A stretch of DNA of 64,000 nucleotides from Dehalococcoidia bacterium. Lineage in GTDB: Bacteria > Chloroflexota > Dehalococcoidia > DSTF01 > JACRBR01. Under the pieces are notes generated by a model. The model saw only the letters and a program-made list of their open reading frames with translations. It made no database searches and had not been told where the DNA came from. The position numbers and the translations under genes were made by a program. This document shows, piece after piece, positions 1 through 64,000 of the stretch. Where the stretch lies: positions 1-64,000 of the forward strand of contig JBGQBE010000002.1 of assembly GCA_041494685.1 (NCBI GenBank), in the 5' to 3' direction. Numbering within the stretch: position 1 is the first letter of the stretch; every line of letters starts with the position of its first letter.

Positions 1-692
<692 letters not shown>

Positions 693-724
693 CAAAAAAC
701 TTCTCGTCCGGGGGTGGTGAGAAG
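693..724 (-). terminator. Intrinsic terminator forming the SAM riboswitch expression platform
   Basis: Minus strand AGCTTCTC-loop-GAGAAGTT running into TTTTTTGTT, between the aptamer and mtnA. Boundaries approximate. Confidence 0.65.
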
Positions 725-734
725 CTTCGCGATT

Positions 735-831
735 CTCTCATCTCTCTCGCTGCTGCGAGTCGGATTTGGCACCCGCCTGCGCGGGTTGCCGGGTTTCGTC
801 GGGCCGATCCCTCCACCACTCTTGATAAGAG
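735..831 (-). ncRNA. SAM-I (S-box) riboswitch aptamer
   Basis: Minus strand CTCTTATCAAGAGTGGTGGAGGGATCGGCCCGACGAAACCCGGCAACC...GGTGCCAAATCC...AGATGAGAG matches the S-box consensus, and it lies upstream of a methionine-salvage gene. Confidence 0.95.
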
Positions 832-854
832 CCTGTATTCAGTTGTTATGCCAA

Positions 855-883
855 ATTGTAGATTCCGGGCGATGCGCCGTCAA
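855..883 (-). promoter_or_regulatory. Sigma70-type promoter for the riboswitch-mtnA transcript
   Basis: TTGACG-17 nt-TACAAT on the minus strand just upstream of the aptamer. Confidence 0.75.
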
Positions 884-1680
884 GCGCCCGGAAGGCGGGC
901 GATCGCGGCCCGGAAGGAGCGCGGGAACTCGATCTCGCGGTCAAGGTCGCCGTACAGGCGCTCGATCTCGGGCGTGACGCGCTCGATCACCGCCGGCAGC
1001 ACGCCGTCCGGGATCTGCCACGAGCTGGAGTAGTCGCGCCGCGCCAGCCGCTCCAGCATCTTCCGGGCGGTCGAGCTGCCGGCCCACCTGGTCAGCGTCA
1101 CTTCTTCGACCGTCGCACCCGCTTCGCGGGCGACGCGCGCGAATACGGCGCTGCCGCGGTCGTCGCCCTGGCGGCCGCCCATGCGCACGCCGGAGAGATC
1201 GAAGACGGCGCGCACGATCGCGGCGTCCGCCTCTTCGCGGACGGACTGCTCGCGCGCGTCGCCCGCCTCAATCGCGACGCCGCCGGCGCGGAGCAGCGGC
1301 AGCGTGGCGCGCACCGTCGCCTCGGCGTCGGGCACGAGGTGGAGGATGTGGACGAAGAGCGCGCCGTCGAAGACGCCCGGGCGCAGCGGCGGCCGCGACG
1401 CTTCGGCCAGCATCACGTCGATGTCGCGGCGCTTCTCGCGCAGGCGCGCCAACATCTTCGGCGAGATATCGATGCCCGTCACGCGCACGCCCTCCGCCGC
1501 CAGCGGCACCGCGATGCGGCCGGTACCGACGCCCACTTCGACGAGCCGCGGCGACGGCGCGACGGACCGCAGGATGACGGCGATACCGCGCGCGACGGCG
1601 CGCTCGACTTCGGGCGGCAGCCCGCGCGTCTGGTCGTAGACGTCGGCGACGCGGTCGAAGGACTTGATGTCGGGACTCAC
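880..1680 (-). CDS. Class I SAM-dependent methyltransferase
   Basis: VEVGVGTG motif I and GIDIS motif II. GTG start at 1680 chosen (TACACT 6 nt upstream); the longer track ORF overlaps ychF. Confidence 0.85.
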   Translation of the reverse strand: MSPDIKSFDRVADVYDQTRGLPPEVERAVARGIAVILRSVAPSPRLVEVGVGTGRIAVPLAAEGVRVTGIDISPKMLARLREKRRDIDVMLAEASRPPLRPGVFDGALFVHILHLVPDAEATVRATLPLLRAGGVAIEAGDAREQSVREEADAAIVRAVFDLSGVRMGGRQGDDRGSAVFARVAREAGATVEEVTLTRWAGSSTARKMLERLARRDYSSSWQIPDGVLPAVIERVTPEIERLYGDLDREIEFPRSFRAAIARLPGA

Positions 1681-1700
1681 GGGCTGAGTGTACAGCGCGC

Positions 1701-2792
1701 CTACACGTTGAACAGGATGTTCAGGCAGTCGCCGTCCTGGACGATGTAGGTCTTGCCCTCCTGGCGGAGTTGCGCGCGCTTGCGTGCCTCGGCGATCGAG
1801 CCGGCGGCGAGCAGGTCGTCCCAGCGCACCACCTCGGCGCGGATGAAGCCGCGCTCCAGGTCCGTGTGGATCTTGCCGGCGGCGGCGGGCGCCGTCGCGC
1901 CGCGCTTGACGTTCCAGGCGCGGCACTCGTCCTCGCCGATCGTGAAGAACGAGATGAGGCCGGTCAGCTGGTAGGACATGCGGATCATGCGGTCCAGGCC
2001 CGGCTCCGTGATGCCGAGGTCCTTGCGGAACTCCTCGCCCTCGTCGTCGGACAGCTGCGCAAGCTCCTGCTCGATCTTGCCGCTGATCGCGGCGATGGCG
2101 GTGTGGGGGCCGCGCACCTTGCCGGCGTATGCCGCCTCGATCTCGGCGGCGCGGGCGGCGTCGCCCTCGTCGATGTTCAGGACGACGAGCAGCGGCTTGT
2201 CGGTGAGGAACTGGTAGTTGACCAGCAGCTTCTCCTCGTCCGGGCTCATATCCTGGTCGCGCAGGGGGGTGTCGGCTTCCAGCCCGGCCTTGAGCCGCTT
2301 CAGCAGCTCCATCTCGCGCTCGGCCGCGTCGCGTTCGCTCATCTTCACGGAGCGCATGGACGCCTCGATGCGCTCCAGCCGCCGCTCGATGAACGCGGCG
2401 TCGGCGAACGCCAGCTCCAGCTCCATCGCGGCGATGTCGCGCGCGGCGTCGACGGAGCTTTGCGGATGCGGGATCGTCTCGTCGGCGAAGACGCGGGCGA
2501 CGTGGATGAGCGCGTCGCAGCGGGCGAGTTGGGCGAGGAACTGCGCGTTCGGGCCCTGGCCGTCGCTGAACGCCTCGCCGGGGAAGTCGATGTAGCGGAT
2601 GTCGGCGAGGGTGAACTTCTTGGGCTTGAAGATCTTCGCGAGATCGTCGAGGCGCTTGTCGGGCACCTTGACGACGCCGATGTTCGGCTGCACGCCCGCG
2701 CCGTACGAGCCGGTCTGCGCGTTGCCCCGCGTGACCGCGTTGAAGATGGTCGTCTTGCCCGACCGCTGATAACCGATGATGCCAAGGTCCAC
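1701..2792 (-). CDS. ychF: Redox-regulated ATPase YchF
   Basis: P-loop GYQRSGKT, VPDKRLD, AAGKIHTDLERGFIRAEV and the C-terminal EGKTYIVQDGD of the TGS domain. Confidence 0.95.
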   Translation of the reverse strand: MDLGIIGYQRSGKTTIFNAVTRGNAQTGSYGAGVQPNIGVVKVPDKRLDDLAKIFKPKKFTLADIRYIDFPGEAFSDGQGPNAQFLAQLARCDALIHVARVFADETIPHPQSSVDAARDIAAMELELAFADAAFIERRLERIEASMRSVKMSERDAAEREMELLKRLKAGLEADTPLRDQDMSPDEEKLLVNYQFLTDKPLLVVLNIDEGDAARAAEIEAAYAGKVRGPHTAIAAISGKIEQELAQLSDDEGEEFRKDLGITEPGLDRMIRMSYQLTGLISFFTIGEDECRAWNVKRGATAPAAAGKIHTDLERGFIRAEVVRWDDLLAAGSIAEARKRAQLRQEGKTYIVQDGDCLNILFNV

Positions 2793-2810
2793 GGAGGTAA
2801 GGGTAGCGGG

Positions 2811-2843
2811 GTTAGTCGCTAGTCGTTAGTCGCTGGTCGCTGG
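2811..2843. repeat. Degenerate heptamer tandem repeat
   Basis: GTTAGTC GCTAGTC GTTAGTC GCTGGTC GCTGG in the intergenic spacer. Confidence 0.7.
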
Positions 2844-2844
2844 G

Positions 2845-3315
2845 CTACCTCATCTCGTGCATGCCGGCGCCGACTGCGGGCCACACGGCGATCGCTGCCG
2901 CGATCGTCTGGACGGCGGCGCGCTGCGACGGGAAGACGAAGCGGGCGAGCGCGTCGTCGAGCGTGCACCAGGCGAAGGCGGTGTGCTCCTCCGAGAGGAC
3001 GGCGGCGGGCTCGCTGGCGATGTAGCCGGCGAAGGCCGGCACGAGGTGCACGGCGTCGGTGTGCTCGCTGTAGAAGGTCTCGACGCCGTCCAGCCGGAAG
3101 AAGCGCTCCGGCGCCAGTCCGCACTCCTCGGCCATCTCGCGGCGGGCGGCCTCGTAGGCTCTCTCGCCGGGGTCGATCATGCCGTGCACGGCCTGCCAGT
3201 CGCCGGCGTGGAGCAGCCCCGGCGCGCGGCGCAGCAGCAAGAAGAGCGGCCGCCCGACGCGGATGCTGAACACGTATGTGGAGATGGAGCCGGTCAGTAC
3301 GTCCAATGGGCGCAT
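2845..3315 (-). CDS. NUDIX hydrolase (NudB-like)
   Basis: Nudix box GMIDPGERAYEAARREMAEECG and LSEEH; ATG at 3315 preceded by AAAGG. Confidence 0.85.
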   Translation of the reverse strand: MRPLDVLTGSISTYVFSIRVGRPLFLLLRRAPGLLHAGDWQAVHGMIDPGERAYEAARREMAEECGLAPERFFRLDGVETFYSEHTDAVHLVPAFAGYIASEPAAVLSEEHTAFAWCTLDDALARFVFPSQRAAVQTIAAAIAVWPAVGAGMHEMR

Positions 3316-3571
3316 CCTTTGAAGCCGTGGCGGCGGTCCCTGAAGGCGGCGGACTCGCCATGATACCGGCGGCGTCCGCCCCGCACGATGCACGCGCGGG
3401 CAACTGCGTACGCGACGCCGCATAACGCGCCGCCGCGCGAACCGCACGCCGTTCGCCGTCACAGGATTCTCATCCGCGCGTAACACCGCCGAAATCAACA
3501 ACACACACGCATCATGCATGATGTGAGTGTCAGGCCAACCCCTGCCGACGGAAGCGACAAGGAGGAAGCGC

Positions 3572-3679
3572 ATGAACAGCAAGAAACGGCACCCGGTGCG
3601 CATCTGCGCGGCGTTCGTACGGCTGTCGCGGCGCCGATCTCGCGCGCCATCGGAGTCCGTGCGAGCGGATCGGGGCTGA
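3572..3679 (+). CDS. Putative 35-aa basic small protein
   Basis: AAGGAGG RBS then ATG; MNSKKRHPVRICAAFVRLSRRRSRAPSESVRADRG; a hairpin follows. Confidence 0.45.
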   Translation: MNSKKRHPVRICAAFVRLSRRRSRAPSESVRADRG

Positions 3680-3720
3680 ACAGCCTGGCGCTCACAGACA
3701 CGGAATGCGTCCACCACGTG

Positions 3721-3750
3721 GAAGGCCGGCAGGGAAGCCGGCCTTCTCTT
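3721..3750 (+). terminator. Hairpin/terminator between the small ORF and convergent thrB
   Basis: Perfect 10-bp inverted repeat GAAGGCCGGC-AGGGAA-GCCGGCCTTC followed by TCTT. Confidence 0.7.
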
Positions 3751-3769
3751 CGTCTTGCGGCGGACGCGA

Positions 3770-4651
3770 TTACGCCGATGCGACGACGGTCGCGCCCGTC
3801 TCGCTGGGGACGGTGACCGCGACGCGGCCCGGGTAGCCGAGCGCCGCCGCGCGCGCCTGCATCGCCTGCGCGATGCGCTCCTCGCCGTCGAGCGCGAACG
3901 CGGCGATCGTGGAGCCGCCGCCGCTGAGGTAGGCGCAGAGCGCGCCGGCGTCCTTCGCCGCGGCGAAGATCTCCGGCATCGCGGGAAAGATCTTTGTGCG
4001 CGCGGGCTGGTGCATGCGGTCCTGCGTCGCCAGGTCCAGCGCCGACCACTCGCCCTTCGCCAGCGCCGCGACGAGCAGCGCCGCGCGGCCGATGTTGTGC
4101 ACGGCGTCTTCCTTCGACAGCTCTTTCGGCAGCAGCTTGCGGCTCTCGCCCGTCGGCATCTCGAAGCTGGGGATGAAGAGCGCGATCTTCAGGCCGGGCG
4201 CGAGCGGCGCGGCGATGTGGCGGTAGCCGTCGCCGTCGCGGACGACGACGCGCAGGCCGCCGAAGAGCGCCGGCGCCATGTTGTCGGCGTGGCCCTCCAG
4301 CCCCGCGCCCAGCACGAGCAGCTGGTCCGGCGTGAGCGCGCCGCCGAGCAGCGCGTTCGCGGCGACGATGCCGGCGGCGCGGGCGGCTGCGCTTGCGCCG
4401 AGGCCGCGGCCGATCGGGATCGCGCCGGCGCCGGGCGTGGCGCACAGCTCCGGCACCTCGATGCGCGCCAGTCGGTACGCCGAGCGCGCGGCGTCGAGGA
4501 CGAGCTTCTCGAGTCCGTCCTTCGACTCCGCCTGCGGGCCGAGGGCGACGGTGATCTCCTGCGTGATCGCCAGCGCGAGACCCAGGCTATCGAAGCCGGG
4601 GCCGAGGTTCGCGGAAGTCGCGGGCACGCGGACGGTGACGGATGTCGGCAT
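3770..4651 (-). CDS. thrB: Homoserine kinase
   Basis: VPATSANLGPGFDSLG, PIGRGLGAS GHMP motif, EGHADN, DRMHQPAR. Confidence 0.95.
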   Translation of the reverse strand: MPTSVTVRVPATSANLGPGFDSLGLALAITQEITVALGPQAESKDGLEKLVLDAARSAYRLARIEVPELCATPGAGAIPIGRGLGASAAARAAGIVAANALLGGALTPDQLLVLGAGLEGHADNMAPALFGGLRVVVRDGDGYRHIAAPLAPGLKIALFIPSFEMPTGESRKLLPKELSKEDAVHNIGRAALLVAALAKGEWSALDLATQDRMHQPARTKIFPAMPEIFAAAKDAGALCAYLSGGGSTIAAFALDGEERIAQAMQARAAALGYPGRVAVTVPSETGATVVASA

Positions 4652-4707
4652 GGCGGAAGGGTAGCGGAGCGGCGACCCACCGCGCGAGCGGAGCACCCGC
4701 GCGGACA

Positions 4708-6066
4708 TCAGTCGGCGATGCCGAGCTGCTCGCGGTAGTCCGGCTCGATCGCCAGCAGGATGCGGTGCTCCAGGTAGCGGTCGTACGGCAGCTTCAGCGC
4801 CATGGCGACGAGCTGCGGCGGCACAGGCAGGTTTGGCTTGTCGGCGATCACCGCCGCTTCCTTCAGCGCGGCGATCTCTTCGTCGGAGTAGCCGAGCTCC
4901 TGCAGCACCTCTTCGTTGTGCTGGCCGAGCAGCGGCGCCGGGCGGCGCGTCTTCGCTTCGAAGCGTGTGAACTTCGCCGCCATGTGGCGCTGCACGGGCC
5001 GCTTACCCAGCAGCGGCTGGTCGACGATGTCGAAGTGTCCGCGCGCCTTGAACTGCGGGTCGAAGAGCGCTTCCTTGCCGTCGAGTACGGCGGCGGCCTT
5101 GACGCCGGCGCGCTGCAACGTGTGCATCACGTCGTAGTGGTCGCGCTGCGACGTCCACGCCGTGATCAGCGCGTCCAGCTCGTCGTGGTGCTCGTGCCGC
5201 GCCAGCACGGTCGCGAAGCGCGGGTCCCGTACCCACTCCGGGTGCCCCGTCGCCTGCGCCAGCCGCTCGAACTCGGCGTCGTTTTCGCACGAGATGACGG
5301 CCCAACGGTCGTCGCCGGCGCAGCGATAGCAACCCTGCGGCGCGGCGTAGGCGCTGCGGTCGCCCCTGCGCGGCGTCGGACGGCCGTTCATCTGCTGGTC
5401 CAGCAGTGAGGCCGCCATGATCGGGATCGCCGCCTCCTGCTCGGAGAGGTCGATGTACTGGCCCTTGCCGGTGCGGCGGCGGTAGTGCAGCGCGGTCAGG
5501 ATCGCGCCGGCGCCGATGAAGCCGGAGTACGGGTCGGTGAACGACAGGCCGGAGCGGATCGGCGGCCCGCCCTCGTAGCCGGTGATCGACGAGAGGCCGG
5601 AGGCCGGCTCCAGCCCCATGCCGTAGCCCGCGAAGTCGCGCATTGGCCCGTCCTGGCCGTAGCCGGAGAGCGAGCACATGATGATGTCCGGCTTGATCTG
5701 CTTCAGCCGCTCGTAGTCCAGGCCGAAGTTCGCCATGACGCGCGGCGTGAAGCTCTCGACGACGACGTCCGCGCGCGCGATCAGCTTGCGGGTGATCTCG
5801 CGGCCCTCTTCTTTCGCCAGGTCGACCACGACCTCGCGCTTGCCGGTGTTGCGGATGACGAAGTACGACGCACGGTGGTAGTAGTGGTCCAGCCCGTCGT
5901 TCTCCGTGATGATCAGGCTGCGCGTGACGTCGAGGCGGTTCGGCGACTCGAATCGGATGACGTCGGCGCCGAGGTCGGCGAGGATGCGCGTGCACGCCGG
6001 GCCGGCGAACACCTGCGCCAGGTCGACGACGCGGATCCCTTCGAGCGGGAGTGCGTTCGTGCTCAT
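4708..6066 (-). CDS. Class III CoA-transferase (CaiB/BaiF family), catalytic Asp retained
   Basis: LEGIRVVDL...AGP...LADLGADVI, ADVVVESF, SGYGQDGP, SFTDPYSG. ATG overlaps the upstream stop (ATGA). Confidence 0.9.
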   Translation of the reverse strand: MSTNALPLEGIRVVDLAQVFAGPACTRILADLGADVIRFESPNRLDVTRSLIITENDGLDHYYHRASYFVIRNTGKREVVVDLAKEEGREITRKLIARADVVVESFTPRVMANFGLDYERLKQIKPDIIMCSLSGYGQDGPMRDFAGYGMGLEPASGLSSITGYEGGPPIRSGLSFTDPYSGFIGAGAILTALHYRRRTGKGQYIDLSEQEAAIPIMAASLLDQQMNGRPTPRRGDRSAYAAPQGCYRCAGDDRWAVISCENDAEFERLAQATGHPEWVRDPRFATVLARHEHHDELDALITAWTSQRDHYDVMHTLQRAGVKAAAVLDGKEALFDPQFKARGHFDIVDQPLLGKRPVQRHMAAKFTRFEAKTRRPAPLLGQHNEEVLQELGYSDEEIAALKEAAVIADKPNLPVPPQLVAMALKLPYDRYLEHRILLAIEPDYREQLGIAD

Positions 6067-7286
6067 ATCACCCCCTGGTCGCTGAGGATCGTCAGGTCGC
6101 CCTGCTCGTAGCCCAGTTCGCCCACCAGCACGTCGGCGTTGGCGCTGCCGCGCTCCGGCGCGGGCGACATCGCCAGCGGCGTCTCCGTCATCCTGAACGG
6201 CGCGCCGGGCAGCGTGATGTCGCCGGCCTTCGAGTCCTGCTGGCGGACGAAGAAGCCGCGCTCGGCCAGGTGCTCGTCGAAGAGCAGGTCGGCGGCGTTG
6301 GGCACGAAGGCGAAGGGCAGGCGCAGCGCCTGCGCCGTCATCACGATCTCCATCGCGGTGTGCGTCGAGAGGAACGGGTGGATCAGCGCCTCGAACTCGC
6401 GCCAGTTGACCATGCGCTCGCCCATCTGCTTGAAGAAGACGGTCTGGTCCAGGTCCGGATCCTCGAACAGCAACGCCATCGGCGAGATGCTGTCGCTGGC
6501 CAACGGCGACGGGAAGCCGCCCGCGCCGGGGATGACGACGACGTGACCGTCCATGCACTCCATGATGTCGTTGGGGTAGCCAAAGATGTGGCGCGAGTAG
6601 TAGCGCCGCCGGATCGCGCCCTGGAAGCCGTACATCGCGGCGTTGTACTCGTCCGCCGCCGCGACAGCCTCCGCCATCGAGACGTCGACGTGGTCGCCGC
6701 CGCCGCGCTTCGCGCGGTTCTCCAGCGCCGCCAGGATGCCGATCCAGAGCTGCACGCCGGCGATGTAGGCGCCGGGCTCGCCGCCGGTCGCCAGCGGCTC
6801 GCGATCAGGCTCGCCGGTGTTGTACATGATCGTGCTCATCGCCATGGCGGTGAGGCTGTTGCCGTCGTAGTCGGCGTACGGGCCGGTCGCGCCGAAGGGC
6901 GACACCTGCGCGACGACCAGGTCCGGGAACTGCGACCTGAGGTCGGCGCAGGTGAGCCCCCACGCCTGTAGCGTCGACGTCTTCTCGCCCGTGACGAACA
7001 CGTCGGCCTTGGCCAGCAGCTTCCTCAGCACCACCTGCCCGGACGGCACCGACACGTCGAGCGTGACGCTGCGCTTGCTGGTGTTGAGGTGCAGGTAGAG
7101 GCCGGACTGTTCCGGGTCCGGCACGTCGCCGGGGAACGGACCCAGCCTGCGCGTGTAATCTCCCGCGGGCGGCTCGACCTTGATCACGGCGGCGCCAGCG
7201 TCGGCCAGCAGCTTCGTCGCGTACGGTCCGGCGATGCCCTGCGAGATATCGACGACGCGCACGTCCGGCATCGCACGATCGGTCAT
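6063..7286 (-). CDS. Class III CoA-transferase family subunit
   Basis: VRVVDISQGIAGPYATKLLADAGAAVIKVEPP, NTSKRSVTLD, SPFGATGPY. Confidence 0.9.
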   Translation of the reverse strand: MTDRAMPDVRVVDISQGIAGPYATKLLADAGAAVIKVEPPAGDYTRRLGPFPGDVPDPEQSGLYLHLNTSKRSVTLDVSVPSGQVVLRKLLAKADVFVTGEKTSTLQAWGLTCADLRSQFPDLVVAQVSPFGATGPYADYDGNSLTAMAMSTIMYNTGEPDREPLATGGEPGAYIAGVQLWIGILAALENRAKRGGGDHVDVSMAEAVAAADEYNAAMYGFQGAIRRRYYSRHIFGYPNDIMECMDGHVVVIPGAGGFPSPLASDSISPMALLFEDPDLDQTVFFKQMGERMVNWREFEALIHPFLSTHTAMEIVMTAQALRLPFAFVPNAADLLFDEHLAERGFFVRQQDSKAGDITLPGAPFRMTETPLAMSPAPERGSANADVLVGELGYEQGDLTILSDQGVI

Positions 7287-7386
7287 GGCTCACTCCTCCG
7301 GATTTGTTGGGGCAGGATACGGCGGTGCCGCGGGGCGGGCAAACGGAGGCCGGCGGGACGGCGGAAGCGGGAGGTCGGGGGTGCTG

Positions 7387-8817
7387 TTACGCCTCGAGGA
7401 GGCGGCGGGGGGCGGCCGACGCGCCGTTCGACGACGCGCCGTTCGCGTGGGCGAGCGCGGCCTGCTCCTTCTCGGCTTCCAGCTCGTCGGCGAGCTGGGC
7501 GAAGGCCACGAGCATGTTGGTCTGCGCGCGCAGCGTCTTGCTCAGGCCGTTCAGCAGGCCGAAGACGCGGCCCACCATCAGCAGCTCGGATGGCACGGCG
7601 GTGAGCTGGTTCTTCTTCAGGATGCCGGAGACCTGCTCGTACGACTCCTCGAACATCTCGCCTTCGGCCCAGCCGGCGCCGGACTCGTGCATCTGCTTCG
7701 CTACACGGCCGACGTAGGCGTCGCCGAGTTGCTCGTAGCCCCGCGCGTCGTCCAGCTTCGTGCGGAAGCCCAGGTCCCGGAACGCCAGGCCCATCGCCGT
7801 CTGGTCGCCGCTGAGGATGGTGCGGGTAAAGCGCACCATCACGTCGCGAAACACGGCGCCGAGGTCCTTCGCCTGGCCGAAGTCGATCAGCACGAGCTTC
7901 GGGCCGGGCAGCACCATCAGGTTGCCGGGATGCGGGTCGGCGTGGAAGAAGCCATGGCGCACGATCATCTCGGCGAAGCTGTAGACCAGGATCTTCGCGA
8001 TATCGGCCGAGTCGACGCCGATGCGCCGCATACCCTCGATGTCGTTGATCTTGACGCCGTCGATGTACTCCATCGTCAGCACGCGGCGGCTGGTGTAGTC
8101 CCAGTAGATCTTCGGGACGACGACATCCTCGACGTTCGCGAACTCGGCCGCGACGCGCTCGGCGTTTTGGCCTTCGTTGATGAAGTCGAGCTCTTTCGGC
8201 ACGTTCTCGCGCATCTCCTGCGCGACGAAGCGGTAGTCCATCGTGCGGTCGAGCTTGTTCAGCACGCCGATGAAGAACGACATGTTCGACAGGTCGATGT
8301 CGACGATGTGCTCGATGCCGGGGTACTGCACCTTCACGGCGCAGACGCGGCCGTCCTTCAGCACGGCGCGGTGCACCTGCGCCAGCGACGCCGACGCGAC
8401 GGGCTCCTCGCCGAACTCGGAGAACATCTCTTCGAGCGGCCGGCCCAGTTCGCGCTCGACGTGCGCGCGCACCGCCGCGAAGGACTCCGGCGGCACCTCG
8501 TCCTGCAGGCCGGACAGCACCTCGACGTAGGCGTCAGGCAGGACGTCCGGGCGGGTGCCGAGGAACTGGCCCGTCTTGATCAACAGCCCCTGGTTCTTCA
8601 CGGCGACCTCGTAGAGGTGGCGGGCGCTCCAGTAGTGGTGGCGCTCGCGGCGGGGCTCGCCCCAGGCCTTGCCCTTCCGCTTCTCGCGGTAGCTGATCCA
8701 CTTGTAGCCGACGAAGACGCGCGCCAGCATCTGCCCGACGTTGACGAAACGCTGGACGCGGTTATGCGGGGCGCGCTCTCGGCGGCGCGTGCCGTAAGCA
8801 GGAGTTCGCTGAGCCAT
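7387..8817 (-). CDS. ABC1/AarF/UbiB atypical kinase family protein
   Basis: IKTGQFLGTRPD, VASASLAQVH, AVKVQYPG, ELDF..EG, FFHADPHPGN, IDFG. Confidence 0.92.
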   Translation of the reverse strand: MAQRTPAYGTRRRERAPHNRVQRFVNVGQMLARVFVGYKWISYREKRKGKAWGEPRRERHHYWSARHLYEVAVKNQGLLIKTGQFLGTRPDVLPDAYVEVLSGLQDEVPPESFAAVRAHVERELGRPLEEMFSEFGEEPVASASLAQVHRAVLKDGRVCAVKVQYPGIEHIVDIDLSNMSFFIGVLNKLDRTMDYRFVAQEMRENVPKELDFINEGQNAERVAAEFANVEDVVVPKIYWDYTSRRVLTMEYIDGVKINDIEGMRRIGVDSADIAKILVYSFAEMIVRHGFFHADPHPGNLMVLPGPKLVLIDFGQAKDLGAVFRDVMVRFTRTILSGDQTAMGLAFRDLGFRTKLDDARGYEQLGDAYVGRVAKQMHESGAGWAEGEMFEESYEQVSGILKKNQLTAVPSELLMVGRVFGLLNGLSKTLRAQTNMLVAFAQLADELEAEKEQAALAHANGASSNGASAAPRRLLEA

Positions 8818-8829
8818 GTTCAGTGGACA

Positions 8830-8845
8830 TGTTACAGGATTCACA
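8830..8845. promoter_or_regulatory. Possible CRP/FNR-family operator
   Basis: TGTTA-N6-TCACA (9/10 match to TGTGA-N6-TCACA) immediately upstream of the ABC1 kinase start. Confidence 0.35.
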
Positions 8846-8940
8846 AAGTGGGGTCTATGGCCGGCGTTGCGCAGTTTCCGGCCGCCTGCATCGGGACGAC
8901 TGACGGAGGTGGTCCGGCGAACGGCGAGCTGCGTTCCCCG

Positions 8941-10539
8941 CTACGCCCAGTCGTGGTCGTCGCGAAAGATGTGGACGCGGCGGTGCGGCTCGCGGCCCTG
9001 GCTGCGCGAGGTGAGGTTGTAGCGCTGCGCCATCTCGTGCTGCAGGCGGCGGATGTAGGCGTTCTGCGGCGTCAACTCCACCTCGGCCTCGGCGCCGTTG
9101 AGCACGCCCGTGATCGCGTCTTCGGTCTCCTGCATCGCGTACGACACGGGCACGTCGCCCTCGATGGCCGCGCCGTTGCCGTGCTGCTGCATCGCCAGCA
9201 GGCTCTGCTCCATCTGGACGACGGTGTTGGTCTTCAGCACGTACAGCGGGATGCCGCGCGACTCGGCGTCGCGCAGCGCCTGCGGCTTGCGCCGGAAATA
9301 CGATCGGAGCGTCATCACGGTGTCCGCGTCGTTCAGCTCTTCCGCGATCGCCACCCGCGCCCCCGTCTCGCGTACTGCTTGCTCCAGCCGCCGGCGGGAG
9401 ATACCGAACGGGTAGATGCGCCGAAAGGGGCCGTCCGGGACGGCCTGCGCTCCGATCTCAGCGCCCGGGCGCTCGCTTGGGGCCCACGGCCGCCGGTCGC
9501 GGTAGCCGCGCTCGCGGGCCGGCGCGATCACCGGCGGCGGCAGCGCGATGACGCGGATCTCGCCGTCCTCGCCCAGCTCGCGCACCTCCGCGGACATCTT
9601 GTAGCCGCGCAGCATGGCGTCCACCGTCTCCGCGACGTCGCCGTGCACGGCCACGCGGTCCCAGCTCTGGATCTCGACGACGATGTCGAAGGTCGGCGGC
9701 GCCTTGCGCTCCAGGATGGACTTCTGCGTGCCGCGGCGGCGCGCCTCTTCGTCGCCCAGCGTGACGGACTGGATGCCGCCGACCAGGTCGGACAGCGTCG
9801 GGTTCATCACCAGGTTCTCAAGCTCGTTGCCGTGCGCCGTCGCGACGAGCTGCACGCCGCGCTCGGCGATCGTGCGCGCGGCCGCCGCTTCCAGCTCGGT
9901 GCCGATCTCGTCGATGACGATGACCTCGGGCATGTGGTTCTCCACCGCCTCGATCATCACGGCGTGCTGCAACGCGGGCGTCCGCACCTGCATGCGCCGC
10001 GCCTGGCCGATCGCCGGGTGCGGGATATCGCCGTCGCCGGCGATCTCGTTCGACGTGTCGACGATGACGACGCGCTTGTTCATGTCGTCGGCGAGGACGC
10101 GCGCGACCTCGCGCAGCATCGTGGTCTTGCCGACGCCCGGGCGGCCGAGCATGAGCGTGCTCTTGCCGGTCTTGATCAGGTCTTCGATCACCTGGATGGT
10201 GCCGAAGACGGCGCGGCCGACGCGGCACGTCAGGCCGACGATGCGGCCGCGGCGGTTGCGGATGCACGAGATACGGTGCAGCGTCCGCTCGATGCCGGCG
10301 CGGTTGTCGTCGCCGAACTCCTCGATGTGCGCGACGACGTAGTCGATGTCCTCAGCGGTGATCTCGGTGTCGGAGAGCAGGATCTCGCGGCCGGGGTAGC
10401 GCGCCTCCGGGCGGCGGCCGAGATCCATCACGATCTCCAGCAGCTCGAAGTTGTCTTCGCGCTGCTTCAGCGGCTCGCAGATGCGGGGAGGCAACGCCCC
10501 CAGCAGCAGTTCCAGGTCGTCAGTGATGATGCGTTGCAA
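8941..10539 (-). CDS. Ycf45/SpoIIIAA-like AAA ATPase with C-terminal R3H domain
   Basis: [41 protein letters not shown]3H motif IRRLQHEMA. Confidence 0.9.
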
Positions 10540-10551
10540 TCGCTACCTACC

Positions 10552-11481
10552 TCACCCCAGCGTGGGCCGTACAAGGGCGGGGACTATGCGGCGCACCTTC
10601 ACGGGGTGCACCGTCTTACGCGACAGTACGACGTACTCCTCCGCGGCCTCGAAGCCCGCGGCGGCGAGCCGGCGGGCCACGCCCTCCTGGTGCTCCGCGA
10701 CGAGCGAGTACACCGACGAGCGGTTGGCGACCTTCGCCATGCCGGCTTCGATCAGATCATCGACCGCATCGAGGCGGCCGAGCACGTCGAAGCGACCGAT
10801 ATCGCCGTCGCCGGCAACGCGCAGCATGCCAGCGACCTTGCCCTCACACTCGAGCACGTACTGCGACGTGCGCCCCAGCGACTCCTGCGCCGCCGTCCAC
10901 TCGACGAAGGTCATCGCCTCCATGCGCCGCACAGCGGCGGGCACCACGTCGTTGTACAGCTGGAATGCGCCGTACTGGTCCGCCTTCGCGCGGAGCCGCA
11001 GCCCTTCCGGCAACGCGTGCGCCTCGCCGCGATTCACGAAGCGGCGGTACGTCTGCTCCCGCAGGTACGGCGAGAAGCCGCAGCGCGCGGCCGCCCGCTC
11101 GACGGCCGACTGGCGCGGCAGCCGCACGAACACGCGCAGCGCACCCGACTTACCGGCGGCTTCCGTGAGCTGATCGAGCAGGCTCATGAGCACGCCGTCG
11201 TCGTCTGTCGCGTTGATCAGGCAGTCGACCTCCCACGCCAGCTTCGAGCCGCGCTTACGCGCCGAGACCAGGCCGCGCAGCGTCGGGCCTTTGACGCTGA
11301 TCCAGGTGTGCCGGCCGGTGGCGAAGCTGAACCACTGCTCGAACGCCGTCTCCAGCGGATGCGGCGAAGCCTGCGTGCCGATGCGGTCGCGCGTCATCGC
11401 CTCGTTGGCGTAGACACGGCCGTCGTACGAGACCAGGGCCACGAGGTCGGTCGGACGGACGGTACGGGCGGAATGCGTCAT
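10552..11481 (-). CDS. Conserved hypothetical protein, probable tandem GNAT-like fold
   Basis: Coding-like ORF with LRGLVSAR...WEVDCL and two GF-ending modules (CGFSPY, AGFEA). Fold assignment is by eye. Confidence 0.6.
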   Translation of the reverse strand: MTHSARTVRPTDLVALVSYDGRVYANEAMTRDRIGTQASPHPLETAFEQWFSFATGRHTWISVKGPTLRGLVSARKRGSKLAWEVDCLINATDDDGVLMSLLDQLTEAAGKSGALRVFVRLPRQSAVERAAARCGFSPYLREQTYRRFVNRGEAHALPEGLRLRAKADQYGAFQLYNDVVPAAVRRMEAMTFVEWTAAQESLGRTSQYVLECEGKVAGMLRVAGDGDIGRFDVLGRLDAVDDLIEAGMAKVANRSSVYSLVAEHQEGVARRLAAAGFEAAEEYVVLSRKTVHPVKVRRIVPALVRPTLG

Positions 11482-11555
11482 CGGCAGGCGTTCACGCTCC
11501 AGAATCGCTCTTATTGTAGCGCGAACGGGGCGCGGCCGGAGACGCAAGCGCCACG

Positions 11556-12164
11556 CTACTTCGAGGCGGCGCGCTCGGCCCGGTAGGCCGCCGCGAGTTC
11601 GGCGAGCAGCGCGTGGAAGCGGGCGTCGCCCGTCAGCTCCGGGTGGAACGAGGTCGCCAGCAGGCGCCCCTCGCGCGCGGCCACGATCGTGCCATCAGGC
11701 AGCGCGGCCAGGACGGCCACGCCGGGCCCGGCTCGCTCGATGAGGGGGGCGCGGATGAAGATCGCGTGGAACGGCCGTTCGCCCAGCCCCTCGACGAGCA
11801 GGTCCTCCTCGAACGAGTCCACTTGCCGCCCGAAGGCGTTGCGGCGCACGTCGATGTCCATGAGCGCCAGGTTCGGCCGGTCGAGGTCGGTCGCCTGCTT
11901 TGCCAGCACGATAGCGCCGGCGCAGGTGCCCCAGATCGGCAGCCCTTCGGCGCCAAGGCGACGGATCGGCTCGCGCAGCTCGTAGATGTCGAGCAGGCGC
12001 GTGATCGTCGTGCTCTCGCCGCCGGGGATGATCAGCGCGTCGATCTCGGCGAGCTGCGACGGCAGCCGCACCTCGACGGTGGCGACGCCGAGCGAGCGCA
12101 GCACCGCGATGTGCTCCGCGAAGTCGCCCTGCAGGGCGAGCACGCCGACGACGGAACCAGTCAT
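11556..12164 (-). CDS. pdxT: PLP synthase glutaminase subunit
   Basis: GVLALQGDF, IPGGEST, GTCAG, RNAFGRQVDSFE, FHPEL. Confidence 0.96.
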   Translation of the reverse strand: MTGSVVGVLALQGDFAEHIAVLRSLGVATVEVRLPSQLAEIDALIIPGGESTTITRLLDIYELREPIRRLGAEGLPIWGTCAGAIVLAKQATDLDRPNLALMDIDVRRNAFGRQVDSFEEDLLVEGLGERPFHAIFIRAPLIERAGPGVAVLAALPDGTIVAAREGRLLATSFHPELTGDARFHALLAELAAAYRAERAASK

Positions 12165-12213
12165 GCAGTCAGTGTATCGAACGCGCGGCAGAGGCACCGC
12201 CACCGGAGCCTCC

Positions 12214-12248
12214 GCTGTCTGTTGTCTGCTATTTGTTGTCTGTTGTTT
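12214..12248. repeat. Degenerate heptamer tandem repeat
   Basis: GCTGTCT GTTGTCT GCTATTT GTTGTCT GTTGTTT between pdxS and pdxT. Confidence 0.7.
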
Positions 12249-12256
12249 GGGCAGCG

Positions 12257-13177
12257 CTACCAGCCGCGCTTGGACAGGATCTCGTTCTCGGGGATGGCGC
12301 CGATCTCCAGGCCCTTCATCGCGATGCCGGTGCCGCGCGAGACTTCGGCGAGGATCGCGGCGTCGCGGAAGTGGGTCGTCGCCTTGACGATGGCCTTCGC
12401 CATCTTCTCCGGGTTCTCGGACTTGAAGATGCCGGAGCCGACGAAGACGCCCTCGGCGCCGAGCTGCATCATCAGCGCGGCGTCGGCCGGCGTGGCGATG
12501 CCGCCCGCCGCGAAGTTGACGACCGGCAGCCGGCCCAGGTCGTGCACTTCCTTCACCAGGTCGTACGGCGCGCCCAGGTTCTTCGCCTCGGTCGCCAGCT
12601 CGTCCTCCGGCAGGTTCTGGATGCGACGGATGTCGTCCCATAGCGTGCGCATGTGGCGCACGGCCTCGACGACGTTGCCGGTGCCGGCTTCGCCCTTCGT
12701 GCGCATCATCGCCGCGCCCTCGCCGATGCGGCGGAGCGCCTCGCCCAGGTTCCGGCAGCCGCAGACGAACGGCACCTTGAACGGGTGCTTGTTGATGTGG
12801 TGCGCCTCGTCCGCCGGCGTCAGCACCTCGGACTCGTCGATGTAGTCGACGCCGAGCGCCTCCAGCACCTGCGCCTCGACGAAGTGGCCGATGCGGGCCT
12901 TCGCCATCACCGGGATCGTCACCGCGGCGATGATGCCGGTGATCATGTCGGGGTCGGACATGCGGGCCACGCCGCCGTCCTTGCGGATGTCCGACGGCAC
13001 GCGCTCAAGCGCCATGACGGCGCAGGCGCCGGCCTCCTGGGCGATCTTGGCCTGCTCGGGCGTGACGACGTCCATGATGACGCCGCCCTTCAGCATCTGG
13101 GCGAGGCCCTTCTTGACAGCCAGCGTCCCGGTGACGGCGGCGCCGTTCGCAGAGGCGCGATCGTTCGTGGCAACCAT
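12257..13177 (-). CDS. pdxS: PLP synthase lyase subunit
   Basis: [44 protein letters not shown]. Confidence 0.97.
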
Positions 13178-13236
13178 GGCGAGTCCTCCGGTCTTCGGGG
13201 GCGTTGTGGAATCAGTAACAGTGTAGCGAACTGCAC

Positions 13237-14547
13237 TCAGATCCGGCTAACGCGCTTGACGGCGACAGTCTGCGCCTGCCGGTCGAGCGCGGCGGCGGCA
13301 CGGCGCAGCAACGGCAGGCGCGCGAGCGCGTACGCGGCCGGCGCCGCCAGCACGGGCAGGATCGGCAGGTGGTAGCGCGTGTCGCCGAAGAAGATCACCG
13401 ACACCAGCGACCAGACGACGAGCACCGCGAGCGGCAAGGCCGCGGCGGCGGCGCGCCGCACCGCCAGCAGCGCCATGCCGGCGGCGGCGGCAAGCAGCAG
13501 CGCGTAGTAGTAGCCATCGGACACCGCGCCGATGAGCGTGCGCGTGCGAGCGGCCAGATGGCTCGCGCCAGGCGGCTCGTACCACGCGGCGAACGAGCGG
13601 TCGTTGCGGTACGTCTCGAAGATCTTGGCGGGCGCGCGCGATACCGCCTCGAGCGGATGATGCGCTACGTAGCGCAGCGCGGCGTCGCGGGCGCGCGCGT
13701 CGAAGCGCACCTCGCGGCGCGCGCCGGAGAGGCCCGCCGTCTCCCGATCGAATTCGGCGACGGGCGCGGCGCTGACCGTCGCCGCGGCGTCCGGGTTGTT
13801 GCCCATCCAGAGGTTGAGGCCGAGGTTCGTGGAGACGGGCGCGAAGGTGTGCATGCGGACGGCGTTCCGCACCGTCCACGGCGTCAGCACGAGCACGAAC
13901 GCCACGGCGAACGCGCCGGCGGCCCACAGCGTCGCGCGCCGTCGTTCCCGCCCGAGCGCGCCGTACGCCGTCCACGACGCCGCGATCGCAAGCACGAGCA
14001 ACGCCGCCTGCGCCCGCACGAGCGTCGCGGCCGCGAGGAGGACGCCGCCCAGGGCCGCGGCACGCCACGACACCGGTCGCGCTGCCGCGACGAACGCCGC
14101 CAGCAACAGGAACGTGAAGAGCACCTCGCTGAGCAGCAACGACGAGTAGAGCAGGTGGCTCGGCAGCAATGCGATGAGCGCCCCGGCGATCGCGCCCGCG
14201 CCTGCCGAGAGCAGGCGGCGCGCCAGCTCAGCCGCGAGCACCGCCGTCGCGGCGCCCAGCAGCGCCTGTGCCAGCCGCGCTGCCAGGCGCGAGTCGCCGG
14301 TCAGGTGGTAGACGCCGCCCAGGAACGCCGGGTATCCCGGCGGCCAGCGCGAGGTCGCGGATCCGTCGGGCGTCACGTAGCCGTCGCCGTGCGCGATGCC
14401 CTGGCCGAACGCGTCGTACCAGCCGGCGTCGTTCGTCAGCGAGGGGGGCGCATCGAACCGTGCGGCGGCGGCGACGCGCGGCAGGAGCGCGACCAGGAAG
14501 ATCGCGATGAGCACGGCAGCCCAGCGGCGCGCGGCAGCGTCACGCAT
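13237..14547 (-). CDS. GT-C fold membrane glycosyltransferase (ArnT/GT39-like)
   Basis: Multi-TM; D in the first loop (NDAGWY), [36 protein letters not shown]. Start uncertain. Confidence 0.8.
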
Positions 14548-14661
14548 GGGCGCCATGATCCCCGGACGCGGCGCAAATGGCAACTACGGCGCGGGGCGCG
14601 GACTGCCAGACAACCGCGTACGACGTGCTCGCGCACGTCCCGGGGGTCCGTAGCGGTCGCC

Positions 14662-15540
14662 CTACTGGTAGCTCAGGCCCAGGTTCGGGGACGGCGCGTA
14701 CTCCTCGGCGACGGCCGGCACGGGCTCGCCGGCGAGCAGCGCGCGGATCGCGGGCAGCGCGTCGCGGGCGGCAGCCATGCCGGCATCGAGGCAGTCCACC
14801 ATGTGGAAGGGAGAGTTGCCGTTGATCCGCTTCGTGATCGGCCGCAGGATGACGTGCGCGACGCGGCCCGGCACCACCTCCTGCGCGGCGACGCTGATTG
14901 AGAACGGCACGCCGGCGATCGTGCGATCCAGCGGCAGGCGCGACAACTTCTCCGCCAGCCACGACGCCGGCCCGCGGAGGCTGGACGGCAGCGTGTACGG
15001 GTGCCCCAGTTCGACAGCCACGATGACGTCGGCGCCAAGCTCAGCCGCCGCATCGACCGGCGCGGAGTCCCAGAAGCCGCCATCCAGCAGGTAGCGGCCC
15101 TGGTGCACGACCGGGCGCGCGATCAGCGGGATGGCGATGCTGGCCTCGATCGCGTCGATCATGGGGCCTTCGGTGATCGTGACGGAGCGGCGCGCGCCGA
15201 TGTCGGAGGCGGTGGCGGCGTAGCGCATCGGCAGGTTCTCGATGTGCTGGCCCGCGAGCGCCTCGTAGAAGCGGCGGGCGAGGCGATTGTTGTGGCGGAG
15301 CTTCAACCGGTGGCGGAAGAAGTTGGCGAGGTCGGCGGTTGGGCAGTTGCGGATGCCTTCGTCCAGCTCTTCGCTGCTGCGGCCCACCGCGTAGGCGCCG
15401 CCGTAGAGCGCGCCGATGCTGGTGCCGGCGATGGCGTCAATCTTGATGCCCGCTTCGTCGAGCGCTCTCATCACGCCGACGTGCGCGGCGCCCTTCGTGC
15501 CGCCCGCCCCCAGTGCCAGTCCGAGCTTCAATGTCCTCAT
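14662..15540 (-). CDS. Patatin-like phospholipase
   Basis: LGAGGTKG, GTSIG nucleophile elbow, LDGG. Confidence 0.92.
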   Translation of the reverse strand: MRTLKLGLALGAGGTKGAAHVGVMRALDEAGIKIDAIAGTSIGALYGGAYAVGRSSEELDEGIRNCPTADLANFFRHRLKLRHNNRLARRFYEALAGQHIENLPMRYAATASDIGARRSVTITEGPMIDAIEASIAIPLIARPVVHQGRYLLDGGFWDSAPVDAAAELGADVIVAVELGHPYTLPSSLRGPASWLAEKLSRLPLDRTIAGVPFSISVAAQEVVPGRVAHVILRPITKRINGNSPFHMVDCLDAGMAAARDALPAIRALLAGEPVPAVAEEYAPSPNLGLSYQ

Positions 15541-15707
15541 GTGTACCTGCTCCCGCCGCGGGGTCCGCACCCAGAGTATCGTGCGAGGATTCTCGTCGTT
15601 GCGTCACGACTCGTCAATAACCAATCACAGGGCTGTCAAGGATGGGGATCGCCGCACCCGCGCCTGCCATGCGCCTACACTGTAGCGCGTTCGGTCGTGC
15701 GCATGTG

Positions 15708-16553
15708 TTACGAGGAGGCTGCGGCGCCCTCGACCGCGGCGATGCCGATCATGCCGGGGCCGCCGTGCACGCCGAGCGCGGGGCCGAAGCGGCCCAGCAG
15801 CACCGGCACGCGCGGCAACGCCTCGCGGGCGCGGTCGGCGAGCGCGGCGGCCTCGTCGGGCGTCGTGGTGTACAGCACGGCCACCTCTTCGACGGGCTGG
15901 TGCTTCGTGCAGAGCGAGAAGAGCTCGTCCATCGCCTTCTGGTGCGAACGGACGCGTGTCACGGGGTACGTTTCGCCGTCCTTGATCGTGAGGATCGGCT
16001 TCAGCCGCAGCAGACCGCCCAGGAACGCCTGCGCCCGGCCGATACGGCCGCCGCGCCGCAGGTACTCCAGCGTCTCGAACGCGACGGCGATGCGCAGGCG
16101 CGACGCCACCGACTCCGCCGCCGCGGCGCACTCCGCCCGCGACGCGCCCGCCGCGGCCGCCTTCGCCGCGGCAAGCACGCAGAGCCCCATCCCCATCGAC
16201 ACGGAGGTCGAATCGACGACGGTGATCTTGTCCGGCGCGACCGCGCGGGCGGCGGTGCGCGCCGACTCGACGGTGCCGCTGAACTTGTGCGAGAGGTGGA
16301 TGGACACGACTTCGCCGCGCGACGTGAGATGCCGGTACGCGTGCTCGAACAGCGCGGGCGGCGGCTGCGACGTGGTCGGCAGCACCTTCGCGTGCGAGAG
16401 CCGCGCATAGAATTCGTCGGCGGTCATGTCGATGCCGTCGCGGAACGACTCGTCGCCGAAGGTGACGGTCAGCGGCACGACGGTGATGTTCAGCTCCTCC
16501 GCCATCTGCCGGGGGATGTCCGAGGTGCTGTCGGTGACGATGTAGACGGCCAC
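15708..16553 (-). CDS. DegV family fatty-acid-binding protein (FakB-like)
   Basis: IVTDSTSD, PTTSQP, SHKFSGT, LEYLRRGGRIG, GVHGGPG. Confidence 0.93.
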   Translation of the reverse strand: MAVYIVTDSTSDIPRQMAEELNITVVPLTVTFGDESFRDGIDMTADEFYARLSHAKVLPTTSQPPPALFEHAYRHLTSRGEVVSIHLSHKFSGTVESARTAARAVAPDKITVVDSTSVSMGMGLCVLAAAKAAAAGASRAECAAAAESVASRLRIAVAFETLEYLRRGGRIGRAQAFLGGLLRLKPILTIKDGETYPVTRVRSHQKAMDELFSLCTKHQPVEEVAVLYTTTPDEAAALADRAREALPRVPVLLGRFGPALGVHGGPGMIGIAAVEGAAASS

Positions 16554-16554
16554 G

Positions 16555-18210
16555 TTACTCCACTCCGATCAGGTACGGATAGTGCGGCTGGCCGCCCGCG
16601 GCCACCTCCACGTCGACGCCGAACTCCGCGCGCAGCGCCTCGGCCAGCGCCTCCGCCGACGCCGCGTCCTCGCCCTCGCCGGCGTACAGCGTGACCAGCG
16701 ACGCGTCACCGCCGTCCAGCATCCGCGCGACGCAGGCACGCACCGCGGCGGCGATGCTCGGTTCGGCGACGCAGAGTTCGCCGTCGACCAGGCCGATCGG
16801 CTGGCCCTGCGCGATGGAGAGTCCGCTGATCGTCGTGGCGCGCGCGGCGTGTGTCACCTCGCCGGTGCGGACGGCGACGATCGCCGCACTCATCGCGGCG
16901 ACGTTCTCGTCGACGCCGGCTTCGGAGTTCGCCGCGATGAGCGCGGCGATGCCCTGCGGCACGCTGCGCGATGGCACCACGTGCACGCGCGCGCTCGACG
17001 CCCGCGCGGCCTGTTGCGCCGCGAGGATCACGTTCTTGTTGTCCGGCAACACGATCACGTCGCGCGCCCCGGTGGCGTCGATGGCGGCGAGGATCTCGCC
17101 GGCGCTCGGGTTCATCGTCTGCCCGCCGCGCACGACCGCGGCCGCGCCGATCGAACGCAGCAGCGCCTCCACGCCGTCGCCGGCGCCCACCGCGACGATC
17201 GCCAGGCTGCGGGCGCGCGCGGGCGCCTGATGCTCATGGCGGCGCGCCGCCAGCGCCTGGAACTGCGCCTCCATATCGTCGGCCTTCTCGTGCGAGACTG
17301 CGCCCAGCGTGCGGGCGTAGGCCAGGGCGTCTTCGGGCTCGTGCGTGTGGACGTGCACGCGCACGAGCGCGCCGCCGCCCACTACGAGCACGCTCTCGCC
17401 CATGCTCGCCAGGCGCGCGCGGATGGCGTCCGCGTCCAGCGCCTCGCCCTGGATGACGAACTCGGTGCAGAATCCGGGCGCGTGGCCGTCCTCGTGCGCG
17501 CGCTCCGTCGCGGCGAGCCACGCCGGATCGATCGTGCCGAGATCCTCCGCGGGCAGCGCGATCTCCTCGCCGCGCAGGGCGCGGAGCATCCCTTCGAGCA
17601 GCACGTACAGGCCCTGCGCGCCGGCGTCGACGACGCCGGCCTCCTTGAGCAGCGGCATCTGCTCCGGCGTGCGCGCCACCGCCGCGCGCGCCTCATCGGC
17701 CGCCGCCGCGAGCACCGACTCGACGTCGCTGCCCCGGGTGGCGCGCGCAGCAGCGGCGCTGGCGGCGGTGATGACGGAGAGGATGGTGCCCTCGCGCGGC
17801 TGCGAGACGACGCGATAGGCCGCGTCACGCCCGCGGTCGAGCGCGGCGGCGAACGCGGCGCCGTCGAGCGCGTCGCCGCCGGGGGCGACGAAACCGGCGA
17901 TGATCTGCGAGAGGATGACGCCGGAGTTGCCCTTCGCGCCCATCAGCGCGCCCCGCGCCGCCGCGCGCGCCACGCCTGAAAGCGTGCCGTCCGTCGCGCG
18001 CTCCGCCTCGTCCACGGCCGCGCGCATGGTCAGCGACATGTTGGTGCCGGTATCACCGTCGGGCACGGGGAAGACGTTGATCGCGTTCAGCGCTGCGGCC
18101 TGCCGCCGCAATGCGGCCGCACCGCCGGAGAAGCTGCGCAGGAGTGCCGCCCCGTCGATGCCGCCTGATGCGGAACGCGCGGCGTCAGGTCGCGGGCGGG
18201 GTCGGGGCAT
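16555..18210 (-). CDS. DAK2-domain fatty acid kinase catalytic subunit (FakA-like)
   Basis: NVFPVPDGDTGTNM, GNSGVILSQ, GVVDAG, FCTEF, GGQTMNPS, GGQPHYPY. Confidence 0.93.
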   Translation of the reverse strand: MPRPRPRPDAARSASGGIDGAALLRSFSGGAAALRRQAAALNAINVFPVPDGDTGTNMSLTMRAAVDEAERATDGTLSGVARAAARGALMGAKGNSGVILSQIIAGFVAPGGDALDGAAFAAALDRGRDAAYRVVSQPREGTILSVITAASAAAARATRGSDVESVLAAAADEARAAVARTPEQMPLLKEAGVVDAGAQGLYVLLEGMLRALRGEEIALPAEDLGTIDPAWLAATERAHEDGHAPGFCTEFVIQGEALDADAIRARLASMGESVLVVGGGALVRVHVHTHEPEDALAYARTLGAVSHEKADDMEAQFQALAARRHEHQAPARARSLAIVAVGAGDGVEALLRSIGAAAVVRGGQTMNPSAGEILAAIDATGARDVIVLPDNKNVILAAQQAARASSARVHVVPSRSVPQGIAALIAANSEAGVDENVAAMSAAIVAVRTGEVTHAARATTISGLSIAQGQPIGLVDGELCVAEPSIAAAVRACVARMLDGGDASLVTLYAGEGEDAASAEALAEALRAEFGVDVEVAAGGQPHYPYLIGVE

Positions 18211-18299
18211 GCGGCGGTTTGCCTCAGATTCGAAGCCTGTGCTAAGGTTCCCTGTTTCAAGAGTCTATCACGGGCGCACGCCCCAAGAGGATTTCGACC

Positions 18300-18509
18300 A
18301 TGCCTGCGATTTGCGCAGTTTGCGGCAAGGGCACCACGTTCGGCCGCAACATCCGCCACCGCCACTCAGGACGCTGGGAGCGCGAGGCACACAAGACGAA
18401 CCGCATCTTCCGGCCGAACCTGAAGCGCCAGGTCGTGTACGTGGGCGGCGACGCCATCCGCGTGCGCATCTGCACGCGCTGCCTGCGCAGCCAGACGAAG
18501 GCGCGATAG
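18300..18509 (+). CDS. rpmB: 50S ribosomal protein bL28 (Zn-binding form)
   Basis: CAVCGK..FGRN...TNRIFRPNL...ICTRCL; divergent from the DAK2 gene, a typical neighbourhood. Confidence 0.93.
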   Translation: MPAICAVCGKGTTFGRNIRHRHSGRWEREAHKTNRIFRPNLKRQVVYVGGDAIRVRICTRCLRSQTKAR

Positions 18510-18538
18510 CCGTACCGGCCACGACGGCACGACGATCA

Positions 18539-18562
18539 GGCCCCCGCCCGCGGGGGTCTTCT
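18539..18562 (+). terminator. Probable terminator after rpmB
   Basis: GGCCCCCG-CCCG-CGGGGGTC followed by TTCT. Confidence 0.5.
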
Positions 18563-18603
18563 GGTTGCAGCGCAGTCCGGCAGCACAACACGAGCGAGAG
18601 CGC

Positions 18604-19143
18604 ATGCGCATCGGCGTCATCGGCGACACGCACTACCCCGAAGCGGGCCCGTTGTGGGACGCCGCGTACGACGCACTGCGCGACGTCGACCTGATCCTGC
18701 ACACCGGCGACCTGCACGTGCTCGACGTGCTGGACTGGCTCGAAGAGCGCTGCGGCGTGCCCGTGCTGGCCGTGCGCGGCAACGGCGACGACGGCAGCGG
18801 CGGGCGGCCGGTGTGCCCGGAGGACCCGCGCCTCAAGCCCGTGCAGACGGTGACCGCGGAGGGCGTGCGCATCGGCGTCGTGCACGACGCGACGCTGCCG
18901 GAGTGGCCGCCGCACCGCACGCTGGAGTCGATCATGGACCACCACTTCGGCGGGCGCGTGGACGTGTTCGTGCACGGCGACACGCACGTGCCGGAGGTCG
19001 AACTGATCCGCGGCGTGCTGCTGGTGAACCCGGGCAGCCCGACCTTCCCACGCAACCTCACGCGCCGCCCCGGCACGCTGGCGTATATCGAGATCGCCGG
19101 CGGCGCCCCCCGCGCCTGGATCCACCACCTGCCGGGGGACTGA
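18604..19143 (+). CDS. YfcE-family metallophosphoesterase
   Basis: GDTH, HTGD, VRGN, VHGDTH, NPGSPT. Confidence 0.92.
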   Translation: MRIGVIGDTHYPEAGPLWDAAYDALRDVDLILHTGDLHVLDVLDWLEERCGVPVLAVRGNGDDGSGGRPVCPEDPRLKPVQTVTAEGVRIGVVHDATLPEWPPHRTLESIMDHHFGGRVDVFVHGDTHVPEVELIRGVLLVNPGSPTFPRNLTRRPGTLAYIEIAGGAPRAWIHHLPGD

Positions 19144-19230
19144 ACCGCAGGGGGAATCTGACCGGCGGGGAGGTAGACTGCTCGTAGCGGCGCATGTTGG
19201 GAGCGGCCGTCCGGGCCGATACATCTACCG

Positions 19231-20349
19231 ATGATCGTTGGGACCGTCCGCGAGATCAAGAACGAGGAGTTTCGCGTCGCGCTGATGCCGGAGGGCGTGC
19301 ACGCGCTCGCCGACGCCGGCCACCGCGTGCTCGTCGAGCGCGGCGCCGGCTGCGGCATCCTCTGCGACGACGCCACCTACCGCGCGGCGGGCGCTACCGT
19401 CGTCGAACACGCGAGCGAGGTGTGGGACCAGGCGGACCTCATGGTGAAGGTGAAGGAGCCGCTGTTCCCCGAGTTCCCGCACATCCGCCACGGCCAGACG
19501 CTGTTCACCTACCTCCACCTCGCCGCCGCGCCCGACCTCACGCGCGCACTGCTCGCCGCGAACGTCACGGCGATCGCGTACGAGACGGTGCAGTTGCCGG
19601 ACGGGTCGCTGCCGCTGCTGATCCCGATGAGCCAGGTGGCGGGGCGCATGGCTACCGAGGTGGGCGCGCACTACCTGCGCAAGCCGGGCCCCGGCCGCGG
19701 CAAGCTGATCTCCGGCCTGCCGGGCGCACCGGCCGCGCACGTGGTCGTGCTGGGCGCGGGCATCGTCGGCGAGAACGCGATCGAGACGGCGGTCGCCCTC
19801 GGCGCGCGCGTCACGGTCTTCGACTCGCGGCCCGACAAGCTGCGCCACATCCACGACCGGTTCCCGAACCGTACGACGACGCTGATGTCGAGCCCGCTGG
19901 CGATCACCAAAGCGATGCGCGAGGCCGACATCCTGGTCTGCGCAGTGCTGGTGCCCGGCGCGTCGGCGCCGAAGCTCGTGACGCGCGACATGGTGCGCGG
20001 GATGGGCGCCGGCGCGGTGATCGTCGACGTTTCGATCGACCAGGGCGGCACGTGCGAGACGTCGCGCCCGACGACGCACGACGATCCCGTGTACGTGGAG
20101 GAGGGCGTGGTGCACTACTGCGTCAGCAACATGCCCGGGGCGGTGCCACAGACGTCGACTGCGGCGCTGACCGCCGCGACGCTGCCGTACGTGATCAAGC
20201 TGGCGAACATGGGCACGCGCGCCGCCGTACTGGCCGACCCGTCGCTGGCGAAGGGCGTGCTGGTGAGCAGCGGGCACGTCACCCACCCCGCGCTGGCGCA
20301 GTCGCTCGGGCTGCCGTTCGTGCCGCTGGAGCAAGCGCTGCCGGAGTAG
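19231..20349 (+). CDS. ald: Alanine dehydrogenase
   Basis: EIKNEEFRV, VKVKEP, FTYLHLAA, YETV, VDVSIDQGG, YCVSNMPGAVP. Confidence 0.95.
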   Translation: MIVGTVREIKNEEFRVALMPEGVHALADAGHRVLVERGAGCGILCDDATYRAAGATVVEHASEVWDQADLMVKVKEPLFPEFPHIRHGQTLFTYLHLAAAPDLTRALLAANVTAIAYETVQLPDGSLPLLIPMSQVAGRMATEVGAHYLRKPGPGRGKLISGLPGAPAAHVVVLGAGIVGENAIETAVALGARVTVFDSRPDKLRHIHDRFPNRTTTLMSSPLAITKAMREADILVCAVLVPGASAPKLVTRDMVRGMGAGAVIVDVSIDQGGTCETSRPTTHDDPVYVEEGVVHYCVSNMPGAVPQTSTAALTAATLPYVIKLANMGTRAAVLADPSLAKGVLVSSGHVTHPALAQSLGLPFVPLEQALPE

Positions 20350-20409
20350 CGGGCGCAGTTCCATCGCGCCCGGCGCACCCTCGGTTGTCTGTCGTCTGTT
20401 GTCGTCCGG

Positions 20410-20925
20410 CTACGCGCGCAGCGCGGCGAGGATCTTCTCCGCGTGCTGGACGTGGTCCGCGTCGTGGACGCGCTGGAACGTCGCCCACTCCAGGCAGTTG
20501 AGGTCGCCGAAGAACGGATGCGGCGCGACGACTCCCGTGTCCGGCGCCGCCGGAAGCTTCGCGATCGCGTCGAGCAGCGCCGCGTTCGTCGCGCGGAGCT
20601 GATCCATCAGGGCGCCGTAGGATCCCGCTTCCACCATCGAGCCGATGCCGATGCCCGAGAGATCCGGCCGTACACCGCGCGCCAGGCCGTGCACGAGCTT
20701 CGCCACGCCGGATTCAGCCGAGATCACGTGCCGCACCAGGTCGTGGATCGACCATTCGTCCGGCGCGGGCTGGCGCGCGACGACCGCGTCGTCGAGCGGC
20801 GCGACGATCTCGAGGAACCGCACCTGCGTCGTCGATACGAGATCGATGATCGCCTGCGGCGACTTGGTGGCCTGATGCTTGATGTAGGAGGTTACGCGGT
20901 CGCGAACGTCGTCTGGTATCACCAT
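20410..20925 (-). CDS. DinB/YfiT family protein
   Basis: WSIHDLVRH, HPFFG, HDADHVQH metal-binding His pattern. Confidence 0.85.
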   Translation of the reverse strand: MVIPDDVRDRVTSYIKHQATKSPQAIIDLVSTTQVRFLEIVAPLDDAVVARQPAPDEWSIHDLVRHVISAESGVAKLVHGLARGVRPDLSGIGIGSMVEAGSYGALMDQLRATNAALLDAIAKLPAAPDTGVVAPHPFFGDLNCLEWATFQRVHDADHVQHAEKILAALRA

Positions 20926-20974
20926 GCGGACAGCTTACGCCGCCGCCACCGGCTTGGGTAGATGGGCGGGCGTG

Positions 20975-21115
20975 TTAGCGGGCGCGCCTGGGCCGGATAC
21001 GCTCGATGACGCGCGTGACAGCCTGCGCCCAGGGCTCCCACAGGTGCAGCATGTCGGCCGCGAACACGACCACCACGCCGAGCAGATCGTAGTACAGGAT
21101 GTCAGCCGGCGTCAT
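20975..21115 (-). CDS. Putative 46-aa small membrane protein
   Basis: MTPADILYYDLLGVVVVFAADMLHLWEPWAQAVTRVIERIRPRRAR; GAAAGG upstream; GC3-rich codons. Below the ORF-track size cutoff. Confidence 0.55.
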   Translation of the reverse strand: MTPADILYYDLLGVVVVFAADMLHLWEPWAQAVTRVIERIRPRRAR

Positions 21116-21366
21116 GCCTGGGGGCCTTTCTACACTGTGCGGCACTCAGTCCCGCTGGGACTGCGCTGACCTAACGGCGGGGGTACCACCACGGTACTCC
21201 CGTTGCGCACGCGATTCCAGCGCGCCGCGTCAAGCTCGGCGCCCCGTGTCAAGCTCGCGGCGGCGGTGTCCGCGCCCGGACGGGGCGGTACACTTGACGG
21301 GCACTCGCCCCCTTTCGCCCGCCGAGCAACACCGGCGCGGCGCGGTACTGCACACGGAGGTGCGCT

Positions 21367-22368
21367 ATGGTCGCCGGAACTTCGATCGTCGGACGTCTGC
21401 AAGAGTCGCGCGAGCGCGGCGTTGCGTACCTGGTGAGCCAGCAACGCGTCGACGGCGCGGTGGGAGAGCCGGAATCGGCAGGGCTCAGCCCGTACTACAA
21501 GGCGCTGTGGGCGTTCGCGGCGGCGGGCCGCGCGGCCGAAGGCAACCGCCTGGCGTCGTGGATCGCGTCGCGCGTGCTGACGGAGGAGGGCGACTACGCC
21601 GGCCCCCTGCGCGGCAAGGGGTTCGACTTCAGCTACGCCTACCCGAACGCGTGGATTACGATCGGCGCGCAGAAGCTGGGGCGATACGACATCACGCACC
21701 GCGCGATGGACTTCCTGCTGACGCTGCAGCACGAGACCGGCGGCTTCCGCGTCCAGCGCGACAACCCGGAGTCCGTGCAGGACCTGCTCAACAGCGCGCA
21801 GGCCGGCAACGCCTGCCTGATCACCGGCCACCTCGCCGCGGCGAAGGGCGTCGGCCGCTTCCTGCGCACGGTGTGGGACGCGCAGCCGCACCCGCACAAA
21901 GAGCTGTTCTTCGTCTACAAGCCGGGCCAGGGGCTGCGCACCGACTTCCCGGAAGAGCGCCAGAAGATGCACTCGATCCGCGTCGACACGCGGCGGCAGC
22001 AGTACTTCAACATGGGCATCGCCGCGGCGTTCCTGGCGCGGCTGACGATGGCTACCGGCGACGCGGAGTGGGCCGTCCTCGGCAAGCACTACCTCTCCAT
22101 CGGCTTCCAGGTGCTGGACGAGATGTACGAAACGGCGCAGGTCGGCAAGGTCGGCTGGGGCGCGGCGCTGATCTACGGCGTCACCGGCGACCACAAGTAC
22201 TTGGAGCTGGCGGAACGCGTCGGCGAGGCGCTGATCGAGCAGCAGACCGAGAGCGGCGGCTGGGACAACACCGGCGGCTACATCGACGATGCGGTGCGCG
22301 CCGAGGTCACGGGCGAATTCGTCGTGCTGCTGGACGAGATGATCGCGGGCATCGCCGCACGGGCCTAA
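21367..22368 (+). CDS. Hypothetical alpha/alpha-toroid protein with prenyltransferase/squalene-cyclase-like repeats
   Basis: GGAGG RBS; QW-like repeats LVSQQRVDGA, LLTLQHETGGF, LIEQQTESGGW. Confidence 0.65.
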   Translation: MVAGTSIVGRLQESRERGVAYLVSQQRVDGAVGEPESAGLSPYYKALWAFAAAGRAAEGNRLASWIASRVLTEEGDYAGPLRGKGFDFSYAYPNAWITIGAQKLGRYDITHRAMDFLLTLQHETGGFRVQRDNPESVQDLLNSAQAGNACLITGHLAAAKGVGRFLRTVWDAQPHPHKELFFVYKPGQGLRTDFPEERQKMHSIRVDTRRQQYFNMGIAAAFLARLTMATGDAEWAVLGKHYLSIGFQVLDEMYETAQVGKVGWGAALIYGVTGDHKYLELAERVGEALIEQQTESGGWDNTGGYIDDAVRAEVTGEFVVLLDEMIAGIAARA

Positions 22369-22486
22369 CCGCCGCGCGTCGCGGCTGTCCGCCGCGAGCC
22401 GTTGCGCGTCACCCCGCCCGTATCAGATGATGTGCCGGTAGTCCCCTTCTGCTCTCTGTTGTCTGCTGTCGTCCGGAGGAACCGCC

Positions 22487-24454
22487 ATGACCGCCACGCA
22501 TGATCCCGTCACGACGCCCGTGCTGCCGGAGCGGCTGCAGGGACAGGGGCTCGACGAGCACCAGTACGAGTCCGGCGACCGCGCGATCCATGCGATCCTC
22601 ACGGACGCGACGGCAGGACCGCAGACCGACCTCGTGATCACCTACCGCGACGGCGCGTACGAGGTCTGGGCGCAGCGCGGTATGATCCGCTTCCAGCGCT
22701 TCTATGCCGCCGACGGGCGCGACTACGACTACCGGGTGATCGAGCAGATCGGCGAGAACCCGGTCGGCAACCAGGACCGCAAGGCGCTGGCGACAATCGA
22801 TGAGGAGCTGGCGGCGTCGAAGGCGTCCGGTTTCGCTGGCATCGACCCCAACACGGCGTACATCGAGCCGGAGCACAACGCCTACCCCTTCGCGTACGAA
22901 CGCATCGCGCAGCTCTTCGACAGCCCGAACGCGCCGGACCTCGTCGTGAACCCGAAGGCGTATGCGTTCGGTCGCCAGCCAGGGCAGCACGGCGCGCTCG
23001 ACGCGATGCAGGCGCGGTCGCCGTTGATCTTCTCCGGCCCCGGCGTGCAGCGCGGCGTGCTGACGGACGCGCCGTCGCGCCAGGTCGATATCGCGCCGAC
23101 GATCGCGAAGCTCATGGGATTCCCGCTGATCGACGGCCGCGACGTCACCGGGCGCAGCTCATCGGAGCGCGGCGTCGCGCCGGACGTGTACCTGAAGCGG
23201 CAGGACGGCCGCGTGCTCGACGAGATCGTCGATGACGCGGGGCCGCAGCCGCGGCGCGTCTACATCTTCCTGCTCGACGGCCAGAGCAACACCGAGTTGA
23301 AGCACCGCCTGGCGAACGACGCCGACGCGATCCCGAACCTGCGGCGGCTGATCCGCAACGGCGCGATGTTCGACTACGGCTCGTTCACCAACTTCCCCAG
23401 CATCACCTGGCCCAGCCACAACAGCATCGGTACCGGCGCCTGGGGCGGCCACCACGACATCGTCAACCCGACGTACTACCTGCGCGAGACGCGCCAAGTG
23501 GTGACGCCGCAGGGGCAACAGTTCGACACGGCGAAGTTCCTCGGCGACGGCGTAGAGACGCTGTACGAGGCGTTCCACCGTGTCTTCGGGCCGTGGCAGG
23601 GGCGCACCGGCGCCTTCACCGCGTCGATCCACGAGCCCTGCACGCGCGGCGCGGACCACGCGACGCTGGAGCGCATCGTCATCGGCGACCGCGACCGGCT
23701 GCGCGAACTGACGCAGCGCTACGCGGGGGACACGAACCCGAAGTGGAAGGCCGACGGCCAGGACGGCGCGTACAGCGAGTCGGTCGTGGAGAACCGCGGG
23801 CTTGCGCAGGCGATCGTACTGTATACCGACCCGGACCACGCGCCACCGAAGTTCATGTTCCACGAGATGCCGCTGACCGACGGCGTCGGGCACGACTACG
23901 GACCGCACTCCGAGGGCCAGCGCGCCGCGCTCGACGAGAGCGACGTGCGCATCGGCCGCATCCTGGACGTGCTGGAGGCGGAGGGGCTGCTGGACAGCAC
24001 GCTCTTTATCGTGACGACGGACCACGGCATGGCGCCGACCGACGCATCCCTGAAGGCGACGCAGGTGCGCGCTGTCACCGACGCGGGGATGAAGGCGGCG
24101 ATCCCGGATCCGCTGGTGTACCTCATCGACATGGCCGTGACGATCACCGCGCACGAGGACGGCCGCACGGCGATGGTAGAGGCGCTGGCGAACGACCCCG
24201 ACGAGAGCGGCGAGCGGCCGCCCGTCGCCGGCGCGGAGGTGACGCTTAGCGGGCACGGCGGCAAGGCCCTGGCGCGCGCGAAGACGGACGCCGGCGGCAC
24301 CTGCGGCCTGCCGCTGCCGCCGAACGTCGATCCGGCGGACCTCTATGCCACGGTGCACCACGACGGCTACAACCCGCGTCACCTGCGCCTCGACGGCACG
24401 CCCGTGCGCGAGGACCTGCGCGCGCTCCTGTACGGCGACCGCGCGCGGGGGTAA
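22487..24454 (+). CDS. Alkaline phosphatase superfamily (NPP/phosphodiesterase-type) protein with permuted motif order
   Basis: FLLDG, FPSITWPSH, TDGVGHDYGP, TTDHGM; GQHG and DIAPT lie N-terminal to these. Confidence 0.85.
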   Translation: MTATHDPVTTPVLPERLQGQGLDEHQYESGDRAIHAILTDATAGPQTDLVITYRDGAYEVWAQRGMIRFQRFYAADGRDYDYRVIEQIGENPVGNQDRKALATIDEELAASKASGFAGIDPNTAYIEPEHNAYPFAYERIAQLFDSPNAPDLVVNPKAYAFGRQPGQHGALDAMQARSPLIFSGPGVQRGVLTDAPSRQVDIAPTIAKLMGFPLIDGRDVTGRSSSERGVAPDVYLKRQDGRVLDEIVDDAGPQPRRVYIFLLDGQSNTELKHRLANDADAIPNLRRLIRNGAMFDYGSFTNFPSITWPSHNSIGTGAWGGHHDIVNPTYYLRETRQVVTPQGQQFDTAKFLGDGVETLYEAFHRVFGPWQGRTGAFTASIHEPCTRGADHATLERIVIGDRDRLRELTQRYAGDTNPKWKADGQDGAYSESVVENRGLAQAIVLYTDPDHAPPKFMFHEMPLTDGVGHDYGPHSEGQRAALDESDVRIGRILDVLEAEGLLDSTLFIVTTDHGMAPTDASLKATQVRAVTDAGMKAAIPDPLVYLIDMAVTITAHEDGRTAMVEALANDPDESGERPPVAGAEVTLSGHGGKALARAKTDAGGTCGLPLPPNVDPADLYATVHHDGYNPRHLRLDGTPVREDLRALLYGDRARG

Positions 24455-24506
24455 CGGTGGCACCGGCAAACGTTAGGGTGCGGAGCATCACAATCGGAGG
24501 CACATC

Positions 24507-24776
24507 ATGGGAATTCTCGCCTGGATTGTCGTAGGACTCATCGCGGGCGTGGTGGCGAAGGCCATCATGCCGGGCGGCGGACCGGGCGGCATCGTACTGA
24601 CCATCTTGCTGGGAATCGGGGGTGCGTTCGTCGGCGGATTCCTCGCGTCGGCGCTCGGGATCGGCGACGGCGTCGCTCAATTCGACGTGCGCACGATCCT
24701 CGTCGCGATCGCCGGCTCGGTCGTGCTGCTGTTCGCCTACCGGATGTTGACGAGCGCCTCCGGGAGACACGGGTGA
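24507..24776 (+). CDS. GlsB/YeaQ/YmgE family small membrane protein
   Basis: WIVVGLIAGVVAKAIMPG...TILLGIGGAFVGG...AIAGSVVLL. Confidence 0.92.
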   Translation: MGILAWIVVGLIAGVVAKAIMPGGGPGGIVLTILLGIGGAFVGGFLASALGIGDGVAQFDVRTILVAIAGSVVLLFAYRMLTSASGRHG

Positions 24777-24792
24777 CAGCTGCGGCGGAGGC

Positions 24793-25533
24793 ATGATGCT
24801 CGACATCCGGCGGGACAGCGAGATCTACGAGATCGAAGGTGAGTGGTTCCACGCGCGATGGCATTTCTCCTTCGACCAGTACCGCGACCCGGAGAACGAC
24901 AGCTTCGGCGCGATGCGCGTCTTCAACGACGATCGCTTGATACCGGGCGCGGTGTGGCCCCTCCACCCGCACAAGGACGTTGAAGGGCTCACGTATGTCG
25001 TCGAGGGGACGTTCGGACACCAGGACAACGTGGGCGGCGCCTTCGGGCCGCTGCCCGCGGGTTCGGTCCAGCGAATGACGCTCGGCTCGGGCGCGCTGCA
25101 CTCGGAGCTCAACGCGTCGAAAGACGAACCGATGCGGTTCATCCAGATCTGGATCCTGCCCGATACCGCCGGGCTGGAGCCGCAGGTGGAACAGCGCATC
25201 TTCACACGCGAGGACAGAACGAACCGGCTGCTGAAGGTCATCGGACCCGAGGGCGGCGATGTCGTGAAGGTCCACCAGGACGCGTCCGTCCACGTCGCGT
25301 CGCTCGATGCCGGAACAGAAGTCACGCACGAGATCGGCAGCGGACGCGGCGTCTATGCCTACATGATCGCCGGCGCCGGGTCCTTCGACGGCCAGGATGT
25401 CGCCACAGGGGACGCAGCGAAAGTGACGGGACAGTCTTCGTTACGGATCCGCGCTCGCGAACAGAGCGAACTCATCCTCGTGGATGTGCCCATGAGATTC
25501 GAGCCGGTGGGCATCTGGCGAGGCCGCATCTAG
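24793..25533 (+). CDS. Pirin family protein
   Basis: HFSF..Y, RVFNDD, HPHKDVE, MTLGSGALHSE, FIQIWI. Confidence 0.93.
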   Translation: MMLDIRRDSEIYEIEGEWFHARWHFSFDQYRDPENDSFGAMRVFNDDRLIPGAVWPLHPHKDVEGLTYVVEGTFGHQDNVGGAFGPLPAGSVQRMTLGSGALHSELNASKDEPMRFIQIWILPDTAGLEPQVEQRIFTREDRTNRLLKVIGPEGGDVVKVHQDASVHVASLDAGTEVTHEIGSGRGVYAYMIAGAGSFDGQDVATGDAAKVTGQSSLRIRAREQSELILVDVPMRFEPVGIWRGRI

Positions 25534-25614
25534 GCGGCGCCTGACCGGCCCGCCCCGCGTGCCGGTCGTACCGACGATGTCATACGCGCCCAGAACGAGG
25601 CCGCCCGCGGATCG

Positions 25615-26541
25615 CTACGCGGCGCCGCCGCCGGCGCGGAACCACTCGTAGGTGCGCTCGAGGCCGTCGCGCAGGGGCACCTGGGCGCGCCAGCCCGTGG
25701 CCTGCTTGAGCTTCTCGCTCCAGGCGTAGGTCGCCAGGACGTCGCCGGCGCGCTCGCCGAGGTCTTCGATCGGCTGCTCGTCGCCGCCGATCGCCTGGAT
25801 CTCGCGCACGACGTCGATGATCTTCGTGCCGGTCTCGGAGCCGACGTTGTAGTAGTCGAGCCCCGTCAGCCCCAGCACGGCGGTGTGCGCGCGCGCCAGG
25901 TCCTCGACGTAGATGAAGTCGCGGACCTGCTCGCCCTTCCAGTAAAGCGGGATGCGCCGCCGCTCGATCACGGCGCGGATGAAGTTCGGGATCGCGTGGG
26001 TCTCAGGCTCGTGCATCTCGTTGGGGCCGTAGGGGTTGAAGTAGCGCAGGATGATCGCGTCCATGGCGTACAGCTGGTTGTACGTGGCGACGAACGCCTC
26101 GGTGGACACCTTCGACGCGCCGTACGGGTTCGACTGCGCGCCTAGCGGGTCGGTCTCGCGGATCGGCAGGCTCTTCGGCGTGCCGTAGACGGTGGCGCTG
26201 GACGAGAAGACGATCTTGCCGACGTCAGCGCGGTGCATCGACTCCAGCAGCCGCACCGAGTTCATGATGTTGTTCTCGGCGAAGACCAGCGGTTCCTGCA
26301 CGGAGCGGCCGACCTCGATGAAGGCGGCCATGTGGATCACGGCGTCGTGGCCGCGCAGCCAGCCGGGCAGGCGGTCCTCGTCGGCGAGGTCGCCCTCGAT
26401 GAAGCGCGCCCCGTCGGGCACGAGCGCGCGGAAGCCCTTGGAGAGGTTGTCGAGGACGCTGACCTCATGCCCTTCGTGCATCAGCACGCGCGTCACCCAC
26501 GAGCCGATGAACCCCGCGCCGCCCGTGACGAGTACGCGCAC
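25615..26541 (-). CDS. galE: NAD-dependent epimerase (UDP-glucose 4-epimerase-like)
   Basis: VLVTGGAGFIGS, FSSSATVYG, YGASK, LRYFN; GTG start overlaps the fabF stop. Confidence 0.8.
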   Translation of the reverse strand: MRVLVTGGAGFIGSWVTRVLMHEGHEVSVLDNLSKGFRALVPDGARFIEGDLADEDRLPGWLRGHDAVIHMAAFIEVGRSVQEPLVFAENNIMNSVRLLESMHRADVGKIVFSSSATVYGTPKSLPIRETDPLGAQSNPYGASKVSTEAFVATYNQLYAMDAIILRYFNPYGPNEMHEPETHAIPNFIRAVIERRRIPLYWKGEQVRDFIYVEDLARAHTAVLGLTGLDYYNVGSETGTKIIDVVREIQAIGGDEQPIEDLGERAGDVLATYAWSEKLKQATGWRAQVPLRDGLERTYEWFRAGGGAA

Positions 26542-27806
26542 TAGTCCTCGTACTTCTTGAACACCAGGCAGGCGTTCTGGCCGCCGAATCCGAAGCTGTT
26601 CTTCAGCACGACCCGCACGTCGACCTGGCGCGCCTTGTTCGGCACGTAGTCCAGGTCGCAGTCCGGGTCCGGGAACTCCTGGTTGATCGTGGGGTGCACC
26701 CAGCCGGTGAGGATCGACTGCACGCACGCCACCGCCTCGATCGCGGCGGATGCGCCGAGGGTGTGGCCGATCAGCGACTTGGTCGCGCTGATCGGGATCT
26801 GGTACGCGTTCTCGCCCAGCGCGCGCTTCATCGCGATCGTCTCGTACTTGTCGTTCATCTGCGTCGACGTGGCGTGTGCGTTGATGTGGTCGACGTCCTC
26901 CGGCCGGACGCCCGCATCCGCGAGCGCCAGCGTCATGCAGGCCGCCGTCGTCTCGCCGTCCTCGACCGGCACCACGACGTGGTGCGCGTCGGAGGTGCAG
27001 CCGTAGCCGGCCAGCTCCGCCAGGATCGTTGCGCCGCGCCGCTTCGCGTGCTCCAGCGCCTCGACGACGAAGACGGCGGCGCCCTCGGACGACACGAATC
27101 CGTCCCGCCTGGCGTCGAAGGGGCGGCTCGCGCCTTCCGGCGGGTCGTTGTGCGTGGAGAGTGCCTTCATCACCTGGAACGCCGCCAGCCCCAGCTCGGA
27201 GAGCCCCGCCTCGGTGCCGCCGGTGACCATCACGTCGGCGCGGCCGGCGCGGATCATCTCCATCGCCTCGCCCATGGCGTTGCCGGCCGAGGCGCAGGCG
27301 GTGCTGATCGTGGAGTTGTAGCCCTTGAGGCCGTACTGCATCGCCACCTGGGCGGCGGCCATGTTCGGCAGCATCTTCACCATGTAGAAGGGGTCCATAC
27401 GGCGCGCGCCCCTCTGCGTGATGTCCTTCACGGCCTTGTCGGTGTCCGGGTAGCCGCCCATGCCGTTGCCGAAGATCACGCCGACGCGGTACGGGTCCTC
27501 GCGCGTCATATCGAGGCCCGACGTAGCGAACGCCTCGCGCGCGGCGCCCAGTGCCAGTTGCGAGAAGCGCGCCATGCGCCGCGCCTCCTTGCGGTCGATG
27601 TAGTCCTCCGGCACGAAGCCCTTGACTTCGCCGGCGATGTGGATGTCGTAGCCGGTGGAGTCCACCTGCGTCAGCGGGCCGACGCCGGACTTGCCGGCGA
27701 GCGCGTTCTCCCAGAACTCCGCGACCGTGTGCCCCAGGGGATTAATCGTGCCCATGCCCGTGATGACCACGCGCCTGCGGCCGTTGCTGTTGCTGCCGTT
27801 CGTCAT
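26541..27806 (-). CDS. fabF: 3-oxoacyl-ACP synthase II
   Basis: RRVVITGMG, STACAS, NAHATST, KSLIGHTLG, NSFGFGGQN. Confidence 0.95.
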   Translation of the reverse strand: MTNGSNSNGRRRVVITGMGTINPLGHTVAEFWENALAGKSGVGPLTQVDSTGYDIHIAGEVKGFVPEDYIDRKEARRMARFSQLALGAAREAFATSGLDMTREDPYRVGVIFGNGMGGYPDTDKAVKDITQRGARRMDPFYMVKMLPNMAAAQVAMQYGLKGYNSTISTACASAGNAMGEAMEMIRAGRADVMVTGGTEAGLSELGLAAFQVMKALSTHNDPPEGASRPFDARRDGFVSSEGAAVFVVEALEHAKRRGATILAELAGYGCTSDAHHVVVPVEDGETTAACMTLALADAGVRPEDVDHINAHATSTQMNDKYETIAMKRALGENAYQIPISATKSLIGHTLGASAAIEAVACVQSILTGWVHPTINQEFPDPDCDLDYVPNKARQVDVRVVLKNSFGFGGQNACLVFKKYED

Positions 27807-27818
27807 GCTGCGTCTCGA

Positions 27819-29195
27819 TCAGGAAGGGCCGGAGTGAGACTCCGGCGGATGTGCCGATGCCAGTCTGATCATATCGGATTCGATCCCCAGATGATACTCG
27901 CGGACGGCCGCCACGAACGCGATGGAGCCGAACGCGACGACCGTGCCGCGGCCTCCCGCATCGGCCGCCGCGGCTTCGAGCGCCTGGGGCAGCGCGCCCA
28001 GCACGGTCACCGGCGCATCGTGCGCGCGGAAAGGCTGCGCCGCATCGCGCGGGTCCGCGGCGCGCGCGCCCGGCCACGCCGTCACGTACACGTGGTCGGC
28101 CGCCTCCGCGACCGCCGCCGCCATGCCCTCGACGTCCTTGCCGGCCAGCGTGCCGAAGACGAACGCCGCGTGCGCCAGCCCGAAGTGATCACGCAGCGCC
28201 GCTACCATCCGCTTCGCCGAGTCGCCGTTGTGCGCGCCGTCGATGATCAGCAGCGGCTTCCGCGACAGCACCTCCATGCGCCCCGGCCACGACACCGCCG
28301 CCAGCCCGGCGCGCACGTGCCGCGGCGTCAGCTCGATGCCCGCGCGCGCGGCGAAGCGCTCGCACGCGACGACGGCGGTCGCGGCGTTGTCGAGCTGGTG
28401 GCGGCCGATCAGCGGCAGCGACGCGGCGTACGTCGCCCGCGGCGTCTTGAGCTTGAACTCCTGCCCGTCCGAGGTCGCGGACGTGCGCGCCACCTGGCAC
28501 GCCGCGGCCACCTCGATCAGCGCCGCGCCGCGCTCGGCCGCGAACGCGCGGAACACGTCGATCGCCGATTCGCGCTGCGGCGCCGCGACGACGTCAGCGC
28601 CGGGCGTGATGATCGCCGCCTTCTGCGCCGCGATGGCGCCGATCGTGCCGCCGAGGATGGCCGTGTGCTCCAGGCTGATCGGCGTCAGCACGACGACGTC
28701 CGTCGCATCGAATACGTTCGTGGAATCGAGCAGGCCGCCGAGGCCGACTTCCACCACCTGCGCCTCCACGCCGGCGTCGCGGAAGGCGACGAAGGCCGAC
28801 GCCGTCAGCGCGTCGAAGGCGAGGAGCTGGCGGCCGGGGAAGCGCGGCGCGACGCGCTCCATCGCCTCGCGCACGGTGGTCATCGCCGCGGCAAATCCCT
28901 CCGGCGCGATCGGCGCGCCGGCGACGCGGATGCGCTCGGTGTAGCGGTGCAGGTGCGGACTGACGTACGCGCCTGTGCGGACCCCGGCGGCCCGCAGCAC
29001 GGCCTCGATCATGGCGAGCGTGCTGCCCTTCCCCTTCGACCCGGCGACGTGCACGGTGCGGCGCCCCAGGTGCGGCTCGCCGAGTTCGGCCAGCAGCGCG
29101 CGCACCGGCGCGACGTCCGGCCGGTCGGCGAACTCGCCGGTACGCTCGAAGTCGGGCAGGGAGAGGAGCCAGCGCAGCGACGCGTCGTAGTCCAT
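27819..29195 (-). CDS. folC: Folylpolyglutamate/dihydrofolate synthase
   Basis: HVAGSKGKGST, SPHL...ERI, EVGLGGLLDSTN, WPGRME, DGAHN. Confidence 0.94.
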   Translation of the reverse strand: MDYDASLRWLLSLPDFERTGEFADRPDVAPVRALLAELGEPHLGRRTVHVAGSKGKGSTLAMIEAVLRAAGVRTGAYVSPHLHRYTERIRVAGAPIAPEGFAAAMTTVREAMERVAPRFPGRQLLAFDALTASAFVAFRDAGVEAQVVEVGLGGLLDSTNVFDATDVVVLTPISLEHTAILGGTIGAIAAQKAAIITPGADVVAAPQRESAIDVFRAFAAERGAALIEVAAACQVARTSATSDGQEFKLKTPRATYAASLPLIGRHQLDNAATAVVACERFAARAGIELTPRHVRAGLAAVSWPGRMEVLSRKPLLIIDGAHNGDSAKRMVAALRDHFGLAHAAFVFGTLAGKDVEGMAAAVAEAADHVYVTAWPGARAADPRDAAQPFRAHDAPVTVLGALPQALEAAAADAGGRGTVVAFGSIAFVAAVREYHLGIESDMIRLASAHPPESHSGPS

Positions 29196-29217
29196 CGCGC
29201 TCAGGGTAGCAAGTCGG

Positions 29218-29247
29218 TTGACAGCGCCCGACGCCGCATCTTATGAT
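29218..29247 (+). promoter_or_regulatory. Near-consensus sigma70 promoter of the ABC exporter leader
   Basis: TTGACA-18 nt-TATGAT. Confidence 0.75.
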
Positions 29248-29295
29248 GCGCGTCAGGCCCGTGGCCTGACATGCGATCGGAGCGCAGGACTTTCG

Positions 29296-29406
29296 ATGAG
29301 AACCTTGGAGACCAGCATCGCGTTCGTCCTTCGTGGGCGCGCCACCAATAGAGGTGGAGTGCCTGTGGGGGGGATGCGTGTGCCCAGCGGGAGTGGTGAG
29401 CATTGA
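29296..29406 (+). CDS. Putative 36-aa leader (attenuator) peptide
   Basis: AGGA RBS; MRTLETSIAFVLRGRATNRGGVPVGGMRVPSGSGEH; overlaps the 5' arm of an antiterminator. Confidence 0.55.
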   Translation: MRTLETSIAFVLRGRATNRGGVPVGGMRVPSGSGEH

Positions 29407-29439
29407 GTTAGCCGAGCACCCCCGGGCCGCACGCATTCC

Positions 29440-29473
29440 ACCCACTCGCGCGATGAGGCGAAGTGGGTTTTTT
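29440..29473 (+). terminator. Intrinsic terminator (attenuator) in the 5' leader of the ABC exporter
   Basis: ACCCACTCGC-loop-GCGAAGTGGGT followed by TTTTT, about 45 nt before the ATG. Confidence 0.8.
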
Positions 29474-29519
29474 GTCGCCCGGCCGCGGGCAGCGGCCGGG
29501 AGTGCGCCAGGAGCGAACC

Positions 29520-30434
29520 ATGACACTGCAACAGGGCGAAATCGAATCGAAACCATACGGCGCGCCGGCGGCGATCGACGTGACGCTGCCGCTGCGCGCC
29601 GACCACGTGGTGAAGTCGTTCGGCGGCGGCTTCGACTTCAAGCGCGTGCTGCCGTGGAACCGTAACGGCAAGTCCGGCGACGGGCCGCGCCGCGTCGTCG
29701 ATGACGTGTCATTCGAGATCCGGCCGGGCGAGATCTTCGGCGTGATCGGCGCGAACGGCTCCGGCAAGTCGACGCTGATCCGCATCATCAGCACGCTGCT
29801 GCTGCCGGACGCCGGCGGCGTGCGGATCTTCGGGCTGGATGTGACGGAGGAGCCGATGCGCGTGCGGGCGCTGATCAACCGCGTGTCGGCAGACCCGTCG
29901 TTCTTCCGGAACATGACGGCGCTGGAGAACCTGCTGTTCTTCGGCCGCGTCTACGGCCTGACGCCGAAGCAGGTGAAGGAGCGGACGCCGGAGATCCTGC
30001 GCCGCCTGGGGTTCGAGTGGAAGCGCGCGCTGGAGCCGATGAGCAACCTGTCGCGCGGCCAGCAGCAGAAGGTGGCCGTGGCAAGGTCGTTCCTCACGTC
30101 GCCGGTGCTGATGCTGCTCGACGAGCCGACGACCGGCCTGGACCCGCGCAGCAAGCGCGACGTGCAGACGTTCATCCGCCGCGTGCAGCAGGAGCACAGC
30201 GCATCGATCTTGCTGACCACGCACGACATGGACGAGGCGGAGCAGCTGTGCGACCGCATTTCGTTCATCTCGGGCGGGCGGATCGTCGCGGAGGGCACGC
30301 CGCTGGAGTTGCGGCAGATGGTCGCCGGCGGGCGACCGATCGAAAGCATCAACATGGAGACGGTGTTCATGGAGCTGACCGGCCGCAGCGTCGAGGACGA
30401 CGAAGAGCCGGCGGCGGTTGGCGCGGGCGCATGA
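29520..30434 (+). CDS. ABC exporter ATP-binding subunit (DrrA/CcmA-like)
   Basis: GANGSGKST, LSRGQQQ signature, LLDEPTTGLDP, TTH; AGGAG RBS. Confidence 0.93.
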   Translation: MTLQQGEIESKPYGAPAAIDVTLPLRADHVVKSFGGGFDFKRVLPWNRNGKSGDGPRRVVDDVSFEIRPGEIFGVIGANGSGKSTLIRIISTLLLPDAGGVRIFGLDVTEEPMRVRALINRVSADPSFFRNMTALENLLFFGRVYGLTPKQVKERTPEILRRLGFEWKRALEPMSNLSRGQQQKVAVARSFLTSPVLMLLDEPTTGLDPRSKRDVQTFIRRVQQEHSASILLTTHDMDEAEQLCDRISFISGGRIVAEGTPLELRQMVAGGRPIESINMETVFMELTGRSVEDDEEPAAVGAGA

Positions 30435-30480
30435 CGCGCCCGACGCCGCCGCAGCTGATGGCACCTGGAAGGAGAGCATC

Positions 30481-31335
30481 GTGGCAACACTGAGCCAACC
30501 GTTACCGGTCGCGCCGCGCGCGTCGAACGCCACGCTGGCGTGGGCGTTCGTGGAACGGCAGACCAACCTGTGGAAGCGCTACTGGGCATGGGAGATCGTC
30601 TGGCTGGTCTACGGCGTGGTGAACACGCTGGCGATCACGTTCATCGCGAAGCAGGTGGGCAGAGACAGCGCCGCGGGCAGCGCGGACGTGTCACGGCTGA
30701 TCCTGTTCCTGCTCATCGGCACGCTGGTGTGGGCGTACCTGTCGGCCGTGCTCGACGACATCAGCCTCGTCGTCACGTGGGAGCGCTGGGAGGGGACGAT
30801 CGAGCACACGCTGATGGCGCCGGTGCCGCGCGTCGTGCACCTGCTGGGCATGTCGCTGTTCGGCGTGCTGCACGCCGTCGTGCGCACGCTGCTGATCTTC
30901 GCGATCGCCATCCCGTTCTTCGACGTGCAGCTCGCGCAGGCGGACTGGCTGACGGCGGCGGTAGTGCTGTTCACCGGCAGCTTCGCCATCGCCGGGCTGG
31001 CGATCCTGGCGGGCGTGCTGCCGCTGCTCTACCCGGAGCGCGGCACGCAGATGTCGTTCATGGTGCAGGCGCTGGTGCTGCTGGTCAGCGGCGTCTACTA
31101 CCAGGTGGGCGTGCTGCCGCCGTGGCTGCGCGTGTTCTCGCACGTCTCGCCCGCGACGTACGTGCTGGACGGCATCCGCGGCGGCATTATCGACGGCAAG
31201 AGCGTCGCCGACGTGTGGCGAGATCTGCTGGCGCTGGCCGTCTTCGGCGCGGTGCTGCTGCCCGGGAGCATGTCAGTGTTCGCGGTCGCGGAGCGCTGGG
31301 CGAAGAAGACGGGGCGGCTGAAGCGCCAGGGGTGA
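30481..31335 (+). CDS. ABC-2 type permease
   Basis: About 6 TM segments; ERWEGTIEH..MAP, SGVYY...LPPWL...SPATY; AAGGAG RBS with GTG start. Confidence 0.9.
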   Translation: MATLSQPLPVAPRASNATLAWAFVERQTNLWKRYWAWEIVWLVYGVVNTLAITFIAKQVGRDSAAGSADVSRLILFLLIGTLVWAYLSAVLDDISLVVTWERWEGTIEHTLMAPVPRVVHLLGMSLFGVLHAVVRTLLIFAIAIPFFDVQLAQADWLTAAVVLFTGSFAIAGLAILAGVLPLLYPERGTQMSFMVQALVLLVSGVYYQVGVLPPWLRVFSHVSPATYVLDGIRGGIIDGKSVADVWRDLLALAVFGAVLLPGSMSVFAVAERWAKKTGRLKRQG

Positions 31336-31438
31336 TCTGGTCGCTGTATGCGCTGCCGCGCCAGGCCTTTCGCGGGCACGGTGACGACGGTGAAGAGCGG
31401 CCGGCCGAAGCGGTCGTAGCGACGGGAGCACCCGGCCG

Positions 31439-33856
31439 CTACGCGGCGAGCTCTACGTCGTCGGTGTCGCCAACGTCCGCCGGCCCGAAACCACCGAGGC
31501 GGCGGGCGCGGTACAGGCGCAGCAGCGCGCCGACGACGCGCGGCGAGAACTGCCGGCCCGAGCAGGCGAAGATCTCGCCGACCGCCTCAGTGACCGTCCG
31601 GCCGGGCCGGTACGGCCGGTCGTTGGTCATGGCGTCGAACGCGTCAGCGACGGCGACGATCGTCGCCGCCTCGGGGATCGCGTCGCCGGCGAGGCCGGCC
31701 GGGTAGCCGCTGCCGTCCCAGCGTTCGTGGTGGGCGCGCGCGACGGACGCCGCGAGGTCGAATCCGGGACGGGCGGCGAGGAACTCCGCACCCCACACGG
31801 TGTGCTGCTTCATCACGATCCATTCCTCCTCGGTGAGCGCGCCGGAGCCGCGCAGGATCGTGTCGGGCACGCGCACCTTTCCGACGTCGTGCAGCACCGC
31901 CGCCATGCCGAGGCGCTGCGCGCTCTCCTCATCGTCACCAAGCTCCAACGCCAACGCCTCCGTCAGCCCTCGCACGCGGGCCAGGTGGCTGCCGGTAGCG
32001 GCGTCGTGGGCCTCGACCGAGGCGGCCAGCATGAGCACGGTCTCATCGCGCGCGCTCGCCAGCTGCTCCGTCGCGACCTGCAGGTGCGCGACGAGGCGCT
32101 CAGTCCAGATCACGGCCGCGACGTGCCTCGCAACCTCCACGAGGAACTCCGAGTCGGGCAGGTCGATCGACGCCGTCTCCTTCCTTGCGGCCGAGAGGCT
32201 GCCGATCACGCGACTCTGCCAGATCACGGGCACGGTGATGCCGCAGTGCAACCCGGCGGACAGCAGCACGCGCCGCTCTTCTTCGGTGATCCGCGGATCG
32301 GTGCTGAGATCCGTCAGGATCACGGGGCGCCGCGTCCGTTCGATGACGACACGCACCGGATGGTTGACGACGCCGCGATTTGCGGTGAACCACTCGGAGA
32401 CGGCATCTTCAGGCGCGTCGGTTACAAGGCCCACGGCAAGGGTCGTGTCTTGCTCCTGGAACCGGATGCCTTCGTCGAACACGTTGAAGTTAATGCCCGC
32501 GAACCCGGCCGCCCGGGCGACGTGGCTCGCCACGAGGTTGAGCTTGGCGTTGAGCGTTTCACCCTCGGCGAGGAGCGGGATCAGCTCGCCGACGACGCGC
32601 GCGGCACGGTCGCGGCCGGTGCGCGTGCCGCGCACGCCCTCCGATCCGATCCTCGTGTGCCGCCGTTTGTCGGCGTACATGGCGGCGTCCGCCAGCCCGG
32701 TCAGTTCCTCGATCCGGCCGGCGTCCTCCGGATAGACCGCGATGCCCACGCTCACACGGATCGGGACGGCGGCCCCGGTATCCGGGTCGCGGAGGTCGGC
32801 GCCGGCCAGTTCGTCCTTCAGGCGGCGGCCATACGCTTCGGCGCGCGCCCGATCGGCGCCATCCAGCACAGCGATGAACTCATCGCCGCCGGACCGGCCG
32901 ACCTCCGCGCCTTCGATCTGCATGGCCCGGGCCACGGTGTGGAGCACGGCATCGCCCATCAAGTGACCGAACGTATCGTTCAGCGCCTTCATCTCGTTGA
33001 CGTCGACGATCACCATCGACACACACCGCTGATCTCGCGCCTTCCGCTCTACGAGACGCACGAAGGTCTGGCCGATCGCGCCCTGATTCAGCACGCCGGT
33101 GAGCGGATCGTGGCGCGACTGTTCCGTGACGATGGCCAGCGTGTCGTGCAGGCGGCGGTGGTAGCCGGTCAGGACGTGCCAGAACACGCCGACCAGCAAG
33201 AGGCCAACGACGCTGATCACCAGCGTCCCGGCCAGGACGAGGTCTGTGCTGCTCCCCAGCCCGTCGAGCTGCCCTTGCACGGCATCCTTGTGATCGGTTG
33301 CCTGGGCATCGATGCTCTGCTGGACCTGCTTGAGGATCGGCTGGACATCTGTGGCGTCGATGGCGTTCGCAGCACCCAGGTCGCCCGCGGCGGACGTCGC
33401 GCGTGCTCGCGCGGCAGCCTCCCGGTACCGGGCGAGCTGCGGCCCGAGCGCAGCGATGAACGCCTGATCCTCCGGCACGCCCAGCGCATTCACCTGCGCC
33501 AGCGCCTGATCCAGCGCCTCGGCCGCGGCCTCATGCCGCGCCAGGACATCGGTCGATGGTTCGAGCCGGTAGCGGCGGCTGACCGCCTCTTCGCGGATGA
33601 TCAGGTAGTGTGCGTCCTGGTAGGCGTTGTTGAGCCTGCTCGCCTGGTCGACGCTGGCGGCCGAGGAACGCGTCGTCGTCGCCACCGCGACCGCCAGGGC
33701 GATCAGCGCCGCGAGTACGACGAGCAAGCCGACGGTCGCGCCGCGACCGATGACGCGCGCCTTCTCCACCGCGCCGGGCGCCACCCACACCGGCCCCCGC
33801 GGAGAAGCGATCGCGCGCTCCGGCGTCCCCCGGGCCGGTCCCTGACCAGGCTCCAT
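31439..33856 (-). CDS. Membrane-anchored GGDEF-GAF-HD-GYP c-di-GMP signalling protein
   Basis: Two TM segments flanking a helical sensor; HDPLTG, NDTFGH..GD, GGDEF; GAF-like segment; LHDVGK, HHERWDGSGYP. Start uncertain. Confidence 0.88.
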   Translation of the reverse strand: MEPGQGPARGTPERAIASPRGPVWVAPGAVEKARVIGRGATVGLLVVLAALIALAVAVATTTRSSAASVDQASRLNNAYQDAHYLIIREEAVSRRYRLEPSTDVLARHEAAAEALDQALAQVNALGVPEDQAFIAALGPQLARYREAAARARATSAAGDLGAANAIDATDVQPILKQVQQSIDAQATDHKDAVQGQLDGLGSSTDLVLAGTLVISVVGLLLVGVFWHVLTGYHRRLHDTLAIVTEQSRHDPLTGVLNQGAIGQTFVRLVERKARDQRCVSMVIVDVNEMKALNDTFGHLMGDAVLHTVARAMQIEGAEVGRSGGDEFIAVLDGADRARAEAYGRRLKDELAGADLRDPDTGAAVPIRVSVGIAVYPEDAGRIEELTGLADAAMYADKRRHTRIGSEGVRGTRTGRDRAARVVGELIPLLAEGETLNAKLNLVASHVARAAGFAGINFNVFDEGIRFQEQDTTLAVGLVTDAPEDAVSEWFTANRGVVNHPVRVVIERTRRPVILTDLSTDPRITEEERRVLLSAGLHCGITVPVIWQSRVIGSLSAARKETASIDLPDSEFLVEVARHVAAVIWTERLVAHLQVATEQLASARDETVLMLAASVEAHDAATGSHLARVRGLTEALALELGDDEESAQRLGMAAVLHDVGKVRVPDTILRGSGALTEEEWIVMKQHTVWGAEFLAARPGFDLAASVARAHHERWDGSGYPAGLAGDAIPEAATIVAVADAFDAMTNDRPYRPGRTVTEAVGEIFACSGRQFSPRVVGALLRLYRARRLGGFGPADVGDTDDVELAA

Positions 33857-34006
33857 GCCACGTACTCCATCCGATGAACAGGAACCTGCAAGACGCCATA
33901 CCCGAAGCAGGTCTAGAGCATGTGTCGGCGGCCCTGTTACGGAGTTAAGGGGGTGCGCACGCAAGTAGGGGGTATCACCTCGCACGGCCCCAACCGATGC
34001 GCCGGG

Positions 34007-34039
34007 AAAAAGCCTCGCACCAACGCGATTCAGTGCGAG
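34007..34039 (-). terminator. Intrinsic terminator closing the cysteine operon
   Basis: Minus strand CTCGCACTGA-loop-TTGGTGCGAG then GCTTTTT, downstream of cysM. Confidence 0.7.
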
Positions 34040-34092
34040 CGATCCGGGCGTCGCGTCCGTCACCAGCGATTAGTCACGCCGCGACACGGCGC

Positions 34093-35028
34093 CTACCACC
34101 AGATCTTGTCTTCGATGTCCTGGGGCAGGTCGGCGTAGTCGGTGGTCCAGAGTTGGGTGCTCAGGTACTTCCAGCCGCCGTCCGCGAAGAGGCAGACGAT
34201 GTTGCCGGCGTCCAGCCGCTCGGCGACGCGCTGCGCCGTCTTCACCACCGCGCCGGCGGAGATGCCGGCGAAGATGCCCTCTTTCTGCGTCAGCTCCTTC
34301 GCCGACGCGAACGACGTGTGCGAGTCGACGACGATCTTGCCGTCGAGGATGCTCTCGTCGAGCACGGGCGGGATGAAGCCTTCTTCGAGGCTGCGCAGCC
34401 CCTGCACGAGGTCGCCCGGGTGCGGCACCGCCGCGACGACCTTCACGCCGGGCTTCTTCTCTTTCAGGTAGCGGCCGGTGCCGGTCAGCGTGCCGCCGGT
34501 GCCCATGCCGGCGACGAAGACGTCGATCTCCGGCATGTCGCGCAGGATCTCCGGGCCGGTCGTCTCGTAGTGGGCCAGCGGGTTCATCGCGTTGCCGTAC
34601 TGGTACGGCATGAAGTAGGCGGGGTCCTCCGCCGCGATCTTGTTCGCCACCTCGATCGAGCCGTTGGTGCCGCGCGCGCCGTCGGAGTAGACGATCTCGG
34701 CGCCGAACGCGGTGAGCAGCTCGGTGCGCTCGGCGCTGACGCTCTCCGGGATCACCACCTTGAGGCGGTAGCCCTTGATGCGGCAGATCATCGCCAGCGA
34801 GATGCCGGTGTTGCCCGACGTCGGCTCCAGCACGATGCGCTCCTTCGTCAGGACGCCGCGCCGCTCCGCGTCCTCGATCATGTACTTCGCGATGCGGTCC
34901 TTCACGCTGCCGCTGGGGTTCTGCCCCTCCAGCTTGGCGAAGAGGCGCACGGACGGCTTCGGGCTCATTCGCGGCATCTCGACGAGCGGCGTGTTACCGA
35001 TGGCATCGATCAGGTTGCTGTACAGCAC
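34093..35028 (-). CDS. cysM: Sulfur-carrier-dependent cysteine synthase (mycobacterial CysM type)
   Basis: IGNTPLV, NPSGSVKDR PLP lysine, PTSGNTG, DGGWKYLS, Trp-containing C-terminal tail; adjacent to a GG-ending carrier. Confidence 0.85.
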   Translation of the reverse strand: MLYSNLIDAIGNTPLVEMPRMSPKPSVRLFAKLEGQNPSGSVKDRIAKYMIEDAERRGVLTKERIVLEPTSGNTGISLAMICRIKGYRLKVVIPESVSAERTELLTAFGAEIVYSDGARGTNGSIEVANKIAAEDPAYFMPYQYGNAMNPLAHYETTGPEILRDMPEIDVFVAGMGTGGTLTGTGRYLKEKKPGVKVVAAVPHPGDLVQGLRSLEEGFIPPVLDESILDGKIVVDSHTSFASAKELTQKEGIFAGISAGAVVKTAQRVAERLDAGNIVCLFADGGWKYLSTQLWTTDYADLPQDIEDKIWW

Positions 35029-35037
35029 GTGCGCCCC

Positions 35038-35307
35038 TTATCCGCCGGCCAGCGCGGGCAGGATGGAGATGCTATCGCCGTCCTTGAGCCGCGTGCCGAG
35101 CTGGTCCAGGTACCGGATGTCCTCGTCGTTCAGGTAGATGTTCACGAAGCGATGCAGGCTGCCCTCCTGCATGATCTGCTGCTTGAACCCGGGATACTTC
35201 CCGTCCAGGTCCGACAGCAGCTCCGCGACCGTGCCGCCCTCGCCATGCACGACCTTCGCGCCGGTCACTTTCTGCAGGACCGATGTCACTTTCACTTCTA
35301 TCGCCAT
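35038..35307 (-). CDS. cysO: Ubiquitin-like sulfur carrier (CysO/MoaD/ThiS family)
   Basis: RFVNIYLNDEDIRYL...ILPALAGG with free C-terminal GG. Confidence 0.88.
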   Translation of the reverse strand: MAIEVKVTSVLQKVTGAKVVHGEGGTVAELLSDLDGKYPGFKQQIMQEGSLHRFVNIYLNDEDIRYLDQLGTRLKDGDSISILPALAGG

Positions 35308-35376
35308 GTCGCCGTTCCTCTGCTCCACGGACGCGACGCCAACACGCCGCCAGCGCCCACCACCAGCCTCTACGAT

Positions 35377-36567
35377 TCAGTTCCCCGCGGCGCGCTCACG
35401 CGCGGCCTTCGCCGCGTCCGCCGCCTTCTGCTCCTCTTCGTTGGTGTGGCCGAACGCGCCGCCGCAGAACGCGTCGTAGTCGATCAGCTCGGTCACGGTC
35501 GGGTGCTCGCCGCAGAGCACGCAGTGCGGGTCGCGGCGGATCTTCACCTGGCGCACCTCCATCGCGAGCGCGTCGTAGAGCAGCAGGCGGCCGTGCAGCG
35601 ACTCGCCTACGCCCAGGATCAGCTTCAGCACTTCCGTCGCCTGGATCGTGCCGACGGTGCCGCAGAGCGCGCCCAGCACGCCCGCCTCGGCGCAGCTGGG
35701 CACCATGCCGGGCGGCGGCGGCGCCGGGTAGAGGCAGCGGTAGCAGCCTTTGCCCGGCAGATAGACGGTCACCTGGCCGTCGAAGAGCAGGATCGAGCCG
35801 TCGATCAGCGGCTTCTTCAGGAAGTGGCAGGTGTCGTTCACCAGGTAGCGCGCCGCGAAGTTGTCCGCGCCGTTGATGATGTAGTCGTACTGGGCGATGA
35901 TCTCCATCGAGTTGTCGGACGTGATCGGCACTTCGTGCGTCACGACCTCGACGTCGGGGTTGTAGGCGTTGATCGTCTCCTTTGCGGAGACCGCCTTCAG
36001 CTTGCCGATGTCGGCGTTCTGGTGGAGGATCTGCCGCTGCAGGTTGCTGATGTCCACCGTGTCGAAATCGACGATGCCGATCTTGCCGATGCCCGCCAGC
36101 GCCAGGTAGACGGCGATCGGCGAGCCCAGCCCGCCGGCGCCGATGATCAGCACGCTGGACTCCATGATCTTGCGCTGACCGGACGGGCCGACCTGCGGCA
36201 TGATGATGTGGCGCGAGTAGCGGTTCACCTGCTCCGACGTGAGCGCGCCGATGCGCTTGCGCTCGGGCGCGGACGCCGGCGCGTCGGCGGAGCCGCCGGC
36301 CATCGCCGGGATCACGGCGACTTCATCGCCGTCGCGCAGCGGCGTCGCTATGCCCTGCAGCGAACCGATCTCCTGCTTGTTCACGTAGATGTTGATGTGC
36401 GCCGGCACCTCGGTGCCGCTGCCGAAGACCAGCTTCGCGAAGCCGGGAAACTGCTTGTCGACGTTCGCCAGTACCTCCGCCACGTCCTTGCCCTCGGCCT
36501 CGACGTGCTGACGGTTGCCGGTGAGCTTGCGGAACGGCGTGGGGATGTAGACGGAGACGGCTGGCAT
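35377..36567 (-). CDS. Fusion of a ubiquitin-like domain to a MoeB/ThiF adenylyltransferase
   Basis: N-terminal IPTPFRKL...INIYVN...IPAMAGG, linker, then RYSRH, GAGGLG, SNLQRQ, CYRC, CAEAGVLG, CVLC. No rhodanese domain. An alternative in-frame ATG exists at 36693. Confidence 0.88.
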   Translation of the reverse strand: MPAVSVYIPTPFRKLTGNRQHVEAEGKDVAEVLANVDKQFPGFAKLVFGSGTEVPAHINIYVNKQEIGSLQGIATPLRDGDEVAVIPAMAGGSADAPASAPERKRIGALTSEQVNRYSRHIIMPQVGPSGQRKIMESSVLIIGAGGLGSPIAVYLALAGIGKIGIVDFDTVDISNLQRQILHQNADIGKLKAVSAKETINAYNPDVEVVTHEVPITSDNSMEIIAQYDYIINGADNFAARYLVNDTCHFLKKPLIDGSILLFDGQVTVYLPGKGCYRCLYPAPPPPGMVPSCAEAGVLGALCGTVGTIQATEVLKLILGVGESLHGRLLLYDALAMEVRQVKIRRDPHCVLCGEHPTVTELIDYDAFCGGAFGHTNEEEQKAADAAKAARERAAGN

Positions 36568-36758
36568 GGTGCGACCCCCCGTGGTGGAAGCGGGATGCGA
36601 GATGGCTGTTGCGGGCTTCGCCGCGAGGGCGACGCGCGACGCCGGCGCGATCGCGCGGTCAGTTCGGTCGATGTGCAGATGTCCGTGATCCATGTTCCTG
36701 GCCTTCTGGATGTAACGATTACTACTACTGACTACCGACTACTAACTTCGTCTCTCAA

Positions 36759-37700
36759 CTACAAGTTCACGCTCAGGTACCGCTCGCCGGTGTCACACAG
36801 CATCGTGACGACGCGCTTGCCCGCGCCAAGCCGCTTCGCCACCTGGATGGCGGCCCAGACGTTGGCGCCGGCGCTGATGCCGACCAGCAAACCCTCTTCG
36901 CGGGTCAGGCGGCTGGTCATCGCGAACGCATCTTCGTCCTTCACGGCGATCAGCTCGCCGTAGATCTCGCGATTCAGCACGCCCGGCACGAAGCTCGCGC
37001 CAATGCCCTGGATGCCGTGGATGCCGGCCTTGCCGCCCGCCAGCACCTGCGACCGCGCAGGCTCGACCGCCACGATCAGCGCGCCCGGAACTTCCGCCTT
37101 CAGCACCTCGCCGACGCCCGTGATGGTGCCACCGGTGCCGACGCCCGCGACGAACGCGTCGAGCGCGCCGCCAGTATCGCGCAGGATCTCGCGCGCCGTG
37201 GTGCGGCGGTGCGTCTCGGGGTTCGCCTCGTTCAGGAACTGCTGCGGCATGAAGTAGGTCTTGTTCTTCTCGCGCAACTCCTGCGCCGCGTACACCGCGC
37301 CGCTCATGCCCTCGATGGCCGGCGTCAGCACGAGCTGCGCGCCGAAGCGCGTGAGCAGCCGGCGGCGCTCGATGCTCATGTCCTCGGGCATCGTCAGCAC
37401 CAGCTTGTAGCCCTTCACGGCGCACACCATCGCCAGCCCGATGCCGGTGTTGCCGGACGTTGGCTCGACGATCGTGTCGCCGGGCTTGATCAGCCCTTGC
37501 TCCTCCGCGGCTTCGATCATGGAGAGCGCGATGCGGTCCTTCACGCTGCCGCCGGGGTTGAGCGACTCCATCTTGCCCAGCACTTCCGCGCCGCCGTCGG
37601 GTACGACGCGCTTCAGCCGCACCATCGGCGTGTTGCCGATGAGTTCGAGCACGCTGTCTACGACGCGGCCGCCCGGCGCCGGCCCGGTGCTAGATGACAT
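36759..37700 (-). CDS. cysK: Cysteine synthase A
   Basis: [39 protein letters not shown]. Confidence 0.93.
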
Positions 37701-38118
37701 AGCTGCCTCCCGCACGGTCGTATTCCTGCTCGCGCGCCGCGAGATCGCCGATGGTGACGCCGTCGAGGATGTGCTGCGTCGCCTCCTCCACCGCGTGCCA
37801 CACTTCGTGCGCGGCGCGGCACTGGTGGCCCTCGTCGTGGAGGTGGGAGACGGGCGAGAGCGAGCCCTCGAGCGTGCGGATCACGTCGCTGAGGCGGATC
37901 TCCTCCGGGCGGCGGAGCAGCGCGTGCCCGCCCTGGGGGCCGCGGACGCTGCGAATGAAGCCGGCCTTGCGGAGGGTGGTGAGGAGCTGGTCCAGGTAGG
38001 GCTCCGGGATGCGTTGGCGCGCGGCGATCTCGGCGCTCTGGAGGGGGCCTTCGCCGTAGTGGTGCGAAAGCTCGATGAGGGCGCGGACGCCGTAATCACC
38101 CTTGGTGGAGATGCGCAT
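37690..38118 (-). CDS. Rrf2 family regulator (CymR-like)
   Basis: [10 protein letters not shown]...YLDQL...[10 protein letters not shown]; lacks the IscR three-Cys motif; sits inside a cys cluster. Confidence 0.9.
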
Positions 38119-38145
38119 TTGAATCTATCCGGCGGGAAGTCTGCA

Positions 38146-38197
38146 AAGTTAAGCGATTACCTCAACAATTCTAGCGAGGCCCCCGCGCGCTGCGCAA
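38146..38197 (-). promoter_or_regulatory. Promoter and candidate Rrf2 operator of the rrf2-cysK-moeB-cysO-cysM unit
   Basis: TTGCGC-18-TAGAAT followed by TGTTGAGGTAATCGCTTAACTT, which is also found upstream of sir. Confidence 0.6.
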
Positions 38198-38239
38198 GGC
38201 GCCGGTCAAGGGCGGGGCGTGTGCGGCCTGAAGGGGCGG

Positions 38240-39364
38240 CTACAGGAACAACAGGATGATCGGGATGACGAAGATCGCGCCGAGGAAGACGGCGAAGCCG
38301 CGGCGGGTGCCCGTGGCTTTGCCGGCCGCGGCGAGGATGGCGTCGCGGAAGGGGTCGAACAGGAAAAGCAGAATCACCAGCGACACGAGCAGCACGGCGA
38401 TCATCTCGCTGAAGATGATCGTGAAGGCGCGCGGCGCGTCCAGCAGCAGCGACACAAAGAGCTTGTCCACGAACGTGCCGATCTGCGCACCCATCACGTA
38501 CGGGATGATGTTGCGCCGTCGCACGATGCCCTTCATCGAGAGCGGCACCAGGATCGTCAGCGACACCGCAACGGAGACCGTAAGCACCGTCATGGCGATG
38601 CCCAGCACAAACATCGTCATCTTCTGGTGGAAGAACTCGACCGCGCGCAGCACGCGCTCGTCGGTCGATTCGAGCGACGGCAGCGCTGCGTCGAACAGCT
38701 TGAGCGAGGCCACGACCGCAACAACGCCGGCGACGAAGAGACCGAGCAGCGGCAGGAAGCTGTCGAAGAAGTCGACGGCCGGCTTGTAGGCGTCGTTGAC
38801 GCCCCTGATCAGTCCGGGCGAGCCGAAGCGCACGCCGTCGAAGGCGCCGCTGCGGAGCATCACATAGCCGAGCGGGATGGCGATGCTGTAGACGACGGCG
38901 GTCGTCATCAGCGCCACGGCGCCGATATACAGGCCGTCCGGCTCGCGGCGGCCACGCACGTAGTACAGGAAGCCGACGAAGAGCACGATGAACGACGCGC
39001 CCAGGCGGCCGCCGCTGATCATAAAGTAGGTCTGCGTGTCGCTGAGCACGCCGCGGCTGAAGAGCGTCAGCGCGACGGAGGCGACCGGCGAGCCGCTGCC
39101 CAGCAGGTAGGCGCTGAGCCAGCCGAACCCCAGGTAGTTGACGGACGAGTGGACGGTAAGCGCGTCGAGGATCGGCTGGAGGCCGGTCGCGCCGCGCTTC
39201 ATCAGCTGCAGCGAGAGGACGAACAGCGCCAGCGCGAAGACGATCGACGCGACGCGGCGCGACGCGTGCAGTCCGTGGCGCAGCGCCGCCGGGAGCGTGC
39301 TCGCCAGCGGCCCGGCGTCGGCCGGTTGCGCCGCCAGCGGCCTCTGCCGCACGTGCCCCGTCAC
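38240..39364 (-). CDS. Na/Pi-cotransporter-like membrane protein
   Basis: Multi-TM; repeats GGRLGASF and VMGAQIGT resemble GANIGT; GTG start overlaps the sat stop. Confidence 0.7.
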
Positions 39365-40539
39365 GCGCCGGCCTTCGCCCGCTCCGCGGCGATGAGCACG
39401 CGCGCGACCTCCGGCCGCGAGAACTCGTGCGGCGGCTCGATGCCCTGCGTGAGGAATTCGCGCACCTGGGTGCCGGAGAGCGAGATGCGGTCCTCCGCAC
39501 CGTGCGGGCACGTCTTGCTCGAGGCCATGCCCTCGCAACGCTTGCAGAAGAAGGTGTGCTCGAAGAAGAGCGGCGTGATGCCGAGGCGCTGCGGGTCGAA
39601 CTCGCCGAAGATCAGCTGCGCGTCGTACGTGCCGTAGTAGTTGCCCACGCCGGCGTGGTCGCGGCCGACGATGAAGTGCGAGCAGCCGTAGTTCTTCCGC
39701 ATGATCGCGTGGAAGATCGCCTCGCGCGGCCCGGCGTAGCGCATAGCGGCGGGCAGCACCGAGAGGAGGACGCGGTCCTTCGGGTAGTAGTTTTCCAGCA
39801 GGACGCGGTAGCACTCCATGCGCACATCGGCGGGGATGTCGTCGGACTTCGTGTCGCCGACGAGCGGGTGCAGCAGCAGGCCGTCGGTGATCTCCAGCGC
39901 CGCCTTCTGGATGTACTCGTGGGCGCGGTGGACGGGGTTGCGGGTCTGGAAGCCCACGACGCGCTTCCAGCCGCGCTCGACGAACGCCGCGCGCGTCTGC
40001 GCGGGGTCGAGGCGGTACTCCGGGAAGGTCGGGTTGGCCGGACGGCGGAAGACACGCACCGAGCCGCCGAGCAGGATCTCGTCCTGGGCGTAGAGCGCGG
40101 CGACACCCGGGTGCTTCTCGTCCGTCGTGCGGTAGACCTTCTCGGCCTCGTGCTGCTTGTCGTAGGCGAAGGACTCGGCCACGGTCATCACGGCCAGCGG
40201 CGTGCCCTCACCGTCGGTGAGGGTGATGTCGCCCTGGAACGCGGCGGCCTGCGCCTCCGGCACGCTGAGCGTGACGGGGATCGACCAGGGGAGGCCGTCG
40301 GGCAGGTGCATACCGTCGACGCTGCTCTTGTACTGCGCCTGCGTCATGAAGCCGTCGAGGGGGCTGAAGCCGCCGTTGGCGAGCAGCTCCAAATCCGACA
40401 GCTCGCGCGAGTTGAGCGCACGCTTCGGCAGCGAGCGGGCCTTCTCTTCGAGCGCCTTCGCCTCATCGCCGGTCACCTGGCGCGGGTTGAGTTTGCCGCC
40501 GTGCGGCGCGATCAGTCCGTGTTCCGTCCCGTCAGCCAT
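39361..40539 (-). CDS. sat: Sulfate adenylyltransferase
   Basis: [40 protein letters not shown]. Confidence 0.96.
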
Positions 40540-40682
40540 TCGATGTTCGTCCTTCCCGCCTATGCGTTGTCGGTCTTGTCCGTGCTCGCGGCGCGCTTCG
40601 CGCGGACGGGCCGCGAGATCTGTCCCCGCGGCTGACGCGCGGGGCCCGGCCGGTTACCGGGCTGTTCGTCCTCGCGCCGGGT

Positions 40683-41231
40683 TCAGGTCTTCGTCCGAGC
40701 CGCGATGAAGCCTGTCTCCTCCAGCCTCGCCAGGACCTTGACGACGCTCTCGGAGAGTTCCTCCGCTTCGGTATCGACCGTCACGTCCGGGTCCAGGGGC
40801 TCCTCGTATGGGTCGCTGATGCCCGTGAAGTTGGCGATCTCGCCCTTCAGCGCCTTCTCGTAGAGTCCCTTGACATCGCGGCGCGTCAACTCCGGGATCG
40901 AGCACTTGACGTACACCTCGACGAAATTGCCGACGTGGCGCCTCACCTCGTCGCGAATGTCGCGGTACGGGGAGATGGCCGACGCCAGCACGCAGACGCC
41001 GTTGCGCGTCAAGACCTCCGCCACCCAGCCGATGCGGCGGATGTTGGTGTCGCGGTCTTCCTTGCTGAAGCCCAGCCCCTTGCTCAGGTGCGTCCGCACG
41101 ACGTCGCCGTCGAGCTTCTCAAGCTTCGTGATGCCGCGCTCGCGCAGGAGCGGCTCCAGCGCATCGGAGATCGTCGTCTTACCGGCGCCCGAAAGCCCGG
41201 TGAACCAGACCGTGAAACCTCTCTGCTCCAA
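40683..41231 (-). CDS. cysC: Adenylyl-sulfate kinase
   Basis: WFTGLSGAGKT, LDGD, LGFSKEDRD, NFTGISDPYEEP. Confidence 0.95.
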   Translation of the reverse strand: MEQRGFTVWFTGLSGAGKTTISDALEPLLRERGITKLEKLDGDVVRTHLSKGLGFSKEDRDTNIRRIGWVAEVLTRNGVCVLASAISPYRDIRDEVRRHVGNFVEVYVKCSIPELTRRDVKGLYEKALKGEIANFTGISDPYEEPLDPDVTVDTEAEELSESVVKVLARLEETGFIAARTKT

Positions 41232-41363
41232 CCTCGTCGTCCTCCCTGTGGTCTACCGGGCACGGGGCGTCGCCGCCCACATGCACGCCCGGGCCGGCCC
41301 TCGCCGGCTCGTGGCAGCGTTACGCTCGCGATTGTGCTGCGGGGCGCACGTCGGGGCGCGCGG

Positions 41364-42113
41364 TTACTCCGCTGCGACTCCCTGCGTCAACGCGGTCTGC
41401 CCCTCCGGGAGGTGCAGTCCGCATTCCGTCTTCTCGAACCCCTGCCAGCGACCGCTGCGCGGGTCCGCCCCCGCCTGCACAGGCTTCGTGCAGTGCGTGC
41501 AGCCGATGCTGGGATAGCTGCGGTCGTGCAGCTCGTTGTAGGGCACGCCGTTGTCCAGGATGTACGCCCATACCTGCGACTCGCTCCACGCCGCAAGCGC
41601 GTTCACCTTCACCAGGTCGAACTTCGCGTCCCACTCCACCAGCGGGATGTCCGACCGCGTCTTCGCCTGGTCGCGGCGGATGCCGCTGATCCATGCGCGT
41701 TTGCCCGCCAGCGCCCGCCGGTTCGGCTCGACCTTGCGGATCGCGCAGCAGGCGTCCGGGTCGCGCGCCCAGAGCGCGTCGCCGTACTTCGCCGCCTGCT
41801 CCGACGGCGTCAGCAGCGACATGTACCCCGCAGGCGCGAAATTGTACTTCGCGGCGGCCAGGTCGCGCAGCCTGTACGTCTCGGGGAACAGGAAGTCAGT
41901 GTCAAGGTAGAAGACGGCGACCGAGCGGTCGATCCGCATCATCATGTCGAGCAGCACCATGCCCGACGGCCCGCCGAAGCTGCAGGCGAGCGACAGGTCC
42001 GGCTGGTAGCGCTCCGCGGCCCAGCGCAGGATCTCCTGCGGCGTCCCGCCCTCCAGCGTCGCCGATGCCGCGTGCAGCTCCGCCGCCATCTCCACCGTTG
42101 CTTCTTGCGTCAT
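41364..42113 (-). CDS. cysH: APS/PAPS reductase with [4Fe-4S] cysteines
   Basis: LDTDFLFPETY, CCAIRK, SIGCTHCT, RSGRW, ECGLH. Confidence 0.94.
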   Translation of the reverse strand: MTQEATVEMAAELHAASATLEGGTPQEILRWAAERYQPDLSLACSFGGPSGMVLLDMMMRIDRSVAVFYLDTDFLFPETYRLRDLAAAKYNFAPAGYMSLLTPSEQAAKYGDALWARDPDACCAIRKVEPNRRALAGKRAWISGIRRDQAKTRSDIPLVEWDAKFDLVKVNALAAWSESQVWAYILDNGVPYNELHDRSYPSIGCTHCTKPVQAGADPRSGRWQGFEKTECGLHLPEGQTALTQGVAAE

Positions 42114-42159
42114 AGCCGCTCCGTATGTCTCCGTCCCGATGCCGTCACCTACGCCGCTC

Positions 42160-43932
42160 CTAGACCGCGCACTCGCCTTCGCCCATGTCGTCGAGCGTGA
42201 AGAACTTGCTCTGTCCCCAGTCGACGTACGCCGTGGGGTCCTTGGTGAACTCCGGCACGACCCGGTACTCCGCCAGCAGTTCCTGCACGTGCGGCGTGCC
42301 GACGCGCGCGTGCCACGCGCCGAAGCGCTCGCCGTCGTTGCGTTCGCTCACGTAGGTGCCGATGAGCTTCTCGGCCGCGTCCGGGGCGTAGCGCGCGGGG
42401 ATTTTCATCGTGAGCTTCGCCAGTTTGCCTTCGCCCTGCGCGTTGCCGCCGAGCAGCAGCTGGAACGCCGGGATCTGCCGCTCGCCGCTGCGGATCGCCA
42501 TGCCGTAGAAGCCGATGTCGGCGACGTGGTGCTGGCCGCAGGAGTTCGGGCAGCCGCTGACCTTGATCTTGATCTCGTTCACCAGGGGGTCGCGGTACGT
42601 GCCGTTGCCGGCGAGGATGCGCTGCCGAAGCTCGGTACCCAGCCCCTTCGACGAGGTGACGCCGATGGCGCAGGTGTCGGCGCCCGGGCACGTCATCACG
42701 TCGGAGATCGTCATCGCGTGGTCCTCCGCCAGGCCAATGTCGGCGAGCGCGGCGTGGACGGCCGTGAGGTCGTCCTCGTGCACCCAGCGCAGGACGAAGT
42801 TCTGCGTGGCCGTCGTGCGGATGTGGCCGCCGCCGTAGTGGCGCGCGATCTCCGCAAGCGCGTGCATCTGGTCGGCGGTCACATCGCCGATCGGCAGCAG
42901 CACGTACGCCGTGTAGTAGGGCTGCTGCTTCTGGCGGATGATGTTGGTCCGGCGCCACACCTCGAAGCCGTCGCGCGCGGGCTTGACGCCGCCGTTGCGC
43001 GACGCCCACGAGCCGTGCGCCGGCGGCTCTTCGAGCAGCGTGAAATCCGGCTCGCGGTACTGTTCCGCGGTCGCCGGCGGCAGCGTCGCCAGCTCCAGCT
43101 CGTACAGGCGGCGGAACTCTTCGATGCCGATGCGCGCGATGAGGAACTTGATGCGCGCCTTGTTCTTGTTGCGGCGCTCGCCCAGGCGGTCCCAGACGCG
43201 GATGACGGCCTCGATGCTGCGGAGCTGCTCGTTGGCCGGGATGAAGTCCACCAGCACGTCGGCGATGCGCGGCGCGGCGCCCAGGCCGCCGCCGACGCTG
43301 ACGCGGAAGCCCTGCTGGCCGCCGCGCTCGACCGCCATGAGGCCGATGTCGTGGATCGGGATGAGGCCGCGGTCCTCCTCGCTGGCGGAGTAGCTGATCT
43401 TGAACTTGCGTGGCAGCTTCTGGTTCACCGGGTTGCGCAGGAAGTAGCGCATCGCCGCCTCAGCGTACGGCGTGACGTCGAACACGCAGTCGTCGGCGAT
43501 GCCGGTGAGCGGGTCCGCGGTGACGTTGCGGACGGTGTGGCCGCACGCCTCACGCGTCGTCACACCGACCTCTGCCAGACGGCGCATCACCTTCGGCGCG
43601 TCTTCGAGCATGACGAAGTGGAGCTGGATCGCCTGGCGGGTGGTGACGTGGCCGAGCTTGCGCATGGTGTAGGTCTCAGCGCAGTCGGCGATGGCGTGGA
43701 GCTGGTCGGGGGTGAGCGTGCCGTGGGGCACCTTGATGCGCATCATCTGGCGGTCGGCCTGGCGCTGGCCGTAGGTGCCGTGCTGCAGCCGGAAGGGGCG
43801 GAAGTCGTCGCCGAGACCGCCGCCCGCGCGCCATGCCAGGGCTTCCTTCTCGAAGTTGTTGATCTCGGCCTTGACGATGGCGTCGTTGGACTTGTCCTCG
43901 GCGAACTCCGAGCGGTTGCCCTGCGTGACCAT
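42160..43932 (-). CDS. sir: Siroheme sulfite reductase (ferredoxin-type)
   Basis: HVTTRQ.IQ, LPRKFK, CPGADTC, SGCPNSCGQH; first gene of the sulfate operon. Confidence 0.88.
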   Translation of the reverse strand: MVTQGNRSEFAEDKSNDAIVKAEINNFEKEALAWRAGGGLGDDFRPFRLQHGTYGQRQADRQMMRIKVPHGTLTPDQLHAIADCAETYTMRKLGHVTTRQAIQLHFVMLEDAPKVMRRLAEVGVTTREACGHTVRNVTADPLTGIADDCVFDVTPYAEAAMRYFLRNPVNQKLPRKFKISYSASEEDRGLIPIHDIGLMAVERGGQQGFRVSVGGGLGAAPRIADVLVDFIPANEQLRSIEAVIRVWDRLGERRNKNKARIKFLIARIGIEEFRRLYELELATLPPATAEQYREPDFTLLEEPPAHGSWASRNGGVKPARDGFEVWRRTNIIRQKQQPYYTAYVLLPIGDVTADQMHALAEIARHYGGGHIRTTATQNFVLRWVHEDDLTAVHAALADIGLAEDHAMTISDVMTCPGADTCAIGVTSSKGLGTELRQRILAGNGTYRDPLVNEIKIKVSGCPNSCGQHHVADIGFYGMAIRSGERQIPAFQLLLGGNAQGEGKLAKLTMKIPARYAPDAAEKLIGTYVSERNDGERFGAWHARVGTPHVQELLAEYRVVPEFTKDPTAYVDWGQSKFFTLDDMGEGECAV

Positions 43933-43959
43933 AACGACTCCTCCAGGCGATTCCCCTGC

Positions 43960-44019
43960 AATTTATGCAAGTGAATCGATTTAGTCAACATTATCGATCT
44001 GGAACCTGCCGTGAGTCAA
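43960..44019 (-). promoter_or_regulatory. Promoter(s) and candidate Rrf2 operator of the sir operon
   Basis: TTGACT-18-GATAAT plus an overlapping TTGACT-17-TAAATT; box TGTTGACTAAATCGATTCACTT. Confidence 0.65.
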
Positions 44020-44223
44020 GGGCGCGAGAGCAACACCACGGGCGGGAACGGTGCGGGGATACGGTGTCAGAGTCATTATGTCGCCCAGCCGCACCGCACC
44101 CCGGGACACACACCAAATATTGGAAACCCCCAGCAAGTCTTCGCCGCCGCCATCATCCGGGGCGTCCTCCCGGCCGATACCTTCCCATCGGGCAAACCTG
44201 GGATGACGATGATTGTCTAGCTG

Positions 44224-45585
44224 ATGCAAGAGCCGGGCCTGGGCGATCGTGGGCAGAGGGGCGATGCCGCGCCTCGCTCTACCCTCGCGCGCCTGACGTT
44301 CGCCCTGAAGCGGTTCGACGCCGCCCTGCCGATCGGTCTCAAGCTCGCCCTGCCGCTGATCTGCATCGCCGTCGCCATCGGCGGCATCCTCGGCGTCACT
44401 GTCTACCGTTCCGAGGCCAACCGTATCCGCAGCGATTACACGGCGCGCGCGTTCCTGGCAAGCGAGGACGTATATAGCGCCACCATCTCGAATGATGCCG
44501 GGGGTCCATCACCCATCGACTACCCGGGGGTGCAACGTGACATCGACTCGCTGGCGCAGCTGGATCCGTCGATCCTGCGCATCGACATCTTCGAGGTGCA
44601 CGGGCAAGCGTCCACGATCACGGCGAGTTCCGACCATAGCCGCATCAACACGCCTGAGAATGATGCCAAGGACCTGGCAGATGAGATCCGTGCCGCGCGC
44701 ACGCTGGGCGTCGTCAGCCACGACGATACGATCGGCCAGGTAACAACCGTGCACGTGACGGTGCCGTTCCGGGTCGCCGGTCACGCGCCGCTCACCGTCG
44801 CCATCCACCTGTCCACCGTCGAGCGCGACCGTGCGCTCGCAGCCCTGTTGCGCAACTTCGCCGTCGGCGGTGGGGCCGCTGCCGTGTTCGCAATAGTGGC
44901 GCTGGTAATAGGCGTGCGGCTGCTCATCTTCCGCCGCATCGAGCTGGTGCTCCGGGCCAGCGACCGCCTGCAAGCCGGCGATTTCGACGCGCGCGTAGAG
45001 CACTTCGCCGCCGAAGCGCCACGCGACGAGATGCTGCTTCTCGCCGCACGCTTCAACAGCATGGCCGCGTCGATCCAGGAGCTGCATGCCGCGGCGGAAG
45101 TGGCCGCCACGGTCGACCAGCTCACCGGCCTCTACAACCGCCGCTCCCTCATGGACACCCTCGAACGCGAGATCGCGCGCGCACGACGCCACGGCGGACC
45201 GCTCTCGGTGATGATGATCGACCTGGACGGGCTCAAGCAGGTCAACGACCGCCTCGGACATCTCGCCGGCGACGCGGCGATCCGCGGGGCCGCCGATGCG
45301 CTGCGCGACGTCCTGCGCGACAGCGACTACGCCGCGCGCCTGGGCGGCGATGAATTCGTGGCGGTGCTGCCCGGCTGCGATGAAGCGCTGCTGTGCCGCG
45401 TGCTGGACCGCCTGCAGATCGCCGCGACGCGCCAGGCCGTCGGCGACGGCATGGCGTGCACGGTCAGCGCCGGAGGCGCCGTGCTCCGCGACGCCGACGA
45501 CGCCCAGGTGCTCCTCGACCGCGCCGACACCGCCCTCTACGAGGCGAAGCGAGCCGGCAAGAACCGCTCACGCGTCGCCGCGTAG
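44224..45585 (+). CDS. Membrane diguanylate cyclase (TM-sensor-TM-HAMP-GGDEF)
   Basis: DQLTGLYNRR, NDRLGHLAGD, RDSD I-site, GGDEF. Confidence 0.92.
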   Translation: MQEPGLGDRGQRGDAAPRSTLARLTFALKRFDAALPIGLKLALPLICIAVAIGGILGVTVYRSEANRIRSDYTARAFLASEDVYSATISNDAGGPSPIDYPGVQRDIDSLAQLDPSILRIDIFEVHGQASTITASSDHSRINTPENDAKDLADEIRAARTLGVVSHDDTIGQVTTVHVTVPFRVAGHAPLTVAIHLSTVERDRALAALLRNFAVGGGAAAVFAIVALVIGVRLLIFRRIELVLRASDRLQAGDFDARVEHFAAEAPRDEMLLLAARFNSMAASIQELHAAAEVAATVDQLTGLYNRRSLMDTLEREIARARRHGGPLSVMMIDLDGLKQVNDRLGHLAGDAAIRGAADALRDVLRDSDYAARLGGDEFVAVLPGCDEALLCRVLDRLQIAATRQAVGDGMACTVSAGGAVLRDADDAQVLLDRADTALYEAKRAGKNRSRVAA

Positions 45586-45628
45586 CGCGTCTGTGCGCGT
45601 GTCGGACTAACATCCAGAAGCTCGCGTA

Positions 45629-46399
45629 CTAGCGGGCGACCTCGGGCGGTCGAACCCGCGGTGCAACGTCTCGTATCGTGCCCGCCGCACTGGGGCACAG
45701 GTCGCGCAGCACGCAGCTGTCGCAGCGGGGGCGTTGGGCGGTGCAGGTGCGGCGGCCGTGCTTGATCAGGCCGATGTGGAAAGCGTAGAAGTCCGCCGGC
45801 GGTACCCGCGCTTCCAGCAGCTCGTGCGCCTTCTCCGGGGTCATGGCGGCCCTGCCCGCGCGCTCCGGGATCAGCGCCAGCCGCTGCGCGACGCGGAAGA
45901 CGTGCGTGTCGACGGGCATCGCCGGGCGGCCCAGCGCGAACATCAGCACGCAGGCGACGGTCTTGGGGCCGACGCCGTGCAGCCCGCGCAGCCAGCCGCG
46001 CGCCTCCTCCAGCGGCAGGTCCGCGAGAAACGAGAGGTCGTAGCTGCCGCCGGTGCGCGCGCGGACGTCGCGCAGGACGGCCTGGATGCGCGGCGCCTTC
46101 GTCGGCGCGAGGCCGCCGGGCTGGATTGCGGCAATCAACTCGGGCAGCGGAGCATCGGCCACGGCGTCCCACGTGGGGAACGCCGCCATCAGGCGGACGA
46201 AGGCGCGGCCGGAGTTGGCGTCGTTCGTGTTCTGCGAGAGGATCGTCAGCACCAGCTCCGACATGGGGTCGCGGTGCGGCCGCCACTCCGGGATGCCGTA
46301 GGCGGCGTCAAGCCGGGCGACGATCTCCGGGATGCGCGCGACGTTGGGATGCGGCTTCGGGACGCGCGGGCTGCGCGCGGCGGGCTTCGGTGCTGGCAT
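45629..46399 (-). CDS. nth: Endonuclease III-like HhH-GPD DNA glycosylase
   Basis: LSQNTND, LHGVGPKT, PVDTHVFRV, C-x6-C-x2-C-x5-C. Confidence 0.82.
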   Translation of the reverse strand: MPAPKPAARSPRVPKPHPNVARIPEIVARLDAAYGIPEWRPHRDPMSELVLTILSQNTNDANSGRAFVRLMAAFPTWDAVADAPLPELIAAIQPGGLAPTKAPRIQAVLRDVRARTGGSYDLSFLADLPLEEARGWLRGLHGVGPKTVACVLMFALGRPAMPVDTHVFRVAQRLALIPERAGRAAMTPEKAHELLEARVPPADFYAFHIGLIKHGRRTCTAQRPRCDSCVLRDLCPSAAGTIRDVAPRVRPPEVAR

Positions 46400-46501
46400 G
46401 CACCGAGCATACGTGAGCGCGGCGCTACGCGGCACGCGGACGGCGACGCGGCCGGACGAGTCGTCCGGCCGCGTGCTGCTGGTCTCGATACCGAGGCCTG
46501 G

Positions 46502-47362
46502 TCAGTTCTGGATCTCGATGTCCGAGATCGTGCTGCCGAGCTGGCTCTGCCAGGCCATGCCCTCGGTCGTGTCGTCGAAGTAGACGTCTATCCACGTGGG
46601 CGAGAGCGAGCCGCGGTCCAGGCACTCGTACACCCGGCCCGTGGGATCGCCGGCGATGGTCAGCTTCGTGCCCAGAGGCAGGTTATTGCTGCACGCGGCG
46701 GCGCCAGGGAATGCCTGGATACCGCTGTACATGTGGTGGCAGAAGCCGCCACCCGGCCCGGTGCAGCCGTAAATCGTGATGCGAGCCCGGATGACCGAGC
46801 CGGCCGCCAGGCCGGACGCCGCGTTCAGCGACGTCGCGGGCGCGGGCGCCGATCGGGCCTGCGCGATCCGCGCGTCGTTGATACTGCGGAGAGCCTGGTA
46901 CACGGCCTCGTTTTGCTGCTGCACGGCGCCGGCCATCAGGGCGGCGCCCATCTGGTCGGCCGCGGGAGCGGCGGCGCTGTACGACTGCTCCCAGTTGCCG
47001 GCGACGCCCGCGGCGGCCCGGGCGGCGATCGGCGGCCCGTACAGGACCGGCGAGGACGCCGGCGAGCGCGTGCTGCTGGCGAAGGTGGTAACGGCGGGGA
47101 TCGAGCCGGCGAGCACGAGGAACGCGACGCCGATGACGACCGCGAGCATCATGTGCCGGGTGACCAGGTCCCGGACGGCGGTGGAAGTCCGGGGGGCGCT
47201 CACCGTCACCGCTGCGGCGGCTACGGGTTGCGGTTGCGGGGCTGCTTCGACAAAGGCGGGGGTCTGCCTTCGGTCGTTCACCAGCGCCATGCCGACTGAT
47301 GCGGCAGTTCCGGCGACCATCACGGCCGCACGAGCGCCAGCAGCGAATCCTCGGTAACTCAG
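46502..47362 (-). CDS. Membrane-anchored protein with C-terminal 3D/double-psi-beta-barrel cell-wall domain
   Basis: One TM segment, Ala-rich linker, AAAC..NLPLGT...CLDRG...WIDVYF. Start is either CTG 47362 (AAAGGAGG RBS) or a downstream ATG such as 47290. Confidence 0.72.
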   Translation of the reverse strand: MSYRGFAAGARAAVMVAGTAASVGMALVNDRRQTPAFVEAAPQPQPVAAAAVTVSAPRTSTAVRDLVTRHMMLAVVIGVAFLVLAGSIPAVTTFASSTRSPASSPVLYGPPIAARAAAGVAGNWEQSYSAAAPAADQMGAALMAGAVQQQNEAVYQALRSINDARIAQARSAPAPATSLNAASGLAAGSVIRARITIYGCTGPGGGFCHHMYSGIQAFPGAAACSNNLPLGTKLTIAGDPTGRVYECLDRGSLSPTWIDVYFDDTTEGMAWQSQLGSTISDIEIQN

Positions 47363-47588
47363 AGAGCTCCTCCTTTGGGCTTGCCCGGTACGGATATCAA
47401 ACAGTTGTCCCCACATCGGGAGGGCCGCCAGGCGGCTCGGGACGCAGGGTCTGTGCCACCAGGACAGGGAGCACAAAACGGGTGTAGTTTAACCACGGAA
47501 AACACTATGGCAAGTGAGATCCGGCAGGGGGACCCCCGTTTTCCGGGGTTTTGGGGGCTGCGGCAAACACTCTCAGCCGCGCCAATTC

Positions 47589-47617
47589 TGAATCTGGCGG
47601 AGCGCCTCCCAGATTCA
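47589..47617. repeat. Inverted repeat
   Basis: TGAATCTGG-N11-CCAGATTCA. Confidence 0.6.
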
Positions 47618-47709
47618 AGAAGGCTCAGCTTCGACGAGATGTTTCAGAAAATCTATGAAGGATGTGCCGAAATCGGCCCGATCCGGGTTGCTCGGACGCT
47701 ACTGATCAG

Positions 47710-47739
47710 TACGGGCCAAACTGCTCAGTTTGGCCCGTA
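47710..47739. terminator. Perfect 14-bp inverted repeat downstream of the thiolase
   Basis: TACGGGCCAAACTG-CT-CAGTTTGGCCCGTA; no U-tract. Confidence 0.55.
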
Positions 47740-47769
47740 GCATCGCTCGCTCTATGCGCGCGTACGGCG

Positions 47770-48942
47770 CTACACGCGCTCGAAGATCGTGGCGATACCC
47801 TGACCGCCGCCGATGCACAGGCTGACGAGCCCGTACTTTGCGTTGCGGCGCTCCAACTCATGCATCAGTTTCACCGTCAGGATGGCGCCCGTCGCGCCCA
47901 GCGGGTGGCCCAGCGCGATCGCCCCGCCGTTGACGTTCGTCTTCTCCGGATCCAGGCGCAGGACGGCGCTGCACGCCGCTGCCACCGAGGCGAAGGCCTC
48001 GTTCAGCTCGATGAGGTCGATGTCCTCGATGCTCAGCTTCGCCTTCTCCAGCGCCTTCTGCACCGCCGTGATCGGCCCGGCGCCCATGATGGAGGGCTCG
48101 ACCCCCGCCTCGGCGCGAGCGACCAGCCGCATGCGGGGCTTGAGGCCCAGCTCCGTCGCCTTCGACGCGCTCATCACCACCAGGGCGGCGGCGCCGTCGT
48201 TGATGCCGCTGGAGTTGCCGGCGGTGACCATGCCGCCCTCCTTGAAGGCGGCCCGGAGCTTGCCCAGCGCCTCGAGTGTGGTCGCGCGGGGATGCTCGTC
48301 GGTGTCGAAGGTGACGGTCTCCTTACCCTGCTTCACTTCCACCGGCACGATCTCGTCCTTGAACCTGCCGGCGGCGATGGCGGCGATAGCCCGCTCCTGG
48401 GAGCGCATGGCCACTTCGTCCTGCGCCTGGCGGGAGACCTCGTACTTCTCGGCCAGATTCTCGGCCGTGATGCCCATGTGCACCTTGCTGAACGGGTCGC
48501 CCAGCAGGTGCAGGATGCCGTCCTCCATGACGCCGTTGCCCATGCGGTAGCCGGTGCGGCCCTGCCGGACGTAGTACGGCATCATCGTCATGTTCTCGGC
48601 GCCGCCGGCCACCACGACGCTGGCGTCGCCGGCCTGGATGTAGCGTCCGGCCGTGTTGATGGCCTCGAGGCCGCTGCCGCAGATGCGGTTGACGGTCAGC
48701 GCGGGCGTCTCGATCGGCATGCCGGCCTTCACGGAGGCGTAGCGCGAAATGTAGCCGTCCTCCATCACCTGGCCGACGCAGCCCAGGATGACGTGGTCCA
48801 CCTGCTCCGGCTTCAGGCCGGCCCGCGCGACCGCCTCCTTGATGACGATGGCGCCGAGGTCCGACGCGGGCAAGTTGCTGAACGCGCCCTGGAACCGGCC
48901 GATGGCCGTACGCACGCCGCTGACGATGACAACATCTTCCAT
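47770..48942 (-). CDS. Acetyl-CoA C-acetyltransferase (thiolase)
   Basis: NRICGSG, NEAF, GHPLGATG, LCIGGGQG. Confidence 0.95.
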   Translation of the reverse strand: MEDVVIVSGVRTAIGRFQGAFSNLPASDLGAIVIKEAVARAGLKPEQVDHVILGCVGQVMEDGYISRYASVKAGMPIETPALTVNRICGSGLEAINTAGRYIQAGDASVVVAGGAENMTMMPYYVRQGRTGYRMGNGVMEDGILHLLGDPFSKVHMGITAENLAEKYEVSRQAQDEVAMRSQERAIAAIAAGRFKDEIVPVEVKQGKETVTFDTDEHPRATTLEALGKLRAAFKEGGMVTAGNSSGINDGAAALVVMSASKATELGLKPRMRLVARAEAGVEPSIMGAGPITAVQKALEKAKLSIEDIDLIELNEAFASVAAACSAVLRLDPEKTNVNGGAIALGHPLGATGAILTVKLMHELERRNAKYGLVSLCIGGGQGIATIFERV

Positions 48943-49140
48943 GGGTCGGGAACTCCTCTCGCCAGTCCGGCGGCTGCGGTCCACGGGGGCTGTGTTCGCG
49001 TGGGTGCTGGGAGTATATGGAGGGGCGGCAAAGTCGGTCAATCGAAAGCGGGGATTATGGCGAGGGTCGCGAAAACCGGACCCAGGATCCAAGCCTCAAT
49101 AGTCGGCGGCAGGCAGCTACTAAACGTCGCGGAAGGCGTC

Positions 49141-50044
49141 CTAGTAGTAATCTAAGTCCTCAAGAGAGATTCTGTGCAGCTTGTATGAAGCCACTTCGGT
49201 GACGCCGACACCGAAGTCGATCCATCAGCTGAGCTAACTGTTCACCGTCGACAAGTACGATCCGCTTGCCTATGAGCCTCACGAACTCACGAGCATCGGC
49301 CGAGAACTGGGATGTCGTGATGATGACGCCTTTCGTAGCCCGCTTCGCTTCCAGGCTCCCGGCGAACGTTTGGAGCGTGGGACTTCCCACGGTCGCTTCC
49401 CACCTCTTCGCCTGTACATAAACGACGTCTAACCCAAGCTGATCCTGATCGATGATGCCGTCGATTCCTCCGTCGCCTGACCTCCCCACCCGACGGGCTG
49501 AACCGAACGATCCGCCATAACCCATCTTGACCAACAAGTCGACAACCAAGTCTTCGAAGAACTCCGGGCTCTGCGCCTTAACTTGCACGAGTAGCTCGGC
49601 GCGCAAACGAGCGGTCAGCGCGCCATGACTCACCTCCATTACTTCCTCGGGAGTACGTTCTGTCGGCGACTCGAGCGGGGCGACATTCTCGGGCGTGCTC
49701 GCCTTCATGAACTCCGCGTAGGCGGGGAAGTTCTCTCGCAAGTAAGCGGTCGTGATCCTCTCCGGAGGTGTGATTAGCGCGGACTTTCCGAGCTCGGTGA
49801 TACTCGTAGCGCCATCCGCGGAGCGGCTAACAAGCCCGGCTCGGTCCATATGGAAACGCGCCCATCCAACGCGGTTGGCGAATCTTGGTTGAGTGCCGCT
49901 GGGCAAGAGCTCGGTTCGCTGCTCTTGAGTCAGGCCAAGCCTGTCGGCCAGCTCCTGCACCGCGACCCGAAGTTGGCGCGGCTTACCGTCCGAGAGGAGT
50001 TTCAGCAAAGGAAGGGTGATGGACTGGAAATCCGGAACGGCCAC
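49141..50044 (-). pseudogene. mrr: Mrr type IV restriction endonuclease with an apparent +1 frameshift near the 3' end
   Basis: VPDFQ...LPSG...NRVGWA, FFEDLVVDLL, GDGGIDG, VQAKRW. Removing one base at about 49222 restores LMIDFGVGVTEVASYKLHRISLEDLDYY-stop at 49141. Confidence 0.8.
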
Positions 50045-50424
50045 GTTCCCCCTTTCGTTCGACGTTCTATCTATGCGCGCACGTTCGCGTGATTGCCCTT
50101 GCCATTCGAAAACAGTGCCGAGCGCCAACGCCAAACAGAAGACGACAGCCCAGCATCATATGAGCGAACTTTTTCTGGAGGCAAGTGTCCGGGCTAGGAA
50201 CTCCATCGGAGAGGCTTACCTGCAGTTCCGTTCCGGTCGGCGCCCGTAACGTCGGGCACGTCCGGCGTCACCACGATCTTGATCTCGGTCACCCCGAGCG
50301 CCATCGGGCCGCTCCGCCACGTGGAAGCGCGCCTGATGAATGGCGACACCGTGATCGCGACATACAACTTCGGCCCCTGCCAGGGGTGTAAGGTGGGACT
50401 CCGCGTGCCGACAGTCAGCCGCCG

Positions 50425-50622
50425 TCACCCGAGCGCGGCGCCGGACGGCGGGCGCTGCTCGTAGCCGGGGCAGTTGGTCACGGGGAGGCACGGGTATTTC
50501 GGATAGAGAGGGTCCTGCCGGGAGCGCGCGCAGAGCAGGAACTCGGAGCCGCGGGCTGACGGCACGCGGCGCGCGTGCAGGCACGACGGGCAGAGTCCGG
50601 TGTTCGGGTCGGGTGCGGTCAC
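50425..50622 (-). CDS. Small Cys-rich hypothetical protein
   Basis: GLCPSC...FLLC...KYPCLPVTNCPGY; directly downstream of the crotonase gene. Confidence 0.65.
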   Translation of the reverse strand: MTAPDPNTGLCPSCLHARRVPSARGSEFLLCARSRQDPLYPKYPCLPVTNCPGYEQRPPSGAALG

Positions 50623-50631
50623 GGCGAGGGC

Positions 50632-51369
50632 CTAACGTCCGGTGAAGCGCGGCGGGCGCTTCTGCAGGAAGGCGTCCACGCCCTCGGCGCGGTCGGCGGT
50701 GGTCTGCAGGATGATCGTCAGGTCCGTCTCGTAGCGGAGCGCCTGGTCCAGCGGCATGTCCAGCCCGCGCAGCACCGCCTCCTTCGCGTAGCGCACCGCC
50801 AGCGGCCCGCGCGACGCAATCGACGCCGCCAGCCGCCCGGCGACCGCCTGCGCCGCGGCGGCGTCCGCCTCCACAACGTTGACCAGCCCCCACGCCAGCG
50901 CCGTCGCCGCGTCGATGGCCTCGCCCAGGAGCAGCAGCTCCGCGGCGCGGGCGCGGCCGACCAGGCGAGGCAGGCGCTGCGTCGCGCCGGCGTGCGGCAT
51001 CGTGCCGGCGGGCATCGAGAAGCACGCGCCGGCGGCGGCGACCCGCACGTCACAGGCCAGCAGCAGCTCCAGGCCCGCGCCGGATGCCTCGCCGCCGAGG
51101 ACGGCGACTACGGGCTGGGCCATCAGCTCCAGGCAGCGGAACGCCAGGCGGCCGGGTGCGAGTGCGCGGTCGTCGGCCCAGGACCACGCGAACGCGCCGT
51201 CCGCCGACGTCAGCAGGACGGCGGTGACGGAGTCGTCATCGTGGAGCGCGGCGCACGCCCGCTCCAGCTCGTCAAGGAATGCCGGGTCAACGCGCCGGGA
51301 CGCAGGCCGCCGCAGCGTGAGGCTGGCGACGGCACCCGCTGTCGTGAGTTCGAGCGCCTGGAATCGCAT
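50632..51369 (-). CDS. Enoyl-CoA hydratase/isomerase family protein (degenerate)
   Basis: GAGLELLLACD, GATQRLPRLVG, EGVDAFLQKRPPRF. Confidence 0.88.
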   Translation of the reverse strand: MRFQALELTTAGAVASLTLRRPASRRVDPAFLDELERACAALHDDDSVTAVLLTSADGAFAWSWADDRALAPGRLAFRCLELMAQPVVAVLGGEASGAGLELLLACDVRVAAAGACFSMPAGTMPHAGATQRLPRLVGRARAAELLLLGEAIDAATALAWGLVNVVEADAAAAQAVAGRLAASIASRGPLAVRYAKEAVLRGLDMPLDQALRYETDLTIILQTTADRAEGVDAFLQKRPPRFTGR

Positions 51370-51529
51370 CGAGGCGATCATAGCAGAAGGCCGCGACGGA
51401 TCAGGCCGGACGGCACCTTCCCGCCGTGGCGAGCGGGCCACAGACTGGACGCGAGACGGAGGGGCAACGACGGCCGGTGCGATGATCCCTATCGACGGCG
51501 GGTTCATCGCACGCTAGAATAGGCATCCG

Positions 51530-52039
51530 ATGAAGATTCTTGCGACGTTCGACGGGTCCAGGTTCTCAGAGGCCATCTTGCCGCAGCTCCTGCTGATCGC
51601 TCGGCTGCCGGGCGCCGAGTTCACGCTGTTCGGCGTGGCCAGCGAGCACGGCGGCGTCCTGCGGGATCGCGGCACCCAGACCGGGGCCATCGGCGAGGCG
51701 TTCGGGGCGGTCGCGCCGGTGACGGTGAAGGGCATCGAGCCGAAGTGGGCGGAGAACCACGGACAGGCGATCGAGCGCCACCAGGCCGAGTTCGTCGATT
51801 ACCTGCACGGCATCCGGGCGCAGCTGCCGGCGGACGCGCAGGTCGAGATCGAGGTCGCGACGACGGACCACCCGTCGGAGGCGATCGTCCAGGCGGCGCG
51901 GGCGCGAGAGGTGGACGTCATCGTCATGGCCACGCACAGCCGCGCCAGCATCATCCACGTGTTCTTCGGCTCAACCACCGAGCAGGTCGTGCGCTCCGGC
52001 GTCGCGCCGGTGCTGCTGGTGCATCCCCCGAAGGACTGA
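51530..52039 (+). CDS. Universal stress protein
   Basis: KILATFDGS, DVIVMATHSR...FGSTTEQVV...PVLLV. Confidence 0.92.
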   Translation: MKILATFDGSRFSEAILPQLLLIARLPGAEFTLFGVASEHGGVLRDRGTQTGAIGEAFGAVAPVTVKGIEPKWAENHGQAIERHQAEFVDYLHGIRAQLPADAQVEIEVATTDHPSEAIVQAARAREVDVIVMATHSRASIIHVFFGSTTEQVVRSGVAPVLLVHPPKD

Positions 52040-52046
52040 TCCCCTC

Positions 52047-52424
52047 TCAGCGCCCGGTCGGCACGAACTTCCGCTCCGGCGACGAGAAGACGATGTACGC
52101 GCGCATGTCGGCGCCGCTGGTGTTCAGCAGCCGGTGCGGCACGCCCCGCGGCACGACGATCAGGTCGCCGGCGCGCAACGTCACGCGCTGATCGCCGAGC
52201 GTGTGCTCCACCTCGCCGTCCAGCACGTAGACGACCTCCTCGCAGTCCGGGTGCGTATGCTCGACGTTGCCCTTGCCCGCGGCGAACGTCGCCAGTCCAA
52301 CCGTCATCTCCGCGCCGGGCGGATCGCCCGCACGCGCGGCCCAGTGCACGCTGCCGAAGTCGGTGGCCTCGGCCGCCGCGCCGACGCCGCGCCGCACCTG
52401 CGTATCGATCGGTGGGACGTCCAT
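52047..52424 (-). CDS. Cupin domain protein
   Basis: HTHPDCEEVVYVLDG...GDLIVVPRGVPH. Confidence 0.9.
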   Translation of the reverse strand: MDVPPIDTQVRRGVGAAAEATDFGSVHWAARAGDPPGAEMTVGLATFAAGKGNVEHTHPDCEEVVYVLDGEVEHTLGDQRVTLRAGDLIVVPRGVPHRLLNTSGADMRAYIVFSSPERKFVPTGR

Positions 52425-52462
52425 GGGGTCAGATCCTCTCGCTCCCGGGTGGAAGGCCTCGC

Positions 52463-53947
52463 TCAAGCGCCGCGGCGCAGCAGGCGGCCGCTTCGCGCGT
52501 CGGTCTGCCGCCCCTGCTCGGCGGCCACGTCGCCGTTCACGATGACGTAGTCGATGCCGGCGGGGTACTGGCGCGGCTCCGCGTACGTGGCCACGTCGGC
52601 GATCGTCTCCGGGTCGAAGATGACGATGTCGGCGAAGCATCCCGCGCGCAGCACGCCGCGGTCCGCGAGGCGGTGCTTGCGCGCCGGCAGCGACGTCATC
52701 TTCCGCACCGCCTCCTCCAGCGTCAGCAGCGGCTGCTCGCGCACGTACTGCTGGATCGCGCGCGCCATCGTGCCGTAGAGGCGCGGGTGCGGCTTCCCTT
52801 CGGACGGCAGGCCGTCGGAGCCGAGCATGCTGTGCTCGTCGGCCAGGGCGCGGCGCACGTCGGCCTCCTCCATGATGAACATGATGACGGTGGGCGAGTT
52901 CTCCTCGTCGTGCAGGATCTTGCGGATCGCGTCCTCGATCGGCAGGTCGAGGTCCGACGCGATGTCGGAGATGTACCTGCCCTCGTACTTCTCGTGTTCG
53001 TATTTCACGCTGGCGATGATAGCCGGGAAGTGCTCGAACGCCGCGCCACGGCCGATGCGGAACATCGGGGCGAGGCCCGAGGACGACGCCACGTACGGGT
53101 AGACGTCCGCCGTTACGTCGACGCCGCGCGCACGGGCGTCCGCGAGCAGTCGCAACGCCTGGTCCATGATCCCGCTCGTATCGGGCACCCCTGCCACCTT
53201 CAGGTGAGAGATCTGGACGGGGCAGCCCGACTGCTCGCCGATGCTCACGGCCTCGGTGAGCGCTTCGAGCACACCGGCGCCCTCGTTGCGGATGTGGCTG
53301 GTGTAGATGCCGCCGTGCTTCGCAACGACCTTCGCCTGCTCCACGATCTCGAGCGTCTGGGCGTAGGTGCCGGGCACGTACACCAGCCCCGTGGACATGC
53401 CGATGGCACCGGCCCGCATCGCCTCGTCGACGAGCGCGTTCATCTCCGCGAGCTCGGACGCGCTGGGCGGCTCGCGCTTCAGGCCGACGACGTTGTAGCG
53501 CACGACGCCCTGCGGCACGTACGCCGCGACGTTGCACGCCGGGTGCGCCTCCTCGACCGCGGCGAAGTACTCCGCCGTGGTGCGCCACGGCAGCGCCGAG
53601 TCGCCGAGGATCGGCGCGAAGCCGACGGCGTAGAACTGGCGGAACGCGTCGTTCGCCGGGGCGACGCCGGCGCCGCAGTTGCCGATGACGTCGGTGGTGA
53701 CGCCCTGCATGATCTTGAAGTCCACGCGCGCATCGCGCACGACCGCCGCGTCGTCGTGCGTGTGCACGTCGATGAAGCCCGGCGCGACGGCGTGGCCGCC
53801 CGCGTCGATCTCGCGCGCGGCGCTGCCGCTGACGCGGCCGACCGTCTCGATGCGGCCGTCGCGCACCGCCAGGTCGCCGGCGACAGCGGGCGCGCCGGTA
53901 CCGTCGACGACGCTGCCGTTGCGGATGATCAGGTCGTAGTCGGGCAT
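52463..53947 (-). CDS. N-acyl-D-amino-acid deacylase family amidohydrolase
   Basis: PGFIDVHTH, GNCG, STGLVY.PG, SHIRNE, SHLK, DVYPY, GSDG, PHPRLYGT. Confidence 0.92.
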   Translation of the reverse strand: MPDYDLIIRNGSVVDGTGAPAVAGDLAVRDGRIETVGRVSGSAAREIDAGGHAVAPGFIDVHTHDDAAVVRDARVDFKIMQGVTTDVIGNCGAGVAPANDAFRQFYAVGFAPILGDSALPWRTTAEYFAAVEEAHPACNVAAYVPQGVVRYNVVGLKREPPSASELAEMNALVDEAMRAGAIGMSTGLVYVPGTYAQTLEIVEQAKVVAKHGGIYTSHIRNEGAGVLEALTEAVSIGEQSGCPVQISHLKVAGVPDTSGIMDQALRLLADARARGVDVTADVYPYVASSSGLAPMFRIGRGAAFEHFPAIIASVKYEHEKYEGRYISDIASDLDLPIEDAIRKILHDEENSPTVIMFIMEEADVRRALADEHSMLGSDGLPSEGKPHPRLYGTMARAIQQYVREQPLLTLEEAVRKMTSLPARKHRLADRGVLRAGCFADIVIFDPETIADVATYAEPRQYPAGIDYVIVNGDVAAEQGRQTDARSGRLLRRGA

Positions 53948-53956
53948 CTGCGCCTC

Positions 53957-54565
53957 CTATTGATGTGGAACTTCCGCCGACACAAACAGACAGTCGATGA
54001 CGTGCGCCGGCTCGTGCAGCACGCCGGGCTCGACGCGCACGCCCACGAAGCCCGCCGCCGCGAACAGTTCCGCGAGTTCGTCGGCCTGATAGTACGAATA
54101 GTGGGCGAGCGCCTCGCCGCTGATCTCCGAGAAGGTCGTGTCCTTCTCGCCGCTGCCGGCGAAGAACGACATCTCCAGCTCCGCCCCGGCGCGCAGGAGC
54201 GGCCGCAGCGACGCCAGGGTCGCCGCCAGGTCGCGCTTCGTGAGATGGATCAGGGCGAAGCACGAGATCGCCGCCGCGAACGTCTCTGCGCGGAACGGCA
54301 ACCAGCGCACGTCTCCCAGCACGAGGCCGGCGCGCGGGGCACGCTTGCGCGCCGCGGCGAGCATGCCGGGTGAGCTATCGATGCCGACGCCGTGCGCGAA
54401 CAGCGAAAGCTCGTAGCCGGCGCCGCAGGCCAGATCCAGCACGGGGCCATCGACGCCGGCGGCGAGGCGCTGGGCGCGCGGCCAGCCCGGGGAGTCGGCC
54501 TTCGGGCCGTACGCCTCTTCGAAGCGGTCGGCGATCAGCGCCCAGACATCGACGCGGGCGGACAC
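53957..54565 (-). CDS. Class I SAM-dependent methyltransferase
   Basis: VLDLACGAG, GIDSSPGML. Confidence 0.85.
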   Translation of the reverse strand: MSARVDVWALIADRFEEAYGPKADSPGWPRAQRLAAGVDGPVLDLACGAGYELSLFAHGVGIDSSPGMLAAARKRAPRAGLVLGDVRWLPFRAETFAAAISCFALIHLTKRDLAATLASLRPLLRAGAELEMSFFAGSGEKDTTFSEISGEALAHYSYYQADELAELFAAAGFVGVRVEPGVLHEPAHVIDCLFVSAEVPHQ

Positions 54566-54567
54566 GG

Positions 54568-55662
54568 CTACGCCAGCTCCACGGGCGAACCCGTGCGCGC
54601 CGACTCGTAGATCGCATCGACGACGCGGTGCGCCTCGACGGCGACGTCGAAGTTCAGCCAGCTCTGGCGGTCTTCGCTGACGGCCTTCAGGAACGTGTAG
54701 TCCTCCAGCAGGTACGCCTGGCCCAGGTCGTGCGGCAGCACCACCTGGCGCAGGCGCGCGTCGACGATGTTCGCGCTCTCGATGAAGCGGGCGATCACCT
54801 CATCCGACGCGATGTCGGTGCGGCCGCCCGCCGCGTTCGTCTCGCAGCGGATGGGGCCGGCGTAATCGTCGTCCTCCCAGCTGTACTGCGCGTTCTCGCA
54901 GACGACGTGCATGCGACGGCTGGAGCCGCGGTGCAGCAGGCCGTGCCAGATCGACGTGTGCGAGACGACCGCACCGTTCTCGAACTCGATCAGCGCGACG
55001 CTGACGTCCTCCACTCCGGGCTTCTCGAAGAAGTGACGCGTGACGCCGGTGACGCGCTTCACCCGCCCGAAGTACGAGAGCAGGATGTCCACGTCGTGGA
55101 TCGCGTGCTCCAGCAGCGTGCCGGCGCCGACCTTCGTGACGTCGCCGCGCCAGGTGCTGGCGTAGTGCCCCTGGATCGGGAAGAACTGGTCGTCCACCAT
55201 CGTGCAGGTCATGGCGCGGCCGGACTGCGGGTCGTTGATCAGATCCCTCGTGACGGCGATCACCGGGGCGAAGCGCATCACCAGGCCGACCTGGTGCGTG
55301 ACGCCGGCGCGCTTCGCCGCGTCACTCATGGCGCGGGCGTCGTCGGCGTTGAACGCCAGCGGCTTCTCGCAGAAGAGCGCCTTGCCGCGCTCGACGACCT
55401 TCCCCGCCAGCTCCCGGTGGTTGAACGTTGGCGTGCAGATGTAGACGGTGTTGATGTCCGGGTGGGCGATCAGCTCGTCCGGGTCGGCCGTGACGAAGCG
55501 GACTCCGGACGCCTGCGCGAACGACGCGCGCCGGCCGGCATCCTCCTCGGCCAGCCCAACCAGTTCGCCGTCGATCAGGCCGGACTTCACGCAGAAGTGC
55601 ACCGTCTTGCCGTGCGTCGTTCCCATGACGCCGCCACCGATGATCCCGACCTTCGGCCGCAT
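54568..55662 (-). CDS. Gfo/Idh/MocA oxidoreductase
   Basis: GIIGGGVMG, ICTP..H, FCEKP, EHAIHDVD. Confidence 0.9.
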   Translation of the reverse strand: MRPKVGIIGGGVMGTTHGKTVHFCVKSGLIDGELVGLAEEDAGRRASFAQASGVRFVTADPDELIAHPDINTVYICTPTFNHRELAGKVVERGKALFCEKPLAFNADDARAMSDAAKRAGVTHQVGLVMRFAPVIAVTRDLINDPQSGRAMTCTMVDDQFFPIQGHYASTWRGDVTKVGAGTLLEHAIHDVDILLSYFGRVKRVTGVTRHFFEKPGVEDVSVALIEFENGAVVSHTSIWHGLLHRGSSRRMHVVCENAQYSWEDDDYAGPIRCETNAAGGRTDIASDEVIARFIESANIVDARLRQVVLPHDLGQAYLLEDYTFLKAVSEDRQSWLNFDVAVEAHRVVDAIYESARTGSPVELA

Positions 55663-55839
55663 GTAGTCCGCCTCCTCGCTCAGGACGCAGCGTATAGCGC
55701 GGCGCAGGTACGGAGTAGCCGGGCGGCCGGAAGTCGGAAGTCGAGGGAGGAGGAGGGCGGCCAAGCCTGATTTGACCGGGGGCGGCGCAGGGCGGATGAT
55801 GCCTGCGTTCCCAACGATTCTAAGAGTGGAGGCTATGGA

Positions 55840-56793
55840 ATGAATCCCCTGCAACGCGGCATGAAGCTCCTGGCACTGGCATCGCTCTCGGTCGCTGTGC
55901 TGGCAGCCGTCGCCTGTGGCGGCGGCACGAGCAGCAGCGACAAGACGGCCACGGCCGCCGCCAAGGGCGGCGCAGGCACGCCCGCCGCCACCAAGGCGTC
56001 AGGCACGGCCGCGGCTACGGCCGGCGCGACGAAGATCGACATCACGGGCGTCGAGGAGTTGAAGGACGGCCAGCTCGACATCGGCTCCGACATCGCCTAC
56101 GCGCCGGTGGAGTTCATGGACGAGAAGACGAACCAGCCGGCCGGCGTGGACATCGACATCGCCGCGGCGCTGGCGGACGCGCTGGGCGTCAAGGTGAAGT
56201 TCAACAACGGCTCCTTCGACGGCCTGCTGCCGGCGCTGGACGCCAAGCGCTACGACGTGATCATGTCGGCCATGACGGCCAGCGACGAGCGGAAGAAGAC
56301 CGTGGACTTCGTCGAGTACCTCAACGCCGGCTCCGGCATGCTGGTGCTGAAGGGCAACCCGAAGAACGTGAAGACGGCCGATGACCTCTGCGGGCTGACC
56401 GTGGCCGCGGAAGAGGGCACCGTGCAGGTGGACTTCATCGTCGGGGCGGCTGACGCGCCAGGCGGGCAGGACAAGAAGTGCAAGGACGCCGGCAAGCCGG
56501 GCATCACGCTCCGCAAGTTCGGCACCGACCCGGAGGCCGTGCAGGCGCTGATCGCGGGCCAAGCGGATGTGGAGATGGCCGACTACCCGGTCGCGGCGTA
56601 CTCGGCGACCCAGAGCGCCGGCAAGACCGAGGTGCTGGAGAACCAGATCGAGCCGGGCCACTACGGCATCGCGATCCGCAAGACCAGCACGGCGCTGCGC
56701 GACGCGCTGCAAAAGGCGTTCAACGCCATCAAGGCGAACGGCAAGTACGACGAGATCCTGAAGAAGTGGAATCTCGTCGCGGCCAAGATCTGA
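55840..56793 (+). CDS. Polar amino-acid ABC transporter substrate-binding lipoprotein
   Basis: Lipobox AVAC; GSDIAYAPVEF, GVDIDI, FDGLLPAL, YDEILKKW. Confidence 0.92.
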   Translation: MNPLQRGMKLLALASLSVAVLAAVACGGGTSSSDKTATAAAKGGAGTPAATKASGTAAATAGATKIDITGVEELKDGQLDIGSDIAYAPVEFMDEKTNQPAGVDIDIAAALADALGVKVKFNNGSFDGLLPALDAKRYDVIMSAMTASDERKKTVDFVEYLNAGSGMLVLKGNPKNVKTADDLCGLTVAAEEGTVQVDFIVGAADAPGGQDKKCKDAGKPGITLRKFGTDPEAVQALIAGQADVEMADYPVAAYSATQSAGKTEVLENQIEPGHYGIAIRKTSTALRDALQKAFNAIKANGKYDEILKKWNLVAAKI

Positions 56794-56814
56794 CCAGGCG
56801 CGCGGCCTGACACA

Positions 56815-56848
56815 GCCGGGGAGCCCTTGATCGTTGGGGCTCCCCGGC
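56815..56848 (+). repeat. Intercistronic hairpin after the binding-protein gene
   Basis: Perfect 12-bp inverted repeat GCCGGGGAGCCC/GGGCTCCCCGGC. Confidence 0.7.
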
Positions 56849-56857
56849 GCATCTACC

Positions 56858-57672
56858 ATGCTCGACCCCACGCACCTGCTCCTGAGCTTTGATCCCGGCC
56901 TGGTCCGCGAGTACCTGTTCAAGGACATCGTGGTGCGGGCGGCGTTGCGCACGCTCTGGATCTCGGTGCTGGCGCAGGCGGCGGGCATCGCCCTGGGCGT
57001 GCTCGCCGCGGTGTCTCGCAACCTGCGCATCCCCGTCGCGAGCCACCTGTCGAGCCTGTACGTGTGGTTCTTCCGCGGCACGCCGCTGCTGCTGCAGCTC
57101 CTCTTCTGGTTCGCGGCGGTGCCGCTGATCGCGCCGGACGACTTCGGCTGGTGGATCTTCCAGTTCCACCACGACTGGTTCCTCTTCTCACCGTTCGAGG
57201 CGGCCGTCATCGGCCTCTCGATCAACGAGGGCGCGTACATGGCCGAAATCGTGCGCGCCGGCATCGAGTCGATCGAGCGCGGACAGATGGACGCGGCGAA
57301 GGCGCTGGGCATGACGAACCTGCAAGCGATGCGGCTGGTCATCCTGCCGCAGGCGATGCGGGTGATCGTGCCCCCGACCGGCAACGAATTCATCTCGATG
57401 CTCAAGAACTCGTCGCTGGCGTCGGTGATCTCCTACCCGGAGCTGCTCTTCGTGGTGCGCGGCCAGTACGCGCGCAACTACAAAGTGATGGAGCTGATCA
57501 CCGTCGCCGGCATCTGGTACCTCTTCTTCACGTCGATCTTCAGCGTGCTACAGGCGGAACTGGAGGCGCGCCTGCGGCCGGAGCAGGAGCGACAGGGTCT
57601 GCGCGCGATCCTGGCGCGGGCGATCAGCCCGCCGGGCGAATGGACCGGCAGCATCGGCCGGAGCGACCGGCG

Positions 57673-57676
<4 letters not shown>
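56858..57676 (+). CDS. Amino-acid ABC permease
   Basis: [33 protein letters not shown]-like loop. Confidence 0.93.
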
Positions 57677-58437
<761 letters not shown>

Positions 58438-58484
58438 GAGCGCGTCGTTCCAGCCTCCCTCCTACGTCGAGCCCGGTCTCCCGG

Positions 58485-59246
58485 TCACATGGTGCCCAGC
58501 AGCCCGTAGCCGCCATCGACAAGCAGCGTCTGGCCGATGATCATCGATGCCGCGGGCGACGCGAGGAATGCGACGGCGTCGGCGACGTCTTCGGGGTGGA
58601 CGTGGCGGCCGGCCGGGACCTTCGTCTCGTAATCGCCCACCATATCCTGGTCCAGCATCTTCACGCCGTCAGTGCCTTCGACGAGGCCCGCGGACACCGC
58701 GTTGACGCGGATGCCGCGCGGCGCCAGCTCCACCGCCAGGTAGATCGTCAGCGACTCCAGCGCGCCCTTGGAGACGGCGACCGGAGCGTACTTGGGCAGG
58801 TAGCGGTCGGAGCCGGGAGACATGAGGTTGATGATCGCGCCGCCCGCGCCCATGTACTTCATCACGGCCTGCGCCGCGAACCACGGGCCGAAGACGTTGA
58901 CGTCCATCGTGTGCTTCAGATGCTTGGGCAACGAATCGATCGCCGCGCGCGGCCGCTCCAGTCCGCGGGCGGCGCTGTTCACCAGGATGTCGATGCGCCC
59001 GAAGTGCTCGCCGGCGGCCTTCACCATCTCGAACACGGAGTCGCGGTCGCCCACGTCGCACTGGTACGCCTCGGCGCGCACGCCGAGCGCCCGCAGCTCC
59101 GCCACCGCCGCTTCCGCGTGCTCGCGGCTGCGCGAGTAGTTGATCGCCACGTCCGCGCCCTGGCCCGCGAGCTTCATCGCGATCGCCTTGCCGATTCCGC
59201 GCGTGCCGCCGGTCACGAGGGCGACCTTGCCGCTGAATATCGCCAT
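58485..59246 (-). CDS. SDR oxidoreductase, FabL-like enoyl reductase
   Basis: TGGTRGIG; Y-x6-K motif YAPVAVSK as in FabL. Confidence 0.8.
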   Translation of the reverse strand: MAIFSGKVALVTGGTRGIGKAIAMKLAGQGADVAINYSRSREHAEAAVAELRALGVRAEAYQCDVGDRDSVFEMVKAAGEHFGRIDILVNSAARGLERPRAAIDSLPKHLKHTMDVNVFGPWFAAQAVMKYMGAGGAIINLMSPGSDRYLPKYAPVAVSKGALESLTIYLAVELAPRGIRVNAVSAGLVEGTDGVKMLDQDMVGDYETKVPAGRHVHPEDVADAVAFLASPAASMIIGQTLLVDGGYGLLGTM

Positions 59247-59309
59247 TGGACCCCCTTCCGTCCGCCCAGACTGTAGCGATTCCGGCCCGCCAGCGCCTAT
59301 GCTCCACCC

Positions 59310-60059
59310 ATGGGACTACAGCGACGGGTCGCACTGGTCACGGGAGCAGGCGGCGAGGGGATGGGCCGCAGCATCGCGCTGACGCTGGCGCGCGACGGCG
59401 CGGACGTCGTGCTGAACTACCATCGCAAGGCGGAGCGCGTGGCCGAAACGGCCGCCGCCATCGTGGTGATGGGCCGTCGCGCGCTGACGCTCGCCGCCGA
59501 TATCGGCGACGCGGACGCCGTGGCGGCGATGGCGGCGGAGGCGGAGCGAGCGCTGGGGCCGATCGACGTACTGGTGAACAGCGCCGGCGGCCCGTGGAGG
59601 CCGCAGGACGTGACCGAGATCGAGCCGGCGCACCTGCGCGCCGTCATGGCGCGGGAGATCGAGAGCGTGTATTACCTGCTGCGCGCCGTGCTGCCCGGCA
59701 TGCGTGCGCGCGGCTGGGGGCGCATCGTCAGCATCGGCGGCCACATGGCCGACGACTGGCGGTTCGGGCCGCCGGAGGCGCCGCTAGACTACCCACTGGG
59801 CAAGGCGGCGCGGCACTGGCTGACGCGCACGCTGGCGCCGCGCGAGTTCGCGCACGGCATCACGATCAACGCCGTCGCGCCGGGCCCGACGCGGCGCGTG
59901 ACGCTGGACGCGGCTCTGGCAGCCCTGCGCGGCGGGCGCGCGGCCGGTGACGGCAACACGCCGCAGGACGTCGCCGACGTCGTCTCGTTCCTGTGCGGCG
60001 AAGAGGCGGCGCGCGTGACCGGGGCGGTCATCCCCGTGCCCGGCGCGACGCCGGTGTAG
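59310..60059 (+). CDS. SDR oxidoreductase
   Basis: ALVTGAGG.GMG, NSAG, YPLGK, NAVAPG. Confidence 0.85.
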   Translation: MGLQRRVALVTGAGGEGMGRSIALTLARDGADVVLNYHRKAERVAETAAAIVVMGRRALTLAADIGDADAVAAMAAEAERALGPIDVLVNSAGGPWRPQDVTEIEPAHLRAVMAREIESVYYLLRAVLPGMRARGWGRIVSIGGHMADDWRFGPPEAPLDYPLGKAARHWLTRTLAPREFAHGITINAVAPGPTRRVTLDAALAALRGGRAAGDGNTPQDVADVVSFLCGEEAARVTGAVIPVPGATPV

Positions 60060-60206
60060 CGTTCAGCTTCGCTCCCGTCGCCATATTCCGTCCCGCAGCG
60101 CCCGGCGATACCATATGCACCACATCCTCAACCGCGATCGACCGCAGCAACCCGCCCGCCGCCGCGCCGTAGCGCGGGGCGATGCACCCACGGAGGTCCC
60201 CGCACC

Positions 60207-62870
60207 ATGCCTGATTACATCGAACTGCAGCGCGAGCGCGAGCTGATGGGCCGCGCCGCCTGCTCGCACGCCGCGGGCGCCGCGTACGCGCGGCCGTTCC
60301 CGCTGGCCGGCGACCAGGCGCACTATCCGCGCGACCTCGTGGTGGACGTACGGCACATCAAGCTGGAGATCAGCATCGACCTGCGCAAGCGACACGTCGG
60401 CGGCACGGCGACGCACACCGTACGCGCCATCAACGACGGCGTGCGGCACATCAACTTCGACGCGGTGGAGATGGAGATCAGCGGCGTGACGGCGGGCGGC
60501 GCCGCGGCGAAGTTCGACTACAGCGACGACGTGCTGCGCGTGACGCTGCCACGCGCGCTGAAGGCGGGCGCCGAGACGGACATCACGATCGCGTACGCGG
60601 CGTCGCCACGGCGCGGCCTCTACTTCACCGCGCCCGACAAGGACTATCCGAAAAAGCCGCTGCAGGCGTGGACGCAGGGCCAGGACGAGGACTCGCGCCA
60701 CTGGTACCCCTGTATCGACTTCCCGGACCACCAGCAGACGTCCGAGGTCATCGTCACCGTGCCGGCGTCGATGATCAGCATCGGCAACGGCCAACTGAAG
60801 TCGGTGCGCGAGAACAAGCGCGCGAACACGAAGACGTACCACTGGTACCAGGCGATCCCGCACGTCACGTACCTGCTCAGCCAGGTCGTCGGCGATTTCG
60901 CCGAGGTCACGCACACGTGGCAGAGTGTGCCGGTGCAGTATTACGGCCCGCGCGGGCGCGAGGCCGACCTGGAGCGCACGCTGGGCCGCACACCGGCGAT
61001 GCTGGCATTCTTCAGCGACCGCATCGGCGTCAAGTATCCCTACCCGCGCTATGCGCAGACGTTCGTCGCCGACTTCATCTTCGGCGGCATGGAGAACATC
61101 AGCGCGACGACGCTCACCGAGACGTCGCTGCTGGACAAGCGCGCGTCGCTGGATGCCGACTCCGACGGACTGCTGGCGCACGAGCTGGCGCACCAGTGGT
61201 TTGGCGACCTGCTGACGTGCCGCGACTGGTCGCACGGCTGGCTGAACGAGGGCTTCGCCACGTACTTCGAGGCGCTGTTCACCGAGCATCACAAGGGGCT
61301 GGATGAGTTCCGCTACGAGCTGATGCAGAACACGCAGATCTACCTGGCCGAGGACGGCGCACGCTACCGCCGCCCGATCGTCAACAACGTCTACCACGAG
61401 CCCATCGACCTCTTCGACCGGCACCTGTACGAGAAGGGGTCGCTGGTGCTCCACACGATCCGCACCGTGCTGGGCGATGACCTGTGGTGGAAGGCGATCC
61501 GCCACTACGTCGCGAAGCAGCGCAGCACCAACGTCACCACGCCGGACCTCCAGCGCGCGATCGCCGAGGCGACCGGCCGCAACATCGACTGGCTGTTCGA
61601 CGAGTACGTCTACCGGGGCGGCCACCCGGCATTCAAGCTGTCGTTCGAATGGGACGAGGCCGCGAAACAGGCGAAGCTGGGCGTCACGCAGACGCAGGAC
61701 GAGAAGGACTCGTCCGTGTTCCGGTTGCCTGTAACGGTGGACTTCAGCGTCGACGGCAAGACGCACGCGTTCCAGGTGGAAGTCAGCGAGAAGGCGCACA
61801 CGTTCCTCTTCGCGCTGCCGGCGAAGCCGCAACTCGTGCGCTTCGATCCCGGCCACAACCTGCTGAAGACGGTCGAGTTCAAGCGCTCGAAGGAGATGCT
61901 GCTCTTCCAGCTCAAGCACGACGACGACGTGACCGGCCGCATCGACGCGGCGAAGGAGCTGTCGAAGCTCGGCACGCGCGAAGCGGTGGACGCGCTGAAG
62001 GACGCCGTGCTGCACGACAAGTTCTGGGCCGTGCAGGCGGAGGCGGCGCGCGCGCTCGGCAGCGTGCGCAGCGAGGCCGCGCGCGCCGCGCTGCTGGCGT
62101 GCCTGAAGGTGCGCCACCCGAAGGCGCGCCGCGGCGTGGTCGCCGGCCTGGGCCAGTTCCGCCACGACGAGAAGGCCGCGGCCGCGCTGGCCGGCGTGTT
62201 GCGTGCGGGCGATGCGAGCTACTACGTCGAGGCGGCGGCCGCGCAGGCGCTGGGGCAGACGCGATCGGCGAAGGCGTTCGACGTGCTGACGACAGTGGCA
62301 ATGAAGAAGGAGTCGCAGAGCGACGTGATCCGCTCGAGCGCGCTGAGCGGGCTAACGGAGCTGAAGGACGAACGCACCATACCGATCGCGATCGAGTGGA
62401 CGCGGCGCGGCAAGTCGAACCCCGTGCGCGGCGCCGCCGCGTTCGCGCTGGGCCGGCTGGGCCAGCTGAGCGACCGCGCGAAGGACCAGTCATTCGACCG
62501 GCTGGTGGAGCTGTTGCCCGACGAGTGGCTGCGCGTGCGCATGAACGCCGTCTCCGCGCTGGCGGAGCTCAAGGAGCCGAAAGCGGTCGCCGAGCTGGAG
62601 CGGACGCGCACACGCGACCTCGACGGCCGCGTCGTCCGCAGCGCGCGCGAGGCGATGCGCCGCATCCGCGAGGGAGCGGACAAGGGCGAAGAGGTGAAGA
62701 AGCTCCGCGAGGACCTGGACAAGCTGCTGGAGGACAACCGCGCGCTCCGCGACCGCGTGGAGAAGCTGGAGTTCACCGCCGCCGGCGCCGGGCCGAAGCC
62801 ACGCGCCGCCGCGAAGCCCGCACCGCGCCGCAAGCCGGCGCGCGCAGCCACACCGCGCCCGCGCCGCTGA
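60207..62870 (+). CDS. M1 family aminopeptidase with C-terminal HEAT-like repeats and coiled coil
   Basis: GGMEN, HELAHQW-x-NEGFA, YEKG. Confidence 0.92.
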   Translation: MPDYIELQRERELMGRAACSHAAGAAYARPFPLAGDQAHYPRDLVVDVRHIKLEISIDLRKRHVGGTATHTVRAINDGVRHINFDAVEMEISGVTAGGAAAKFDYSDDVLRVTLPRALKAGAETDITIAYAASPRRGLYFTAPDKDYPKKPLQAWTQGQDEDSRHWYPCIDFPDHQQTSEVIVTVPASMISIGNGQLKSVRENKRANTKTYHWYQAIPHVTYLLSQVVGDFAEVTHTWQSVPVQYYGPRGREADLERTLGRTPAMLAFFSDRIGVKYPYPRYAQTFVADFIFGGMENISATTLTETSLLDKRASLDADSDGLLAHELAHQWFGDLLTCRDWSHGWLNEGFATYFEALFTEHHKGLDEFRYELMQNTQIYLAEDGARYRRPIVNNVYHEPIDLFDRHLYEKGSLVLHTIRTVLGDDLWWKAIRHYVAKQRSTNVTTPDLQRAIAEATGRNIDWLFDEYVYRGGHPAFKLSFEWDEAAKQAKLGVTQTQDEKDSSVFRLPVTVDFSVDGKTHAFQVEVSEKAHTFLFALPAKPQLVRFDPGHNLLKTVEFKRSKEMLLFQLKHDDDVTGRIDAAKELSKLGTREAVDALKDAVLHDKFWAVQAEAARALGSVRSEAARAALLACLKVRHPKARRGVVAGLGQFRHDEKAAAALAGVLRAGDASYYVEAAAAQALGQTRSAKAFDVLTTVAMKKESQSDVIRSSALSGLTELKDERTIPIAIEWTRRGKSNPVRGAAAFALGRLGQLSDRAKDQSFDRLVELLPDEWLRVRMNAVSALAELKEPKAVAELERTRTRDLDGRVVRSAREAMRRIREGADKGEEVKKLREDLDKLLEDNRALRDRVEKLEFTAAGAGPKPRAAAKPAPRRKPARAATPRPRR

Positions 62871-63122
62871 CGGCGATCCGGATCAGCGCACCGCGGATCA
62901 CACGTTACGGAGATGTGATGCGACGGGCGGTTTGCACTTCGTTAACACTCCTCTAGCGATCCGTTGACAGGGCGTCGTTAGGGTGTCGGCGAGGGCGGAC
63001 CGCCTGCGGCGTCTAATCAGGCGTAGGGTGTGTGACTATCTTGAGGCAGGGAGTGAGCAGTCGGTCCGCCCGTTAACATTCCCCGTATAATGGCCCCGGC
63101 TGTTATTGAAAGCTGAGGCGCC

Positions 63123-63815
63123 ATGACCGCAACCATCCTCGTCGTCGACGACGAGAAGAACATCGTCCAGCTCGCCCGCCTGTACCTGAACAACGAAGGC
63201 TTCCGCGTGGAGTCGGCGAGCGACGGGAAGCAGGCGCTGGAGAAGGCGAAGTCGGTCCGCCCGGACCTGATCGTGCTGGACATCATGATGCCGGAGATGG
63301 ACGGGCTCACCGTCTGCAAAGAGCTCCGCAAGACGAGCAACGTCCCCGTGATCATCCTCACCGCGCGCGGCGACGACATCGACCGCATTGTCGGACTCGA
63401 GATCGGCGCCGATGATTACATGGCGAAGCCGTTCAACCCGCGCGAACTGGTCGCCCGTGTGAAGGCCGTGCTGCGCCGCGCCCAGGGCGAGCGCGAGGTG
63501 CCGGAGGTGGTCGAGGTGGACGGCCTGCGCATCGACGCCGCGAGCCGCGAGGTGACGCTGGACGGCAGGCAGCTCACCCTTCGCGCCAAGGAGTTCGAAC
63601 TGCTGACGGCTTTCGCACAGCACGTAGGCACCGTCCTGGACCGCGAGCGCCTGCTCCGCATGGTGTGGGGCACCGACTACTACGGTGATTCGCGGACGAT
63701 CGACGTCCACGTCGCCTGGCTCCGCGAGAAGCTTGGCGCATCCCGGGTGAAGATCCAGACCGTCTGGGGGATCGGGTACAAGCTGGTGGTGGAAAGCGAT
63801 GCTGGGGAGTCTTAG
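63123..63815 (+). CDS. OmpR/PhoB family response regulator
   Basis: VVDDE, LDIMMP, GADDY..KPF, RTIDVHV, TVWGIGY. Confidence 0.95.
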   Translation: MTATILVVDDEKNIVQLARLYLNNEGFRVESASDGKQALEKAKSVRPDLIVLDIMMPEMDGLTVCKELRKTSNVPVIILTARGDDIDRIVGLEIGADDYMAKPFNPRELVARVKAVLRRAQGEREVPEVVEVDGLRIDAASREVTLDGRQLTLRAKEFELLTAFAQHVGTVLDRERLLRMVWGTDYYGDSRTIDVHVAWLREKLGASRVKIQTVWGIGYKLVVESDAGES

Positions 63816-64000
63816 AGCCAGACTCATCGTCTCCTTCGCGCTCGTCGTCGCACTGGCGGTGTTCCTGGCGGGCGCCGGCGCCCTGCTCCTGCTGCGCGAC
63901 CAGCAACAAGAGACCGCGCGCGAGCGCTACGGCCACCTCGCCGAACCGATCAGCGTCAACGTCGGCGCGATGGCCCAGCGCGGCGAAACGCTCGACCAGA
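63799..64000 (+). CDS. Probable sensor histidine kinase, N-terminus only (truncated by the window)
   Basis: MLGSLRARLIVSFALVVALAVFLAG TM segment overlapping the regulator 3' end; no kinase motifs within the window. Confidence 0.7.
   Translation, partial: MLGSLRARLIVSFALVVALAVFLAGAGALLLLRDQQQETARERYGHLAEPISVNVGAMAQRGETLDQ

Follow-up and report, generated by a model that had tools for sequence, protein, structure and literature searches.

Our analysis points to a ribosome-mediated transcription attenuator, built around a short leader ORF, that controls an ABC exporter operon in the window (the whole 64,000-nucleotide stretch of Dehalococcoidia DNA that was analysed). We put the probability of this reading, in which the operon opens when the lead ribosome on the upstream ORF (uORF) is delayed, at about three in four. 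The leader has the three components of such a switch, all on the forward strand: an ORF with its own ribosome-binding site, placed after the promoter but before the structural gene, an intrinsic terminator, recognised at the sequence level, 5′ of that gene, and an alternative antiterminator that has bases in common with the terminator and one arm within the ORF. The preliminary description had likened this architecture to translation-coupled attenuators, for which comparative support now comes from the promoter (50/51 copies), the uORF (55/55) and the switch (52/53). Judged by its sequence, the element is an undescribed family of a known kind of switch in uncultured Chloroflexota; titles and abstract openings in the literature yielded no description of a leader-ORF attenuator of a Chloroflexota ABC exporter.

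The promoter, the 36-codon uORF with its ribosome-binding site and the terminator ahead of the ATPase gene had all been read from the sequence beforehand, and all are in place. The sigma-70-type promoter (29218..29247) comprises TTGACA (29218-29223), an 18-nt spacer and TATGAT (29242-29247); it matches 11/12 consensus positions and is the sole such site in 28500-32000, where 0.1 are expected in shuffles. A TTGACN-16..19-TANNNT signature recurs 5′ of the uORF in 50/51 copies, its -10 element ending a median 41.5 nt before the uORF start. We infer a transcript start near 29254. The leader has a length of 325 nt, and a 267-nt leader fold beats 200 of 200 shuffles (z = -4.1). A 5′-terminal stem-loop of 6 bp with a 3-nt loop (29254..29268), recovered in both the MFE and the centroid structure, may be a transcript stabiliser; sequences resembling it were seen by eye in several family-f1 loci. 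A GC-rich hairpin of 9 bp (29478..29500) separates the terminator from the ribosome-binding site of the ATPase gene; it is again present in both MFE and centroid folds, and inspection by eye showed similar ones in several relatives. The Shine-Dalgarno sequence of the ATPase gene, AGGAG (29509..29513), is unpaired or not stably sequestered in the centroid fold of the window's leader, where no erm-type sequestration of this site by the leader ORF region was found. A search of Rfam 15 with the leader at permissive thresholds gave no family match: the best hits score 15-20 bits against models of eukaryotic miRNAs and snoRNAs, far under the gathering scores and at chance level.

The uORF (29296..29406) runs for 36 codons from an ATG at 29296, which is preceded 6 nt upstream by the Shine-Dalgarno-like AGGA (29286..29289), to a TGA (29404-29406) near the apex of the antiterminator hairpin. 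The preliminary description had proposed aligning the leaders of orthologous operons for conservation of the uORF and of the switch pairing, and both are conserved: a homologous frame of 29-42 codons, ending in the antiterminator loop, is present in 55/55 distinct copies (47 starting with ATG, 5 with TTG and 3 with GTG; TGA as the stop in 53), and the pairing in 52/53. As a control, the other frames yield such an ORF in just 6/74 cases, one of them with an ATG. In the 51 scored copies the length is 33-42 codons (median 36), the distance from the stop codon to the terminator stem is 26-38 nt (median 30), and 47 have a Shine-Dalgarno-like purine motif at -18 to -4. Codons 2-12 carry a compositional signature, with 44% A at the first and 59% C at the third position, and are enriched in ANC codons (Ile, Asn, Ser, Thr). 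The N-terminal half of the leader peptide is poorly conserved, and a peptide block V-G-[GR]-[MTI]-S-[VA]-[PS] recurs among the copies. However, the three codon positions vary equally, whether in conserved or in variable stretches of the uORF, and the conserved block varies at positions unpaired in the RNA whether or not the change is synonymous; the apparently conserved C-terminal "peptide" is evidently an RNA-level constraint. A C-terminal arrest peptide of the TnaC-like type, at a fixed distance to the UGA, was set aside given this equal variability at the three codon positions. Two peptide motifs proposed earlier as stall sites fared poorly: the ErmCL-like SIAFVL is not conserved, with a looser hydrophobic-Phe motif in its stead in 33/51 copies (a Phe at variable positions within residues 2-13, at 5.9% there vs 1.0% elsewhere), and the +X+ motif RGR is weakly conserved (22/51 copies).

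Three hairpins follow one another in the leader. P1 (29335..29364) lies inside the uORF at codons 14-23 and directly abuts the antiterminator; its place is held by a hairpin of -15 to -28 kcal/mol in 20/20 loci despite differing sequence, and all 11 pairs of this helix 1 are changed on both sides across copies, i.e., it displays covariation. The antiterminator (29365..29445), in which the earlier-proposed pairing of 29365-29385 with 29424-29445 is indeed extended by inner pairing, forms a single 81-nt hairpin of -47.9 kcal/mol, and its counterparts range from -27 to -48 kcal/mol in 20/20 loci. Its 5′ arm (29365..29385, uORF codons 24-30) starts with GUGGG, the same word as in the terminator 3′ arm, and this GTGGG is invariant in 20/20 loci; over 37 copies, the entropy of the arm is 0.39/0.29/0.33 bits at codon positions 1/2/3. 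The last 6 nt of its 3′ arm (29424..29445), ACCCAC at 29440-29445, are also the 5′ arm of the terminator. The hairpin interior is free in sequence and length outside the 5′ arm and the loop word that surrounds the stop codon; the stop itself is fixed 39 nt past GUGGG, with about 30 nt left to the terminator stem. The terminator (29440..29473) has a 7-bp basal stem of ACCCACU (29440-29446) with AGUGGGU (29462-29468), a bulge, a 3-bp upper stem and a T6 tract (29468-29473). Its stability is about -14 to -16 kcal/mol in the window; over 53 copies the median is -14.4 kcal/mol, and most have a T5-T7 tract. When the consensus is held in fixed register, 66.4% of the antiterminator cells are paired vs 37-44% when slid; the terminator basal pairs are essentially invariant, with 81.5% paired vs 33-53% when slid. 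A simple terminator scan that admits only loops of 3-8 nt does not list 29440-29473, an omission that we ascribe to the bulge and to the length of the loop. Poor alignment of the antiterminator 3′ arm limited RNAalifold on plain MAFFT alignments to the terminator and one small local hairpin; hence, per-sequence folds and a model-based alignment were used.

Comparison of the copies thus bears out the anatomy and the translated frame, and it also speaks to the energy balance of the switch. CCCAC (29441-29445) can pair with either the GUGGG at 29365, within the uORF, or that at 29464, within the terminator. The mutual exclusivity claimed for the two hairpins stands inasmuch as ACCCAC is common to both, but it is limited to the basal 5-6 pairs. 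With the terminator 3′ arm withheld, four or more of the six nucleotides in the terminator 5′ arm find partners over 45 nt upstream in 52/53 copies, and in these scored copies the partner lies inside the uORF. The earlier notion of an antiterminator that simply out-competes the terminator did not survive: the states are near-isoenergetic, with a ΔΔG (terminator minus antiterminator) of median -1.2 kcal/mol and interquartile range -4.3 to +1.5, and therefore any readthrough must arise from the order of synthesis. In the equilibrium model, the terminator prevails without a ribosome in 33/51 copies and the antiterminator in 16/51, so that readthrough would depend on a hypothetical kinetic advantage of the antiterminator. 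When a ribosome footprint is masked on the 5′ arm, the terminator attains P>0.5 in 48/51 copies. A ribosome at the stop codon leaves the 5′ arm uncovered and the model unchanged (33 terminator, 16 antiterminator), in a calculation that leaves out steric restriction on pairing across a bound ribosome; thus the state of tight coupling is not clearly terminator-permissive.

The on/off logic, the kinetic role of the antiterminator and the nature of the inducing signal we infer as follows. The antiterminator is made before the terminator and, if undisturbed, would win because it is transcribed first, letting the polymerase continue into the genes for the ATPase and the permease. If the leading ribosome has already reached the 5′ arm (with its P site around codons 20-30) as the terminator is made, CCCAC would be left free, the terminator would form and transcription would halt near 29473; the position of the stop codon would keep the ribosome out of the terminator itself. 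As the position of the ribosome in the 5′ arm would decide termination, a lead ribosome delayed or stalled in the first ~20 codons would turn the exporter on, be it through a translation inhibitor, poor initiation or lost transcription-translation coupling, and blocking translation of the uORF is predicted to raise exporter expression. The proposal in the preliminary description that translation leads to termination and stalling to readthrough fits the energy model in that masking of the 5′ arm favours the terminator (48/51); its "full translation permits termination" narrows to a ribosome at about codons 20-30, because one at the stop codon misses the 5′ arm. Antibiotic sensing is plausible, based on analogy and on the presence of the same transporter behind erm-style tiny-uORF leaders in another phylum.

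The genes behind the leader code for a DrrA-like ABC ATPase of 304 aa (29520..30434; PF00005, with a match to TIGR01188 drrA at 7e-66 that is below the curated cut-off) and an ABC-2 type permease of 284 aa (30481..31335; PF01061, with a weak drrB match). Leader DNA strongly matches 19/60 relatives, always 5′ of the orthologous ATPase and permease; we relied on these strong matches, as the 61/61 obtained with a cut-off of E<=10 carries no information. A covariance model (R1) finds one site per genome in 46/93 genomes of the same order, the element being missing from about half of the order, and 4 further genomes of the class carry a copy; no credible copy was detected with the covariance model in 150 other Chloroflexota genomes. 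Among the distinct order-level copies, 50/51 have a DrrAB-like ABC-2 exporter 3′ of the leader, and in 50/51 the site is 7-450 nt 5′ of the ATPase homologue; in two genomes the leader precedes exporters of another class, namely BmrCD-like proteins with fused TMD and NBD. In six Acidimicrobiales-type genomes the orthologous transporter lies behind tiny uORFs that pair with its RBS (6/6). Four class-level matches (L153-L156) and the one phylum-level match (L160) were discarded, being bare terminators or coding sequence that lack both uORF and exporter. A weak match of 18 bits was also seen in L045, 1.2 kb 5′ of a paralogue.

Several observations count against the attenuator reading. Besides the equilibrium preference for the terminator in many copies, the lack of effect of a ribosome at the stop codon in the model and the absence of the element from about half of the order, the 21-nt 5′ arm is near-invariant at all codon positions, for which pairing alone is insufficient, and another factor could read the RNA of this arm; moreover, the fixed-register consensus structure fits just 66% of cells. 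An explanation along such lines would be an RNA switch in which P1 and the antiterminator form an aptamer or protein site whose occupancy would stabilise or break the antiterminator, with the uORF being secondary or incidental. The nucleotide-level conservation of the 5′ arm, third codon positions being no more relaxed than the others, the maintenance of P1 by covariation and the near-isoenergetic states, which recall the expression platforms of riboswitches, are all compatible with it, and riboswitches commonly target exporters. We nevertheless regard it as unlikely: a frame whose start, stop and length are kept in every copy, as against the few ORFs obtained from other frames, and which is furnished with Shine-Dalgarno-like motifs and a codon-periodic composition, is hardly incidental, and the hairpin is variable beyond the 5′ arm and the loop word at the stop codon and lacks an Rfam match.

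If the frame is translated, its product or its codon content might instead be what matters. A gene for a functional 36-residue protein with its own terminator, with the exporter expressed by leak-through, would account for the recurrent peptide block and for the succession of a short ORF with an RBS, a terminator and an ABC exporter, which is also seen in bacteriocin and RiPP loci; such a product might, for example, be a signalling or exported peptide that the exporter handles. This appears very improbable, given the lack of any sign of amino-acid selection, the poorly conserved N-terminal half, the absence of modification or processing genes near the uORF and the exact match in position between the conserved block and the terminator-competing arm of the RNA. 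Likewise, an attenuator of the trp/his type, in which the operon is opened by ribosomes that stall where codons call for an amino acid in short supply, has the same general layout, and the ANC-rich codons 2-12 might supply the Ile, Asn, Ser or Thr codons for it. We consider it very improbable as well, since no listed leader peptide has a run of a single regulatory codon, the regulated genes code for exporters of two classes rather than biosynthetic enzymes, and P1 stops short of the 5′ arm, which leaves the leader without a 1:2 anti-antiterminator.

Returning to the ribosome-mediated attenuator, leader ORFs that report ribosome trouble are a classic on-demand switch for drug exporters and resistance genes, and to our knowledge they have been characterised almost wholly in Firmicutes, Actinobacteria and Proteobacteria. 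The present family offers a well-delimited, single-copy and strongly conserved example in uncultured Chloroflexota, with 55 natural sequence variants and an anatomy clean enough for the direct design of mutants. The anonymous ABC-2 exporter and the two BmrCD-like exporters probably respond to translation stress, going by the leaders in front of them, and this is a clue to their substrates that can be tested. The constancy of the 5′ arm and of the stop-codon position gives an entry point for studying how the location of the ribosome sets the choice to terminate. A broader picture, which we offer tentatively and think doubtful when all its parts are taken together, combines a portable sensor with a resistance determinant and a timing device. 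The leader might act as a portable cassette that senses translation stress, placed by evolution before two unrelated classes of ABC exporter, and the same ABC-2 exporter may have been rewired in Acidimicrobiia with leaderless tiny-uORF translational attenuators. If so, the exporter would be a resistance determinant against some ribosome-targeting natural product in sediment and soil communities. The near-invariant 21-nt 5′ arm and the fixed spacings of 39 nt and ~30 nt around the UGA may constitute the timing device, in which a hairpin-dependent pause of the polymerase after P1, together with a terminating ribosome acting as a wedge, could have a role beyond pairing.

Among known systems, translational attenuation of the ermC type relies on a tiny uORF paired with the RBS of the main gene. 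This is the design used by the six Acidimicrobiales-type orthologues of the transporter, whereas here the predicted control is by transcription termination and the ATPase Shine-Dalgarno sequence is not stably sequestered. A close parallel is bmrB-bmrCD of Bacillus subtilis: as described in PMC4191407, it too has a leader ORF, a terminator and an overlapping antiterminator 5′ of an ABC exporter, is induced by ribosome-targeting drugs, and is modelled as terminating upon efficient translation and reading through when ribosomes are slowed. However, the terminator, antiterminator and anti-antiterminator of bmrB all lie within the coding region (nt 60-162; PMC4191407), whereas here the uORF ends at 29406, in the antiterminator loop and ~30 nt before the terminator, which begins at 29440, and an anti-antiterminator is lacking. 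Further, PMC4191407 gives the bmrB antiterminator as less stable than the terminator, in contrast to the near-isoenergetic states here, and reports that blocking bmrB translation lowered expression, the opposite of what is predicted for this leader. We set the two apart on these descriptions, and they also come from different phyla.

The streptococcal mef(E)/mel (msrD) system of macrolide-inducible efflux (PMC4335068; PMC10314930) is similar in that leader-peptide-dependent transcription attenuation makes an efflux or resistance operon respond to a ribosome-bound drug; its leaders encode short peptides with a defined drug-dependent arrest and belong to mobile elements of Firmicutes. The Chloroflexota leader differs in having no established arrest motif and in its targets, ABC-2 or type I ABC exporters. 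The uORF of whiB7 in mycobacteria (PMC10274678), compared here by description, is likewise part of an attenuator that reports translation stress in high-G+C bacteria, but it governs a transcription factor rather than an exporter. Finally, the Escherichia coli trp and his leaders share the principle that the position of the ribosome on the leader ORF picks between antiterminator and terminator (as discussed in PMC4191407). The leader described here departs from them in lacking both regulatory codon runs and 1:2 pairing and in regulating exporters, and its stop codon lies 3′ of the antiterminator 5′ arm, whereas that of the trp/his leaders lies just before that arm.

The leader lies in the 325-nt gap that separates folC (27819-29195, minus strand, TIGR01499) from the gene for a DrrA-like ABC ATPase (29520-30434). 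On the plus strand of this gap are found: a promoter (TTGACA-18-TATGAT, 29218-29247, matching at 11/12 positions), which is the sole promoter-like site in 28500-32000, where shuffles expect 0.1; a 36-codon upstream ORF (uORF; ATG at 29296, TGA at 29404-29406) with AGGA 6 nt ahead of its ATG; a long antiterminator hairpin (29365-29445, arms 29365-29385 and 29424-29445); and a terminator with ACCCACU (29440-29446) and AGUGGGU (29462-29468) as its pairing arms, a short upper stem and a T6 tract. These were the elements listed in the preliminary description, and all of them indeed map to the gap, with the antiterminator arms as named there. That list lacked a further hairpin, P1 (29335-29364), which is within the uORF and directly adjoins the long hairpin. 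The folding of the leader beats 200/200 shuffles (z = -4.1). A simple terminator scan, whose rule admits only loops of 3-8 nt, missed the terminator, in our reading because of its bulge and long loop. An Rfam search of the leader gave no family match, the best scores of 15-20 bits being to eukaryotic miRNA models. We also observed a 9-bp GC-rich hairpin (29478-29500) that immediately follows the U tract of the terminator and precedes the Shine-Dalgarno sequence of the ATPase, with similar hairpins following the terminator in several relatives. A 5′-terminal stem-loop (29254-29268) sits where the transcript is inferred to begin; on visual comparison, its sequence is near-identical in part of family f1 of the same order and missing in other lineages.

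The ATPase matches PF00005 and, below the curated cut-off, the drrA subfamily, and it is followed by an ABC-2 permease (30481-31335, PF01061); the substrate of this exporter cannot be read from homology. The NCBIfam and Pfam alignments of the ATPase begin only at about residue 55, and therefore it has an N-terminal extension of ~55 residues (29520-29690), near whose start the word FGGGFDFK is conserved enough to serve as a search pattern. The convergent gene (31439-34063, minus strand) codes for an 874-residue CHASE3-GGDEF-GAF-HD (HD-GYP-like) signaling protein recognized by Pfam, and is probably unrelated to the leader.

A DNA search of 60 relatives recovered 19 strong matches to the leader, with the conserved stretch corresponding to 29364-29481, i.e., the long hairpin and terminator; with the window included, orthologs of the ATPase and permease are closely downstream in 20/20 loci. 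A covariance model of P1 and the antiterminator (R1, 37 pairs) built from these loci found a single site per genome in 46/93 genomes of the order: 29/35 in family f1 plus the window's own genome, 11/16 in f5, 5/21 in f2, 0/18 in f3 and 0/2 in f4 (a second match in genome G058 is the opposite strand of the same place). When applied to 100 loci retrieved using the ATPase protein, R1 matched 30 Chloroflexota loci and none of the Acidimicrobiales-labeled orthologs or more distant paralogs. Relatives are labeled Chloroflexota, Dehalococcoidia, Chloroflexia and Thermomicrobiales MAGs. A model rebuilt on 54 matches (R2) gave matches in 13/151 genomes of a class-level sample, with credible copies beyond the order in four (G193, G108, G155 and G229), and no copy in 150 other genomes of a phylum-level sample, where one weak match was rejected. 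Altogether, 55 distinct copies were obtained, of which 51 belong to the order and named records and four to the class sample; they include locus L019 (genome G021), which is flagged unpublished and from which alone nothing is claimed. A promoter of the form TTGACN-16..19-TANNNT is upstream in 50/51 copies.

The structural core of these leaders is a competition for a single partner. GUGGG, which opens the 5′ arm of the antiterminator, CCCAC (29441-29445), and GUGGGUUUUU, comprising the terminator 3′ arm and tail, show no variation across the first 20 loci; since GUGGG occurs in both the 5′ arm and the terminator 3′ arm, two identical words compete for CCCAC. In each of these loci, the RNA from GUGGG through CCCAC forms one hairpin (-27 to -48 kcal/mol), with terminators of -15 to -19 kcal/mol and P1 of -15 to -28 kcal/mol. 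In a fixed-register consensus on the model alignment, 66.4% of the cells are paired versus 37-44% with the partners slid, and the covariation score is 0.236 versus 0.06-0.11 slid, a value reached by 0/500 shuffles. In P1, 11/11 pairs vary on both sides, and the terminator has 81.5% of its cells paired versus 33-53% slid, with invariant basal pairs. The 66% figure implies that the helices shift register between lineages, and hence the per-sequence folds are the better evidence: when the terminator 3′ arm is withheld, 52 of the 53 copies scored have at least 4/6 nt of the terminator 5′ arm paired to a partner located more than 45 nt upstream (the other two of the 55 have hairpins and lack an automatic terminator call). 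The energy difference between terminator and antiterminator has a median of -1.2 kcal/mol (IQR -4.3 to +1.5; extremes, -11.5 and +5.1). As the two structures overlap in only the basal 5-6 pairs, the antiterminator is predicted to be a kinetic rather than a thermodynamic block.

The uORF is a genuine reading frame and is conserved. Each of the 55 copies has an ORF of 29-42 codons (33-42, median 36, in the 51 scored copies) whose stop is located apically in the long hairpin, starting with ATG in 47, TTG in five and GTG in three, and ending with TGA in 53 and TAG and TAA in one each. The other two frames have a 28-45 codon ORF ending there in 6/74 cases, just one with an ATG start (a larger tally of 10/78 contains the true frames of L137, L146, L150 and L152). 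A Shine-Dalgarno-like purine motif precedes the start in 47/51 scored copies, and codons 2-12 have A in 44% of first positions and C in 59% of third positions, a codon-position-specific composition that high-G+C genomes are expected to show in translated sequence but not in non-coding RNA. Among the first 20 loci, 19 have the stop codon 39 nt past GUGGG, as do most others, and its distance from the terminator stem is 26-38 nt (median 30 in the 51); given that, according to PMC4824070, a ribosome represses a terminator sited too near a stop codon, this distance of ~30 nt would avoid such repression.

A peptide block, V-G-[GR]-[MTI]-S-[VA]-[PS], falls exactly on the 21-nt 5′ arm. In the 37 copies with standard spacing, codon-position entropy revealed no third-position relaxation: values at codon positions 1/2/3 are 0.39/0.29/0.33 bits in the arm versus 1.39/1.36/1.44 bits in the six codons past it. 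The most variable arm positions, the third base of codon 2 and the first base of codon 3, are at an internal loop in the folds. The frame therefore matters, whereas the amino-acid sequence of the block is probably immaterial, and the conserved C-terminal "peptide" reflects a constraint on the RNA. The arm, nearly invariant at all codon positions, is far more conserved than its 3′ partner, which is free to drift because the 5′ arm is G/U-rich. Its conservation exceeds the need of pairing with a variable 3′ arm, and a role as a recognition signal or, after P1, in pausing the polymerase is possible. RNAalifold also detects a small local hairpin within the 5′ arm (29365-29388, GUGGG with CCC.GC), each pair of which is kept in 18-20 of the 20 loci.

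To model the ribosome, we masked nucleotides -12 to +14 relative to the P site as its footprint and, for RNA up to the U tract in 51 copies, calculated pair probabilities; the model disregards any steric hindrance that a bound ribosome poses to pairing across it. With no ribosome, the terminator has P>0.5 in 33/51 and the antiterminator in 16/51 copies (window, 0.44 and 0.50, respectively); with a ribosome on the 5′ arm, these become 48/51 and 1/51 (0.91 and 0.00), and with the P site at codon 10, 29/51 and 20/51 (0.06 and 0.78). A ribosome at the stop codon gives the same outcome as none (33/51 and 16/51; 0.44 and 0.50) because its footprint covers the apex only. Building on the observed anatomy, translated frame, CCCAC competition and energy balance, we propose that the antiterminator, being synthesized first, would block the terminator; a lead ribosome inside the 5′ arm when the polymerase gets to the U tract would lift this block, and one delayed or stalled within the first ~20 codons would allow readthrough. 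P1 may be a pause hairpin that keeps ribosome and polymerase in step.

That the leader senses antibiotics, as originally suggested, is plausible but unproven. The peptide motifs invoked for stalling are less well supported: the +X+ motif is seen in 22/51 copies, against an arginine content of 14% of residues, and SIAFVL is not conserved as a sequence, but Phe preceded by a hydrophobic residue is recurrent, with Phe within residues 2-13 in 33/51 copies (5.9% of residues there versus 1.0% elsewhere). The closest studied system, bmrB-bmrCD, works in the proposed manner, with lincomycin, chloramphenicol and erythromycin as inducers, according to PMC4191407. Further, the leader is not bound to one transporter, as two genomes have BmrCD-like fused TMD-NBD exporters instead of ABC-2. 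In G050, the leader (L146, G050:C38:104839-104968) precedes two fused half-transporters (L147:1987-5180; Pfam ABC_membrane and ABC_tran); in G229, a 75-residue ORF comes between it and a fused-type exporter (L152:1501-1646 and downstream), whereas in the sister genome, G155, the same leader and ORF are followed by a DrrA-like ATPase. The homologous 75-residue ORFs between leader and exporter in these two genomes of one genus are at L151:1838-2065 and L152:1847-2074. Moreover, six Acidimicrobiales-type genomes have the orthologous ATPase (60-67% identity) and permease (68-71%) behind uORFs of 5-8 codons (L032:1322-1437, L033:1234-1347, L034:1235-1350, L035:1402-1515, L157 on the reverse strand, and L159), which in minimum-energy folds are base-paired to the ATPase gene's Shine-Dalgarno sequence or its start codon, a predicted erm-style translational attenuator design. 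These uORFs start 11-12 nt past a -10-like box, with the peptide MRNVVFL in two; the transporter is sporadic in that order (3/81 sampled genomes). Together, the bmrB-bmrCD parallel, the leader's occurrence before more than one transporter and the Acidimicrobiales-type erm design make antibiotic sensing a reasonable lead.

At the sequence level, then, the element displays every hallmark of a ribosome-mediated transcription attenuator. A literature search, judged by titles and abstract openings, found no such leader for Chloroflexota. The leader is genuine and conserved, and, judged by its sequence, it belongs to a familiar kind of switch as a member that had not been catalogued. In bmrB, the ORF contains all of the structures, and these include an anti-antiterminator; the window leader differs on both counts, and it is without the regulatory codon runs and 1:2 pairing of the trp and his leaders. 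Nor is it a translational attenuator of the erm type, in which the Shine-Dalgarno sequence is sequestered, because that of the window's ATPase is unsequestered in the centroid fold.
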